A DNA stretch of 63,716 bases, counting the filler, from Olpidium bornovanus S191 (lineage: Eukaryota > Fungi > Olpidiomycota), in NCBI GenBank assembly GCA_017911155.1. It is 30 parts of 30 records of this genome, joined end to end, with 100 filler letters (N's around TTAATTAATTAA, not from the genome) between each part and the next. Parts side by side here need not be neighbours in the genome. Positions count along the whole stretch, not along the records: positions 14,985 to 17,217 come from JAEFCI010001159.1; 29 more parts are not named here. One strand, written 5' to 3'. Below the pieces are notes generated by a model that saw nothing but the letters and a program-made list of their open reading frames with translations, ran no database searches and was not told the DNA's origin. Within the stretch, counting starts at the first letter, position 1, and the number at the start of each line of letters is the position of its first letter. Positions 1 through 63,716 of this stretch are shown piece after piece. The position numbers and the translations under genes are program-made.

Positions 1-1
1 G

Positions 2-646
2 CCTGCTGGCATCGGTCCGTTCGGGATGATGGGGTTGGTTGACACCCTGAACGCGAAAGTGGAAAGCACGCGTCTGCTTTCCCTAGGGGTCGATCTGGAA
101 CAGCTCGGGTTTGACATGATGTCCTCGGAGTACGTGGCGGCCGAGTACGTTTTCATTAATCGGTTAACAGCACACCAACTTCCCCCGCTGAGCTCGTACT
201 TTTCACGTCTTCTTCCGGGGTGGATATCCGGCATATTATGAGGCCATTGTACTTGACGTCGCTCCCGTCCGACGTTAACTGGCAAGCCGGCGATCGCCTT
301 GTCCACTGGAACAATGATGCCGAGATTCAGAAAGATGCCGAGACGAAGGCCAGACTGCTCGCCGACGAGACGCTCTTCTACATATTCTACCATATGCCGA
401 ATGGCGCAATGCAGGACGCGGCCGCTCAAGAACTGTGAGCGTTCGGCGGAGTCGAACGATGTCCACGGAGAGCTGCCGTGGTATCTTGCTAACTACGCTT
501 CACAGGCACAACCGGCAATGGCGCTGGCATAAAGAATCCCGTGTGTGGTTGATGCGGGAAACCGACTCGTATCCGGCCCCGGAAACGCGCACGTTCGTGA
601 ACGGGCCGTTTGCGGTTTTTGATCCGGGGAAATGGCAGAAGGTCCA
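2..646 (+). CDS. NOT2: CCR4-NOT complex subunit NOT2-like (NOT2/3/5 domain), partial, multi-exon
   Basis: Spliced pieces FGMMGL..LLSLGVDLEQLGF, ETLFYIFYHMPNGAMQDAAAQEL and RQWRWHKESRVWL..FAVFDPGKWQKV match the NOT-box; GTACGT and GTGAGC donors separate them. Confidence 0.85.
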
Positions 647-1179
647 GTGGCAAGGCGCCGCCGGCCGCGGTTCTCTGGAAACGAGTCCGCTTGCGCCCGC
701 GGGCCCGTTGGCGCCGCGCGCGGAGGCGGGCTGCGCCGGCGGGACCGCGTTTCCTGTCGGCAGCCGCCCGGCGCCCGGGCCGAATCCGGGACCAGCCGTG
801 CCGCTCGCGGCCGCCGTTTGCGACAGCGAAGGTGAGCTCGGGCTTTTACGCCCGCCGCGGAAGCCGCCGGAGTCTGCGGCGGCGGACGAATCCCACGGTA
901 CGGACCTTTGAGCACCAGCGAAACGCGAAAACCCGAAAACCGAAACGGCGGCTGCTGCGGAAGTCGTCAGGCCGGCCAATGCCTCGTTCGAACGTTGAAC
1001 CGGGTCCCGGCCCCTGCGAACGGCAACCCCCGCACTGGACCCCCGCAGAGACAGCCGGCCAATCGTAACACGACGGCGTTACGATCGGGTATGTCAGCTT
1101 TAGCGTCCGAATCGTTTGTTGTTTTCCCCCCTCCCCCCACACCCGGTTGCGTGTTTTCGTAGTTGTAGCGCCTGCATGA

Positions 1180-1279
1180 NNNNNNNNNNNNNNNNNNNNN
1201 NNNNNNNNNNNNNNNNNNNNNNNTTAATTAATTAANNNNNNNNNNNNNNNNNNNNNNNNNNNNNNNNNNNNNNNNNNNN
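1180..1279. other. Artificial contig linker (N-run + TTAATTAATTAA + N-run); first of 29
   Basis: Identical 12-mer with stops in all six frames, flanked by N runs, at about 1224, 3714, 5386, 7155, 8398, 9533, 14929, 17262, 18645, 21329, 23876, 25523, 26644, 27831, 29067, 30501, 31707, 36157, 38219, 39940, 41109, 44371, 45502, 46869, 49433, 52182, 54126, 58259 and 62590. Confidence 0.98.
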
Positions 1280-1806
1280 AGCTACTGTTCAAGGTCAAAT
1301 GGAAGGATCAAGTCGCTAACCGGATATGTGAACACGGTCGGATTATTTTGTTGAAAGCATAACTTGACCGACCCCCGCGGAACTTGAATATGAGGAAGTT
1401 GAGCAAAATCTCGGAAGAAGCATTGAGCGCAACGGCCCAATCGGCCCAAGGTCGCCTGGCCCTTGACTGAACCGTTGACTCTTTCGCGAGGCGATGAGCA
1501 GGCCGGAGGTAACGCGTTGGCAGAAGCGGTGGAGACTGAGAAATGGGAGACGTCGGGCGGTTCGTTCAGTTCTGCAGCACCCCGGCCCCGCCCGTCGCGT
1601 CACGCGCGCCACTTTCTTTGTTTTCTTCCTTCCTTCCTATTCTTTCATCAACGTGCGCGCGCCCCCACCTTCCCCCCCTCTCCCCTCTACAACCCCCCCC
1701 CGGCGGTAAACAAACGCCCGCACTGCACCGAAAAAAAAAACGCGCGCCCGATTGTCTCGCTTTCCCAACCGCGGCACCGTCCAGCATCGGCGAAACCCGC
1801 GGGAAC

Positions 1807-1848
<42 letters not shown>

Positions 1849-2458
1849 GCCTCCCCCCCCCCCCCCCCCCCGCTGACTCCACCGGGTCCCGCGGGGCCAG
1901 GATTGCGAAAAACAGACCAGCGGCAAAGAGAGGGGAGGTGGCGGGGCCGGCGGGGTTAAGGCCGACGTGTTCACGGAGGAAAAGGGGGGGGGGGTGGGCC
2001 AACCCCGGTTTTAACCACGATAAAGCTGCAAAAGAAAAAGAGAGGCGCTCTCGCGCATTCATGCCCGTTGTTTTTTTTTTGCTTGTTCGCGGGAGGCGGA
2101 TGAAGAAATGGGAGTAATACTTTGAAAAAAAATGATATTATCGGAATTATATAATGCTTACCTGTGGGGAGTCACGAAAAAAAAACTGCAGGTCACGTGA
2201 AAACCAGGGGATTACGAAGAATGGTGTGAAAGTCGATGGATGTTCCGGGGGGAGGAGGAGGAGGGAAACAACTAAAAGCCTGACTGGCCCACGGGGTCGA
2301 CCAAAGTTGGGGGGGGGGGGGGAATGCGAAAAGGCGGGGGAGCTAGAAATGCTTTTTCCGGGTGGACAACGAATAAAAAAAAGGCCCACAGGTGAACAGC
2401 ACAACTCAGCAGTTAGCATTCAGAACGCAGCAGGGGCACGACGTGATCAAGTCGCCTT

Positions 2459-3669
2459 TCAAGTCGCCTTTGTGCTGCAGCAGCAGACGCTCCACGAAGG
2501 CTCGGTGGCGGAATCCCTGGAAGGGGGAGGGGTGAGCTTTCGACGGCGAAAACGAGATCCCGAGCGTTCGTTTTGGCCTCCGCGTCGCGAAAACGGTGTT
2601 CGCGTCTGTTTGAGGCGCGGACGCTTTCTTACCTTTTCTTTGAAAATCAACAGTTGTTCCTCCATCTTACCGAGGACGGCACGATGATCGTGGACATCAG
2701 GGCCGCCGTCTATAAACCCGCGGTGGGAAAGAGTATCTGTCACGCAAGCCAGCCAAACAAAAAAAAAAAAAAAAAATAAAGCTAAAAAAAGAAGAAAAAA
2801 AAGCTTACGTGATCGGGATGACGAACGCCAAAAAGGGTGGACTCGCGGTCGGCGCGATTCTTCTGACCGACGTCGTCCTCTCGAATTTGCTCGACATCCA
2901 CGTCATGGTTTCGCTTGTCGGCTCCGGCGGCGGCAGAATTCGCGCAGGTGGTCGGCGCGGCAGAAGCGACCGCGCTCCAGGAGGACGCCGGGCAAAGGGC
3001 ACGATCCTCCGCCGTGGAGGCGCCCGCCGCCTCCAAGAAGGACGACGACGAGACCGCGGTCGGCAGCGAACAGCGTGCCCTTTCGTCGACCTCGCAGGTG
3101 GGCTCGGCTTGGAGGATTTCGGCAACCGCGCGCTCCGGCAAGTCATCGGTGGGGGACACCATGACAAATCCGTCTTCGATCTCGGACGGACGGGAAGAGC
3201 AACGCGCTTCTGCTCCGGACAATCCGCCTGCCCCGTTTTCGACAGCCGCACGAACGCCACATCCGTCGACAATCTTTGAACCGCAATCATGTGAAAAGTT
3301 CGAGTGCGCGGAAGGTGTTGCCGGCTCCGCGGTTTTTAGCGTCGCGACACGAGTGTCGTCACCTCCGACAACGCATACTTTCAGCGGCATCGGCGTCCCA
3401 GGAGCCGCAGTGTTTGATTGGTCCGTAGCCACAATTCGGTCACACTTTTGCACGGCGATCGTCTCTGTTCCCTTGTGATGATGGATGGAAGCGGAGGAGA
3501 GCTCCGCACACCGTTCGACGCAGGCAGGACCGGCGTCGTCAGCGGAAACATCCGTCGACACGGTCGGCGCCTGTTGAACATCCTGGTAAATTTCCGGAGC
3601 GCCGGTCGGCGAATAAAGGATTTTGACGCCCTTGATCGCAACGGGGCGCCGGATCTTCAAGAAAACATG
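2459..3669 (-). CDS. Hypothetical low-complexity protein, partial, at least 2 exons
   Basis: A long open frame runs from the contig end to a GTAAGC donor near 2806; the next exon DTLSHRGF..EEQLLIFKEK ends at GTAAGA. No family recognised. Confidence 0.4.
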
Positions 3670-3769
3670 NNNNNNNNNNNNNNNNNNNNNNNNNNNNNNN
3701 NNNNNNNNNNNNNTTAATTAATTAANNNNNNNNNNNNNNNNNNNNNNNNNNNNNNNNNNNNNNNNNNNN

Positions 3770-4052
3770 CATGCGATTCCGCCACAAGTCCGTCACCGCT
3801 CCCCGCCCGCTCGACCCGCTCCGCCACGATTACGAACGCAAGAGACGACAGCTGAGCAAGCGGCAGGCGGAGTCGGGGGCTGCGGACGCCGGGGCCCCCG
3901 CCGCGGCGGCGAAGGGTAGGCGCGGCAGAGACCCGGCGCCCCGCAGCGAGCTCAAATCTGCGCCGCAGATCGCCAAGGAACGCCTCGCTAAGGAGAGGCG
4001 GCGGCAAAAGACTGGGCGACCGTCTCGCAAGGGGTCGAAGAAGCGGCGTTAG
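3770..4052 (+). CDS. DBP10: DEAD-box RNA helicase DBP10/DDX54, C-terminal end
   Basis: RFRHKSVTAPRPLDPLRHDYERK...RSELKSAPQIAKERLAKERRRQKTGRPSRK matches the characteristic Dbp10 C-terminal tail. Confidence 0.85.
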
Positions 4053-4616
4053 AGGTAAGCTTAATGATTTATATATATATAAAGTAAACATTAATCTAAT
4101 ATTTGATGATTGTATAACATATTAATATTAGTAATTACATTTGATTTGGTGCATATAAAATAGATCTGAAGCGTCTTTGATTCAAGAGAGGGCCGCCAAG
4201 CGGAAAACGCTTGTTTTAAGGAAAGGATCTGCACAATGTATACTTTGTTGAAAAAAAAATAAAGTGAAACGGAAATGTTTTGCGAGCGCGACGTCACTGT
4301 CTGCGGCATCGCCCGCTCGCCTGCCCATCTTTCCTGACTAGAGCAGCAACAGCAGGCGCATTCCAATCCCGGCGCGGCGCACTTTTCTTTTATACGGCAC
4401 TTTGGTTCGGGCAGGGGCGGGCCGGAAATTTCGACCGGGGAAAGCAGCCTTGATTTTTTATATATTTTTTTCTCACACACGCACCCGGCCTGGCGTGTTG
4501 GGTTGGGGAGGGCGGTGGTGGGGAGGCTAGCCGCATTGGCTGCGGGACGAGCAGTCCCCCCCTGGTTGCGGGGGTTGCTGGGTCGTTTCTGCGCGGTGCG
4601 GTCTTTTTCTTTTTTT

Positions 4617-4739
<123 letters not shown>

Positions 4740-6288
4740 AAAAGTCGGGGTCCCCACCGCTTCCCCCCCGTCTCCGCCCCTTCGTTTTCGCACAAACGGG
4801 AAAACGAACGAAGCACTGGTCCGAGAGAAGAGAGCGCCTGGAAAAAAAAAAAAAAAAAATGGCAGACGGGAACGGCGACTGGTGTCTTATCGAGTCCGAC
4901 CCGGTAAGAGCGGGAGCGCGCCCCCCGTAGGGCCGGCGGCCGGGACTCCCACCCCCTTACTACCCCCCCGTTGGGAGGGCAGAAGGGAAGGGGGCGGGGC
5001 GGGGCGGGGCGAGACGAGACGAGACACGCCGCGCGGGCGGGCCACCTGAAACAGGGAAGGCGGGCGCCAGCGCTCTCTCTCCTTCTCCTTCTCTCTTTTT
5101 TTGTTTTGTTTTACGGAGGCGGCGGCCGTCTTTGACCATTCCAGAGAATTTTTTTTGTTTTTTTTCCTGCAAATCCTTCCTGGATCAAAAAAAAAACCAA
5201 AATTTTCCTCCAGGGCGTGTTCACGGACTTGATATCTAGTACGGGGGAGAGAGGCGGACAGGAGCGGTGCGCGCGAAACTTTCCATTGCTTTCTGTTTTT
5301 TTTTTGTTGTCGGCGCGCAACCCCCCCCCCCCCCCCCAAAANNNNNNNNNNNNNNNNNNNNNNNNNNNNNNNNNNNNNNNNNNNNTTAATTAATTAANNN
5401 NNNNNNNNNNNNNNNNNNNNNNNNNNNNNNNNNNNNNNNNNAATTGGGAATGAGCCGATTTGTCCCCCTGCGCGTCACGTTCGGACACGCGCGTTTCCCT
5501 CATCCCTCCACGGAAGCGGTTCAAAGGCGTCCGTGGTTTCTCGCCGGGTCTTCATTTTTTTTATTATTGTTTTGTCCGTTTCGCGCGAGGTTGGGCCAAA
5601 TTCGGCAGCGCTCCGAGACCTCCGCGTCGCGTCCTCCGGAAAGGTTTTCCGTTTTGGGAGGATGCGGGGCTTCCGAGTTCTCGGCCGCATGGGCCCGCAT
5701 GTCCTATTGCTGCGCGCTGCGTACCCCACCACCTTTTTTTGGTGTTTATCCGGGGTTGCGGCGTCCGTCGGCGCCTCGGGTCCCAAGCTCCGCTCGGTTT
5801 CGTTTCTGACAATCGGGGCCAGTGAACGGCGGGCAAAAAGTTCGCCTTGCCGCGTTTCGCTCGCATGTCCGCGCGAGCGGCGACAACCCGCAAATTTGGA
5901 ACACCTGGGCTGGCCGGTTTCCTTGGTGACGCCATGGCAACGGCCCGTCGTGACCGGAACTTTTCCCCCAGCGCCGTCGAAAGGAGGACTCAGGCGGTTC
6001 TCCCGCACAGAAGGAACGAAAGCAATCGAAAAAAAAAAAAACTAAATAAGCAAGAAAAAGGTGTCGGGAAGGGCAGGATACATGCGGGACTTCCCGCCCG
6101 CCCAGTAGACGATATTCCTGTAACGAGCAGATTCGGAAACCAAAAAACTAATAGCGCGCTATCGAAAAAAGCCGGCCGCGAGGAATCCCTAGGGGGTGCC
6201 GGGCACCGGCGGCGACTGTATATTTTGAACCGGCGAAGCCACCGCCGTCGGGAATCCTGGCCATAGCCAGCACAGCCTTTCCGTCGTG

Positions 6289-7110
6289 ATGGTCTCGTTC
6301 CGGTTGGCGCATCTCAAAGCGGCGATATGCGCCGCGACCCTTGTATGCATGGCCGGCTTGGTTGACGGAGACGCCTACATGGTTTATCCAGAGCCGTACT
6401 CGCGGTCGGATCTGCATGGCGTAGGCTGCTACGACCCCGGGGTAAGCCTGGAGCGTTGCTGTCGTAAAAAAAAAAAAGAAAAAAAAATCGCATTGCCGCC
6501 GTCGCAGGACAGGCGGCCCCAAGTCTTCCTCGTCGCCGGCAGCACCCTCACCCGTTCGCCTTTGAAACCCGTGCAGAATGGGCTCACCAGCGACTGCCCG
6601 GGTCCCTGCGATACGCCCGCCGCAGCGTCGGAAGCGGCGACGCCGCTTGTATTCGAAAGGGGCCAAAACGTCACCGTGAAATGGGCTACCAACGGGCACA
6701 CCGGCGGCTTTGTCCAGCTGTCGCTCCTGAAGCGCTCGGATGACCTCACCGACGAAATGACGAAGTTGTCGTTCTACAACCCGGGCGCAATCCGCAGTTT
6801 CGTCTGCTTCGAGCCGTACTTGCGCTGCGAGGAGTCGTCGGGCCTCACTTACACGGGCGCGAACGGCGTGGTGCATAAGTCGTCGGTCTGCAGCGCGACA
6901 GTGCCACTAGATATCGGGATGGACGATGGGATGTGGACTATTCAGGTTCGCAGATGACACTGGTGATGCTTGGGAGAGAGAGGCCTGCAACGTGTGTCAC
7001 GTTATGCACCAAGGATCACTCTTGTTTACAAACCATCTCATTCCACAGTGGATGTGGTTTGGTGGTTATAGCGACGCCGCCAAGAAAGGAACGGGCGACC
7101 ACTACTCATG
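6289..7110 (+). CDS. Secreted LPMO-like (histidine-brace fold) protein, partial, 3 exons
   Basis: Signal peptide; introns 6442-6576 and 6946-7048 (GT..AG) splice in frame; motifs CPGPC, FERGQNVTVKW..NGHTGGFV, TIQWMWFGG and DHYSC. Confidence 0.7.
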
Positions 7111-7210
7111 NNNNNNNNNNNNNNNNNNNNNNNNNNNNNNNNNNNNNNNNNNNNTTAATTAATTAANNNNNNNNNNNNNNNNNNNNNNNNNNNNNNNNNN
7201 NNNNNNNNNN

Positions 7211-7937
7211 CCCGCCGAGGCCTGTCGCAGTTGTGCTTCGGCACTTTCCGCTTCTTGGAGAGCGAGGTCGACGAGTGGCCGTGATGCCGCTTCGAGTGCA
7301 GGGACGACTTGGACGACGACGACGGCCCCGAGGACAAGGACCGGCGCGATCCGGACTTGCCGGAACGCGGCCTGGTGGCCGCGCCGGCGGCGGGGGGCCC
7401 GACGGTCACCATCCAGTTGGAAGAAGCCCCCCGCAGCAGTTTTGCCGATCTGGCCGCCTTCCCCTCCGGGGCCGGCCCCCGCGCGGCGTAAAAATTGGAG
7501 GCTTTCGACGCCGATTTCCCGGGCCCCGGCGGCTTCCCCCCGCCCCGAGCCTGCCTGCCGGACCGGGGTTCCCTGCTCCGCTTGCCCGGCGGATCGCCGG
7601 CGGCGTCTCTCTGCGGGAAGGCGTCCGGCTCTTCCCGCTCGCTCTCGCTCTCTCCGAGCGGGCGCACGGCGACGGGATCCTCCAAAGCCATCGGGCGGCC
7701 GGTTCTTTAATTATTTTTTTTTCCTTTTGTTTGCCGTCCGGCCCGCCTCCTAGCGGGCGTTCGAGGAAAATCCGCACCTCCACCCGCCCGGCCGCCCGGA
7801 GTTTGCTGTCCCGCGCGCGCTGTTGCCGTGCTGTGGACCGAGCCGATTCTGCTTAGCACAGTTTTTTTTAAGTGCGATTTCGACGCTGCCTCCGCCTGGG
7901 GCAACGGGCGGAGGTGCCTGGTGCTGAAACGACTCAC
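7211..7937 (-). CDS. Hypothetical Ser/Gly/Arg-rich protein, partial
   Basis: Open frame to the contig end, with a possible upstream exon; no family recognised. Confidence 0.3.
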
Positions 7938-8229
7938 CCACCCGTCTCGTCTCCGGTTTTCTTGGGGAGATCTGGCCTCACTGATTCCGAGCGGGACTGG
8001 ACGGGGGTTTCAGCAGACAGAAGGGCCGACCGGTCGGGTGGTGCGAACTGCGTGTGTCTATGCACCCATGAGCTGCCCCAGGGGGATGGGCGGCCGTGGT
8101 GGGGCTGAAGGCGGGCGGGGAACTCGCTTTTTTTTTTGTTTCTAAGAATAAAAGAAAAACCTGTCTGCACCGCGGAAGGGGGGGAGGAAGGGACGACAAT
8201 TTACGCGTTTTTTTTTGTTTTCTTTTTTT

Positions 8230-8260
<31 letters not shown>

Positions 8261-8606
8261 GGAAAGGGGGGCGGGGGGGGGGGGGGGGAAGGGGGGAAAA
8301 AAAAAAAAAAAAAAAAAGGGGGGGGGGGGGGGGGCGGGGGGGGGGGGCGCGGGNNNNNNNNNNNNNNNNNNNNNNNNNNNNNNNNNNNNNNNNNNNNTTA
8401 ATTAATTAANNNNNNNNNNNNNNNNNNNNNNNNNNNNNNNNNNNNNNNNNNNNCCGCCCCCCCCCCCCCCCCCCCCCCCCCCTCCCCGCAACCATCGGAG
8501 CGAAAGGTGAGGCGAACCTGCGACGCAAAAGCCGAGGGGAGCGTCAAGGAAGCCGGCGTCTGACCCGCAATCTCCTCGTTTGCTGCGCAGCGACACTAGA
8601 ATCTAG

Positions 8607-9230
8607 ATGTCTACAATGGATTCCGGCGCAGCCGCCGCAGTCAACCGACAGGACGGCGCTGGCCACGGATATGGGTCCCGCGGGGGTGCCGTCGGCAGCG
8701 AGCTGGCGCCCGTAGAAGTTGCAACGGCGGATTCGCAACAACGGCAGTCCCCCCGGCGCCAGCCGAAAGCCGACCTCTCTGTAGACACGGGCTCTGCTGC
8801 CGGAGCGGCACCACCGCAGCAGGTTCCAGGAAGCAACGGGCAAGAGGGATCTTCGAGTTCCGGCCCGCGCGACGACGATGATCATGCGACGGGCCACGTG
8901 AATCTCAATAATGGGCCATCCGCCGCCGTTCCCCCTTCCGGCTCATCGGCCTGTGCGACTGACGCACCCGGGGAGACCGCGACACCAGCGTTGTCCTACT
9001 CCGTCTCGGCGCCTTCGTTCAGCGGCCGGAGAGACGTACCTGTGTCCCGTTCTCCCGCGCACGTCTCCGGAGTCTCCGTCGCCCAAGCGTCGGCAGCATC
9101 GTCCTTCTCCATGTCGAGGCCGGCAGTTCCAAACGGCCGTTACAATCAACCGAACCAGTACATCCCGCCTGCGGTCCAGGCGGGCATCGAGCAACTTCTG
9201 GCCGGCGAGGTCCCTAAGATTGGCGCATGG
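8607..9230 (+). CDS. Hypothetical protein, disordered N-terminus, partial
   Basis: ATG follows a probable 5' UTR intron (GTGAGG..CTGAC..CAG); about 200 codons of open frame before low-complexity sequence. Confidence 0.4.
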
Positions 9231-9588
9231 GCGTCGCTCTGCGTGTGCGGTGTCGACCCCAAATTGCGAAGGCTGGTGAGCGGGGGGGGGGGGGGGGGGG
9301 GGGGGGGGGAGGAGAGAGCCCCCCGCCGCTTTCGCTTCTTGTCCCTCCCTCCTCTCCTCTTCCTCCTCTTCCTCCCCTTGCCTCCTCCGCCGCTTGCTTC
9401 TTCTGCCCTTCGTCCGCCGGAGGACTCTTTCTCTCTCCCGCAAGAGAAGAAGAAACAGGCCACCCCCCCCCCCCCCCCCCACACCCCGNNNNNNNNNNNN
9501 NNNNNNNNNNNNNNNNNNNNNNNNNNNNNNNNTTAATTAATTAANNNNNNNNNNNNNNNNNNNNNNNNNNNNNNNNNNNNNNNNNNNN

Positions 9589-10950
9589 CATGATTTGCTC
9601 ATAAAGCCGGCCGAGGCCAGTGCGGTCTGGTTGCTCAACCGGCTGCGCACCGTTTCCGGCAGGAACTTCTCGCGTGTCGCGGCGGACTGGACCTTCGATT
9701 TCTTGGACGTCGGCGGCGGCGTAACAAAAGTGCCGGGGGAAGCGGACGCGGGCTGGGAAAGGGCTGTGGCGTTCGCAGGCGGATTCCCGCTGCCCCCGTC
9801 GGCGACTGCGCTGTTTCGCAGCAGTGCCTTCTCCGCCGCCTCCTTCCACCCGCTAGGACGCTGCCCCTCTTTCCGCTGCCGTTCCTCTTCCCTTTCCACC
9901 CGCTGCAGCGCCAAAAGCTGTTTCTTCGGGTCCTGCAGGACATGGACAGCATAGCGCTTGTTGCTCTCTCCAGTGCGTGGTGGAAGGGCATCCGTTGGAT
10001 ATTGTGTCCGGTGGCGGCTGGCTAAGATCATGCGAGTGATGAGGGACAAGACCTTCTCCTCCACGGTTTTTGAGAGGTACATCATCACCTCCGGACTCAC
10101 GCGCCGGATTCCGTGACGTTCACCTGTTGAACGGTAACGGTGAACCACAACTAGGGACGAACGCAATCTAGAGGGCGGTAACGGAGTATCTGTTTACCAC
10201 AGGTCAGCAACACTTGCTCCAGCACCTCGGTGTTCAAGAATTGGGCGTTGCGAACAGTGTTTGCTACTTGCGCAGTCTAAATAGCCAAAATTGCGTTACG
10301 TCGTTGAATCAGCAAGACAGGCTCGATGGGGTAACGTAGCAGGAGTAACGTAGAGCGCCACTGTTCTCTCCTCACGTTTGACCCTGGAACAGTCCGCAGC
10401 TGGCGTACAGGTGCGGCGTTCGTCGGAGGCAAGGGTCGATACGACCGACCGTCACTTTTGCGCAAGCGGGTTCGCGAACGCATAAGGGTGGAAGCATGCC
10501 AGCGGACGACCCCGCGCAACCTGCAACCCCAACTCACCTCGTGGCACCAAGAAGCCGTTCCGCCCCGGGAGTCGCGTTCGGCGGCGGCGGCCCGCTAGGC
10601 GGGCCGCGGCCGATCAGTAGCGGCAGGTTCGCCAGGCTCGACGAAACGAGGGCGTCGATCGTGAACAGCCTCGAGGGCGGAGGGCCCGCGGTGCCAGCAC
10701 CACTTCCGGTTACGCTGACAGATCCCGTGCGGGCAGCGTCGCGACAGGTTCCGCCGTTTGCGTCTGGTGGCAGCGCCGCCTTGTCGCCGGCGCCGTCTCC
10801 TTCCCATTTCCGCTTCAACCCGCGCCCCTGCGCCGAGGCATGTTCAGCCTGTGGCCGGCCGTCGGCGCACGGTTGGCCCGCTTCTCCTGGTTCCGGCGGG
10901 GAACCCGCGCGGCCGCCCACCATAGGCGTGCCGTGGAGATGACGCGGTCT
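9589..10950 (-). CDS. TAF4: TFIID subunit TAF4, partial, multi-exon
   Basis: NFLNTEVLEQVL / RHGIRRVSPEVMMYLSKTVEEKVLSLITRMILASRHR (histone fold), DPKKQLLALQRVEREEE and RLSNQTALASAG. The 5' boundary is uncertain. Confidence 0.8.
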
Positions 10951-11935
10951 GTTTGGTCTCGCGCGGCTGTCGTGTTTTTTTTTTTTTTTTTTTTTTTTTT
11001 TCACTTTTGGATTTCCGTCTTTTTTTGCCACGTGCGAACAGCCCCGGAGAAGGAGGCAAAAAGAAAAATGGATCTTGACGCGGTTCCAACAAGCTCCGCT
11101 ACGCCGAGCTGAGGAGCAAAAAAAAAACGCGCTTCAGGCGCACAACGAGAGGTGCCGCCTGAAAAGTCGTGCATTTTGCGCTGTTCGCGCTTGAGTCAGC
11201 CGGCAGCTACTGCAGCGTAGGGCGTCACTCTCAGCTGCCTCCCGCCGCGCTTCAGCTCCTTTTGCCTTCCTTGTCTTACCTTGCACCTAGGTAAGGAGTT
11301 CTCCACCTGGATTTAATTTGGGAACGCCCGCGCGCGAACTCCACCACCTCTCCCCTCGACATCTAATGTGGCGTTTGGCCACTGCAATTAGGCTGCCGCC
11401 GCTTGGCCAGGCGGCCGCGTCAAAAGCAAGCGCAGTCTGGTACAAGCTGAATGCGCTGACACTTGTGCGCTGGTAGATCATATACTGTCGCGCATGTGTG
11501 CTTTCGACTAGTTGCGGACAGTCGCGGCAAGTCAGACGGACAAATGGAATTTTTGCGGCGGATCACCGTGACGATCACTGGAAGAAGATGGAAACGGCGA
11601 GGGGTGCTTCACCAGCGATGCAATGGCACTTTATAGAATTGAAACTCTGAGCAGGCGTCTGCCTCCTTTGATGACAATCGGACTTGAAGACGGATTCTGT
11701 TATTGACGGCCGTGGCACAATGTCACATGACCCCCTCCCCCCTCCGCGGCGACTAGAAAATCGCCACCGAAATTTTTTAACGTGGAGGCTTTCCCTCTGG
11801 GGTTAATTAGCAAATTGGCTTAATTTTTTGTTTTTTTGTTTCTTCCCCTCCCATCCCCTCCCTCCTCAGCATCTCCTTTCCCGTCCAACCCGGCCCACAG
11901 CAGCCGTGCTCCGACGGAGAACCGTCCCCGCGTTG

Positions 11936-14450
11936 ATGAATTGCAGCCTCGGCCCCTCGCTCGCCGCGCGCGCTGCTGACCCTCCGCAGGCTGTGCTGGC
12001 CGCCCTTGCGCGGGTGTGCGCCAGGCCGAGGCACGACTGGCTGGCCGCGTGCCTCGCCGACGCGACTGTGCGGCTCGGCGGCGTCTCGGCGGCTCTTGCC
12101 GACCTTGTCCTCCGGCGCTTCCTGGAGGCCGACCTTTCGGAGAGTTCGGAGGCCGTGCAGGAGCTTTCGGACTTTCGGCACATCCACGACGAGCAGGTCG
12201 CCGTCGCCGCCCCCGTGTTGCTGCAGGTCGCGTCGGTCCTGGAGGTCGGTGCACCTGCCATGGCTGTCCTCGACGCATTGGAGCAGCGCGTGGAAAGCGC
12301 CAAGCGGAAAGCGAGGCAGGCCGACGCCGGGATCACTTTACGGACACACGCCTGCGAGGAAGACCAGCAGCCCGCGGCGATCCCGAGGAGGATGCTGAAA
12401 GTTTTCCTCACCGACGGATACGAGACGGTGCAGGCAATGGAGTACAGGCCTCTCAACAACCTTGATCTCCTCACGCCCTCAGGCGCCAAGGTCGGCACAT
12501 TCTGCGGGTGGCGCGAGTTCTCTAGGGCCTGCGCTCCTTCACGGAGAAATTTTGACGGCTGTCTGGCGTTGGCAGGTCTTAGTAGCCAACGCCCGAGTTT
12601 TGCGTGGAGTGTTGATTTTGGAGCCGAGGAATATCCGACTAGTTTGGGATGGAAGAGGACCGAACCATAACGAGGAAGCAGTCCAGCAATCGGTGATCCG
12701 GAGACTGAAGGAATTGCTGAAGTTAGTTCAACAGCATCCCATGCTCGTCAGTTTAATGGAATGGTGTCCAAAATGGGCCCCGTATTCAGTATTCCGATTG
12801 AGGAAGATGACAATCTGGTAGGATCGAACCTCCAGCTGTACCGCAAACAGGAAATCCGGATTCAACAGCGTTACAAGCCAACGACTCGATGTCCCGCGCC
12901 GGTGGTCCAAGCCGTTCTGGGGAAAAGGGCCCTGCTACCCAACATGAAGTCGATTCCCACAACGGGTCTACAATGGAGGGTAGCGGAGAACCGGAGGTCC
13001 CACCGACCCGGAGCCGGCGAAGCTTCCAAACTGACGGAGTTGGATCTCAAGGGCTAACGGCGATGCCTCTTTCGGTGCCGCCGCCAACGACATATAACGA
13101 GCAAGTTGACGACATATCGGACGCCCAGTTTGACGTACTCTTGCGTTCCGTAAATGTGGATGGCCGGTCGGACTTGTGCAAAGCCGCCCATCGACCGTCG
13201 ATACAGCCGCAAGCAGCTTGCTTGCCGTCGGCTATAATCAACCCATCTGGACGTCCGGCCTACCCTCCGTTAAGCGCGTCAACACCTTCCCGTATATTTC
13301 CTTCGTCAACGTTTGCGCCTCGACCAGAACCTGGGACACCGGCGAATCCGGTCGAATTGAATGATGAGGAAGATGTGGTAGTCGGCTCGACTCCAAATGG
13401 TACGATCTGGGATTATCCTGTCACCAAAGCCAAAGCCCGGGAGAACCGTCAACTTATTGTTCTTGGATCTAAAGCTGCAGCCGGAGAGCGAGTGGGTTTG
13501 GGCAAACGGAAACTGTCTGCCTCCACCGGCAACCTTAAACTGATCATACCGCTGCGAGACCTCGACAAAGCGGTGCGTGCAAGAGCGGATAATGTGACCG
13601 TCAAGGTGCGTATTTGTCTCTTCCCGGCAGTACGAGCCTTGTTCGATTACCTGCTCACGCAAGCATTCTTCCTCTCCCTGGGCACCGGGACGCGCCGGCG
13701 ATCCTGCTGCAGGCGGCGGTGGCGAGTCTTTTAAAGTTCCAGTTCAAGTCCTCCACTGGAGTGTTTTCGCTCAAAGTCCTGCTTGCCGACGGGAACAACG
13801 GGGAATGCACTCGAGAAGCGATGCTTTCCAGCCAGGTACGCTGGCAACGACGGATATTTTTTCGTGGTGTACGCAGTATCGTCGGAAACCATAAAGCGGC
13901 ACGCCCCTTGTTCCATCGCCTCTGCAGTCTGGTTTATAATTTCATTTCCTCGTTTTCTTCCCCCTTGTTCCCTATGCTGCATCCCGTTCAGCTGATTTCG
14001 GGCGTCATGGAGCTCTCTCCCTCCGAATTCCGGGATCTCACCAAAAAGGAGGGCAGCTCATCCGGAGTAACCCAGGTGAGCATTCCTTCCTTGGTAACAA
14101 AGATCGAAAAGGAGGTTACTTCTACCAACTGCGACTGAAGGCTAAAAATGCCGATCACTTTTTTGTTTTCCGCTCACCTGACTCGTGCGTTGCAATGGTG
14201 GTTTGATTACTCCTCTTTTTCGTCCGGTATCCGGGAAAAGTTGCTGGCGACGCTGCGAAGGCGGCTGACCGGCCTGGCAGGCATGTTCGTGCTGGACAGC
14301 AGCCCCTGTTGGCGGGAAGCCTCCGCCTCTGGCAACGACCAGCTGCCCGCAACTCAGAGCGGCGAGTCGAGGTTGCCTATAGTGTTGGAAGTGCTTCCGG
14401 CGGAAGCTTGGGAAGCATTGCCCAGGAATCCTGGGATCACGGCAGGGTGA
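11936..14450 (+). CDS. RMI1: RecQ-mediated genome instability protein 1, multi-exon
   Basis: N-terminal DWLAACL..FLEADLSES, VLLQVASVLEVG, IPRRMLKVFLTDG..VQAMEYRPL..LTPSGAKV and VLRGVLILEPRNI; C-terminal OB-fold pieces VASLLKFQF..FSLKVLLADG and LTGLAGMFVL..LPIVLEV. Confidence 0.85.
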
Positions 14451-15018
14451 GAACACGACACGGCCGGCCAATTTGATAGAGATAGCGGAAACGGCCGGCG
14501 GAAAAGAAAGGCGTCTTTTCCGCGCCGATTTTTTCGAAAGGGCAAAGTGAGCTTCCATGAGTATACGTCTTTCCGAGTCGAGAGTTGGTCAAACGCGGGA
14601 AAGTCGCGTGGGGCGGGTGCAGAAGGCTGCCCGCCAGCTGGTGCAGCTTTCTACGTGCCGCGTGGGGGCCGGTGAGGCGCGCGCGCGCTAACAAAAAGCC
14701 CGCCCGACAAACACCCCGCACACGCGCACGCGCGGGCCGCGCTTTAGTCACACGCATGCTCGGTGATCGGTTTGTCTGACGCTCATTTTACGTGGGCATT
14801 ATGCCAAAGATGTCGGGCGGTTTTTTTTTTTTGTTTTTTTTTTTTTTTTTTTTTTTTTGTTACGCGCGACGTGCCGCGCAGGCCNNNNNNNNNNNNNNNN
14901 NNNNNNNNNNNNNNNNNNNNNNNNNNNNTTAATTAATTAANNNNNNNNNNNNNNNNNNNNNNNNNNNNNNNNNNNNNNNNNNNNCATGCCAAGTTTTATA
15001 GTGAAATTTTTTCCGCAG

Positions 15019-17217
15019 CCGTGCGGCGATTTCGAGAGGAGCACCCGATATTGAGAGCGAAACTTTTCAGGAACGAGAGAATTGTTGACGCGGACATCGA
15101 GGGGTTCGTCGACCGCCAGCCTCGCCCAGATTCTCGCCGGGATTGGAGAAGGCGAAGCAGCGATGGAAATTTGGATGAAGGGCTCGCGGATGACGACTTG
15201 CCACTGTTTTACTCCGAAATATTGCTCGGGGGTGAAGGCGTAGCCGAGCAGTTATGGGACCACGTTCAACGTTACATATCGGAGGCGGACCCGGTGTCAG
15301 CGCCATTCAAAGTATTTTTGGCGTGCCGCGAAGGCGGCAGCGCGTGCGACTGGGCCGACGCCTCGTCGGACGCGAATGGCGACGTCTGCATACACGTTGC
15401 ATTTGTGGCATCGACGGGGTTCGCAGACGACGTGACCTTGACGTGGGCGGCGCGGCAAGTCCTCGCTCTCTACAGCAGAGCGGTGCGGGCCCACGAGCGA
15501 GCTGTGCCAGAAGTTGTTCGGGGCAAATACGCCCACGACGGGCTAGGCGATCTTGGCCGCCAGCAGCTGGAGCAGTATGAGACCCCGGAGGGGACGTACG
15601 GCTTCCTCGACTTTGCCTTCGACGAGTCCCACGATGTCTCGCAGCGTCCCGTGCGGCAGCAGCTCGCTTACTGGCGGACACAATTGTCCGAGACGAGCCA
15701 GGAGATTGTCGACGCCCGCAAGCGCGCGGAACTCGAATCCCAGATTCGCCGCCTCACCGCCCAGCGCAACGGATGCCTCCTCCAGCGCGACTCGGTGCTG
15801 AAGCGGCGGCCCGATCTCGACGCGCAGCTCGAAGACTTACGGACGCAGCGGCGGCGCATCGACGAGCAGGCCAGCGATGTCAGCTCCGTCGCCTACGCTG
15901 ACAGCGTGACCGGCGAGAACATAGTCATCTCTATGCAGGCAAAGCAGGCGCTCATCAAGGCCGTTCTCGGCGAAGAGGCGGCGGAGGAGAATATCGACAA
16001 GTTCCTGGAGAAGCACCAGGTACCCAAGGAAACCCGGGAAAAAATCTGCGCCGAGAAAATGAGCGTCGAGTCGTTCATCGCGCTCGACGATCGGGTTCTC
16101 ACGGAGCGCGGAATCATTATGACAAAGGACCGACGCCAGATCATGGCGTTGTCCGACTTCGTGCGAAACCGCGTGCGGGAGTGCCTCCAGGAGCAGACTC
16201 GCGTGAAGTACACCCTGGAGCGGAAGATCTTGAAGCTGCAGCGAGAAGTCGAACAGGCTGTCGACGACCTCAAGCGTAATCAAGACCAGCTGGACGATGT
16301 GGAGGACAAGGTCATAAAGGTTTACAACGAGCTGAACCCACCGGTCGTCGAGATGATCATTCCACAGCTCTCGCTGCTGGGGATCGGCGCTTACAACTCC
16401 CTTGAAAAGAAGGCAGCCGAAGTGGGATCGAGTAAACGTCAGCTGCATGGGTTCATTCCTGTTCGTATGGAGAAGGAATCCGTGGACAAACTGCGGTATT
16501 ACTACCGCGACTTCAAAGCGGAGAGGCATCGGCTGAGGCACGCACAGAGAAAAAAAGACGCCGCACTTTACCAGGAGCCAGCAGTAGCGGACGGAGGCGG
16601 CATCTCTGCCTCTTCAGCGGTCGGAGATGACGACGCAGAGGAGGTCTCGAGTGGCGACGAGAGCAGCGACCCTTCAGACTACGAGTTTGTGGCCAACATG
16701 CCGAACAAGTCCATGGAAGCCATATGTCTGGCCGCATTTTCGATTCTGCTCAAACATATCACTGGAACGGAAAAGTTTATTATCGGGGACTCTATGTCAT
16801 TCCGCCGACGGTATGACGCCGCCGGAGCATGTGCCGGGCCGCTGACAAATACGCTGCCAATCAAGGTAGATTTGTCCAGCGCGACGATGACGTTTCAGTC
16901 CCTGCTGGCGAACATGGTCAAAACGCTTAGAGACGGCAAAAAGAACGGCTACAGTTGTCCGCTGCCGCTAATCGCCCGGCGCCTCGATCGGCCGGAACTG
17001 ACACTGCCGGTGCGGTTCCAGTACATCGTGGAAAAGGAGCAGGAACACTGGTGCTCCCTCGGCCTCTCCATCGGCGACTTAGTCGCAATCCCGGCCGACG
17101 CGCAGGACCGGGAAGCGGAGACCGCGTCGCGGGACCCGACCATCCCGCCGATGCAACGCGTGTGGGCGCAGAACAAGCAGGAGGACTTCGAGCTGAAGCT
17201 GGTGCTGGTCGAGCATG
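15019..17217 (+). CDS. NRPS-type condensation-domain protein with degenerate active site and coiled-coil/SAM-like insert, partial
   Basis: One exon of about 730 codons. C-domain motifs: EEHPILRAKL, QLAYWRTQL, ICLAAFSILLKHITGTEKFIIG, GPLTNTLPIKVDLSSATMTFQSLL, DFELKLVL. Confidence 0.75.
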
Positions 17218-17318
17218 NNNNNNNNNNNNNNNNNNNNNNNNNNNNNNNNNNNNNNNNNNNNTTAATTAATTAANNNNNNNNNNNNNNNNNNNNNNNNNNN
17301 NNNNNNNNNNNNNNNNNC

Positions 17319-18541
17319 CACAACATACCTCGTCCTTCTTCAAGTGCATAAAGTAAAAATGGGGAATCCCACTCTGCGCGTATTTCTCTGCCGCTGCAAG
17401 AAGTGACGCTGGGCAGGACTTCTCCGACGTATTCCATGACAAACTGTCCGTTGGTAAAGGAATTGAAAATGAACCGGCCGGTATTAATTTCAAACACGCC
17501 TCGGGGACAACGGAAGTGAATGCGCACGCACCTCTTAAGGTCCGTGCCAGCAACAAGTCCGAACCCTTTTTTTTCGTCTTCAACAATTTTACGTTTGCCT
17601 AGTTCTTTCGCTGAAATCTGAAGTTATTTGTGCGTGTTTCACGAGCCCGCAGTTAGTAGGCAGGACGCGACGGCGTTCCCCATCTCGTCCTGGCAGGGTT
17701 TCGCTTCTCGTAGAAACCCTGTCCGCACAAAAACGACAAATGGTTTTCGTACATTCTGTTCATACATAATGTCCCGCAGGGACCGTCGACGCATTCACTG
17801 TATAGCTGGCGGTTGAAGCACCGATTGCCTGCGCGTCGGGATCCAGTGTGGCATTTTTTATCGAAATTCGGCGTTGTCGTACGTCCCCGTCGCAACCAAA
17901 TCGCCTTTAGCTACTAGCCCTAGACTTCCGCGCTCTTTATTTTTTAGCTCCGGCTTGCAGTCGCACGGGTAAGGCGTGACGGCGGTCAGCTACCCGCTGG
18001 CGCCGTATATGTAATCATTCTCTGTAACGTCCGTGTAGGTGCTCCTCGCCTCATCCTCAAGGGTCGCAAACCCAGGGGCCGGTCCAAGCAGCGTCAGCGG
18101 CGTTTTCGGGCCGGAGGTCGGCGGCGGCAGCAGTGTGGTGGTTGTGTTTTTGTGGTGTGGTGGGGCTTTTGAGAGCCATCCTTTTTGCATTTGGCGGAGC
18201 CTGAGCCGAAGACGCGGAGGTGGTGTCGGCGGCCGGGGACCGCGGTGATTCGTGTGATACTTCGGGGCGCCCGCTGTCGCGCGGGCTCCTCTGCGAAGCA
18301 AACACCGGCGTGACCAGACTGCGAAATAGGCGAGGGTGCAGCGGCGAGGCTGGCGAGAGGAAGGAGGGTGAGGGGAAAACACAGCGGTGACAGGAACAGC
18401 GAGACTGGGGCCAGCCGGCGCGAGGCGGTGGTTGGGCCACGGAGGGGCGGGCAGCAAAGGTCGAGAGCAGGAGCGGCTCCATGCGGGGGCAAAAGTGGAC
18501 CTCCCGTCTGTTGACTCGGTGGAGCTACGAAAATCTGGCAA
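17319..18541 (-). CDS. SET2: SET2/ASH1-family H3K36 methyltransferase (AWS + SET start), partial, with apparent frameshift
   Basis: EDEARSTYTDVTENDY, CFNRQLYSECVDGPCGTLCMNR, KKGFGLVAGTDLK, GQFVMEYVGEVL and KYAQSGIPHFYFMHLKKDE. Confidence 0.8.
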
Positions 18542-19065
18542 ACGGGAGTTTTCCGCTAGAGAGGCGCAAGGGAACAGGAGGAGGGGCGGAAGACGGGCGG
18601 NNNNNNNNNNNNNNNNNNNNNNNNNNNNNNNNNNNNNNNNNNNNTTAATTAATTAANNNNNNNNNNNNNNNNNNNNNNNNNNNNNNNNNNNNNNNNNNNN
18701 CATGGTGGCTCTCCGGAACCGGGGCTCCCGCTGGGCGGGACTCAGCATTATGGCGCAGAAGCTTCCAATTTTGCTCATCAACGAGGACTAGGTGCGCTGC
18801 GAGGTGGGCGGGGACCGGAAGAAAGAAAAAGGCGGAAAAAGGCTGCGGCGCAACCTGCCGCGCGAGCGCGCCTCCCCGGAAAAAAAAAAAAAAAAAAAAA
18901 ATACCCCGCAACCCGCAACCGCGCAAATACACGCCCGCGCGCACGGAAGGCCTCGCTACGCCAAAGAGAGCGCGGCTTGCTCGCATTGCCTTCTCGTCCG
19001 CCACGCCCCTCTTGCTCCACAGAAACCGCGCGCGGAGAGGAAGCGGAGAAGCGCTTGGCCCTTTG

Positions 19066-19092
19066 CTCTCTCTCTCTCTCTCTCTCTCTCTC
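19066..19092. repeat. (CT)n microsatellite within a pyrimidine-rich tract
   Basis: Direct reading. Confidence 0.9.
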
Positions 19093-19441
19093 CGCACTTG
19101 CTCTTCTATCTCTTCTCTCTCTTCTCTCTTCTCTCGCCTCTCTCTCTTCTCTCTCGCCCCCTCTCCTCTTTCTCTTCTTCTCTCGCCGTCTCTCGCCGTC
19201 TCGCCCTCTCCCCCATCCCCCGTTCGACCGGCCTTCCGACCCTCTCCGCGGGCACGACGGAGCGCGCCCCTGCGCGCGCCACCCGCCGCGCCCTTCTCCC
19301 CTCCGATCCTGCCGCTCTCCTCCACCTCCCGCGCCGTCTGCCGCAACGGGCCCGACTAGGCTCGCTCTTCACCCACCCCCCGCGTCCCCCGCGCCCCACC
19401 GTCGCTGCCCTCTGACACCTCCCCCTCACTCTCACCACGCC

Positions 19442-21284
19442 ATGCGTGCAGCCCAGGTTGTTGCCGAAGGGGACAACGCAGCGCCCAGCGCACTCGCTGG
19501 CCTGCCTGAGAGCGCGGACGCTGGAAGCGCCGGCGGCGCATGCGGTGGTATGGGAGAAACGGGAGAGGACGGCGGCATCCCGTCCGCGGAGCAAGTTGAG
19601 GCCGAGGGGACGAGCAGCGACGCGCCGGAGTCGCCTGACGGCGTGGGCCTGTCGACCGCTGACCGGCGCGAGGCGGACCGCGTTCTCGCCAAGCGCGCTG
19701 TTGGCGACGCCGTCGAGTGTCACGTCCGGTTGGAGGCGCTCTCCGGTGCGGAATGCAGAGAAACATCGGTTCGTTTCTGTCGGCTCGGGAAGCCTGCCGT
19801 CAAAGTCTGCACCCGGACCAACCGCTCCTGCTGCGGTCTTTTTTTTCGCAGGAAATGCTGGACAAGATTCCCGACCGCGAACACTTGGTGAGCAAGTTTG
19901 AAGTGCAGAGCGTCGAAGGTGGCTCGAGCGGAGACTCGTCACGTCTCGATGACGTAAACGGCCCTGCCGTGTTGGCCACGCCGGACCGCTCGGAAGGAGC
20001 AGACCAACAAAACGAGGAGGAAGGACGGGGAAACGACGAAGAAGAAATCAGAGCAAAACATGTGGACCCTAAAAAATGGAGGGGTTGCCACCACAGGACG
20101 TGCGACCGTTGCGGTTACCGCAGTTATGACATTTCAAAGCAGCGAGCGCGCAAACCAAAGGACGATGATGTCGTGAGGGAAGAGCTCCTTTACTGCCAAA
20201 CATGCGCCGCCTCGTATCACCCGACCTGCAGCTTCCCTTGGAACAAGTCGGCCGAGGCCGACTCCTTCCGGTGCAAAACTTGTATCAAAGATCCACCGCG
20301 ATGCCTGGTCTGCGCTGATCCGCCGGCATCCGTTGAGGATCCTCTTTTTCGGTGTTCAAAATGCGCCCTCGTGTCGCACGACGAGTGCCTACATAAACTT
20401 ACCGACGACGAAGATCAGCCTAATTACAGGAAGGATTGGCACTGTCCGTACTGCGTGATATGGACAGACCCTGTTGACAGGGTTCTCACCTACAGGGACA
20501 GTCGTTTCGACCCGGAGCACGGCATCGATGTATTGAGTCTGCACCAGCTGTCGGGGAGCCCGTCTGAGCCAGAGTGCCCGTCCGGCGAATGGAGAGAGTA
20601 CCTGGTGAAATTCAAGAACCGCTCGTACCGCGACGTGGAATGGGTTCCTTCCCGTTGGCTTGTTGGCACGGTCAGCCGCGCGATGCTCAAGAACTTTTGG
20701 ACGGCGTGCGAGGGCCCTGTGCCTGAGGACGAGGCGTTCTCCGAGGCGTACACGCGAATCGATATTGTCCTGTGTATCCGTGACGAGGATGGAGACGAGA
20801 CGGAGGACCCGGAAATAGAGCCGGATCAGATCAGCGCGGTATACGTGAAGTGGAAAAAGCTTCCTTACGATGAGGGTATGTACGTTTCCGTCGCTGCAAT
20901 TCCGCGTCGCCTTTGGGATTACCGCCGGCGTAACGACCAGATGTACGCCTAGCCAACTGGACCGAGCCTCCAGACGAGGACGAGCCCGAGTATGCCAATT
21001 TCTTGAGTGCTTTCGAGCGGTACAAGAAGGCGTTGGGAGTAGGCAAGCCGAAACGCAGTGTGCAGTTGAATTCAAGAATGTTTAAGGAGCTGGTGGATCA
21101 ACCGCGCAGTGTGGAGGGCGGCAGTCTTATGCCTCATCAGATGGAAGGATTAAAGTAGGTTACTGCGTTTGATTGCGCGTCGGAGTTCGCGACTGTTCAG
21201 ACGCCTTACTTCGCCTATTATATGATTAGCTGGCTTCTGTATAAATACTACTCAAACGATCCTTGCATCTTGGCAGATGACATG
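19442..21284 (+). CDS. CHD3/Mi-2/Mit1-like chromatin remodeler (PHD-like fingers, two chromodomains, start of SNF2 ATPase), partial
   Basis: Cys/His clusters (CDRC, YCQTCAASYHPTC, CSKCALVSHDECL, WHCPYC), EYLVKFKNRSYRDVEWVP, VYVKWKKLPYDE, GGSLMPHQMEGL and WLLYKYYSNDPCILADDM. Confidence 0.9.
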
Positions 21285-21919
21285 NNNNNNNNNNNNNNNN
21301 NNNNNNNNNNNNNNNNNNNNNNNNNNNNTTAATTAATTAANNNNNNNNNNNNNNNNNNNNNNNNNNNNNNNNNNNNNNNNNNNNCATGCTGCGAACGGCA
21401 ACAAAATTGGCGCATCCAGGAGAATTTTGCAAATTCCGCGCGCTGGAGTGGAAGATGTCTCGAGCAGCCTCAGCGATTTAGGGCTAAAAGTGTGGCAATG
21501 TTGTCCAGAGCAGTTCCACTGTCGTGTTTTGAAGGGATTCTTGTTAAAACAAAAAAAAAACAAACAAAAAAAAGAAAGGGCCTCGGCGTCGCTTGTGAGA
21601 TCTCCTTCGCCCAACCCGCGCTCGGTCGCCTCGCTGCCGCACTTCGGGACGACAACAGCCCCTCTAATAACACCAGTTCCCGTGCGCCCGAAGTGGCGGC
21701 CGGAGTGACGGGCCCGTCGACCGAAAAGAACCGGCGCCGTCGCCAACTCCGCAGCGGCCAGGGACTCCTGCAACCTCTGGGCATAACGCCTTCACAATGT
21801 GGGCGATGCGGGCCGCGAGAAGGTGGCGGCTAAACTCAACAATTTTTTTAATGGCCGGGGGCGCGCCTGATGCCCGCGGCTCGACGGATCAACGGATAGT
21901 GGAGTTGATAAAAGTTAAA

Positions 21920-22330
21920 TCAATGTCAACATTATGTCGCTGAATGATTCTGTCCGTCGTGGAGTCCCATATGGAATATCCCCTGTTCCTAAATATCCAA
22001 GGTCAGTCTCTCGCCAAGGGTCGCTAGATTCCCGGCGTCTCGGTTCCTTCTTTCTCCGGCCCGTGCGCATAGAATTCTGATAATTCGGAGGCGCTCAAGA
22101 TTCAGACGTTGGGTGTCATGGAATTCGAAGTGCCGGATCAACCAATTTAAAAGGCAATGGGGAAGCCAGTTCTATAAAATATATCACGGCTTCCCATACT
22201 TCATGCCAGAGCCTCGGCGGGAGGTTGCTCGTGGTCATGACCAAGCAGACTCAGTCCTTAGAGAGTCCTGTCAATACACTTGCCAATGCCGTTCTGCTGT
22301 GGAATCTCACTCTTTCTATGAGCGCCATGG
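21920..22330 (-). mobile_element. Decayed Ty1/copia integrase relic
   Basis: PQQNGIGKCIDRTL, LPPRLWHEVWEAVIY and GYSIWDSTTDRIIQRHNVDID occur in shifting frames with stops. Confidence 0.6.
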
Positions 22331-22526
22331 GCACGCGGTCAGAGCACACAGATCAAACAGCGCGACATCAGCAAGCACAACATCTTAAGAAACTATCTTC
22401 GCACAGAATATGAATTGATACACGCAAAGCATATCGATTACCAATTGTGGGGGTTGGATACGGGCTCGTTTATGCCGACGTGGACGACGTCGTCACTTAT
22501 AAAGATCACCGTAAAGACCCCTCCAC

Positions 22527-22594
22527 GGTCAAGATCACGCCCCGGTCAAGATCACGCCCCGGTCAAGATCACGCCCCGGTTAAAATCACGCCCC
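22527..22594. repeat. 17-bp tandem repeat GGTCAAGATCACGCCCC x4
   Basis: Direct reading; further copies or variants at 22739, 23220-23285 and 23476. Confidence 0.9.
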
Positions 22595-22792
22595 GGCCAC
22601 AATATGCATTATCATTATAGTTTAGTTCAAACTTACCATTACTAATAACGATATTAGTTACTAATGTAAATATTCAATACCACTATTTTACACCCTGCGA
22701 TTATCCACCATAAATTATGCAGTACCAGTAACTCTTCCGGTCAAGATCACGCCCCGGTCGCGATCGCGTTCTCGGGGGGCTTCCAGACTCCG

Positions 22793-23050
22793 CCCTCGCC
22801 TCTGCTCGTTGCGAGCACTGGGCCGGCCGCACGCCGCGTTCGCCTCTGCTCGTTCCGAGCGCGGCGCCGGCCTCGCCCACGCCTCTGTTCCTTCCGAGCG
22901 CGTCACCGGCCCCGCCCTCGCCTCTGCTCGCGCAGAGCGCTTCGCCGGCCCCGCCCTCGCCTCTACTCGCTCCAAGCGCGTCGCTGGCTTCGCCCTTGCC
23001 TCCCGAATAGCCGGAGCGCGCCGTCGCCCCTGCCCTCGCCTCTGCTCGAT
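22793..23050. repeat. About 39-bp degenerate tandem repeat (core GCCCTCGCCTCTGCTCG), 6-7 copies
   Basis: Direct reading of the recurring core at about 39-nt spacing. Confidence 0.8.
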
Positions 23051-23762
23051 TATTCCAGCGGCCTTCCCTACCCTCCCTCTTCTTCCGGCGTTTTTGCGCA
23101 GTTTTTTCTCCCCGCGCCGTAGACACCCCCCGCCCCCATCCCCTTCAAAAGCGCTCCGCCGGTTGAGCTCCTTTTACGCGTCCGACATCGCGCTCCGTCC
23201 AACAACACCGTTCAGGTCAGAAAAGCGCTCCGGCCGAAATCGCGCTCCGGCCGAGATCAGCGCTCCGGCCAAGATCGACGCTCCCAGACTTCGTCCTCAC
23301 CTCTGCTTCGTTCCGTCTCCGCCGATTTTTTTTTTTTGCATCTTCCCCGCCGTAGACCCCCGCCACTCCCCCCCCTTCTCCCCCAGCCCTCTGCCTGTCG
23401 GAGGTCTCCCTCATAGGTCTGCCACGGCGCGCCGTCCTCCTCTCCTTCGCGGCGCGCGTCCGAAGTGACGCGTCCGGTCGAGATCACGCTCCAGCGAAGA
23501 GACGGGCGCCCCGGCCGAGGGCTCCCTCTCGGGCTCGGCAAGCGCGGCGCGCGCGTCAAATTCGTCCTAAGCGCGTGGTTGGTTTTTTGCTCGAGCTCGG
23601 CGGCGCCCTTTGGGCGGAGCCCGCGGGGGCACCCCGGTTGTCAGACTAGCGCAGCGTGTTTATGCGGCGGTAATGAGCTCCGCCACTGGTCCGCCTCCCG
23701 CCCGCAGGCGTTCTGTCCTTTCCCCTGCGTCCGGTCCGCCGCACCGCGTCACCCCCCCCCCG

Positions 23763-23821
<59 letters not shown>

Positions 23822-24130
23822 CCAAAAACCCNNNNNNNNNNNNNNNNNNNNNNNNNNNNNNNNNNNNNNNNNNNNTTAATTAATTAANNNNNNNNNNNNN
23901 NNNNNNNNNNNNNNNNNNNNNNNNNNNNNNNCATGGTGCGCTGACGCTTCGTTTCACCTCCCCTCCTTTACTTTACCGCTTTATTTTACACCCCGCCTCA
24001 CCGAGCGGACCTAACGCCCGTGGTACACCTACATTTGCTCTTTCTTCCTTTGGCATTGTGGACGCTTGGCAGTTTCACGTTTTACTTGTGATCTGAACAA
24101 CAGTCTCCGTGCAATTTCTACGGTATGCAT

Positions 24131-24330
24131 CTAAAGCGTGTACGTGAATCTGGGGAACTTCGTCTTGTCTAAGAGCTTAGTGAACAGGTCAGCAGGGTCG
24201 TCCGCTGATGCGGCGCGCTCGATCGCGATGATCCCTTCGGCGGCCAATTGACACAGACGATGATATCTGATGTCTGTATTTTTGGACTGTGATTTACGCC
24301 GGAGGCAAACTCTGCAAGACCCCGCATCGT
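24131..24330 (-). mobile_element. Decayed Ty1/copia RNase H C-terminus
   Basis: SKNTDIRYHRLCQLAAEGIIAIERAASADDPADLFTKLL matches the copia SKHIDIRYH..NPADIFTKPL motif. Confidence 0.8.
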
Positions 24331-24599
24331 CGGTTCGGAGCGCAGTCGGCGCGACCATTCGCCTGGGGCTCGAAGTACTGCAGTATAGGACGAATCCATT
24401 AAACCTCCTGAGCAGCGGCCGATCCGGAAACGTCAGTTTGACCAGAGTTCCGTAAATCTTGGATTTATTCGGTCACCTGCTGCAGGGCGTATCGCGGGAT
24501 CCTGCATATCAGAACCGCCAGTCCACGACGATGACTCGCTGAAGTGCTGGCACCTCTGCGGTTACAAGCGGAGCGCCGACTGCTGGAACTCTCGCGTTC

Positions 24600-25370
24600 G
24601 CCGTTTTCCTGCGTCGGCGTGGATTCGTCCGTGTGTCCTCGGAATCTTGCGTCTATATGCTGTGGGCCCCGCGAGTCTCCCGTTCGAAATCAGAGGGCGC
24701 AGAGCGCGACGGCATCACGTTCGCCGCCGCTGGCAGAGGGTGCATTTTCACAAATGTCGGCTGCCTGAGCGCAAAAAACTAGGCTCTGAAGCAGGTGGCG
24801 TTTTTCGGGCGGAACGCTCGGAAGTAGCCCGCCGCCCGGGTGAGGATGCGGACCGCCTCCCCGCAGGGAGTCGCGGTAGTCATCACACTCGACGTGTACG
24901 CCCTAAAGATCACCGGCATGGACCCTGCAATGATCGCGCTCGAGAAGGAAGAGCTTGACGTGGAATTCAACACCGAAAGGTCACATGCGTCTTTCTGCCT
25001 CCACAATCCGGATCCTGCGCTATCCGAACGGTGACGTGTCTTTCAACCAGCAGCACAATGTCAAAAAGAAGCTGGCGCATTCAGTCTGGAGAAGGCAGCT
25101 CTGAAGACGATGCCGCTGGAACCGAATCTGCATGTTGCCGCTCGTGCAGAGAACAAGCCGGCTGCAAACAGGACCATTTATCAGTGGATAGTCATTTCTC
25201 ACGGTACGTTGCAGGATGCACGCGGCCGGACATCTCCGTTGCTGTCTCGCGCCGTGCGCGATACAGCGCGGGCCCCTCGACAGCGCGCATGGCGCATGTC
25301 AATTGGGTTCTGCGATATCTTTGTGAAATCATTGCTTGCGGTTTGCGTTTTTTGCCGCATGCCTCCTGAT
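24600..25370 (+). mobile_element. Decayed Ty1/copia reverse transcriptase relic
   Basis: FLRRRGFVRVSSESCVY, VVITLDVYALKITGMDPAMIALEKEELDVEF and GCTRPDISVAVSRRARYSAGPS..HVNWVLRYL..GLRF; YVDD is degraded. Confidence 0.7.
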
Positions 25371-26989
25371 GGCCTGCCGCTGGTCGAGCGCGAATCGGTC
25401 ACGACGGTGGTTGATCGCTCGACGCGGGAGGACGGGAGCGGCCTGTATCCCGCCCAGGGCACTGGGCGACCGGTCGCGNNNNNNNNNNNNNNNNNNNNNN
25501 NNNNNNNNNNNNNNNNNNNNNNTTAATTAATTAANNNNNNNNNNNNNNNNNNNNNNNNNNNNNNNNNNNNNNNNNNNNCATGTTAAGTGCTATACATTCG
25601 ATTCGATAATATAATAACATTCAATAGTATAATAGTAAAATATAAAGTATAGTATAATATAAAGTACTGGACCATACTAATAACCTATAGGTTACCTATA
25701 TTGTCTAGACAAGCTACAATTGGTTCAAATCATAATAATATAGATGCTCAGTAAGCATCTTGAATTATATAACTTAGGTTATAATATTTATGCATATATA
25801 TAATGCTACTGTAAGGTATCATACTATCCAAAAGAAAAGCAGCTATTTAATTGCACCTTAATAGATGGTTTCGACCCCGTAACAGGTGAGCGCAGCTGTA
25901 ACGAGCGAAATATTCAATCTGCGCGGAGCGCTATCTGGAGATTGTATTTTGCTCTTCTGGCTCTGAGTCTGGATCTGGAGTACGTAGAAAGTACAGGATT
26001 CTGGAAAGAGTGGGAAGAACGTAGTTCTAAGGTACGTGCTATTTGCGCTTTATATAGGCGCGGTGTCGGGAGACTGCTGACTCCGACGGAGTTGTGGCAG
26101 GCTGGGACGGGCAGCAATGGGCTGTTTTACGCATGCGGATTGCCGTAGGTACGGGTGGCCGCGGGACAGCGGAGTCCTCTTCTTGCTATTTTCACGGTTC
26201 TCTTCGACGCGGGCTTCGGCGCGTTCCCCTTGCTCCCCAGTACCGCCCTCCAACCCCAGGAGCAGCCAACCGCCCACTTGGAAGGGCGTCGCAGTCGCAG
26301 GCGGTCGAAGCTAGTCAACTTAGAGCCCCACGGGAGGCCGTCAAGCGCCTTCGAAGGGTGCTACATTGCTTTATTTTGTTGTTGTGTTCTGTTCGGTTCG
26401 TCGCGTAGATGGGGGGGAAACATAAGGGGGGGGCCTCCTTATGCGCCAAGCGCATAATCCCCCGGGGCACGCTAAGCGCATGATTCCCCGAGGCAATTAT
26501 TGCCCGACAGCTGCTCCCTCGCGGCATTCCCCACCTACTGAGGGGGGGTATGCTGCGAAACTGTTCTGTGGCACGGCCCTCGTCCCGACCGAACCGTCGN
26601 NNNNNNNNNNNNNNNNNNNNNNNNNNNNNNNNNNNNNNNNNNNTTAATTAATTAANNNNNNNNNNNNNNNNNNNNNNNNNNNNNNNNNNNNNNNNNNNNG
26701 CTTTTTTTTTTCCGTTAAATGGAAAACGCGGGGTCGCGCGTGCCCGGGAGGTGAGCGTGCGCACGCTCACACACACGCGCGCACACGTCCTTCACAAAAA
26801 ATCGTCGCCCGAACGGCATGAAGCCCCCTTCTTTCGTACCTGTCGATCTCCTGGAGCCTCGTCATGTCGTCTCCGTCGGGAGCGTCGCCGTTGATTACCA
26901 GATGGGCGCTCACCGCGGACCGCGCGGTCACTGACTCTTCGTCGGCTGCCCGGGGGCGCTGGCCAGTTTCGGAGTCGGCCTACGCCACC

Positions 26990-27760
26990 TCGTCTCCCGT
27001 CCACGCGTCCATCAACAGCTCGACCCGCGCTTGTTCCGCCTCTGTCATTGCGCTGTAGTACCGCGCTTCCGCGCCGAGCTGAAAGACAGGATTTCCGTGG
27101 GGCGCAATGAGGGGAAAGGGCGTTTGGAAGGCACTAGGCAAAGCGAACCGCGCCGCACCCCTTCCTACCCCCGCCCCCCCTCCCCACAAACGCACACACA
27201 CACATACGACTATGTTTCTTTGAACGAAATCGCCTTTCTCATACCCCTTTGTAACTCCTGCGTCCTTCTGCGTTTGCCTATTGGCGCCCTGTTCGTTACG
27301 TTCTTCTTTTTCGGCCTCCTTCTGATCTTCGGAGCTGTCGGGCAACCCTGCCCGTATTCCTGCGCAATTGATGGCATCGGTGGTTATAATGCCATTACTG
27401 TTTTATTGTTGTTGCTTTTGTTTTTGTTTTTGGTGCCGATGTAACCGCCAACTACAGGCGTTTACATTTTTTCGCACGGTCGTACCGACGGCCTTTAGCT
27501 GCAGACGTCGCAGTCGCTCTTTTGGCACACGGGTCTCGGTTATGAAGGTCTTTGATTCCGGGTGCGGACCGAGCCCGTGCGTCGCTCGTACGCGGCTGCC
27601 GCGGCTTGTTTCCGTCGCCGAGCTGAGGGCCGACACGCTGCGGAAATCAATTTCGCTCAGTGCGCCGACCCCGGTCGAGGCGTTCGGCGATGTGATGGCG
27701 TCCAGCGGGTCGTCCTCCGTTGAGGGCCGCGATTCTCGGTGACGCTTCAGGTACCGGGCA
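26990..27760 (-). CDS. FSIP1-like (fibrous sheath-interacting protein 1 family) protein, partial
   Basis: The spliced product GDFVQRNIV|LGAEARYYSAMTEAEQARVELL resembles the conserved FSIP1 block (FIKRNIELA..MT.EEK.RL.ELL); the intron has a GTATGT donor and a CAG acceptor. Confidence 0.5.
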
Positions 27761-28750
27761 ATCTTTCACGTCGTTTTGGAGTTGACNNNNNNNNNNNNNN
27801 NNNNNNNNNNNNNNNNNNNNNNNNNNNNNNTTAATTAATTAANNNNNNNNNNNNNNNNNNNNNNNNNNNNNNNNNNNNNNNNNNNNCATGCTAATTACTA
27901 GTGCAATTCCCAATTTTACAGCAATAATTATATTAGCAAATAGCCGAAGGAGTTTGCCGCCAGAGCTCCAACGGCAATGTTCCAAGGCTTCTGGATCGGA
28001 GGCAATCCGCACAACACAAGCAACGCAAGAGAGAGACAAAAAACAGTAAAAATGCCTGTCAGCAGATCGACGCATTTCCCGGCTATCTACGCCGACAAGT
28101 CAGCAACAGCTGACCAATTCCCCTTTTCCAGCCATTGGTCCGCCTGAGCGCGGTAGGCTTAGGTTTCAAGAACTCGTCTTGTGCCAGGGGTACCCTGGTA
28201 TTTTCCGTGAAAAACAAGTTTGGGTTTTAAGGTTTAGTTTAAGTTTAAGAAAGGAAAGACCCCCCTGTTACCGTTATTCCAATTTTCATTGGTCAGTTAC
28301 CAAATGAGAGTATTCCGGCGGCCGCAAAACAAATGCCCGCCGCGCGCATGCCGGCAAAAAAGGAAGGAAGGATAGGAAGGAAGACAGGACGGATGAAGTG
28401 CAGCGTGCGGCAGCCGCCACACACCCCTATTGTCCCTCATACGAGTTCCTAGGTTAGAGCCTGTAGACCCAGCACCATGCCCCCCTTCCGTCACCGTGCA
28501 TCACCCCACCCCTCTGCCTTCTTTCCTTTTCTCTCAGGACAGCTTGCGGAGAGCCCGGCAGGACTGGGTTGGCCGCCACACCCCCCCGCTGCATTCCATG
28601 CTAGTTTGGAGCCGGTTTGCCCCCGGCACGACGCCACTTTCGGCCGCCAACCCCTTCTTTCCGGCGGCCGCAAAAAAAAAAAAAAAAAATAATGTATGCT
28701 GGCGGACGTAAAGAAAAAAACCCCCGCAGCCGCAAAAAAAAAAGAATGCC

Positions 28751-28972
28751 GCGCGCGATACCGGCAAGGAAGTAAGGAGTAGGGGGGAGGGAGGACAGGG
28801 CGGCGGCAGAACCCGGTGAGCCGCCCACTCCCCCACTGACTTCCATACAAATTCTCGGGGTAAAACAGGGCAGATTCGGCGAAAATTCAACAAAATTTTT
28901 TTCATGGTTAGTGTCAGGCGCAACCCTGGCGCTATCTCTGAGGGAGCATAGCTCACTAATGCGTTGCAAATT
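28751..28972 (+). repeat. Dispersed repeat family B, copy 1 (partial extra copy at 28318-28410)
   Basis: Collinear blocks shared with 59288-59502. Confidence 0.75.
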
Positions 28973-29122
28973 GTGATGTCTACAACACAATAAGGCTGGA
29001 TCTATCTCTCCGTCCCATCGCGNNNNNNNNNNNNNNNNNNNNNNNNNNNNNNNNNNNNNNNNNNNNTTAATTAATTAANNNNNNNNNNNNNNNNNNNNNN
29101 NNNNNNNNNNNNNNNNNNNNNN

Positions 29123-30103
29123 TCATGGTCCTCAAACTCTGGACGGTCGCGCGATTCCCACCTCGGAAACATTTGTCGACGACGATGTCACCGTAAGCAT
29201 GTTAGCCGCGGCCGAAATAAGCGCCGCCACCCGAGACGTCCCGCCGCCGCTAGTTTGCGGGGCGGTCGACCTGACTGCCACGCTGGTTTGCAGCGATGTT
29301 GCCTTTGCGTTGTCGGCTCCGCCAAATGATGCTTGCGAAAAAGATTCAACCGCCGCCTTCTGGATAGCCTGCATAGCCTGCCGGCCCAACGACGACGAAG
29401 TAGTTATCGCTGACACCTGTGCCTGCTGCAGAGCTTCGTCAATCTCCCGCTCATGCCGTTCCAACGTTGGATGAAGTAGCGAACGGTAAATGTATCTCGA
29501 GCCCTGTGGCGAAAATTCAGTGAGCAATGGAAAAGGGTGACACTTTCTACGCCACTCGTATAAGAGACAAATTTAAATGTTCAGATCCGCATACGCCAGC
29601 TGCAGAGCATCACCTTGGTCATGGGCAAAGCTAGCCATAGCACGAACAGGGTCTTTAGGAAGTAGTAAAAAGGAAACCTTGTTCGTTGCCACAAAAGCCG
29701 TTGCCCTAGCGTCTGTTAGGGGTATCTTGCGCCTTATCGCGGACTTCGTTCCGAACGGATTAGACAAGCCACTTACCAGAAGAGAAAAATGTCTGCGAAA
29801 AACTCGACGAGAGTAAATGTCCCGAGCACAGCCCAATACTCGAGCCAGTGCACGAGCTCTCGCGCGTTGCGTGTCTTAAGCGCCTTGTAAGATGCGTAGG
29901 CCGGGTACAGGTAGCCGGCTGACTGGCTGCGCGAGGTTAATTAACGTAAGGAACGTCAGTACCCAACTGGGAAAGGCCGCACAAAGAAAAGATGAAAAAA
30001 GTCGTCCGCCGGCTGCGCTCGGGCGCTGGGCGCTTCCGTTCCATCCCGTGTCCCCTGCTGCGTTTACTCACGTCACGGCCCTCGCCAGCAGGAAGAGTAC
30101 CAT
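29123..30103 (-). CDS. TB2/DP1/HVA22 (REEP/Yop1-like) membrane-shaping protein, multi-exon
   Basis: [11 protein letters not shown] / [38 protein letters not shown] / [18 protein letters not shown] / [25 protein letters not shown]. Confidence 0.9.
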
Positions 30104-31580
30104 TGACAAACTCTTGGTCGTTCGGCGCTAGGTGCGCCTTGCCGCCGGGCACACGTCTAGTTCCCGGGCTTTTTTTTTTCCCGGCCCGCCTTCGGACGCG
30201 GTGATTTTGCACGCCGAGAGGGAAATGGTCGGTTAGGCGGCCGCAGAGAAGGCGAGGCGGGCCTGCCGGGCCGGCGCCGGCCGAGGGTGCTGGCGTGGGG
30301 GGGGGGGAAGGTGTTGGAATAAAGGGGTAAGAATAAAGGGGGGACGCTGAGCAGCGGGCACACTACGCACACCAGCCCCTGTGCGCACTTGTAGAATCGC
30401 CAGATCCCCGACATATAAAGTAGGCCTCGCCGAGCTAGAAAGTCGACAAAAAAAAANNNNNNNNNNNNNNNNNNNNNNNNNNNNNNNNNNNNNNNNNNNN
30501 TTAATTAATTAANNNNNNNNNNNNNNNNNNNNNNNNNNNNNNNNNNNNNNNNNNNNCGTCGCGTCCCGAACACGGCGGACGTCGCGTTCGCCGCTTGGAA
30601 TGCTCCGTGGTAGCGGAGGCCGTATTTCCTTCGCGCGCCGTTGAACCTGACCCGCGGGCCTCCGCCACATAGTCATGGTGAACCCAGTTGCCGACGTGTC
30701 CTATGTTTGTCTAACTTTTCGAGGGGGTATACGTAAACGGGGGTTTGCCTTCTTCCGTCACCGGGCGTCAAATTGCACCACTGGCATTCGGCGAAAAAAA
30801 AAACGTCAAACTCGAAACAGCAAACTTCCTCGATCCAACGGGCAATCCACGGGGAAAACCGCGACCATTGACATACTCCGACGCGTGCGCTGCTTGTACA
30901 TCACTCGATGCCCTGCAAATTCGATCGGATTACGTGAGAAGCCGCGTAAGCTCATCCGCTAACCCGGGCCACGCTTGTCCCACGCTTATGTAAACGGGCC
31001 ACAAAGCCGAGTCCTCCCTGCAGCCTTGATATATCCGGACAAAAAAAAAAAAAAGAAAAAAAACCAGAGCCCGCCGGCTGATCACATCCCAGACCGACAC
31101 GACACGCAAAAACTCACCGCATTCTCGACAGCGAATCGGCTCCCGGGGACGGAGGTCGTTAACGGCGCCGCAGTCTTTTTTTTTTTTTATGGCCGAAGGG
31201 GATATTTGGGGTGGAAATGCGGAGGGGAAGGCAGGGAGTTAATTCCCGGCAACTGACGCAAGACAAAAAAACGTGATGACGGACGCGATGTCCCGCTCGG
31301 TGCCGAACGGGGGTCGGACGGAGTAGTGCCGCGCGGTGCAAACAAAAGGAAAAAAAAAAAAAACGAAAGGTTTGCGGGCCAGCGGGTGGCAGGTGCAAGT
31401 TTCACGGGAAACGCGAGGTCCGTTCGGCCCCTCCAGGACTGTTCTCGAAATTTGCCCGTGCCGGGCACCGGAATATCTGGGAAGACAGCAGACGACTAGG
31501 ATTGTCTCTCCGCCCGGCCGAGCAAGGCGCTCCGGACAAAGAAATTCTCGTGTTCTCGCGCCACGCTTCCACACCCACCC

Positions 31581-31621
<41 letters not shown>

Positions 31622-31797
31622 CCCCGCGCCCCCCCCCCCCCCCCCCCCGCCGCGCCCCCGCCNNNNNNNNNNNNNNNNNNNNNNNNNNNNNNNNNNNNNN
31701 NNNNNNTTAATTAATTAANNNNNNNNNNNNNNNNNNNNNNNNNNNNNNNNNNNNNNNNNNNNACAGTTAGTCAGTGAAGATACCGAAGGCAGGTTCA

Positions 31798-32905
<1,108 letters not shown>

Positions 32906-33309
32906 CCTTCAGACTCGGGCAGCTCTCCCCTGCGGCGTTGATACAGGACAAGGGCCCTGCGTGCACGTGGCGCGGTTCGGAACGGAAACAAATTCCCTCG
33001 CGGGCCGTATCAGGAGTGGCGCCGGCACCAAACCGAGGGCAAAACGCCACGTGGAATCACGTGATGTTTTCGCGCATCCACCCTCCCTGGCCCGCACGGT
33101 TTCCGGGACGCCGTCGGAAAAATCATATGACGACCCCTCGCCCGCACGTTTTCTTGCAAACCTCACGCCCCTCGCCGCCGCCCGTGCGCCTTGCGCTCCA
33201 GGCGACCGGAGGCTGTGCGAGTATGCGCTTCCGCACTGCGGGGGGCAGGCCGCTGCACGCGGGCTCGCCGTTGCCGCTGCGGTGTCGGGAGCAGAGGACA
33301 TGCTGCTTG

Positions 33310-35923
33310 ATGTTAAAGGCCGGTTTCGCTCTCCTGCTCGTGTCGAGCCTGGTTTGCTGTGGTGTCGCAGCCGAACCGCTCCATCTTCAGCAGCAGCAGC
33401 AGGTTTTCTTGGCCCCGGCTGGCGACCAGGGCCGACCGACGTATGCCAACAAATTCGAAGACCATCGCGTTCTGCGGGTGTTTCTCAACGACGAAGAACA
33501 ATTGGAAAAGTTCCTTGCCTTGATGAGAAAGGTGCGGCCGACACGACGGTTAGGGGACATTTTAAGCCTTCTTTAACCCGCTGTATAGAGCGGCCCGCCG
33601 GGGCAGGGAGAGGTCCACGGACGTGCGTACCTTCCGGTCACCTCCCCGCGTCCACCTTTGTCCCTTCGTACCGTTTCTGACTGGACGCTTTTTTGCGCTT
33701 GACATCGCCTGAAGGACATCGGGGTTGACGCGTGGTCTCCGCTTCGCTTAGGGTTCGTCGATGTTCGGCTCTCCCCACGGTCGTATAACCAGTCCATGCT
33801 GCCTTTCGTCACGGATACCGGTGTGAAGACGGAGACACTGATCGAGAACCTGAGAGCGCTCGTTGAGGAGGAAAACAGAGCGTTGCATTCCGGCCCAAAC
33901 CTGATCTGGGACGAAGTTGTAGCAGCCCTTCGGCACAAGGATCCCGAGGGATTTGGGATGTGCAGCGCAGAGGACGGAACGGGCTTCGGCGACTCGGATT
34001 GCGAGTAAGGCGTTGGTTGTTGGCACTGCGGTCGTCCGAAAAAAGCAAAGGTGTTCATGACGAGTCTTTGCCTCGTGCGGCGGCGATGGCCGTTACAGCA
34101 TTGCCAGACACCGGAAGAAGCGCAACCGGAAGAAACGCCGGAAAGCACAACCTGTAGAGAAACTGAATCCGTTCTTTAACACGTACCGCAACTATTCGGA
34201 CATATCCAAGTACCTTAACGCACTCGAAGCGGAGTACCCGGTGCTGGTCAAGGCGTTTAGCGTTGGTAAATCCTTCCAAAATGAGCCCATTGGCGCCATC
34301 CGGATTAGCTCCACCAAGTATACCGCGCAGGTCGCGGAGAACGTCGAGGTTCGGAGTTTTGAGAGTGAGGAAGCAGAATCTTGGGATGTGCCAGACGAAG
34401 AAATTTCGGACTTCGAGGTCACAGACGAAGTCGTCGATGCGTTTGGGATGCACTATCTCCGCCGCGGTTCTCAGCGTCGCCGCCAGAAACACTTTATCGG
34501 AACAAAACGGGCAAATCACGGCGAATTTGTCGGACGCAGCGCCCAAAACGGCAAGGAATCGGAGAAGAAATCGATGGAGAAGCGACACATCGTTATCGGC
34601 GCCGGCCAGCACGCTCGTGAGTGGATAGCGCCCGTGAGTATCTCTACCGACCTGGTTTGTATGAACGCGATGCCTGCAAATTCTGATGTGCGGAAAGCAG
34701 TGTTGTTGATGTTGTGATTACCCTTTTCCGCTGAGGCTGTCGCTCTGTACATTGCCACGAAGCTGACGACAAAGTATGGTCAGGAGAAGTGGGCCACCCG
34801 CCTTGTCGACGCTTTCGATTGGACAGTAATCCCAGTGATAAATCCGGATGGGTACCAGTACACACATGGTTGGGACCGGATGGTGTGTAGAAGGCCGCGT
34901 ACGGGTAATAGAAAGGAGTGGCGCCCTTATGTATGCTTTCACGCGTTTTGGTAGTGGCGCAAAAATAGAGAGCCTACCCCAAATCCTTTGTGCGTGGGCG
35001 TGGATACCAACCGTAATTGGGTATGTAATAATCCATTTGTTTGTCCATGCGTAAATTGAAGCTCTTTGACATCTTGTTATTGTTTTTAGGATTTTAAGTG
35101 GAGGAACGGTGTCGGGCCTGAGGATCCATGTAGCGATGGTAAATTGCTGAATGCAATGGGCCTTCGAAACATTTTGTTACCAGCCGTCTAATACACGCCG
35201 TTACCGTCCCGTTACTAGATTATATTGGCCCGAAAGCCTTCAGCTCCCGCGAATCTCGGGCCGTGGCCGATTACATCTTGAACACTCCACCAGTTGCAGC
35301 ATTTATCGACCTCCACGCATATTCGATGTCTTGGATGAGGTGTGCTTTTTGGCAGGCCATTTCGACTACGGTCGATTCGCGTCATAAAACCCTCCGTGGT
35401 CCTCTTTCATTTTTTTGTTTATATATTTATATATATGTATTTACTTCGTTGAACTGTTGCTATTCGACTTATCAGCCCGTTTGGAGGCGACTGCAAAGTC
35501 TTGCCGAGCGATAACGAGGACATCCTCGAGTGCGCACAGGGCGCGGTGAAGGCTCTCTACAAGGTTAATCGGCGGCAGTTCCGAGCGGGGTCCGTCTGTG
35601 ATGTTTCCTACAAATCTTCCGGCCTTGCTATAGACTGGTAAGGAAGTCTCGCTTTGTTATTTACTCGTTTGTCATTTCGAACAGAACGACGTTTAATATT
35701 TCACTGCTATGCGATGTCGCCGGCGAATTTTTCTTGCACGTCTCGCAGGGCGTATGCAGTGGCTGGCGTCAAGTATTCCTACTCCATAAATCTCCGGGAC
35801 AAGGGCAAATACGGTTTCCTCCTACCCTCTGACCAAATTGTCCCTTCCGGCGAGGAGACGTACACCGCCGTGCTCGCAATGGCCCGGTTCATCTTAAATA
35901 GGGAGAAGTTTAGGCCGGTCTGA
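33310..35923 (+). CDS. Secreted M14A zinc carboxypeptidase homolog (Ecm14/CPA-like) with prodomain; catalytic Glu appears replaced
   Basis: Signal peptide, prodomain, [53 protein letters not shown] and [16 protein letters not shown]; the gene is complete to its stop. Confidence 0.92.
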
Positions 35924-36212
35924 CGACTATCCCAGCACGCTGGCTCCACCGAAACCTCCCACTAAGAAAAAAAAAAAAAAGCCAAGAGAAACGTAAAGAC
36001 GGGCCCTTCCTCGTACTTCGCTGTCTTCACGCATAAAGAATATGCTTAGGCAACAGCAGCCAGGCACGTATAAATTTGCATCGGATGCGGTCGCTGCGCC
36101 TCGCTCTCCCCCNNNNNNNNNNNNNNNNNNNNNNNNNNNNNNNNNNNNNNNNNNNNTTAATTAATTAANNNNNNNNNNNNNNNNNNNNNNNNNNNNNNNN
36201 NNNNNNNNNNNN

Positions 36213-37695
36213 CATGGGTTCCGCGACGCCTTCCATCTCGCCCGTGACGTCCAGGGCGCGCAGCGCCCTCCGGATGTAGGACACCTTGGTCGACTTGGGG
36301 TGGTCGCCACGGATGTTGATTGACGAAGTCCGCCCCGTCGCGAAACGCGACAGCAGAACCCGCGCCGCGGCTAGCGCCGGCGGGTTCCGTGGGTCGGGGG
36401 CGAAAATCACGCGCGACCGCACCACGTTCCGGCCCTGCCGGAGGAAGAGGCCCAGGAGGTGCACTGTGCCGATGACCTGGCGCTCAAAGCGCAGTGTCAG
36501 CCTCGTGTCGCCCATGTCCACCGCGACGTCCGCCGGGTTATGGACTTCCACCTCCGACGACAGCTCAATGTGATCTGACGTTCCGCGCTCAACGGTTATG
36601 GACTGAATGGCCAACGACCGGAGACCGGCCATGCCTGACGTTTCGCACGGAGCAGAGGCGTGCGCGACAACGGAACGGACGAAGAAAGCGCGCCGGATAA
36701 AAGCGCGAGCCGAAGATGTCAACGACCGATAATTCCGCCGGAGGCTACCGGCGCGTTATGCCAAAAGGCTCACCGCGCATCGAGACTTCCTTATGCATCA
36801 TGACCTTCGGTATGGTGACGAGGCCTCCAAGCAGACGCAGATCCACTCGCCCCCGAAGGGTCAGGGCGAACGACGCGTCCCCGACCATTTTCTCCGAAAG
36901 CTCGCCGAGCGCCTGGGAATCGACGACGAAGATCCTAGTAGACATGTCCAGACGCGTCACGGGTTCTGTTCTTCGCACGCGGATTTCTGGCAGCGCGACG
37001 GTCCCCACTTTTTTCATCCCAGCCGTCTCCGAGGCGACCGCCGCTGCGCCGGTCCAAAAGTGCCTAGTCGTTTGCAACGCGCTCGGCCTCGCCAAAGGCT
37101 GGTGAACCGAGGGCGTTGGCGTCTTGGCCCCGGTGATGTCGTCGGCCTCTGGCAAAACCTCCAGTGCCCCGGACTCGTCTCCAAAGCCGAGAGCCGGCGA
37201 TCGACGGCGGGCCGCAGCCGCCGGCGTCCGCGAACGGTAGGTCTGGAGCAGCGAGGGCGGCGTTCCGTTGCCGCCGGAGGCGGCCGGTTCGGCGGGCGCG
37301 CTGATCAGCACGTCGAGGCCCCTGGAGGCGACGATTGACACGCTGAACGGGCCCGCGTCGGAGAGGGCGCCTTTGACCGCCATGACGAGCTCGTCCTCCG
37401 CGGGCTGCTCTATCCGCGCCGAGGCGAAAACGAGTTTCGAGCGGGCGACCAGCAGGCGCGCGATCCGCGGCAGCAGCGACCTGAGCACGAACAGCCGGAG
37501 GAGAGCGGCGGCGGAGAGCGCCACGAGGATCGCCGAGAGCCGCCGTGCCGCCGAGGCCGCTCCCCGGGGGGGGCCCGTGGTCCCGCCCTTCCCGAGCAGG
37601 AGCGCGCCCAGGTCGGCGGCGCGGAGCAGGTGCGACAGCAGCGAAAGCGGCCCGCGACGGGGCGACGGCGGCGAAGGCGGGGGGGACGAGGCCAT
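36213..37695 (-). CDS. DUF3712/LEA_2-repeat membrane-anchored protein, partial
   Basis: N-terminal TM helix, then LSDAGPFSVSI, FALTLRGRVDLRLLGG..KEVSMRG|MAGL and EVEVHNPADVAVDMGDTRLTL..IGTVHLLGLFLRQGRN. Confidence 0.75.
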
Positions 37696-37868
37696 CGGGG
37701 CCGTTTCCCTTGTAGCAGGGGGGGCAGCAGCAGCAGCAGCAGCAGCAGCGGTAGTAAACACCGTTGACTTTTGGAGGCCGGAAAGATGACGGAGCGCCGC
37801 CGGGCCCGCGAGAAGAAGGCCGAAAGGGAAAAAAAAAAAAAAAAAAAGGGCTTGGTCTTGTGAAACAC

Positions 37869-38095
37869 GAGACCTCCACGGGGACCTCCACGGGGACCCC
37901 CTCCGCCATGGCACCATGGCGCCACGGGGACCCCTCTACGCCATGGCGCACCGCCGTGGTGCCATGGAAGGAGCCATGGAGGAGGCCATGGGTGAAAAGA
38001 GCCCCTTTACGTTTCCCCTCCGGTTTACTCACAGAGCACAGTGAGCACAATGAGCACCAAACACAACGACAGACAGGCTCCGTTTTCCAACGCTT
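37869..38095 (+). repeat. Dispersed repeat family A, copy 1
   Basis: TTACGTTTCCCCTCCGGTTTACTCACAGAGCACA..GACAGGCTCCGTTTTCCAAC plus CCATGG-rich short repeats, matching the reverse complement of 58315-58600. Confidence 0.85.
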
Positions 38096-38451
38096 TGAGC
38101 GTAACGACGCTATCTGCTCTAGGCCTGTCTTACACGACGGGGAACTGGAAATTTCACAAGGGGAGTACAGGCGGNNNNNNNNNNNNNNNNNNNNNNNNNN
38201 NNNNNNNNNNNNNNNNNNTTAATTAATTAANNNNNNNNNNNNNNNNNNNNNNNNNNNNNNNNNNNNNNNNNNNNGCCGACTGGGGTTCCCGCAGGTGACG
38301 TTGGCGGTAAAGACGCTGAACGCGGCACTTGTCTTGGTTCGACAAGCCATTCATGATCTCGGCGGTCGTCCCTTCCTCCTCCCGCGCGCGCTCGCCCTCC
38401 TCGCCGTCCTCACCGCCACCCGCCGCGCGGCGCGTCCCTAGCGCGCCCGCC

Positions 38452-39790
38452 ATGAGCCGAGCGCACGGCCGTCCTGCGGTACGGCTTGCGACCGTGTCAG
38501 GGTCGACCGTCCGGCTCTGGGACAACCGCGCGGACAGCTTGACCCCTGCCGCGTCGCAGAGCTCCCCCCCTGCCGCCGCGTCAGACTCTCCAGAATCTGG
38601 AGGCAGGGGGTTCGCGGAGCTCGCGTCATTCCCGTTTGTGATACCCCTTGCGCACAAGTCCAAACAGCTCAGCATTAACGCCATATCCTGGAGCCGCGGC
38701 AGTGCGTACGTCTGGGATTGGTTCGTGAGCGTCTTCTTCTCACGTCGTGCGTTCCTTACTGCTTCCGCCGCGAACTGCAGCGCCAGACGAGGAGCTTGCA
38801 GTTTGTGGGCCAGACGGATTCATCGCAATCTTCGACTTGCAAGGCAAATGCGTGGAAGTGGTTCCTTCCGTCAGGCCGACAGCTGCACAGGTACTCATTC
38901 TGGCCAACGCGCAAGCAAACAGCCGAGATCGTGACTGACAAAAATTACCCTTCGACAAGGAAGGCGTTAGGCGAGATACGGAGCGTGAAGTTTACCTCAA
39001 AAAACCGGCAGGTCGTGTTCGGCGGGTCAAAGAAGGTCGTTTGCGTGTGGGACAGGAAGGACAAGAAGGTTTTGGAGGTTCTGAAAGGTTACAGAAGTTG
39101 CGTCAATTGTGTCGCGCTGAACATGGACGAGACATTTATCGCCGGCGCATCTGAGTCGGGGGAGATCAAGGTGCACAACCGCCAGCTGGGCACCTCGCAG
39201 AGTCTGCAATCACCTACCAATCAGGCTGTAAACGCACTGGAGTACTCCTGCCTCCGCAAAGGCCTGCTGGCTGCGGCAGGCGATGACGGCAAGGTTTACC
39301 TTTGGGACACCGCGGTCGGACCGGGCCTCCTCGTAACGTTCTCTGGTTCGCACAGCGCCCCAATCACGGCGGTCGCCTTCAGTCCCCTCAACAAGCATTT
39401 TTTAGCCAGTGCTGGACTCGACAAGCGATTAATAATTTATGATGTTGCTAAGAAATCGTGCGTCACCCAACGGGCTGCATGGGTGCGGGTTCCCCATGTT
39501 TCAAACAACGAGAAAACGTAACCTCGGACCGTTTCTCAGGATGATCAAGCCCATCAAATCCGATGGATTGCTTACCTCGCTAGCCTTCAAAGACGGTATC
39601 ACAATGGCAGTTGGAACAACAGATGGTGAGGGGCATTCTTACAAAAGGTCTTCGGAGTGGACCCCGTGCTGACGCTGCTGTCCGGTTGCATAGGTCGGGT
39701 TCTCTTATATGATTTACGTGCCGGCGGACGAGTCACACTGACCTTTGTGGCACATGACAAGAATCCCGTAAAATGCATGGCATTCCAGGT
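38452..39790 (+). CDS. NEDD1: NEDD1/GCP-WD gamma-tubulin ring complex targeting factor (WD40), partial
   Basis: VRLATVSGSTVRLWD, INAISWS, VVFGGSKKVVCVWD, IAGASESGEIKVH, LEYSCLRKGLLAAAGDDGKVYLWD, FSPLNKHFLASAGLDKRLIIYD, AVGTTDGRVLLYDLR and HDKNPVKCMAFQ, in NEDD1 order. Confidence 0.88.
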
Positions 39791-40208
39791 GGGTTCCGCA
39801 AGTCAATGCGTCCTATTGTAATTTAGCTTCCTAAAGGGCGACACCGACGGATATGTCTGGCGTGAGACGCTGACCGGTTAATGCTTGAAAGCAACNNNNN
39901 NNNNNNNNNNNNNNNNNNNNNNNNNNNNNNNNNNNNNNNTTAATTAATTAANNNNNNNNNNNNNNNNNNNNNNNNNNNNNNNNNNNNNNNNNNNNGCCTT
40001 GCCTCTCCAGCAATGGCATCCAACGCGGACTAAGTGTGAAGCAATTCTATCCAAGCTTGTCTCCCGCCAAATGCAGCCTAAATCCAAAAGCAAAGTGCTC
40101 TTGGTTTGGAGCCATGTTATCAGCCAGCTCTCCTATTTGGCTTGTTGTGTACCGTTGCCTAAACCAGGCGCCATTGCTACCCCTCAGGCGGCAATCGACA
40201 ATTATCTC

Positions 40209-40478
40209 TAGGCGGATAATGCCTCCTACAAAGCAAACGTATTATACATGGCATTTATTTGGCCAAAACAGCAGGAGGGCTAGGAGCAGTTTGCGTGTAC
40301 ATTCAGATAATAGCAGTCCAACCCCAAACCGTCGGCAATTATATGTAGGCGGATAATGCCTCCCACAAAAGCGAATGTATTATCCATGGCATTTATTTAG
40401 CCAAGACAGCAGGAGGGCAAGGAGCGGTTCGCGTGTACGATCAGGTACTAGCACTCTAACTCCAAACCGTCCGAATTG
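40209..40478. repeat. 137-bp tandem duplication (two diverged copies)
   Basis: AGGCGGATAATGCCTCC..CCAAACCGTC starts at about 40210 and again at about 40347. Confidence 0.85.
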
Positions 40479-40982
40479 CAATTACTTCTCCGACTAAAAT
40501 CCGGATCAAGTACGTACATGTCCTCCTCACAGAGTGCTACAAGTTAGGTCGCACAAATGCCGGCACGGTTCGCACCGTGACCATCGTTTGGCCCCCATGA
40601 CGCGAGCGGATCACAAGCCGGCATCCCGTGACCAAAACAGGAGGGATCAACGGTAAAGTGTGAACGTCACAATGATGGAAATCAACGGACAGCGCGGCCA
40701 CCGCGTAACCGACCCCTGGAGACTTACTGGCATGGAAAAGTACAGAATTCTGGCGGGTTGCGGCATATTTTTTTCCCTGGAAATCGAATAGAGCACACCT
40801 GCGTTCGCTGCGACGGACGTTCCGGATGGCGTAGCACGTGTCGACGCGAGCCCTTTCCTTCCCTTTCGCCGCTCGGAGGAAACCAACGAACGAAACGAAC
40901 AAACGTAAACCAAAAAAAAAAAAAAAAAAAAAGAAAAAAACCACGGAATTCCCCCAAAAAAAAGGGCGGAAAAAAGCCGCCC

Positions 40983-41040
<58 letters not shown>

Positions 41041-41374
41041 ACCCCACACACACACACCCCCCCCNNNNNNNNNNNNNNNNNNNNNNNNNNNNNNNNNNNN
41101 NNNNNNNNTTAATTAATTAANNNNNNNNNNNNNNNNNNNNNNNNNNNNNNNNNNNNNNNNNNNNCATGAGGATGAGGAAAACGAATTACATTTTTGGACT
41201 GGATAACTCCCTGAGATTGACGTCTAGTCCCCGCACTATACGACGCCGCTGGCCAAGGCGCTTGTTGGCGAGTGACGGTAACAGCGGCACGGAAAGGCGC
41301 CTTCCCGTTCCGTAGGCATTAAGTTTGGGGCTCGACAGCCCGCCCCGCGGGCGGCCCAGACGACCGATCTCTCG

Positions 41375-43166
41375 TCACGACATCCGCCGGGCGGGCGAGT
41401 CCACGATGAATTCTTCGTCGATTTGGTCAGGGAAATACGGTGTCGGCGGTCCCTTTCTCACCCACCGTTGGAACACTGAGACCAGGAACGCACCCAGAAT
41501 GATCTGCTCGGCATGGTATACTATCAGAGGGATGGAATAAAGGCCGACTAACGGCGAGTTGGCGAACATGGCCGTGATGATTGGGATGCCCAGCGCCAGA
41601 GTCTTTGTCGCGGCGCAATTGACGACGGCGACCTGGCATGGCAAAAACGCATGGCAGAATTATTAACGAAGCAGTTCGACGACGAACGGGCTGGACGCGG
41701 AGGAACTCCTAACGCGAAGTACGAGTGGGTGGGGCGACTTGGCGGAGTTGGATCCCGATCGCTTACCTTGTCTGACCGCGTGAAGCCAAAGATGGGCAAC
41801 CCTGAGATCGCGAAAGACAAGGTAGCAAAGAGGACGAGGATGGCCAGATCTATAAACACGACAGCAATCAGGTCCGCCACCGGCGTCGTCGCGGTGATAT
41901 TCTCGGCGAAGGTGTTACAGAAGACGCTGTAAACCAGCAAGAGGAGTAGCACGCTGGACAGATCCGGAAACGAAACGTGCCGTTTGAGCCAGACCACGAA
42001 GCGAGGAGCGAAGTACTGGACGAGCTGTCCCAGGACCAGTGGGGCGATGACCGTGACGCCCAGGTTGACAAAGACGTCAGAGTAGCTTACGGACGAGGAA
42101 CCTTGCGCTATCCCCCTGGTGTACGCGCCAATCAGCGTGGGGCTAACGAATACGCCAATGATATTGCCTAGAACAGCGTTCATCAATGCCGCGGGCTCAT
42201 TGCCGTAGGCAGACTGCGCGAGAAGAATACTCATAAGACGGACCACATTTCACAGCACCGCATTGTTGACAGAAGGTCCTCGCTTTCAACAGGTTAGTCG
42301 TACCTTCGTCATCAACACGTTCGATGCGACCGTCGTGGGCGTGGAGCAGGCGATGATCAGGCTTGAACGGGACGCCGAGCGTGAGCCGTCACATTTACCG
42401 GGAGGCGCCAGAATGCGAGCATTCGGAGGAATTACCCTTGCGCCAATGCCTCGTTGAAGCCGACTAGGATAAGCAGTTTCCCAAAACCGAATGCTATAAG
42501 CGGGAAGAGCCCCAAACTCAGCCCCTGTATTACTGTGGGGCGAGAAGACCACACGAGTTATTCGCATCAATCGTTTACCTCAGGCTCAACCACATGTCCC
42601 ACTTACTTAGATGCATTTTCCAGAAAAGTAAGGCGTCGGCCAGGACTCTAGTCTGCAGCCCTAGTCCGCTAAAGACAAAGATAACTGCTACTGCAACATA
42701 GTTCACAGAGATTTCTGGTGGAACAAAAACCCCGGTGGGCACATTTGACAATGAGAAAGGAGCAGCAAGCGAGGGTTTAGCAGCGCAGATAATCAACGGC
42801 ACCTGTCCGGAGAATTCCTCTCTTCTTGCCGAGATCCGGGTACGCGGCCGCGAGAAGGACGACCAACGCCACGCCTATGATGAACCAGTGCTTCTTCGCG
42901 CCCGTCAACAGGACACGGAGTATCGCCGGCTGCGCGCCGCCGCCGCCGGCGACGCTGCCGCTGCCGCGGGAGACGAGTTGCTCCAGGGATCCTGCCGGGT
43001 CGCGGGAGCCCGCCTCCGCATGAGCGGTGGCGCTGTCACGATCAGCCTCACGCTCCGTGGAAGCGCAGTGCTCCGCTTTCGGCGGAGCGGCGGGGCTCAC
43101 GGAGCAGGCGCCCGTGGCGTTAGCGGCGACAGGCGACTCTCTCATCCTTCCCAGCAGCCGGGACAC
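41375..43166 (-). CDS. RCH1: Bile acid:sodium symporter family 7 (SLC10A7/Rch1-like), multi-exon
   Basis: KHWFIIGV..AYPDLGKKRG, VAVIFVFSGLGL, CSTPTTVASNVLMTK, GNEPAALMNAVLGNIIGVFVSP, PLVLGQLVQ and CAATKTLALGIPII..IPLIVYHAEQI. The start codon is uncertain. Confidence 0.88.
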
Positions 43167-43361
43167 AGGCCTTTTCGCGCGCTGTTGGTGATTCCGGTCG
43201 ACCTGGGCAGCCTGGCGGGGATCATCATCCCCCTTGCGGCCCTCAAGCGGGGCGGGCCGCTCGTCCTCCCCTCCCCTCCCCTCCGCCCGGCCCCGCCCCG
43301 CGCGACGCCCGCCAACCGACTTCCGCAGGTCGAGAGAGAGCCCTGGGGCAAAACGACAACA

Positions 43362-44326
43362 ATGGGGAAGCGCTCCGTCGCCGCGCTTGACGCCGCCTGC
43401 CCCGAGAAGGGCCCGAGCAAGAAGCGCAAGGCGGACAGTCGCGACGGACGCGCCGGCGCGGCCACCGCGGCCGACGCTGCGCCCAGCTCGCCATCGTCGC
43501 AGCGCCCTGCACGGAAAGGAAACAACGCCGCAAAGAAGCCGAAGGTCCGCGGGAAGCCGGAAGACGGGGAGGTCGTCACCAAAGAGAGCAGCAGCAGCAG
43601 GTCTCCAAGGAAGCGGGAGTTGGTCGCGGAGACGCAGGAACAGCAGACGAACGTAAACGCGGAAGGGGAGGGAGAGGAGAGGGAGAGGGCAGACGAGAGG
43701 GTGTGCGGATCTCGCGCCGACGACGAGACGGCCAAACCTGGAGGGCAGGGCGTGGTTGACGCCTCGAACGGCAACGCACTCCCGAAGAAACCAAAGAAAT
43801 CGAAGGGGAAAAAGTTAAGAGGGGAAGAAATTGTTACGCGGGACAACGAGGCGGAAACTGCAGGTACGTTCGGTGGGTCGGGGGGCAGCAATTATAGGGA
43901 AGCCCCTACTAAAAGATGGCTGGGCGAGTGTAGATCCTTCCTCGAAAGACGTCCCGGCGACGTCTGTGCAATCCCAGACCGCGGCTGCGCTGCTTTATCT
44001 GAGGAAATTCGTTGACGACCGATCGAGCTGGAAGTTCCAGAAACTGAAGCAAGTTTGGCTCTTAAGAAATTGGCACGACCCCACGTGTCTCTCCGACGAG
44101 GACGCGAAGCGGTTCCTTGCCTACATCGAGGGACTCAAAGGCGCACAGCGGGAGGTAGAGAGTTCGAGCTGTTCCTGCCGTTTGGGAATTGGAAAGTGCG
44201 CTTTCTTTTCTTTTTTTCTTTGCTGACGCCCTTTGTGTTGCTTAGCAATTGCTCAGGGAAGCCAAAAAGATATCGCAAGAGGAATTGCCAGAAACAGAAA
44301 TCGTTACTGATGCGCATAACCATGCA
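43362..44326 (+). CDS. WKF-domain nucleolar protein (C7orf50/YCR016W-like), partial
   Basis: Basic low-complexity N-terminus, then AALLYLRKFVDDRSSWKFQKLKQVWLLRNW..FLAYIEGLKGAQR. Confidence 0.9.
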
Positions 44327-45172
44327 NNNNNNNNNNNNNNNNNNNNNNNNNNNNNNNNNNNNNNNNNNNNTTAATTAATTAANNNNNNNNNNNNNNNNNN
44401 NNNNNNNNNNNNNNNNNNNNNNNNNNGAATAGCCTTGAAACGGAGGAATGGAAAGCGTTTGGCGACGGCACATTTCCCGGGCCTGATAAAATGTGGTATC
44501 TACCCTCGAAAAGAGTCATTGGGACCGGGTGGGGGCCGGGGGGGGGGGGAACGACGGACGTGGAACCAAAGGAGATAAAGGAAGACGAGTGCACAATGGG
44601 GGGACCAAGGATGGAGGACGGAGACGGCGGACGGCGGACGGCGGACTGCGGCGGCACTGCGCGGTTCGGAGCGTTGTAGACTTTCTGCGGGTTTTCGGTT
44701 CGTTTTGTGTGGCGCTTGCGTGCCGGATTTACAGGGGAAAGAAAAGCGGGGATGATTCCCGCGGGAGCTACGCTCGACTCTCCTCCTTTTACAGGACCTC
44801 TCTCTGGGATGCTGCGTGTCTGCCTGTCCGCTTTCGTCCGCCCCCGCCTCCGGAAAGTTTCAGCAGCATCTTTGAGCTGCGATGTGTCCTTTCTTATGGC
44901 GCCGACACCCGATGCCGTAGACTAAGCGCTGCTTGGTATCCCAAACCGAGATCGCAATGTTTTCAGCACAGACGAAACGTGTGATGAGCAACAGCGGCAG
45001 TACCAGTCCTGAGTGTCGTCACGTGCCTTACGGCACGATGATGAGTCATTCCGGAATCATCGTCGTCTCGGAGGCACGCGTAATCAAATGCCAACACTCG
45101 CGGGAGGACGGCGTATCGCAAAATACAACTGCGGAGGAAAAAAGCACGCGGTACCGAAAAACCGGGCGAATT

Positions 45173-45457
45173 TGGCCTCCTTGGTGGGGCAGCAAATGAT
45201 GTGGCTGCCTTCACACTCCCGTGTGGCTGAACTCAACGGACACCAGTCTCCTTGGTGGGACAGCAAACGACATGGCTCCCTTCACAGTCCAGTGCAGCTT
45301 TAGCTCAACGGGCGCTCGTCTCCTTGGTGGGGCAGCAAATGACATGGCTTTCTCCTTCCTCCACGCTCCCGTGCAGCTTTAGCTCATCGTGCATGGGTCT
45401 CCTTGGTGGGGCAGCAAACAATGTGGCTCCATTATAGCTCCCGTGCAGCTTAGCGCA
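45173..45457. repeat. About 72-79-bp minisatellite x4 (core CTCCTTGGTGGGGCAGCAAA)
   Basis: Cores at 45177, 45248, 45320 and 45399; the intervening sequences are homologous to each other. Confidence 0.88.
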
Positions 45458-45557
45458 NNNNNNNNNNNNNNNNNNNNNNNNNNNNNNNNNNNNNNNNNNN
45501 NTTAATTAATTAANNNNNNNNNNNNNNNNNNNNNNNNNNNNNNNNNNNNNNNNNNNN

Positions 45558-46823
45558 CATGGGAACCTTTTCGGCGGTTTGAGCTGTCTGCCAGTAACTT
45601 CCGTGCTCCGCCGTCGAGCACGACCAAAGGGACGTTTACGGTGAGAATACCATTTTGAATATGTACTTCCTTCGTAGCATCGCTGCGCGCGGATCAGCGG
45701 GGCGCAAGAGAAATTCCAACAGCCCGTCCATCATTATGCTTGCGTATGTTTCACCTGGAGCGTGGCATCAGTCCGGCGACGATCTCCCGCTGGCGCGCAA
45801 CCCGGGGATCACGGCTGCATACCGGGATGGACTCTCGCGGACACAAAAAACACCTTCTTTTTGGAGGTCGACGAGAAGGCGTGGCACGATCTATTTTGCC
45901 AGTCTACGGGTTACTTTATCGCCTCAGGCGCGCGCGAAATTGATCAGACTCGGCTAAATGCCGCACCTTCTTTCCGCGGATTCGGGGAATAGGCCATCTG
46001 CCTTCACTTGGCATCGTTACGTCACCTTTTCCCGGTTACAGCGGGCTGGCCTCGATAAAGACGCGAAACCAACCCTACCTGGGGCGGGTTCCCTCGCTTC
46101 TTCTATTCCGTAGCAGTCGGTAATGGTGAGGAGATCCACGCGAAGTCCGTCCTTAGATCTCTCCAGCAGCTCTCGATCGTAATAGATGGCAGTTGACGAC
46201 GTCGTATCGCACGTGCGAAGCTTGCAGGACTGGGCCCTCCGCTCCCCCTTTCCCGGCGGCCTTGCCGGGCTGAGACGCGGATGTGATTGCCAGAACGAGT
46301 GGTATACGCCGGGAACACGCCGCACTGGGCACCGATGGAGAGACGCACGTACCTGACAGACCGGGGTCTGCGCCGTCCGCGATCCTGGTGCGAGTCCGGC
46401 CGAACCGCTTGCTGTCTTCGTTCCGTGACCTCCAGTTTAGCGTGAGCGGCGTCCAGTTTGTTCAGCCTGCGCTGCAGGTCGCTGTAGCTGTACGGGTAGC
46501 AGTGCGCCAGGAAAATCTTCGACTCGGGTTCTATAGCCAGAGAAAAAGTGACCTGGAAATTGTCGCCCGAGTATTCAAACTCCGGCGCCTGAGGGATTCT
46601 GATGCCCGGCGCCCCCCGCCAACCGCCGCTTAGCACGTCAGTCTTAGGCGCGGGGGATTTCGGAAACGCGGCGCATCGCGTGGCGACCACGGGCAAAACT
46701 CCTCATGCACCTTCTCCAGCCTTTTTTGCCCACGATGCGGTACACCGGCCTCATACCCCATTGGAAGAGTCGCCGGAGCTTGTTCAGATTCATCAACCGA
46801 AAGGTGACGACCTTAGCTTCACG
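45558..46823 (-). CDS. AGBL5: Cytosolic carboxypeptidase 5 (tubulin deglutamylase, M14D), partial
   Basis: [71 protein letters not shown]|ET and [24 protein letters not shown]|VPM. Confidence 0.9.
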
Positions 46824-46924
46824 ANNNNNNNNNNNNNNNNNNNNNNNNNNNNNNNNNNNNNNNNNNNNTTAATTAATTAANNNNNNNNNNNNNNNNNNNN
46901 NNNNNNNNNNNNNNNNNNNNNNNN

Positions 46925-47046
<122 letters not shown>

Positions 47047-49038
47047 CTCCCCCCCGCCCCCCCCACCCCCCCCCCCCCCTCCCCTCTCCCAAACTCGCTC
47101 TCGTCTCCTCTCTCATCCTCACTCTCATCCTTCTCAACCTCATCCATTCGCCTCCGAACACACCAATGTGCTTATATACATACATAGCAGTCCTTTCCCC
47201 CAAACAAACCCACTTGATTTTGGTTTTTTTTTTTTAAAAAAGGACTAGAACTCCAAATTAGACTAGATCACCCTTTTATCAACTCAAAAATCCCAATCGA
47301 ACAAACCAAATCATCACAATTTTACTTTTGTCCTTTCTTTCACCCGTTCCAAATACACCAACGCATTATTTTACGTTTATCGCTCTTAAAAACACAAATA
47401 ATACCCTGTCCACCTTTTACCGAATAACAAACTGTACAAATCAATTTTTTTTGATCTTGCTTGCGTCAATGATAAATTTGGGGATTGCTAAATCATTGAG
47501 TTCATTTTGGGGTGTCGTGGGTACAGCGGACTTTGCAGATGTGGGTGGGGCGCCAGGGGGTTAAAAATTCCCGTACGAAAAAAATAACCCGGCGGCCCCG
47601 AAGCGGGGAAGGAAGGATGTGCGTGGGGAGGGTGGGGGGCAGAGGGGAGAAGGGGGGAGGTGGGGGGGGGCAACGGGTGCAACGAGTGGGCATTTCGCAG
47701 AAGGGCGGCTGTTCCCAGGGAGCTGCATCGCCGGGATTACGGAAACTGCGGTCGCTTTCGAGGACGGGAAAAGTCAGAATTTCATTCCCCGGTACCCGGT
47801 TCCAGAAAAGATTTTCGGAGCGCAGAAAAACTCGACGTACGCCCCCCTGGAGCATTAGGGGCGACCGGCGGCGGAGCGAAAAGGTCGGGGCCAAAAAAAA
47901 ACCAGGCGGATGTGTCCACGTCGATCAGAGTCGCCGGATTGCGAAACGCATCAAGGAAAGGACGCCAACGCGAGGTAGTGTTATGACGGGTTGGCACGGG
48001 GCACGCGGATAAATATGCGCATGCGGTAGATAAAATCCCAACGCCGTCTCTTGCACAGAGGGGCATAACGCACAAAGGCAAGTTTGCATAAATTTCGGAC
48101 ATCTCTGGTGTGAACAAATAACGAAGACATAAATGGCCATTTATGATTACGAGTTTCCATGGCACAGCTGTTGTTGATCATGGATAGCGCGGAAAGAGGA
48201 GGGGGGAGAAGCATCCGCAGGGCGTGCTAGTTGAGGAATTCTGGCAACGTGTGACAGATCCAGATGATTGGCGCGCACCACCCCCAACGCCCCAATTGTG
48301 CTCCACTTCAGCGCTCGAAAAAACAGCACGCATTTATTCATAACGGAACACCAGATGACGGATACTAATGGAAAAACAACGGTTTAATCGAAGAACAAAT
48401 ACGAATGGTCTATCCGAAGATTCGAATTACGAACGGTCCGAACAAACATGAAACTGATTGTCAGCCAAATAAAAGGTCCAAATGAATGTGAAAACGAACG
48501 GGCCAAGTGAAAATAAAAAAAACACTGTCTACTCGGAAATCTTTAATGGCCTACGTGAACGCGTCAAGACATAAGTCATCGTGGGAGGGACGTTAGCAGA
48601 AAACTGCCCGCAAAAAGAGAGATTTCGACGCATGGCGTTGAAGTTGCCTGATTCAAGCGAGCACCGGCGACGCACCGCTCAGTGTTTTCCCTGCAAACCA
48701 AATAAATGCTCGAAAGACTCAGCCCCGCAGTTTCCGGATAGGGAGCGACAGGCTTTCCGCTACGCTTTTGCGGTTGTACCTGGTCAACGGTTACCGCAAC
48801 CTCGTGCATATCCTCTTCCTTAAAGGGCTCCTGTTCGGTGATCTTTAAAGAACGGTTGCAGAAACCGGGATGAGTCTCGCTGCCAGACGAAGCGAAAAGG
48901 TGTGAAACTAATATTCCCTCTTCCTTTTACCTTTTCAAGGCTGTTTGAAATTTTTTCCGGAACGTTAACCCTACCGCACACGGAGTTACGGTCGCGCTCG
49001 GTCTCCGTCTGCGGGGTAGGGGAGACAATGCGATCACG

Positions 49039-49046
49039 AGAGAGTT

Positions 49047-49088
<42 letters not shown>
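49039..49088. repeat. (GA)n microsatellite
   Basis: Direct reading. Confidence 0.9.
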
Positions 49089-49091
<3 letters not shown>

Positions 49092-49488
49092 CAGCCAACT
49101 GCGCAGCCAATTACGCTTAATTTCGTTTTTGTCGGGAAAGCCGGGATCTTGTCCTGTGCGCTGTGGTTCGTGATTCGACCATCTCGACCTTGGCGGCCCG
49201 CCCGACTTTCAGAGATGGGGCCGATTATGTTGCGTGATAGTGGCATAGCATTCACAAATGCTTTGGTCATGCACAATGTCAACGGGCTCTCCCAGTTTTT
49301 TGATGTGTGGGCGGAATCGCCCGGTGCGTGACACGAAGTTAGGAAAAGATCGGGTGCGTAGACCTGTCCGTAGCCGTGTTGGTCTCACNNNNNNNNNNNN
49401 NNNNNNNNNNNNNNNNNNNNNNNNNNNNNNNNTTAATTAATTAANNNNNNNNNNNNNNNNNNNNNNNNNNNNNNNNNNNNNNNNNNNN

Positions 49489-50756
49489 GGAAGTCTGGGG
49501 AAGGCGCTCTTTCTGTAAAAGCTGCATTAGACGCTTATACTCGGATGGTGATTTCTCCAAGAAATGCGTAAGAGGAAGGGTAACTGTGAGATGGCGGACT
49601 TGCGCCATGTTTGGCGACTGAACAAAGCTCCATACGGGCTGAAGCAATCAGCTCGTGAATGGAACACAACGATTAATTCCGTCTTGCAACAGCTCGGCTT
49701 CCGAGCGACGTCGTACGAACCTTGCTTGTATTTGAATGAACATATCACGGTTCTTCTGACCATTTACGTTGATGATATCCTGCTCGCCGGTCCAGACTTA
49801 CATGTTCTTGAGGACATTGAGCAAAAACTTCAGAAATCGTTCGAGATCACCACCGGCGGTCCTTTGAGCCGCATTCTCGGGATGCGAGTTACGCACGCCC
49901 CCGACGGCATTTACCTTGATCAAGAGCAGTATTCCCTCTGACTTTTGCGCACGATGTGACATGACAACTGTCATCCCGTGTCCACTCCTCTTGACACAGA
50001 CACCATCCGTCGCCTGGTGCCCAGACAAGACCAGTCAACAAATCGGGAGCAACATTGATATCGGGAACTTGTCGGCGCTTTGCTGTACTTGATGGTCAAT
50101 ACGCGTCCAGACCTCTCTACTGCCGTGAATTTTCTGTCCCGGTTTATGGCCAATCCCGGAGACAACCATTGGCAGGCATTGAAGCGAGTCCCGCGTTATC
50201 TCAAGGGCATGCTGAGCCTGGGTCTGCAGTTTTGCAAGTCCATTCCTCTGGACAAACAAATGTTGTCCGCTTTTGCCGACAGCGACTACGCTAACGATGT
50301 CACGGATCGCAAGTCTCTTACCGGATATGCTTTTTTTTTGCTGGAACGCCAATTGTTTGGAAGTCAATGAAGCAATCATGTGTTACACTATCATCAACAG
50401 AGGCTGAGCTCCTAGCTGCCTCCGCGGCCACTCAGGAAATTTTGTGGATCTGGTCGCTTCTCAGCGACATCCTGCGTCAAGACCTCCCTGCGACTATTCT
50501 CTTCGTCGACAACCAAGGGGCAGTGGAATTGGCTACTAGCCATAGGAAGATCAGCTCGCGCTCTAAACATATTGCTGTTCGTCACTTCTTCGTTCGCGAG
50601 CAAGTCGAAGCCGGCATTGTTCGCGTACTTCCGGTCGACACTTCGGCCAACACAGCCGACATCTTTACAAAAGGTTTACCAAAACCTCGCTTTTTGCAAT
50701 GCGTGGCAGAACTTGGTCTGTTTCCTCCTCCCACCGTTCCCCAGCGCGTACCCTAG
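49489..50756 (+). mobile_element. Ty1/copia RT-RNase H with in-frame stops and a frameshift
   Basis: LNKAPYGLKQSAREWN, IYVDDILL, YRELVGALLYLMVNTRPDL, FADSDYAND..RKS, SSTEAELLA and SKHIAVRHFFVRE..ADIFTKGL; TGA stops at 49939, 49957 and 50056. Confidence 0.93.
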
Positions 50757-50779
50757 TTTAGCGATAGACGAGTCCCTCA

Positions 50780-50900
50780 TGTTGGGCATATCGGCGCAGT
50801 TGGAACCCCTCAAAGTTAGAGTATAGTAAACAGGAGTCTCCCCGTCCTTCCCCCTGCCCGCCTCGTCCGCTCCATAACAATAAACAAACGGTTCACAACA
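50780..50900 (+). mobile_element. 121-bp LTR (TGTTG...CAACA)
   Basis: 5-bp terminal inverted repeat, AATAAA at 50879, and the PBS immediately after. Confidence 0.85.
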
Positions 50901-50912
50901 GGTTATGAGCCC
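50901..50912 (+). promoter_or_regulatory. Primer-binding site GGTTATGAGCCC (anticodon-arm half of initiator tRNA-Met)
   Basis: Complement of GGGCTCATAACC of fungal tRNA-iMet; this is the copia/Ty5-type half-tRNA priming mode. Confidence 0.85.
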
Positions 50913-51055
50913 AACGGACTGCCACTGTCCGTGAGCACCGCCCTCAGCCCTGCCCGTGAGCCCAACGGGACTGCCCTGACCTGCCCCGCAGCACGCTCCA
51001 TCATCCTCCAAAGAGAGAGCTCGCGCCGTTCGTCGGCGCCGCCAAAAGAAGGAGA

Positions 51056-51262
51056 GCGCGCCATTCGTTGGCGCCGCCGCTGAGGACCAAGTCGAGCCGC
51101 GCGTCATCCGTTGGCGCCGCCGCTGAGGACCGAGTCCAGCCGCGCGCCATCCGTTGGCGCCGCCGCTGAGGACCGAGTCAAGCCACGCGCCATCCGTTGG
51201 CGCCGCCGCTGAAGACCGAGTCGAGCCGCGCGCCATCTGTTGGCGCCGCCGCAGAGGAGCCC
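51056..51262 (+). repeat. 43-bp tandem repeat x5 in the retroelement leader
   Basis: Unit GCGCGCCATCCGTTGGCGCCGCCGCTGAGGACCGAGTCGAGCC at 51056, 51099, 51142, 51185 and 51228. Confidence 0.92.
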
Positions 51263-51585
51263 AGGAGCCCCGGCGCCGCCTCCACAAGTGCAGCAGGAGA
51301 ACGGCGCAGACGAAAGAAGAGCAACCGCTGCCGCGCGCGAATAGGAGCAAAAGAGAAGGAGCGCGCCGTTCGTCAGCGCAGCGGAAGAAGGAGCGCGCCG
51401 TTTGTCGGCGCAGCAGAAGGTTACGCGCCATCGTTAGGAAGAATAAGCCTGCCTCGCCCTCGCTGCCCTTTGAGAAGGGAGCGGGGCCACCGGCAAGTGC
51501 TTGAAACTTGAAACCCCCAGAAAGGGCAGGAGAAAAGAACAACTCCCACCAACGTGTTTTTATTTTCTTTTCCTTGCAAGCAACC

Positions 51586-52137
51586 ATGGACAACCATTCG
51601 GCCTTGCGCGGGGCTCGTCTCACCATTGACCTTCTTGACGAAAGGAACTGGCTTTCCTGGAAAGCAAATATGAGAGCTGTTCTCCTGCGCAAAGGATACT
51701 GGTTCATGGTCACGGGCAAGGAAGAACGCCCGGAGGTGGGCTCTTCGACGCCGGCCCAAAGGAGGGACTGGGCCCTTCAAGACGGAGAAACCTTCCGGGA
51801 AATCTTCCTCCACGTCTCGGATATCTACAAGCAGCTCTTGAACTGATGCGAAACGGAAAAGGACGCATGGGAGACGCTCAGGGCCCATTTCGAGGACGTG
51901 GGCTCAAGCGCAAGACTAGATCTGAAGGCGGACCTGTACACCACAAAGATGGCCCAGACTGAAACATTTGACTGATACCTCTTACGGGTTAAAGAGCAAA
52001 TTTGCAGGCTCCAAGACATGTTGGCGGGTGGGGCAGTAAGCTGGAAGAGCCGCCGACAAGACATCACCGCCACGTCAAGCCTGAAAGCCGAATATATTGC
52101 GCTGGCCAAAGCGACCAAAGAAGCACTCTGGCTGCAA
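51586..52137 (+). mobile_element. Copia gag N-half joined in frame to an RNase H fragment (internally deleted element)
   Basis: LDERNWLSWKANMRAVL..YWFMVTG, KDAWETLRAHF, then ..RLQDMLAGGAVSWKSRRQDITATSSLKAEYIALAKATKEALWL; TGA at 51844 and 51973. Confidence 0.85.
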
Positions 52138-53960
52138 NNNNNNNNNNNNNNNNNNNNNNNNNNNNNNNNNNNNNNNNNNNNTTAATTAATTAANNNNNNN
52201 NNNNNNNNNNNNNNNNNNNNNNNNNNNNNNNNNNNNNCATGGGACAAATTCCGATCGGCCATATCACGGTACATAATGGCCCAAACTGGTTGTTGTTTGG
52301 CTCGTTCGATCAGTCTTGTTGTAAGCTTTCAAACAAACCTAATTTTGGCCAGAATCACTCGACTCTAACGGAGAAGACCGATATCGAAGTTTTGACTGCA
52401 TTCTCCTCCTGTCACAGTGTTGAGCTCTGCATGTGTGCCCAGGTCCTGCGACCCACACGAAGCGTAATTCCAAAACTACACTTGCCTAACCCCAATACAC
52501 CCACTCGTACCACCAACCGAATAAACCTAGAGATCGGAAACGCAAACAGCTGCCCCATCTGCCTCCTGAGCCGTCAGCTCAGGGGTTGTAAGCCCAAAGC
52601 GACTGTTTTTAACATGTGATGTACGTAATCTGCGCACTGCGCGATCTGGAGATTTGTAACCACGAGTCTCTTGCTCTTGGATCTGGTAAGTCTCGCACGT
52701 CCAAAGATACGTGGTGTCTACGTGCGTCTATTAGGCGCGGCCTACAGTTGGCGCCAGAGTGTGCGTGGAGCAGGCCTGCATAGTCGTCTAGGCATGCAAT
52801 ATCCGGTATTTCAACGCCGGCGTTGGCAGCGTGTTCAAAAATATTCCGAATATGATAACATGGGGATAATTCTCCGATGTTACGGCTTAAACTCCTCGGG
52901 CCGGCACGCATTATATGCACTATTCATTTCGGTTTAAAACAAGGTTAAGATCGCGTGTCCGCACAGCTGGACACACTGCAGGGAGGCATGATGACATCAT
53001 GTGATCTCCACATCGGGCGCACTCCGCAGGGCCTCTTGCCTTCGGGCTGTCAGTGACGCCTGCGTAGCGGGCGCACTCGGTGCGGCCGCTTAACCCAGCA
53101 GGAGAAGAACATGGCGCAACCATGATGTCACGGGATTGGCGCAGCGGGTGCACTGGGTGCCGCCGCTTATCTTGCCGCAATGACGGCAGAGCAACTGACT
53201 TCTTGCTTGGCACGGCGACCGTCCTTTAGAAAAAAACTTTGACGGCGATTCACATGCAGGGTAAATGTTCGAGTGACCTCCCCACCGCCCCCAACATATT
53301 GACTCCGAAAAAGTCAAAACAAAACGAAGCGGATTGCAGCCGAGTTGTTGCATCTCGGCGACGACAAAAAGGGGGGTGCCCGGGATATGGAAGGGGCGGC
53401 ATGGCCGCTATTCCAGCGTCCGAGTCTCATCATTCAATATGCGCGTTATCTAGGGGGCCCCGACTATAAATCCAGCTACGTCTTTCTTGGGCCGCCGCCG
53501 CGCGCGCAGATCACACGGCCGATTATTTTGTTGTCGGGCACCGCGTGGAGCGCGATTCCGGGAAAAGAAAACTGTGAACGTTATTAGAGGAACGCGCGGG
53601 GAGGGGACGGCAGCCTGTCCCGCTGGACGGCGACCGAGTATCATCTGTCTGTCTGTCTGTCTGTCTGTCTGCGCGGAGGGGAAGGGGTGGGCGGACGGAG
53701 GCGGCGTCGCGCCCGGGTCTGTCCGGCTTCCCCCGTGAATTTGTGTGGGAGACGGCGGGGGCGCGACTGGCGGCGCGCGGACGGCAGGCCCCGGCCGGGG
53801 CCCCGCGCTGGAGGCCAAGGGTCACCCCCGTCTCCACGGTGCGGTCCTCCCACCGCGCGAATCGAAAAGACCCGAGAGGGGAATTCCGAGACGCAAATAT
53901 GGAAATCCAACGGATGCGCCGTTGCTCGAAACCCCCCCCTGGTTTTCTTTATTTTTTTTT

Positions 53961-54001
<41 letters not shown>

Positions 54002-54181
54002 GCGACCCCCCAAAACGGGCGCGGGGTCTTTCAACCTTTTTCCCCCCTGGGGAGGGACCCCCCGCCCCCCCCCCACTCTCCNNNNNNNNNNNNNNNNNNN
54101 NNNNNNNNNNNNNNNNNNNNNNNNNTTAATTAATTAANNNNNNNNNNNNNNNNNNNNNNNNNNNNNNNNNNNNNNNNNNNN

Positions 54182-54850
54182 AGTGGCGCCCGGTGTCATC
54201 CTCACCAATGTGCATTCAGACTTGATGAGTCTCCCGGTCAAATCCAGGTATGTCATAACCTTTCTGGACGAGGCGTCCCGCTTTGTGCGTGTCTACCTCA
54301 TGAGAAGCAAGAGTGAAAGCCTTGCAGAATACCTCAAGGTTTGAGGAAGGCGGCCGAGAAGCAAGTCAGCAGGGAAATCAAGATGATCCAGACCGATAGA
54401 GTGAGAGAGTAAATGTCCGGTGCATGGGGGTTGCGCAAAAACGGTATCCGGCATCTGGTCACTACTTGAAATTCTTTCCATCAGAACGCCATGGCTGAGC
54501 GAATCAACCAGACCCTTGGAAGCCGGATGCGCGGAATGCTACTTCATCATCACGCACCAAAGGAGTTTTGAGCTGAGGCCATCTCGACCGCGGCGTACCT
54601 TCGTAATCGGTCACCTCATTTGGCAATCGGAAAAACTCCCTTCGAAGTATGGTTCGGCAAACATCCACAGACCAGCCATGTGCAGGTGTTCGGCAGTCTG
54701 GAGTTTATTCGAATTCCGGAGAGCCGCGGGAGGGCGGAAAACTCGGGCATTGAAGCGAGAAGGGAGCTTTGGTCGGCTACTCAGAAGAGAGAAAGTGCTT
54801 GTGTTTTTTGGATCCCCACCACCGCGCGTATTGTTTAGAGCCGCGCCTTT
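54182..54850 (+). mobile_element. Decayed Ty1/copia integrase
   Basis: VHSDL..RYVITFLDEASRFVRVYLMRSKSE, IQTDR, HQNAMAERINQTL and AEAISTAAYLRNRSP..KTPFEVWFGKHP..VFGS, with frameshifts and stops. Confidence 0.9.
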
Positions 54851-55670
54851 CTAAAGCTGATGTTGCTTCAATTCCCCCGAGGGTCCTGTTCTCTGTGTTC
54901 CCGCCGAAAGGTCGGTTGGTTTCCTCTGTCGGACTATCTTCCCCTACATGCCGCGCTTGTCACGTGCATGTCTCGTGACCTCCTCCCGTGGCCCGGTCTT
55001 GCCATCCCGCCCTACTTTTCTGCCCGTCGGAGACTACTAAAGTATCTCCCTGGCCACCTTACCTCTAAGCGGTCGTGTTAAAGGCATACGACATGAGATC
55101 ATCGCCGAGTCTGGCGTCAAGCCGCAAGCCAGCTAACATATCACCTGTCAGGAGTTGAGTTCGCCAAGTTGCGTCGACAATTGAATAAAGCTTCTTGACG
55201 CCGGCCACATCAAACCATCCAAACCTCCCTAAAGGGAAAGTTGAGGGGGGGGGGCATATTTTTCGTAAAGAAGATGGGTTCAGACAAACTGCGGACGTGC
55301 ATGGAATATTGGTAATCCGAACGCCGCCCCTGTCAAGGACGCGACTCCCCTTGTCCATCCTGCGGAGACGAGGCATTCGGCTGGCCGGCTGGGCGCTAGA
55401 CTCGCGTCGTCCCACAGGGCGGAGAGGATTTGGGGAGCACTGTTATTTGCCGGCTTCGCCCAACTTCCCCTGGCCGTGCTCCCTTGGGTCGCCCCCCCTC
55501 CCTTGGCGCGCGACCCAACACACGCAGAAAACCCGCCGCCGCCGCCGCCGCCGCCCGCCCGCCCGCCCCCTTCAAACCCTCCCCGCCCCCGCCCCGCTTT
55601 CCCGCCCACAAGGGGCGCCCCGCGGCGCGAGAGGCAGCAACCCCCTCCTCCGCCCAGCACGCGCACCGCC

Positions 55671-57504
55671 ATGGCCCTCTTCGTTGGTCGGCTTCCGTCG
55701 GAGATCCGCTCGCGCGATCTCGAAGACCTTTTCTACAAGTTCGGGCGCATCATCCGCTGCGACGTAAAGGTAAAACCAAAACAACCAGCAGCGGCGGCGA
55801 AAGCACGAAGGGGCCCGGTCGGGGTGTGCCGCAGCGCACCGTTCATTTCGCAAAGAGGAGAGCGGTGGGAAGCGTTTTTCGCCGCCTCCGTCGGGGCCCT
55901 AAATTCCACCGTTTTTTTTTTTTTTTTTTTGCAGGCAGGGTGGCCTGCTGCACAACTTGTTGTCGCTTACCGCGTTCTTCTTTCCCTCTGTTTTGTCTCT
56001 GCAGCGTGGGGTCAGCTACAGTAAAGTATTGTTCTGCGTACAGCGGGGCTCTGCGTTTTTCCCTCTTCGCTTGGTTTCTAGCCGAAATTGAACGCGCTTT
56101 GAAGGGGCTCTCCGCTCGCCCGTCGCAATCGACTGCCTCGCGCAGCCGCACTAGAAGCCTGCGTTGACGACCGCCACAACCCCGGCTCCATGTGTTTGGC
56201 CAGCGCTTTGATCCACTCCCCAAATCGGTTACCCTCCAAAACAAAAAAGCTTGAAACGGGCAACCGCGGACAACCTGCCTCCTCCCTCTCGTGTTCGCTC
56301 GTGACCGCCCAGCCCGTCGTCGTTTCTGCCGCCCGGCCCTGTCTGCCACGCGCTACCGCTTCGAAATAGGAGATATACGTCGGGCCTCCGAGAAATCTTC
56401 CGCTCTCCGTCTACTCACCATCCCGCGCTGCCGTTCTACCTCTTCCCGTCCTCCTCGCACGTTTTGCCGCTTCTTCCGCTGATGCCGACCTAATCTCGGG
56501 CAATCTCGGAACTCCGGGAATACTTTCGGGTAACGTATCTATCCTCCATACTTCACGTAAACACTTCACCGTCGCTCTCTGCATTCCGGGCGGCTTTTTG
56601 CCGAGATAAGGCTTTGGCTTTGTGGAGTTCGAGGACCGACGTGACGCAGAAGATGCGATCCGCAACCTGGATGGTTCCCGCGTCCAGGGGACCCGCATCG
56701 TCGTAGAATGGGGACGGAGCGGCGGTCCTAGGCGTAAGTTCGCTCCCGCCGGCCTTGTTGTGCGATCCCGTGCTCGTTACAGAAATTTGCTGAGGTCAAT
56801 CTGACGTCCTGCGACTATCTGTCCGATTTCACAGGGAGCCGCCGCAGCCCCCCTCCGCGGTGAGGGGAGGGTCGACATGTTTCGTCGGCTATTTTTTGTT
56901 TCTGGGAGCTAGAGCCTTGTACTATTCGCACGCCTACCGGCTAATCCCCGTCTCGGTTTACAGCCGTCGCACCCCCAGCCCGCGGCGGCACTCTGCGAGC
57001 CCCGACCGCCGCGCGTCTGCGAGCCCGAAGGGCAAGAACGGCGACGAGCGCGACCGTGACCACGATCGCGAGCGCGAGCGCGGCCGTGAACATGAGGGCG
57101 AGCGCGAGCGCGACCGGGACCATGAGCGCGATGGCGAGCGCGGCCGTGACCACGAGCGCGACCGTGGCCACGAGCCCGAGCGCGAGCGCGGCCGTGGCCA
57201 CGAGCGTGATCGTGACCACGAGCCCGAGCGCGAGCGCGGCCGTGACCACGAAGGCGAGCGCGAGCGCGGGCGTGACCGCGAGCGCGAGCGCGACAGCGAC
57301 CGTGACCGTAACCGCGACCGCGATTTTGAACGTGAGCGCGACGGCGATGACGAGCGCCGCAGCGGTCCTTCCCATGGCGCGCGCTCCTCGAGTCCCGCCG
57401 AGGTTAAACGTTCCGTAGGGCCGGCCCTTCGGTCAGATTCCCAGAGCCCCGCCCGTGCCGGAAAAGAGGAACCTTACCGCGAGCCGGAAAATGGCGTTAA
57501 GTGA
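55671..57504 (+). CDS. SR-family splicing factor (single RRM + RS/RD/RE tail), multi-exon
   Basis: [33 protein letters not shown] | RGVSYS | [33 protein letters not shown]; a short terminal exon may follow 57504. Confidence 0.88.
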
Positions 57505-58314
57505 GTGCCATCAACGTCTTTGACCGTCTCCGACGCGAAACGATTCCTGACTGCTCATTTTTATGGTCTTTGTATTCTCCAGTTCGCGCGAAGCGGACAG
57601 CAATTAAAACGCTCAATTTACGGGATTCACCAATCTAAGATTTGAATGAAAAAGAAAACCTACCGGTTCGGTTTTGCTTTTTTACCAGTTTTCATGGGCG
57701 CCGTTCTGCCGCCCTCATGCGACGTCCCCGAGCACTTTGAAATAGAGCCCTCCTGTGTTTAATTTTTTCGATCAGGTTCACTAGTGACTGCGCGGTAAAG
57801 TTGATCGGGCGACGACACTTGAGAATGCCAGTGGTTGTAACCACACCCGAAATACCGCGGAGCAACGTTTTAACTGGCCGACGCCGTCTTCCGGCAGCTT
57901 CAACCGCCGGTCCGAACCCGCCCTCGTTTGGCCACTGGTGTCGACTGGTCACAGAGTAGAAGTTTTGACATATGGAGTCCGGCTGCGGCGCCACCAGTTC
58001 CGGGTACCAGATACATCACGTCCAGCTTGTTTCGGCCAGATCCGATTCTTTATTTCGGATTCATTTTCTTTCGCACATTTTCGCACTGCGACCCATGCTG
58101 CCCTCCGCGCAAAGGATCGCGGACTGCACGTTTCCAAGGGTGAGGCGACCCGTCGAAAATGTGCCGAACCCCAGAACAGACCCGGAAAGGATGGCTCACA
58201 ACCGGAATCGAAGCNNNNNNNNNNNNNNNNNNNNNNNNNNNNNNNNNNNNNNNNNNNNTTAATTAATTAANNNNNNNNNNNNNNNNNNNNNNNNNNNNNN
58301 NNNNNNNNNNNNNN

Positions 58315-58996
58315 GCTGTGTTGGAAAACGGAGCCTGTCCATTGTTGTGTTTGGTGCTTATTGTGCTCTGTGAGTAAACCGGAGGGGAAACGTAACGAGG
58401 CTCTCCTTATATATCCCTCCGTGGCACCCTCCATGGCTCCTTCCATGGCTCCCTCCATGGCTCCTTCCGTGGCACCAAGGCGGTGCGCCGTGGCGGAGAG
58501 GGTCCCCGTGGCGCCATGCCGGGGGGGTCCGCGTGGCGCCGTGATGCCATGGCGAAGGGGGGTCCCTGTGGCAGTCCTCGGGGAGGTCCCCGGGGAGGTC
58601 AGGTCCTCGGGGAGGTCCCCGGGGAGGTCAGGTCCTCGGGGAGGTCCCCGGGGAGGTAGGTATAAACCATCAAATCCTTAGTGATTAGGTTATAAAATAT
58701 AGTGTAAATTATTATGCTCGGGAGGTCCCCGGGGAGGTCAGGTGCGCGGAAAAGTCCCCGGGGAGGTCAGGTCCGCGGAAAGGTCCCCGGGGAGGTCAGG
58801 TCCCCGGGGAGGTCAGGTCCCCGGGGAGGTCAGGTCCCCGGGGAGGTCAGGTCCCCGGGGAGGTCAGGTCCCCGGGGAGATCAGGTCCCCGGGGAGGTCA
58901 GGTCCCCGGGGAGGTCAGGTCCCCGGGGAGGTCAGGTCCCCGGGGAGGTCAGGTCCCCGGGAGGTCAGGTCCCGGGGGAGGTCCCCGGGGACCTCC
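58315..58996 (-). repeat. Dispersed repeat family A, copy 2, with a 17-bp minisatellite (GGGGAGGTCAGGTCCCC, about 11-12 near-perfect units plus variants)
   Basis: Reverse-complement match to 37869-38095; tandem array at about 58580-58990 with an AT-rich interruption. Confidence 0.88.
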
Positions 58997-59060
58997 GCAG
59001 GTTGTGCGCGATGCCGACAAGCGAGAAAGGAATGAAGTGGGGAGGGGCCCAGTCAGCTGC

Positions 59061-59091
<31 letters not shown>

Positions 59092-59116
59092 ACGCACACG
59101 CACACACACACACACA
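59061..59116. repeat. (CA)n / (CACACG)n microsatellite
   Basis: Direct reading. Confidence 0.9.
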
Positions 59117-59287
59117 CTGTACCCCGCACTAGTTCCCATTAGAGCCAAGGCAACTCCAGTACAGTGCCACCTTTTGCCACCCCTTCCTTCCTGCGGAGGC
59201 CGCAAATAATAACAATAATAATGATAATAATAATGCTAATAATAAAGAAGCCGGCCGCAAACAAACATAAATAAAAGGTGCCGGCCA

Positions 59288-59502
59288 CGCGCGATGCCGG
59301 CAAGGTAGGAAGGAGGCGCAGGGCGGCGGCAGGACCCGGTCAGCCGCCACACAACAAACCGTCCCACATTTTATATATAATTGCCTAGGGTAGAGCGGAG
59401 CAGAGTCGGCGAAATGTCAAAAAGATATTTTTTAGGGCTAGTACCTGTGGTAAACCTGGCACTATCTCTGAGAGAGCAAAGTTCACCGATGTATAACAAA
59501 TT
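59288..59502 (+). repeat. Dispersed repeat family B, copy 2
   Basis: Collinear blocks shared with 28751-28972. Confidence 0.75.
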
Positions 59503-59715
59503 ATTTTTTCATACTGAAAGGGGAGTACGAGGTTTGTCGTGTTGTTGAATTGTGTTTGGCGTACGGGTGAAAATTTTGTGGAGTCTCAGCCAGTCGCACC
59601 GTAGTTTGTTTTCCAAGCGCATAATCTGATGCTGACAAAATAAGAGTTTACCAGAAAACCAACCTTCCCTCCCCCCTCTACTACCCCCCCCCCACCACGC
59701 ACCCGAGCTGAAACC

Positions 59716-61427
59716 ATGCGGCCGTCTGCACTCCTGCGGAACGCCGTGGCCTTGCACCTCCTTTTGTCGTCAGCCGTCTGCTACTTCTTCGCCGACACCC
59801 CGTACTCCTGGTTCTACGACCGCGCGCACCGGGCCTTCCCTGCGGAGGACCCCGCGTTCGACCGCCCCGGCGGCGTCGCCTGCAGGGACAGGGGCCTGCG
59901 CTACCTGGCCGACGCCCCGACCCTGTCGCCCGCCGCTCGCCGCCGCCCCGCCGTAGCCGCCGCCTCCCCCTCCGGCGCGGGGAACAGCACGTCGCGGTTC
60001 GGCCGGAATCTTCTCCGTTCCGCGGACCCCTCGGCGGCCGCCGACCGGCACACGCCGCTCGCCGTGGCCGTCCAATCCGTTACTCGGCCAGACGGGGCGT
60101 ACTATCTCGCCGCCACCGTCGGGTCGGTCCTTCGGTCCCTGCGGCATGTGCCGCCGGAGCTGTACCAGCTCTTCGTAGTCAACGGGAACGCCGTCGCTGG
60201 CGACCATGTCCGCGCTCGGAAGCTGGCCGGCTCCGTTCCAATGCTGGAGTACGATCCCGCGGAACTTGCCCGCGTGAACGCCGCTTTCCGCACGGGCAGC
60301 GACGAGGGAGGAGAGCTCCCCCAGCAGAAAAACGAGACGGCCATGTATGCACACATTCTGGACCGCCTGGCGCCCTTGTGCGACTACGCCTTGGTCCTGG
60401 AGGACGACGTCGTCTCGGACGATTCGCTCGCCGACGCCTTGGTCCGTATACTCGGGCCGGATTTCGCCGGGAGGGGTCTCGATTTAGACGATTGGTTGTT
60501 TGTCAAGCTGTACTTCACGGAGCAGTTCTTGGGATTTTCCGGTGAGGCTCACTCCGGGCGGGACGTCTGAAAGGAACGGGGAAAGGGTTGGGGTGGGCGA
60601 TCTACACGAGGGCTGGCGGTGGGAAATTCTGTTGCCAACCCCGTTTGACGAGTTTATTTTCTTCCCGCTCAGAGGCCGACGTACCGTTATTTGTTGTGTT
60701 CTGTTCTCTTTGCGCCATCGCGGCGGACGTTCTCGTCCTTGACCGGCCTTCTCTCTTGTCGTTTTTGACTTCGCGACTGACTTTGCGACTGACCGGGAAG
60801 CTTGTTGCAGTCGACCGTTACGATAAGCGCGACCTCGACTCGGCCGAGCCGGCAGACCGGTTAAGCGAGGCCAAGGTTCACCACACGTCTGCCCGCGCGC
60901 TTCCGTCGTTAGCTCGTCACGCCCTCCCAACCAACTGGCCAGCTACCCCGTCCGCGTCGTCTTGGCGGACAGTCTACCACGCGGGCTTCCCCTGGGCCCC
61001 GGGCTTCGTTCGCCGACTGCCGACCCGGGTCGCGGCCGTTGCGTTCTTTGTCTACACTATCATAGCGGTTCCGCTCATGATTGGCCGACAGAACATCATG
61101 CTCTTCCCGCTGGGCACACCGGTATATTTCCCCCGGGTGCCGGACGGCGTCGCCCCCGGCAAGCTGGTGGAGACGTCGCAGGGTTGCTGCACGCAAGCCA
61201 TGCTCTACAAGTCGTCTGCCATTCCGGAGCTCGTGACCTACCTTTTGAGCGACGACGTCCGCACCCGCCTGCCCGTCGACGTTGCGCTGGACACGTTTGC
61301 GTTCCTGCGGCGACGAAGGACTCTCCTCCACTTTCCAAGTGTGTTCCAGCACATGGGGATCAGGTCCACTGCCGACGACAGGCCTGTTCCGCACATGAGC
61401 GCCTCATTCGAAAAGAGGTGGATTTGA
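59716..61427 (+). CDS. PGAP4/TMEM246-like glycosyltransferase (GT-A fold with inserted TM pair), 2 exons
   Basis: N-terminal TM, VTRPDGAYYLAATVGSVL, YALVLEDD, FVKLY, intron 60542-60672, two hydrophobic segments, SQGCCTQAMLY and PSVFQHMGIRS. Confidence 0.7.
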
Positions 61428-62291
61428 AAAGATTATGGGTTACCTCAGCCCGTAGATGTTTTGTCTTATTTATTTCTGCCTTATTTGTTTATTTATTCAT
61501 TTATTTATTTTTCGCAACGTAAGCCCGAAAGAACGGCTCTGTCGTATTTCGGGTTTGCCGTTTTGTTTTTTATTACACTTCCATTTTTTTTCATTTTCGC
61601 TATGATTTTTTGGGTAGTTTTTTTTTTTCCCATCTTCCCGACGAGTGGTTTGCCGCGTTTCATCAATCCGGGCGATGCGTCTGCCTTGTCCCCTGGGCCG
61701 TACGGCGCCTACGCATTCAACCGCGCAATCATCCCCTCCTCCCCCACCCTCCCTCCGCCCGACCTTCCCCCCCCCTACCCCTCCCCCCATACCTCCCAGC
61801 ACCTATCGTAGCGGTAATACACTACACAATTGAGAAACGTGCACAAATGATACTCCATGCCTTCTGCCTCTCAGTGAAGCTGTGGTCAGAGGCGGGCCGT
61901 TGTTCACTTCTAAAACATGTCTCACTCTTCAATATGTCGTGCACAATCACTTGCCATCCGGCGTCGTCCGAACCCTTCTTTTGCACACGTCCTCAGTAGC
62001 CGCAAGTTATCGCACCTCCTTAAAAAACAGCGGAGCGCAAACTGTAACGAGCTTTTTAATCGGCTGTTCCAAATTCCGCTTTCATCTGAGTCGTGTTCTG
62101 GGCAAATAAAGGATGATTTAATGAAGGAAACAGAGAACGACGTGATGATGAAGAATAACTAATGGTGGGGGGATGGGAGGGAAAGAGGGGGGGGAGTGTG
62201 GCGACAGGAATGCAGTTGTGAAAACTCCCCAGTGAAAAGCGGTCTGGTGCATGTTGGAAGGTAGGATGTTTACATGGCGGAGTAGGGGGGG

Positions 62292-62399
62292 GGGGTTGGG
62301 AAGTTAGCTATAGTCGTACCTCTGCTAAGTTATAGGACCGGTGGAGGGCCCCAGCTATAACTTAGCAGAGGATAACTTAAAGAGAGGTACTACAACCCC
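62292..62399. repeat. Short palindromic element with a 17-bp perfect inverted repeat
   Basis: CCTCTGCTAAGTTATAG (62319-62335) and CTATAACTTAGCAGAGG (62355-62371). Confidence 0.85.
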
Positions 62400-62645
62400 T
62401 GCGCCGTCTTCCCGCCATGTTACGCATGTCCTGCCAGCCCTTTTACATAAGGCGCCCTTCCCCCGTCGACCCCCTCCTCCCGTCCGAATAAAAACGACTG
62501 TTACACGCCACCCGCAGAAACCCTGAGAAGCGCTCCCGCCAGAGANNNNNNNNNNNNNNNNNNNNNNNNNNNNNNNNNNNNNNNNNNNNTTAATTAATTA
62601 ANNNNNNNNNNNNNNNNNNNNNNNNNNNNNNNNNNNNNNNNNNNN

Positions 62646-63595
62646 AGTCGGCTTGCAAGGTCAGCCTCCTTGACGATTTCAGCAGCGCAATATCATCGGC
62701 GCTCCATCTGCTGCAATGCCTCCTCGGCAGAGGATCAGAGTATCGAATACATTTGAGCCGTTCATGAGATTCCGTTGGACACATAATCTGTCGCGGGCAT
62801 CTCCGCAGAACGCAGCTGACATCTTCCCGGTTTCATTGGTGTTGTTTTAGCTGTTATCGGGATACGAGAATTGTACGAAAGACGGAAACGGACTGTTTAT
62901 GGCTAACTTTGTATAGTACTTATCGCAGAATGTCCAGGTAGGCTGGCGATGATGGCTTGGTGCGATGCGCGCTGCCCCACAAGCAGCATCGCAAGTTGCG
63001 TGTAGCGTTCGGGCCATTTTATTTTGACGTGCGACCTGACTCCCGGCTGAAGGGAGTAGAACTTGTGCATCACTGAAAATTTTGACCTCGTCGGGAACTG
63101 CTCAGCAATCTTACTCCATCTAGGGGAAGCTGCCTTCCGCAAAGAATTCCGAACAAGCGTCACCAGGTGCTCTGACTCGGCATCCGTCCAGGGCCCGCCG
63201 TAGGCATACTTCCTCCGAGCAGCACGCACGCTGTCCGGGTGGCTGCCGCCCGCGGGCTGGGAAGGACGGGTCGAAGCGGAGCGCGCAACCGCCGCAACGG
63301 CCGTGATCCGCGCTGTTGCGACCGACGACGTTATGAACCGGAACTGCATTCCCTGGTGCCGGTCGGACGCACGCGGTCGAGCGCAGGCAAAGGGGCGTGC
63401 TGGATTGTCCGGCTGCCGTTCTGGCGGCCTCCTTTCGCCTTTTGGCGCGCAATGCCGACCGAGGCCGCAGCCAAGCGGCTTCGGGCGCTCTCTTCGTGGA
63501 GACGTTCCGGTCGCCGGTGTGATGGCGACGTCCGAACGCGCGTCTGCCCGAGTTTCCGATTTGGGTGACGCGGAGCCGCGCCGCCGCGCCTCCAA
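62646..63595 (-). CDS. Myb/SANT-repeat protein, partial
   Basis: GPWTDAESEHLVTLV..PRWSKIAEQFPTRS, KIKWPE and a downstream RWSADDIALLK segment. Confidence 0.6.
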
Positions 63596-63638
63596 GTGGG
63601 CGACGGTTGGTTTTCCAGAAGCTCGGCGCGCGCACTGC

Positions 63639-63708
<70 letters not shown>

Positions 63709-63716
63709 CGCGGCCC

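Follow-up and report, generated by a model that had tools for sequence, protein, structure and literature searches.

Does a condensation domain whose HHxxxDG motif has been erased still act as a peptide synthetase part, or has its fold been put to another use? The question is raised by one piece of DNA from Olpidium bornovanus S191 (record JAEFCI010001159.1) within the window, by which we mean the whole stretch of 63,716 nucleotides that was analyzed. Nearly all study of condensation (C) domains has concerned their catalytic role within the peptide synthetases of bacteria and higher fungi, and a first-pass annotation of the piece had described a stand-alone-looking domain that lacked the catalytic motif.

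Gene piece and fold assignment

The plus-strand frame was open through all 744 codons of the piece (14985-17217) and exited at both edges, in agreement with the earlier remark that the contig is truncated at both ends. Compared with its orthologues, the piece is missing the start of the C domain (the C1 motif, about 40-55 residues), and the N-terminal low-complexity region, if any, and the ~70 last residues also lie outside it. Orthologue P0001 (980 aa) aligned end to end with the piece over 99% of its length at 30% identity (E 4e-93). A Logan contig (4,592 bases, run X1) spanned the whole piece and reached past it by ~1.8 kb in the gene's 5' direction and ~0.5 kb in its 3' direction; a second sample's contig differed from the piece at four sites, two of them synonymous and two conservative (D298N and N471D). 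Neither scanning JGI metagenome contigs with a protein pattern nor scanning them for an exact 28-base sequence, both done to extend the gene, gave a match. Small shares of the stretch were present in three metatranscriptome runs. Three raw-read RNA runs with the same organism label (perhaps that of a host) yielded no reads from the piece in the ~6% of each that was read, which is no test of expression. An antisense open reading frame of 234 aa (15837-16541) was rejected, its sole support being its openness within G+C-rich coding sequence.

Table 1. Features of the gene piece, with positions along the window and residue numbers of the encoded protein.
Feature	Position	Strand	Residues	Basis or remark
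Protein-coding gene, internal 744 codons	14985..17216	+		Open frame; alignment with orthologues
N-terminal lobe	14985..15698	+	1-238, disordered loop 48-74	hhalign; VIA-align; model secondary structure
RNERIVDADIEG, family-specific ~12-residue stretch in the C2-motif hairpin	15069..15104	+		Best conserved in the N-lobe
STGFADD at the HHxxxDG position	15411..15431	+	143-149	hhalign register; family column counts
YGFLDFAF, C4-like motif, lobe-linking helix	15597..15620	+	205-212	Aligns to canonical yaDfa
Inter-lobe insert, family-specific, ~223 residues	15702..16370	+	240-462	Model; family conservation
Predicted beta-hairpin at the stalk tip	15885..15932	+	301-316	Strands 301-305 and 312-316, whole and tip-only models
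Putative SAM-like five-helix domain	15990..16148	+	about 336-388	Tip-only model; VIA-align; Foldseek; profile
C-terminal lobe, cut at piece edge	16437..17216	+	485-744	PF00668; hhalign; phmmer
Acidic Ser-rich disordered loop in the C-lobe	16569..16703	+	about 529-573	pLDDT 41-51; low conservation
AGPLTNTLPIKVDL, C5-like motif	16833..16874	+	617-630	Canonical vGxFvNTlplR.dl

The condensation fold named in the first-pass annotation was borne out by profile alignments and structure superposition. The whole piece matched Pfam PF00668 (Condensation) with E 1e-11 and 44.7 bits, above the gathering threshold of 30.6, and the C-lobe alone matched with E 4.9e-10 and 39.1 bits. The N-lobe alone, searched as a single sequence, had no Pfam match, and its assignment therefore derives from the family profile and from the model. 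Alignment by hhalign to 13 canonical NRPS C domains gave a probability of 96.7% (E 4.5e-10) for the family N-lobe, and the C-lobe aligned to canonical C domains with a probability of 98.1% (E 1e-13). The predicted structure of the window protein (pLDDT 80.2, pTM 0.70) superposed in VIA-align on solved C-type chains, including RzmA, SrfA-C, EntF, and the X-domain, with Z scores of 17.7-20.6 and 317-345 aligned residues distributed over both lobes, and the solved chains were covered from about residue 41 to 380-395. All shape neighbours of the model in the ESM Atlas were Condensation clusters, and phmmer aligned the C-lobe with the C domains of Txo2 and McyB. A PDB sequence search with the single protein returned C-domain matches that were only marginal, and an NCBIfam search of the window protein returned only noise. 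Plain Foldseek with the whole model matched C-type domains exclusively, but with broken alignments and low TM scores because of a large insert, a difficulty that VIA-align resolved. The model is thus predicted to have the two-lobed, pseudo-dimeric, chloramphenicol-acetyltransferase-like (CAT-like) fold. P0001 possesses a loop of like character at the position of the acidic loop in the C-lobe.

Degenerate catalytic site and conserved motifs

The C-domain motifs followed one another in canonical order (C2-like, residues 21-40; C3 site, 143-151; C4-like, 205-212; C5-like, 617-630), as had been claimed for a span of about 730 codons. The annotation did not say how a domain of 450 residues comes to occupy 730 codons; the motifs are spread so widely because the protein contains the ~223-residue insert (240-462) and two disordered loops (48-74 and 536-573).

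The sequence VASTGFADD (residues 141-149, 15405-15431), which precedes the helix ..RQVLALYSR, had been placed at the HHxxxDG position, and this register was recovered by hhalign rather than assumed: S143 and T144 align with the two His, D148 with the Asp, and T151 with the Ser. In the window protein both His are replaced (by Ser and Thr) and the Asp is retained. The second His of HHxxxDG is the canonical catalytic residue. Whether its loss is conserved was examined by column counts at the C3 site for 63 members, and the loss proved to be family-wide. The first position is Ser in 50 of the 63 and is never His or Asp, whereas the second varies over 16 residue types (Pro, Leu, Arg, and Glu among them) and is His in a single member, Synchytrium P0042 (SHTLCDE). 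Judged from these sequences, the second-His position is unconstrained in the family. The structural Asp is present in all 63 members, and Ser or Thr lies three residues past it in 58. The HHxxxDG motif of a competent NRPS C domain, with its second His in the cleft, is thus found neither in the window protein nor as a feature of the family.

Conservation elsewhere was counted on 50 sequences. Ten residues were invariant (D35, D148, E412, R420, P452, H591, G594, G601, G618, and P625), and R607 was Arg in 48. Within RNERIVDADIEG, which falls on a gap of the canonical C-domain profile in hhalign, the invariant D35 is accompanied by N30, I33, and D37, each conserved in at least 90% of the sequences. 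The YGFLDFAF motif, in which F207, D209, F210, and A211 are common to the window protein and P0001, is followed by the AYW helix. In AGPLTNTLPIKVDL, the stretch most similar to true NRPS C domains and the region matched by giant NRPSs in the profile search, the invariant G618 and P625 are joined by P619 and D629 (at least 90%). The family retains the Asp, the following Ser/Thr, R607, and the C5 motif, and the fold and central cleft are therefore maintained without the canonical catalytic residue; the same retention could equally signal a preserved working pocket.

Inter-lobe arm and its putative SAM-like tip

Between the lobes lies a family-specific insert in which helices 244-297 and 380-450 are predicted with high local confidence (pLDDT 91-97) to form an antiparallel stalk, roughly 8 nm long if straight, the tip module lying between the two helices. 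All family members have the insert in conserved form, and conservation across the piece is highest at residues 381-420. No such insert was seen in canonical C domains in the VIA-align, hhalign, and ESM Atlas comparisons. That the insert is an unspliced intron was ruled out, since it keeps the reading frame and encodes the protein sequence that the family conserves best.

The tip module begins with a predicted beta-hairpin whose family consensus is Y.D..TGE.I.IS and continues into a five-helix bundle, the last helix of which extends into the returning stalk helix. Modeled separately (pLDDT 85.9), the tip superposed on the SAM domain of ANKS6 with Z 7.2 and an rmsd of 1.6 Å over 50 of 60 residues at 30% identity, a Z range that, according to the tool itself, is common for small helical domains and not decisive. 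The next ~30 VIA-align rows were nearly all SAM domains (Z 5.6-7.1), SAM domains also occupied the top rows of a Foldseek search with the tip model, and the family profile matched PDB sequences of the ANKS6 SAM (E 0.0028) and the SASH3 SAM (E 0.004). The Pfam models SAM_1 and SAM_2 did not match the tip of the window protein. With moderate confidence, we assign the modeled tip as a SAM-like domain. It resembles the five-helix bundles of ANKS6, BICC1, tankyrase, Eph receptors, and Vts1 (the profile matches, at E 0.003-0.005, were weak yet consistent), but unlike these SAM domains it sits at the end of a coiled-coil hairpin that is itself inserted in another domain, is preceded by a beta-hairpin, and reaches no Pfam SAM model. 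A homodimer prediction for two copies of the insert (240-462) scored 0.00 and gave no verdict, being evidence for neither outcome.

Family, relatives, and possible function

A search for orthologues in chytrids and other early-diverging fungi had been suggested, and they were found there. An exhaustive profile search recovered 76 representatives at E<=1e-30 before dropping to giant NRPSs that matched the C5 region only; the piece aligns with this sharply bounded family of about 80 representatives. The named members, roughly 40, belong without exception to zoosporic fungi (Chytridiomycota, Gonapodya, Blastocladiomycota, and Rozella). A word-based protein search with the whole query had found only P0001, and one with the conserved arm of P0004 succeeded; the same kind of search with the 50-sequence alignment found nothing and was uninformative, the candidate list having probably been swamped by coiled-coil and low-complexity words. 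In a FastTree of the family the query fell outside the core chytrid clades and adjoined Paraphysoderma, a placement to which no weight is given, the support values being unread. Cross-phylum identity of about 30% is sustained along the whole length, and the family is most likely ancient and under selection, as judged from sequence conservation.

Family members scored 25-53 bits on PF00668, compared with 375-621 bits for NRPS fragments that carry AMP-binding and PP-binding domains. Neither an adenylation (AMP-binding) nor a carrier (PP-binding) domain was detected in P0001 and seven other full-length members, or in the precomputed Pfam assignments of 29 members. Full-length members have PF00668 alone, except for two apparent gene-model fusions; in those checked, the C fold is preceded by low-complexity sequence alone, and the protein ends ~70 residues past the point where the piece stops. 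The question of whether adenylation or carrier domains ever accompany this domain was thus answered in the negative for every full-length orthologue checked. Stand-alone status, suggested in the first-pass annotation, has been established for the orthologues, whereas the gene in the window is itself cut at both ends. Searches of the literature, by family description and by the accession numbers of orthologues, turned up no paper on this family, which is undescribed.

Comparison with known systems places the family beside several condensation-fold proteins. It shares with NRPS C domains (PF00668; RzmA starter C 7c1p, SrfA-C 8f7g/2vsq, and EntF 5ja2; Z 19-20.6) the two-lobed fold, the C2-, C4-, and C5-like motifs in canonical order, and the Asp and Ser of the C3 site. 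Unlike these domains, it has no His pair, is free-standing rather than lodged between carrier and adenylation domains, bears the 223-residue coiled-coil and SAM-like insert and the 12-residue conserved insertion in the C2 hairpin, and is eukaryotic, found only in zoosporic fungi, with PF00668 scores of tens rather than hundreds of bits. The X-domain of glycopeptide antibiotic synthetases (4tx2, 6m7l; Z 17.7-18.4) likewise has a degenerate active site, and it is known as a recruitment platform for partner enzymes (P450s) rather than as a catalyst. By analogy it is the best precedent for how the family may work, although it resides in the last module of bacterial NRPSs and has no insert, whereas the family orthologues are free-standing, and its match was no better than those of active C domains and so gives no sign of specific kinship. 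SgcC5 (4znm) and CmnI (9uay), like the family, carry the condensation fold as a separate protein. VibH and PapA5 are free-standing C-type enzymes; such enzymes are known to keep HHxxxDG and to be active, and they are bacterial, encoded in biosynthetic clusters, and armless. The terminal cyclizing CT domains of fungi (TqaA CT, 5dij, 5ejd; Z about 18) carry Ser in place of the first His (SHxxxD), like most family members, but they retain the second catalytic His and end fungal NRPSs; in the family only Synchytrium P0042 reads this way. Heterocyclization (Cy) domains belong to the same superfamily and form peptide bonds with DxxxxD in place of HHxxxDG. The DxxxxD pattern was absent from the family, and Cy structures (7jtj) matched the fold no better than C domains did.

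We consider it fairly likely that the protein is a non-canonical, probably inactive, free-standing C-fold protein, ancient and under selection, that is used as a scaffold or adaptor. In this family the condensation fold has lost the HHxxxDG His pair, the first His mostly having become Ser, and has acquired the inter-lobe arm, predicted to consist of two antiparallel helices, a beta-hairpin, and a SAM-like tip. The protein presumably no longer condenses carrier-bound substrates; its C-fold body may instead be a binding platform, possibly still for a pantetheine- or acyl-type ligand or for a partner protein, and the SAM-tipped arm may mediate protein-protein contacts or self-association. The first-pass annotation had called the protein a pseudo-enzyme repurposed as a scaffold or ligand sensor. 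The SAM-tipped coiled-coil arm fits a scaffold, and we infer rather than observe the catalytic inertness, the scaffold or sensor role, and the binding target of the tip.

It is very improbable that the domain in this genome is part of a larger multidomain synthetase or other fusion and looks stand-alone only from its cut ends. The frame does exit both edges of the piece and the Logan contig does continue on both sides, but the checked full-length orthologues begin with low-complexity sequence and end shortly after the piece does, the downstream 0.5 kb is too short for a carrier plus an adenylation domain, and the piece has the family-diagnostic insert and the His-less motif. A decaying relic, that is, a former synthetase domain drifting without function, is hardly credible. 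The erased catalytic motif and the weak Pfam scores would suit such a relic, yet 744 codons are open with no stop, orthologues from Rozella, blastoclads, Gonapodya, and chytrids of many orders can be aligned from end to end and share the invariant residues and the conserved insert, and the few differences from the second sample's contig are synonymous or conservative. This reading is already contradicted by the conservation seen in the sequences.

We regard retained activity as rather unlikely. The protein would then be a free-standing acyltransferase or condensation-type catalyst that acts on CoA- or carrier-bound substrates with residues other than the canonical His (the conserved Ser that stands in for the first His, the Asp found in every member, or the family-specific DADVEG stretch), while the SAM-tipped arm places it in a complex. 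Condensation by Cy domains needs no His pair, and some C domains tolerate mutation of the second His; the His loss is therefore no proof of inactivity. An enzyme would also be consistent with the strong constraint on the other cleft motifs (D148, the Ser/Thr, R607, and C5), the predominance of Ser at the first position, the retention of the family in several fungal phyla, and the existence of free-standing C-type enzymes, with SgcC5 and CmnI among the fold matches. Against it, the 16 residue types at the catalytic-His position indicate that there is no selection for chemistry at that site, no alternative conserved His, Cys, or Ser was located in the cleft, conservation peaks in the arm and not near the cleft, and no member checked has a fused carrier or adenylation partner.

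For the scaffold or adaptor reading, we tentatively add an origin that is itself unlikely as a whole: a fungal invention older than the divergence of Rozella from the remaining fungi, whose role, structural or regulatory, would be tied to zoosporic life and which would have been lost together with the swimming-spore stage. Spizellomyces also has an orthologue, and S. punctatus has been genetically transformed (PMC7213984) and offers an organism for a direct test of family function. The family has the fold of the condensation domains but is free-standing, devoid of the catalytic His, and rebuilt with a putative protein-interaction arm, and selection has most likely kept it in all of the zoosporic phyla sampled; its carriers include the amphibian pathogen Batrachochytrium, with orthologue F4PB62, and the potato pathogen Synchytrium. 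It appears to be restricted to zoosporic fungi and is therefore a candidate marker of a function lost in fungi without swimming spores. If the protein is active, it would represent a new catalytic solution in the condensation fold. If it is a scaffold, it would bring eukaryotic cell biology into a list of condensation-fold pseudoenzymes that is so far short (the X-domain), and a scaffold linked to zoospores would, if true, be one of the rare NRPS-fold pseudoenzymes whose job is cell-biological and not biosynthetic.

Fold and reading frame of the fragment

Positions 14985-17217 of the window form a single plus-strand frame (that of base 14985) of 744 codons without a stop, open through both edges and with a G+C content of 53-67%; residues are numbered here from its first codon. 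The remaining open reading frames, on either strand, were short or antisense and unsupported. No homology backs the 234-residue frame at 15837-16541 (-), opposite the conserved insert, and it most probably arises simply from the G+C richness of the coding sequence. A 4,592-base contig from another sample contained the entire fragment with 4 single-base differences, and the two substitutions, D298N and N471D, sit at poorly conserved positions. Parts of the fragment were present in soil metagenome and root metatranscriptome runs. JGI metagenome contigs gave no match in a protein-pattern scan or an exact 28-base scan, and three large RNA-seq runs with the same organism label as the best-matching runs (X21, X22 and X24; about 6% of each read) gave zero reads on the fragment, a count that is no test of expression. 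Their label may be that of a host or sample instead of the fungus to which the gene belongs.

The first-pass annotation had called the fragment a condensation (C) domain, and both sequence and fold bear this out. Pfam PF00668 matched at 44.7 bits (E 1e-11; cut-off 30.6), mainly in the C-terminal part, where residues 572-672 correspond to profile positions 246-343; the C-terminal 260 residues by themselves scored 39.1 bits, and the N-terminal 240 residues as a single sequence had no Pfam match. When the family profile was compared with 13 canonical NRPS C domains by hhalign, the N-lobe aligned over 157 columns (probability 96.7%, E 4.5e-10), and the C-lobe aligned with probability 98.1% and E 1e-13. 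An AlphaFold2 model built from the 50-sequence family alignment (mean pLDDT 80.2, pTM 0.70) matched solved C-type domains over both lobes in VIA-align (RzmA, SrfA-C, CmnI, EntF, Txo, the X-domain, and CT and Cy domains; Z 20.6-17.7, 317-345 residues aligned), and plain Foldseek and ESM Atlas shape searches returned Condensation-type entries only. Coverage of the solved chains ran from about residue 41 to residues 380-395; therefore, the fragment lacks roughly the first 40 residues of the domain and stops shortly before the domain's end.

Catalytic motif and family

The sequence VASTGFADD, read initially as an erased HHxxxDG motif, lies at residues 141-149 (15405-15431), with the helix RQVLALYSR after it, as described. 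The hhalign register places S143 and T144 at the two His, D148 at the Asp, D149 at the Gly, and T151 at the conserved Ser. Among the 63 family members having this region, the first His column held Ser in 50 and His in none; the second, catalytic column held 16 residue types (Thr 18, Ser 10, Leu 5, then Arg, Lys, Pro and others), with His in 1. Asp was present in all 63, and the column three residues past it was Ser or Thr in 58. R607 was kept in 48 of 50 sequences, across which the C5-like motif was also well conserved. The residues that keep the motif loop in position are retained. These column counts show that the His pair has been erased family-wide, a point that the first reading had proposed to check, and that the catalytic position is unconstrained. 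The sole member with His at the second position, P0042 from Synchytrium endobioticum, reads SHTLCDE over columns 143-149, which resembles SHxxxD, the form of the motif in fungal terminal CT domains; this His may have been kept from an ancestor or regained later.

A word-based protein search with the fragment found one homologue, P0001, a 980-residue protein from the Logan assemblies (30% identity over 99% of the query); the same type of search with the family alignment found no match, its candidate list probably swamped by coiled-coil and low-complexity words. An exhaustive HMMER search of 1.84 billion representatives with a two-sequence profile gave 285 matches, 76 of them at E<=1e-30 and mostly 700-1,500 residues long. 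Beyond these, scores dropped to giant NRPSs that matched in the C5 region alone, and the family border is sharp. Members scored 25-53 bits against PF00668, mostly in the C-lobe only; NRPS fragments just past the border scored 375-621 bits and carried AMP-binding and PP-binding domains.

Orthologues were found, as anticipated, in chytrids and other early-diverging fungi, and every named member is from a zoosporic fungus: Chytridiomycota (Batrachochytrium, Homolaphlyctis, Spizellomyces, Phlyctochytrium, Gaertneriomyces, Rhizophlyctis, Borealophlyctis, Chytriomyces, Rhizoclosmatium, Obelidium, Cladochytrium, Polychytrium, Synchytrium, Caulochytrium, Globomyces and others), Monoblepharidomycetes (Gonapodya), Blastocladiomycota (Allomyces, Blastocladiella, Coelomomyces, Paraphysoderma, Sorochytrium) and Rozellomycota (Rozella allomycis). 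No named representative belonged to Dikarya, Mucoromycota, animals or bacteria. This distribution is drawn from about half of the 82 representatives, the others including metagenome and Logan sequences, and so is a strong pattern that falls short of proof. The window protein shared <=35% identity with any representative, and the owner of the gene is clearly a zoosporic fungus distant from every sampled one. Members carry the name "hypothetical protein" or the automatic name "Condensation domain-containing protein", and searches by family description and orthologue accession numbers, in part of the journal literature, found no paper on the family.

An inserted arm with a SAM-like tip

A domain of about 450 residues is here stretched over 730 codons for three reasons, which the first-pass annotation passed over: an insert forming an arm between the two lobes, an acidic loop, and an insertion in the C2 hairpin with the loop behind it (see table).

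Features of the fragment, its variants and the P0001 locus
Feature	Position	Strand	Remark
C2-hairpin insertion RNERIVDADIEG	15069-15104	+	12 residues, conserved, family-specific; D35 invariant
Loop after RNERIVDADIEG	residues 48-74		disordered
Insert	residues 240-462		model; follows C4-like YGFLDFAF and AYW helix
Insert helix 1	residues 244-297		model; 54 residues
Beta-hairpin	residues 301-316		model
Bundle of short helices	residues 317-374		model
Insert helix 2	residues 380-450		model; 71 residues, returns to C-lobe
Acidic, Ser-rich loop	residues ~529-573		disordered
R275	15809		synonymous, window vs other-sample contig
D298N	15876		window vs other-sample contig
K320	15944		synonymous, window vs other-sample contig
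N471D	16395		window vs other-sample contig
HABP4_PAI-RBP1 gene	L001:55-801	+	just upstream of P0001 gene
PRP38 gene	L001:4582-5286	-	downstream of P0001 gene

Both long helices were modeled at pLDDT 91-97 and are antiparallel because they are joined at the tip; if straight, they would form a stalk of about 8 nm, a figure taken from their lengths. Within the N-lobe, conservation is highest in RNERIVDADIEG; over the fragment as a whole it peaks inside the insert, at residues 381-420 (consensus TKDRRKILALxEYVRNRIKExLQEQxKVKFxLERKI, with invariant E412 and R420), and the insert is not filler.

Among PDB sequences, a 50-sequence profile of the tip (residues 292-388) matched the SAM domains of ANKS6 (E 0.0028) and SASH3 (E 0.004), with SASH1, BICC1 and ANKS3 lower. 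Folded by itself (pLDDT 85.9), the tip aligned with the ANKS6 SAM domain in VIA-align (Z 7.2, rmsd 1.6 Å over 50/60 residues, 30% identity) and with about 30 more SAM domains (Z 5.6-7.1). The top Foldseek rows were nearly all SAM domains, none at E<=0.001, and Pfam SAM models gave no match. We assign the tip as SAM-like with moderate confidence.

Free-standing orthologues and possible role

AMP-binding and PP-binding domains were absent from P0001 and seven other full-length members, and precomputed Pfam assignments for 29 members listed PF00668 only, barring two models, which have a cyclin domain and a HABP4_PAI-RBP1 domain, respectively, and look like gene-model fusions. The proposed stand-alone status thus holds for the orthologues, whereas the gene in the window is itself cut at both ends. 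Orthologues carry Ser-rich low-complexity sequence N-terminal to the C fold and end about 70 residues past the point where the fragment stops. The P0001 locus, on the chytrid-like contig L001, is compact eukaryotic DNA with a HABP4-like gene upstream and a PRP38 gene downstream (see table). The gene model of P0010, from Phlyctochytrium bullatum, also bears PF04774 (HABP4_PAI-RBP1). This could mean that the HABP4-like gene is a conserved neighbor, or that gene models have been fused. The P0001 frame (L001:817-4545, +) is open up to an ATG at 817, giving 1,242 residues versus the 980 called; the additional 262 N-terminal residues are Ser-rich without a Pfam match, and the true start is therefore uncertain.

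We consider it probable that this free-standing C-fold protein, ancient and under selection, has given up canonical condensation to act as a scaffold or adaptor, its body serving as a binding platform and its SAM-tipped arm making protein contacts. Functionally, the nearest precedent is the X-domain found in glycopeptide synthetases: it is of the C type but inactive, serves to recruit partner enzymes, and matched the model at Z 17.7-18.4. Catalysis retained through other residues seems unlikely, yet we take it seriously because Cy domains perform condensation without the His pair and the cleft is otherwise conserved here. That the truncated gene belongs to a larger fusion in this genome is a slim prospect beside the domain content of the orthologues, and a decaying relic is slimmer still for a frame open over 744 codons. 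The fold and the type of degeneration are known; the architecture and biological setting are new.

Follow-up and report, generated by a model that had tools for sequence, protein, structure and literature searches.

The locus described here raises the question of how a protein with the fold of a condensation domain came to carry a long insertion between two motifs that are normally adjacent, and what that insertion might do. The window (i.e., the whole stretch of 63,716 nucleotides from Olpidium bornovanus S191 that was analysed) includes a piece at 14985–17217, with a GC content of 53–67%, in which the positive strand was a single open frame (14985–17216) of 744 codons with no stop in 2232 nt. 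This frame was truncated at both the 5' and 3' edges of the piece, while the remaining five frames contained short ORFs only. The features of its product, hereafter the window protein, are collected in Table 1.

Table 1. Positions of features encoded by the open frame, counted along the window
Feature	Position	Strand	Remarks
N-terminal lobe, condensation-like fold (aa 1–235)	14985–15689	+	Cut at 5' edge; collinear with ~80 relatives
Family-specific motif RNxxIxDAD (aa 29–37), directly after C2-like motif	15069–15095	+	Alignment conservation
Degenerate active site S143-T144-G-F-A-D148-D-V-T in place of HHxxxDGxS	15411–15437	+	
LAYWRTQLSE (aa 226–235), final canonical motif ahead of insert 1	15660–15689	+	
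Insert 1 (aa 236–451, 216 aa): stalk, tip domain, stalk	15690–16337	+	
Outgoing stalk helix (aa 244–297)	15714–15875	+	AlphaFold2; heptad pattern
Beta-hairpin (aa 301–305, 312–316) and helix 317–328, upstream of SAM fold	15885–15968	+	AlphaFold2
SAM-fold domain (aa 335–401); helix 5 continues into returning stalk helix	15987–16187	+	Structural matches
Returning helix (aa 380–450), i.e., SAM helix 5 plus stalk	16122–16334	+	AlphaFold2
C-terminal lobe, condensation-like fold (aa 452–744)	16338–17216	+	Pfam PF00668; cut at 3' edge
Motif PPVVEMIIPQLSL (aa 452–464), opening with PPVVEM	16338–16376	+	First motif after insert 1
Insert 2 (~aa 508–572): extension of helix 497–529, then acidic low-complexity disordered linker	16506–16700	+	
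C5-like motif GPLTNTLPIKVD (aa 618–629)	16836–16871	+	Conserved; stretch matched by large NRPSs

A preliminary description of this DNA had placed about 215 amino acids between LAYWRTQLSE and PPVVEMIIPQLSL; the exact distance was 216 aa, at the same coordinates, and the statement that these motifs are ordinarily adjacent was also correct. The condensation fold is well known for the constant distances between its motifs, and reference values were taken from 129 NRPS proteins fetched in the course of the searches, a redundant sample with many copies of PvdD. In these canonical C domains, YWxxxL was followed by PxDxxR after a median of 15 residues (237 cases, maximum 36), and HHxxxDG by GxFxNT after a median of 154 residues (272 cases, maximum 166). 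The corresponding positions of the latter pair in the window protein, S143 and G618, were 475 residues apart, instead of the ~154 aa that canonically separate C3 from C5. The excess consisted of the 216 aa (insert 1), situated where canonical domains have 2–3 residues, a second insert at approximately aa 508–572 (insert 2) and longer loops in the N-lobe. Insert 2 was of variable length among family members (10–96 aa), had an alignment occupancy of 0.30–0.57 and was predicted at pLDDT below 50 for aa 537–571.

A condensation-like body lacking the catalytic histidines

The identity of the body was evident from both profile and structural comparisons. Pfam PF00668 matched the C-lobe at aa 572–672 (profile positions 246–343), with an E-value of 1e-11 for the whole fragment and 7e-10 when the C-lobe was queried alone; the N-terminal 235 aa and insert 1 produced no significant family match in Pfam or NCBIfam. 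When the whole predicted model was submitted to Foldseek, all of the top matches were NRPS condensation domains, and VIA-align superimposed it on solved C domains (AmbE CmodAA, SrfA-C, CmnI and the RzmA starter C) with Z of 16–18.3 over 306–345 residues, extending from the first residue to the last. The two-lobe, CAT-like fold of the PF00668 superfamily, which includes stand-alone bacterial C-domain proteins, was therefore present as originally proposed, and C2-, C4-, YW- and C5-like motifs were shared with NRPS C domains, as was the structural Asp.

The active site, in contrast, was degenerate. In place of HHxxxDG the window protein read S-T-G-F-A-D-D, and the position of the second, catalytic His was occupied by His in just one of 66 family members, the others having T, S, L, R, K, P and other residues; the description of the C domain as 'dead' was upheld in so far as the catalytic His was missing from 65 of 66. 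By comparison, D148 was invariant (66/66) and Ser was found at position 143 in 54 of 66 members. Conservation was also high in the RNxxIxDAD motif (98% for N30, D35 and D37, 95% for I33) and in the C5-like motif (G618 99%, P619 95%, P625 100%, D629 91%), and, within the C-lobe, R607 was conserved and H591 strongly so. The Asp of HHxxxDG in C domains pairs structurally with a conserved Arg, and we take R607 to be the partner of D148. An Asp and an Arg that are retained while both His are lost typify a fold that has been maintained after its chemistry was given up, albeit that loss of His is no strict proof that all catalysis has been lost in this superfamily.

The domain context also departed from that of an NRPS. 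Neither PP-binding nor AMP-binding domains were found in seven full-length relatives, nor was any other domain consistently present, and their N-terminal 200–700 aa were variable; the absence of the carrier and adenylation partners of an assembly line is a result for these seven proteins, the window protein itself being cut at both ends.

These observations bear on the possibility that the body is still an active acyltransferase, with non-canonical residues, and that the module inserted into it merely localises or oligomerises the enzyme. Elsewhere in the superfamily, e.g., in cyclisation domains, catalysis does not depend on the HH pair; the overall fold is intact (Z ~18), and both lobes contain highly conserved polar residues (N30, D35, D37, S143, D148, H591, R607), such that those of RNxxIxDAD, together with S143 and H591, could form another site. 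However, the variability of the catalytic His position is the pattern anticipated once selection for catalysis has ceased, the full-length proteins have no carrier-protein or adenylation partner, and insert 1 was more conserved than the lobes. A surviving enzyme is considered unlikely on this balance.

A predicted stalk with a SAM-fold head

AlphaFold2 was run on the whole fragment with the family alignment, giving a model with mean pLDDT of 83.9 and pTM of 0.74. From the N-lobe, the predicted chain passed through helix 223–234 and strand 235–238 to the long helix 244–297, then through the hairpin (301–305/312–316) and helices 317–328, 338–343, 348–353, 361–365 and 369–374 to the second long helix, 380–450, and from there by strand 455–458 into the C-lobe. 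In the model, the chain departs from the body along one long helix and returns along the other, at strands that are next to each other, and the compact tip falls between the two helices. The outgoing helix (54 residues) was predicted at pLDDT 97–98 over most of its length, and the returning helix (71 residues, of which ~53 form the stalk part beyond SAM helix 5) at 90–98.

The preliminary description had recognised heptad-rich helices on either side of the tip, and this was confirmed. Family-mean hydrophobicity showed a 3.5-residue period in helix 244–297 (a value reached by 2.4% of shuffles) and in the stalk part of the returning helix, 398–450 (reached by 0.1%), with a clean a/d heptad pattern in both; the same test applied to a control helix from the C-lobe showed no such period. 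Searches of Pfam and NCBIfam with insert 1 gave nothing above threshold, the coiled-coil matches to Snapin, Sec10_N and an SMC-related model being at noise level. Since both helices are anchored at adjacent strands in the body and converge again on a compact domain, they must pair in antiparallel fashion if the model is correct. We infer, from this topology, the heptads and the confidence of the model, an antiparallel coiled-coil stalk of ~54 residues, or ~8 nm.

Length-conserved, two-helix stalks that present a small binding head at a defined distance from a globular body are known from dynein, with its microtubule-binding domain, from the SMC hinge and from the Rad50 hook. The likeness is one of design principle and an analogy only, there being no relationship of sequence or fold in either head or body; the SMC-related model mentioned above was a weak coiled-coil match, and the stalk of the present family is much shorter than that of SMC or Rad50.

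The tip was also modelled separately (aa 290–405; pLDDT 85.4, pTM 0.73), with the beta-hairpin and helix 317–328 recurring in this model, and was compared with the PDB by two independent methods. VIA-align, applied to 48,161 representative chains, returned SAM domains for nearly all of the best 50 matches listed. The best of these was CNK2/SAMD12 (Z 9.1, rmsd 1.8 Å over 70 residues), followed by Hyphen (Z 8.8) and by EphA5/SAMD5, CASKIN2 and liprin (Z 8.5), while Vts1 and Smaug appeared at Z 6.7 and 6.2; non-SAM helical folds (Rad51-N, NusA, DisA) occurred only at Z below 6 among the matches listed. Almost every top match by Foldseek was likewise a SAM domain (Vts1, tankyrase, SLy1/SASH3, Eph receptors, ANKS3, Shank2, BICC1), with probability of ~0.9, target TM-scores of 0.65–0.79 and rmsd of 2.1–3.0 Å over 56–69 residues, none of them reaching an E-value of 0.001. 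For comparison, unrelated small helical models can reach Z of 7–8, and the Z of 9 for the tip is modestly higher.

The predicted model contains the compact bundle of five helices, ~65–70 residues in length, that defines a SAM domain, and agreed with known examples (CNK2/SAMD12, Hyphen/Aveugle, Eph receptors, tankyrase, BICC1, ANKS3/6, SASH3) at rmsd of 1.8–2.9 Å over 60–78 residues. Since the list of matches is uniform and the targets are fully covered, the assignment of the predicted tip to the SAM fold is convincing at the fold level, although a Z of 9 would by itself be near background. The SAM-like segment previously placed at about 15985–16170 was therefore borne out as a fold, its limits by structural match being those in Table 1.

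Sequence comparison gave marginal support for homology. A profile of the tip alone (A5), built from ten species, for which eight extra loci were fetched, was searched against PDB sequences and four of its five matches were SAM domains, all with marginal E-values: SASH3 (0.022 and 0.026), BICC1 (0.061) and ANKS6 (0.33). Pfam SAM models did not match the window protein or L001, even at E ≤ 10; a search of PDB sequences with the single tip sequence returned only a chance-level match to CodY (E = 0.14), and the ESM Atlas gave no usable match with the tip. Given the marginal profile similarity and the predicted structure, the tip is probably a very divergent SAM homologue. With other SAM domains it also shares a basic start to helix 5, where a near-invariant cluster comprised K381, R383, R384, R394 and R396 (KDRRK...RNR). 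It differs from the usual SAM domain in lying within the chain, where a coiled-coil hairpin bends back, and not at a terminus or free-standing, in being preceded by a beta-hairpin, in having no Pfam SAM match, and in a helix 5 that runs on for ~50 residues as part of the stalk. The preliminary picture of a coiled-coil arm with a SAM-like tip is hence supported by two long helices and a compact tip in the model, by the dominance of SAM domains among tip matches and, marginally, by the profile.

A head of this type need not bind protein. The tip could resemble Smaug and Vts1 in binding RNA hairpins through the start of helix 5, and so tether or regulate stored mRNAs, e.g., in the translationally quiet zoospore. 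The SAM domain of Vts1 was the first Foldseek match and had the longest alignment (80 columns, 20% identity), both Vts1 and Smaug were present in the VIA-align listing, and the most conserved residues are those of the basic cluster, in the region that is contacted by RNA in Smaug-type SAM domains. Protein-binding SAM domains nevertheless scored higher (Z 8.5–9.1 for CNK2/SAMD12, Hyphen, Eph, CASKIN and liprin), and the profile matches (SASH3, BICC1, ANKS6) were of protein-binding or polymerising types. The basic surface at the end helix serves SAM-SAM contacts also, and therefore does not discriminate between the RNA and protein readings. Polymerising SAM domains form homo- or hetero-oligomers through mid-loop and end-helix surfaces, and of these features the conserved basic end-helix region is the one seen in the family. 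Binding of RNA is considered an unlikely alternative.

Distribution and conservation of the family

A word-index search with the window protein gave a single relative, P0001; it was 980 aa long and 30% identical over 99% coverage, with insert 1 aligning throughout as the best-conserved part. Its locus was on a eukaryotic contig, flanked by a HABP4/PAI-RBP1 gene and a PRP38 gene. An exhaustive HMMER search with a two-sequence profile, against cluster representatives at 50% identity, produced 374 matches at E ≤ 1e-3, of which 76 also reached E ≤ 1e-30, and from these ~82 family members were recognised. Many of these matched the N-lobe, insert 1 and the C-lobe in one stretch, while matches below the family were large NRPSs or short fragments and involved the C-lobe only, mostly the C5 region. 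A word search with insert 1 alone found nothing beyond the same family. A word-index search with an 83-sequence profile was dominated by bacterial NRPSs, and the ESM Atlas, queried with the Batrachochytrium dendrobatidis orthologue, returned solely bacterial clusters of stand-alone C domains.

All of the named sources, i.e., ~35 genera from the named subset of 82 representatives, were zoosporic fungi, consistent with the suggested link to flagellated species. They included, from Chytridiomycota, Zopfochytrium, Irineochytrium, Phlyctochytrium, Borealophlyctis, Cladochytrium, Spizellomyces, Chytriomyces, Batrachochytrium, Synchytrium, Lobulomyces, Clydaea, Rhizophlyctis, Blyttiomyces, Polyrhizophydium, Homolaphlyctis, Dinochytrium, Gaertneriomyces and Geranomyces; from Blastocladiomycota, Allomyces, Blastocladiella, Coelomomyces and Sorochytrium; and also Gonapodya, Caulochytrium and Rozella. 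Some of these relatives, in Batrachochytrium and Synchytrium, are from pathogens of animals or crops, and locus tags of the gene include BATDEDRAFT_27542, AMAG_12283 and H9P43_001043. No Dikarya, Mucoromycota, animals or other eukaryotes were present among the named members, though such proteomes were plentiful in the library searched; the zoosporic range refers to these named genera. The nearest relative of the window protein was from Borealophlyctis (36–37% identity). A quick maximum-likelihood tree followed fungal orders, recovering Blastocladiomycota (SH-aLRT 99) and placing the window protein in the chytrid part (support 93), its position inside that part not being fixed. Since the tree follows orders, the sequences fit vertical descent of a gene present mostly once per genome.

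Insert 1 was present throughout this range. It was carried by all 61 members for which both lobes were available, with a length of 202–259 aa (median 216), and had an occupancy of 0.81–0.88 in the 83-sequence alignment. The best-conserved stretch of the entire protein, aa 381–420, lay within it (mean conservation 0.62–0.67, compared with 0.3–0.45 elsewhere), and D306 in the region of the beta-hairpin was 96% conserved. As sole query, insert 1 showed 55–71% identity between chytrid orders. As in the window, the tip was uninterrupted in the coding sequence of eight of nine other genomes checked. The notion that the 216 aa represent a functionless lineage-specific expansion, a chimera of the assembly or an intron that went unrecognised, which has the unusual position as its sole point in favour, is highly improbable: the frame contains no stop, every one of the 61 relatives that are informative, Rozella and chytrids included, has insert 1 in frame, and insert 1 is the best-conserved part of the protein and is predicted at pLDDT 80–98; the uninterrupted coding of the tip and the presence of insert 1 in 61/61 relatives exclude an intron or assembly artefact as far as sequence comparison can.

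Every database entry for the family was labelled either 'hypothetical protein' or 'Condensation domain-containing protein'. Literature searches gave nothing on the family, or on an architecture combining condensation, SAM and coiled-coil elements, and when widened they yielded chytrid papers on unrelated subjects only. The earlier view that this architecture belongs to no described family agrees with this: the folds are known, but neither their nested arrangement nor the family itself seems to have been described. From NRPS C domains the family is set apart by its eukaryotic occurrence, confined to zoosporic fungi among named sources, as well as by the missing His pair, the missing partner domains and the insert.

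A putative scaffold in zoosporic fungi

The evidence is best explained, with a probability of roughly 0.55, by a protein that serves without catalysis as an adaptor or scaffold and presents a SAM interaction head at a constant distance. The condensation body would act as a docking platform without catalysis, in the manner of the X-domain of glycopeptide synthetases. A module of closely constrained length (~216 aa) is inserted where the 'YW...L' of the N-lobe normally runs straight into the next strand, and is predicted to comprise a helix out (~54 residues), the beta-hairpin and SAM head, and a helix back (~53 residues) as the direct continuation of SAM helix 5. The predicted stalk of ~8 nm would hold the head away from the body, its fixed length setting the spacing, while the start of helix 5, which is basic, and the 40 residues that follow may form the site at which the head binds a conserved partner. 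This partner could be another SAM domain, through self-association or as a hetero-pair, or another protein, or RNA.

The X-domain of glycopeptide-antibiotic NRPSs is a catalytically dead C-type domain that recruits Oxy P450 enzymes. Its structure (PDB 6m7l) aligned to the body of the window protein at Z 16.5, and a condensation fold that has lost catalysis is common to both. The X-domain, however, belongs to a terminal module of a bacterial NRPS, has no coiled-coil or SAM insert and has a known partner, whereas the present family has no NRPS context; the likeness would therefore be one of functional principle and not of family.

The phyletic range of the family, restricted to zoosporic lineages among named sources, suggests a role in a structure or stage specific to the zoospore. 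A bolder version of the scaffold, which is speculative and rather unlikely as a whole, would make it an innovation at the base of Fungi: pairing or polymerisation of the SAM heads would build a supramolecular structure specific to the zoospore, a lattice or tether in which the fixed stalks of 8 nm would determine how far apart the condensation bodies lie; the flagellar apparatus, the rumposome, and ribosome or lipid-body assemblies are candidate sites. The gene would then have been lost with the swimming stage in terrestrial fungi.

In wider terms, eukaryotes would here have put the NRPS condensation fold to non-enzymatic use, with a further domain lodged where the two lobes meet, which is of interest for the evolution of pseudoenzymes and for the structural biology of C domains. 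That the length of the stalk is so strictly kept, and that SAM helix 5 is so extremely conserved, suggests a specific partner that is itself conserved. A conserved, mostly single-copy and uncharacterised gene marks zoosporic fungi, among them Rozella, chytrids and Blastocladiomycota, and is a concrete candidate component of zoospore-specific structures, the molecular composition of which is poorly known.

Sequence elements of the condensation-like fold

The protein encoded at 14985–17216 of the window was itself absent from both protein collections searched, and its nearest relative shared only 36–37% identity with it. It seems to derive from a GC-rich lineage of zoosporic fungi that had no other representative among the matches. 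Besides insert 1, which is predicted to form the coiled-coil stalk and SAM-fold tip, the condensation-like fold carried a second insertion, consisting of an extended helix followed by a disordered acidic linker rich in Ser, Asp and Glu. While insert 1 was fixed in length, insert 2 varied between 10 and 96 aa across the family.

The N-lobe contained a family-specific motif, RNxxIxDAD, which was near-invariant (N30, D35 and D37 were each conserved at 98%). We know of no counterpart in canonical C domains; the motif could represent a binding site or a structural turn. Two loops in the same lobe displayed pLDDT values below 50 across much of their length, and both had low occupancy in the family alignment.

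Coordinates of features in the window and beside related genes
Feature	Coordinates	Description
RNxxIxDAD motif	window 15069–15095	N-lobe
N-lobe loop, aa 48–73	window 15126–15203	Arg/Asp-rich; predicted disorder
N-lobe loop, aa 118–129	window 15336–15371	predicted disorder
Insert 2	window 16506–16700	between strand-helix 'GFIPV...LRYYYRDF' and 'CLAAF' helix
Downstream Arf/Ras-type GTPase	L006:4018–4152	strand opposite to family gene
Downstream Arf/Ras-type GTPase	L007:3425–3551	strand opposite to family gene

Annotation and neighbourhoods of relatives

Two annotations stood out among the family members P0007 and P0011. One of the pair was labelled 'flagellar motor switch/type III secretory pathway protein FliN' by JGI, evidently a misnomer produced by automated annotation. 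The member of the pair from Phlyctochytrium arcticum (1508 aa) had a Cyclin_N match at its N-terminus, probably due to a fused gene model.

In two genera from separate orders, Batrachochytrium and Chytriomyces, the family gene was directly followed by a gene for a small GTPase of the Arf/Ras type (~170 aa). This arrangement may reflect conserved synteny. The GTPase gene was absent downstream at two other family loci, L001 and L010, where PRP38 and an RPAP2/Rtr1-like gene were found respectively.

Gene model of P0001

The N-terminus of P0001, the closest Logan relative, may have been under-called, since the open frame at L001:817–4545 on its contig begins 786 nt ahead of the gene as called and would encode 1242 aa, rather than 980 aa. 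Only 16 nt separated the end of the preceding HABP4/PAI-RBP1 gene from the first ATG of this frame, indicating a very compact genome.
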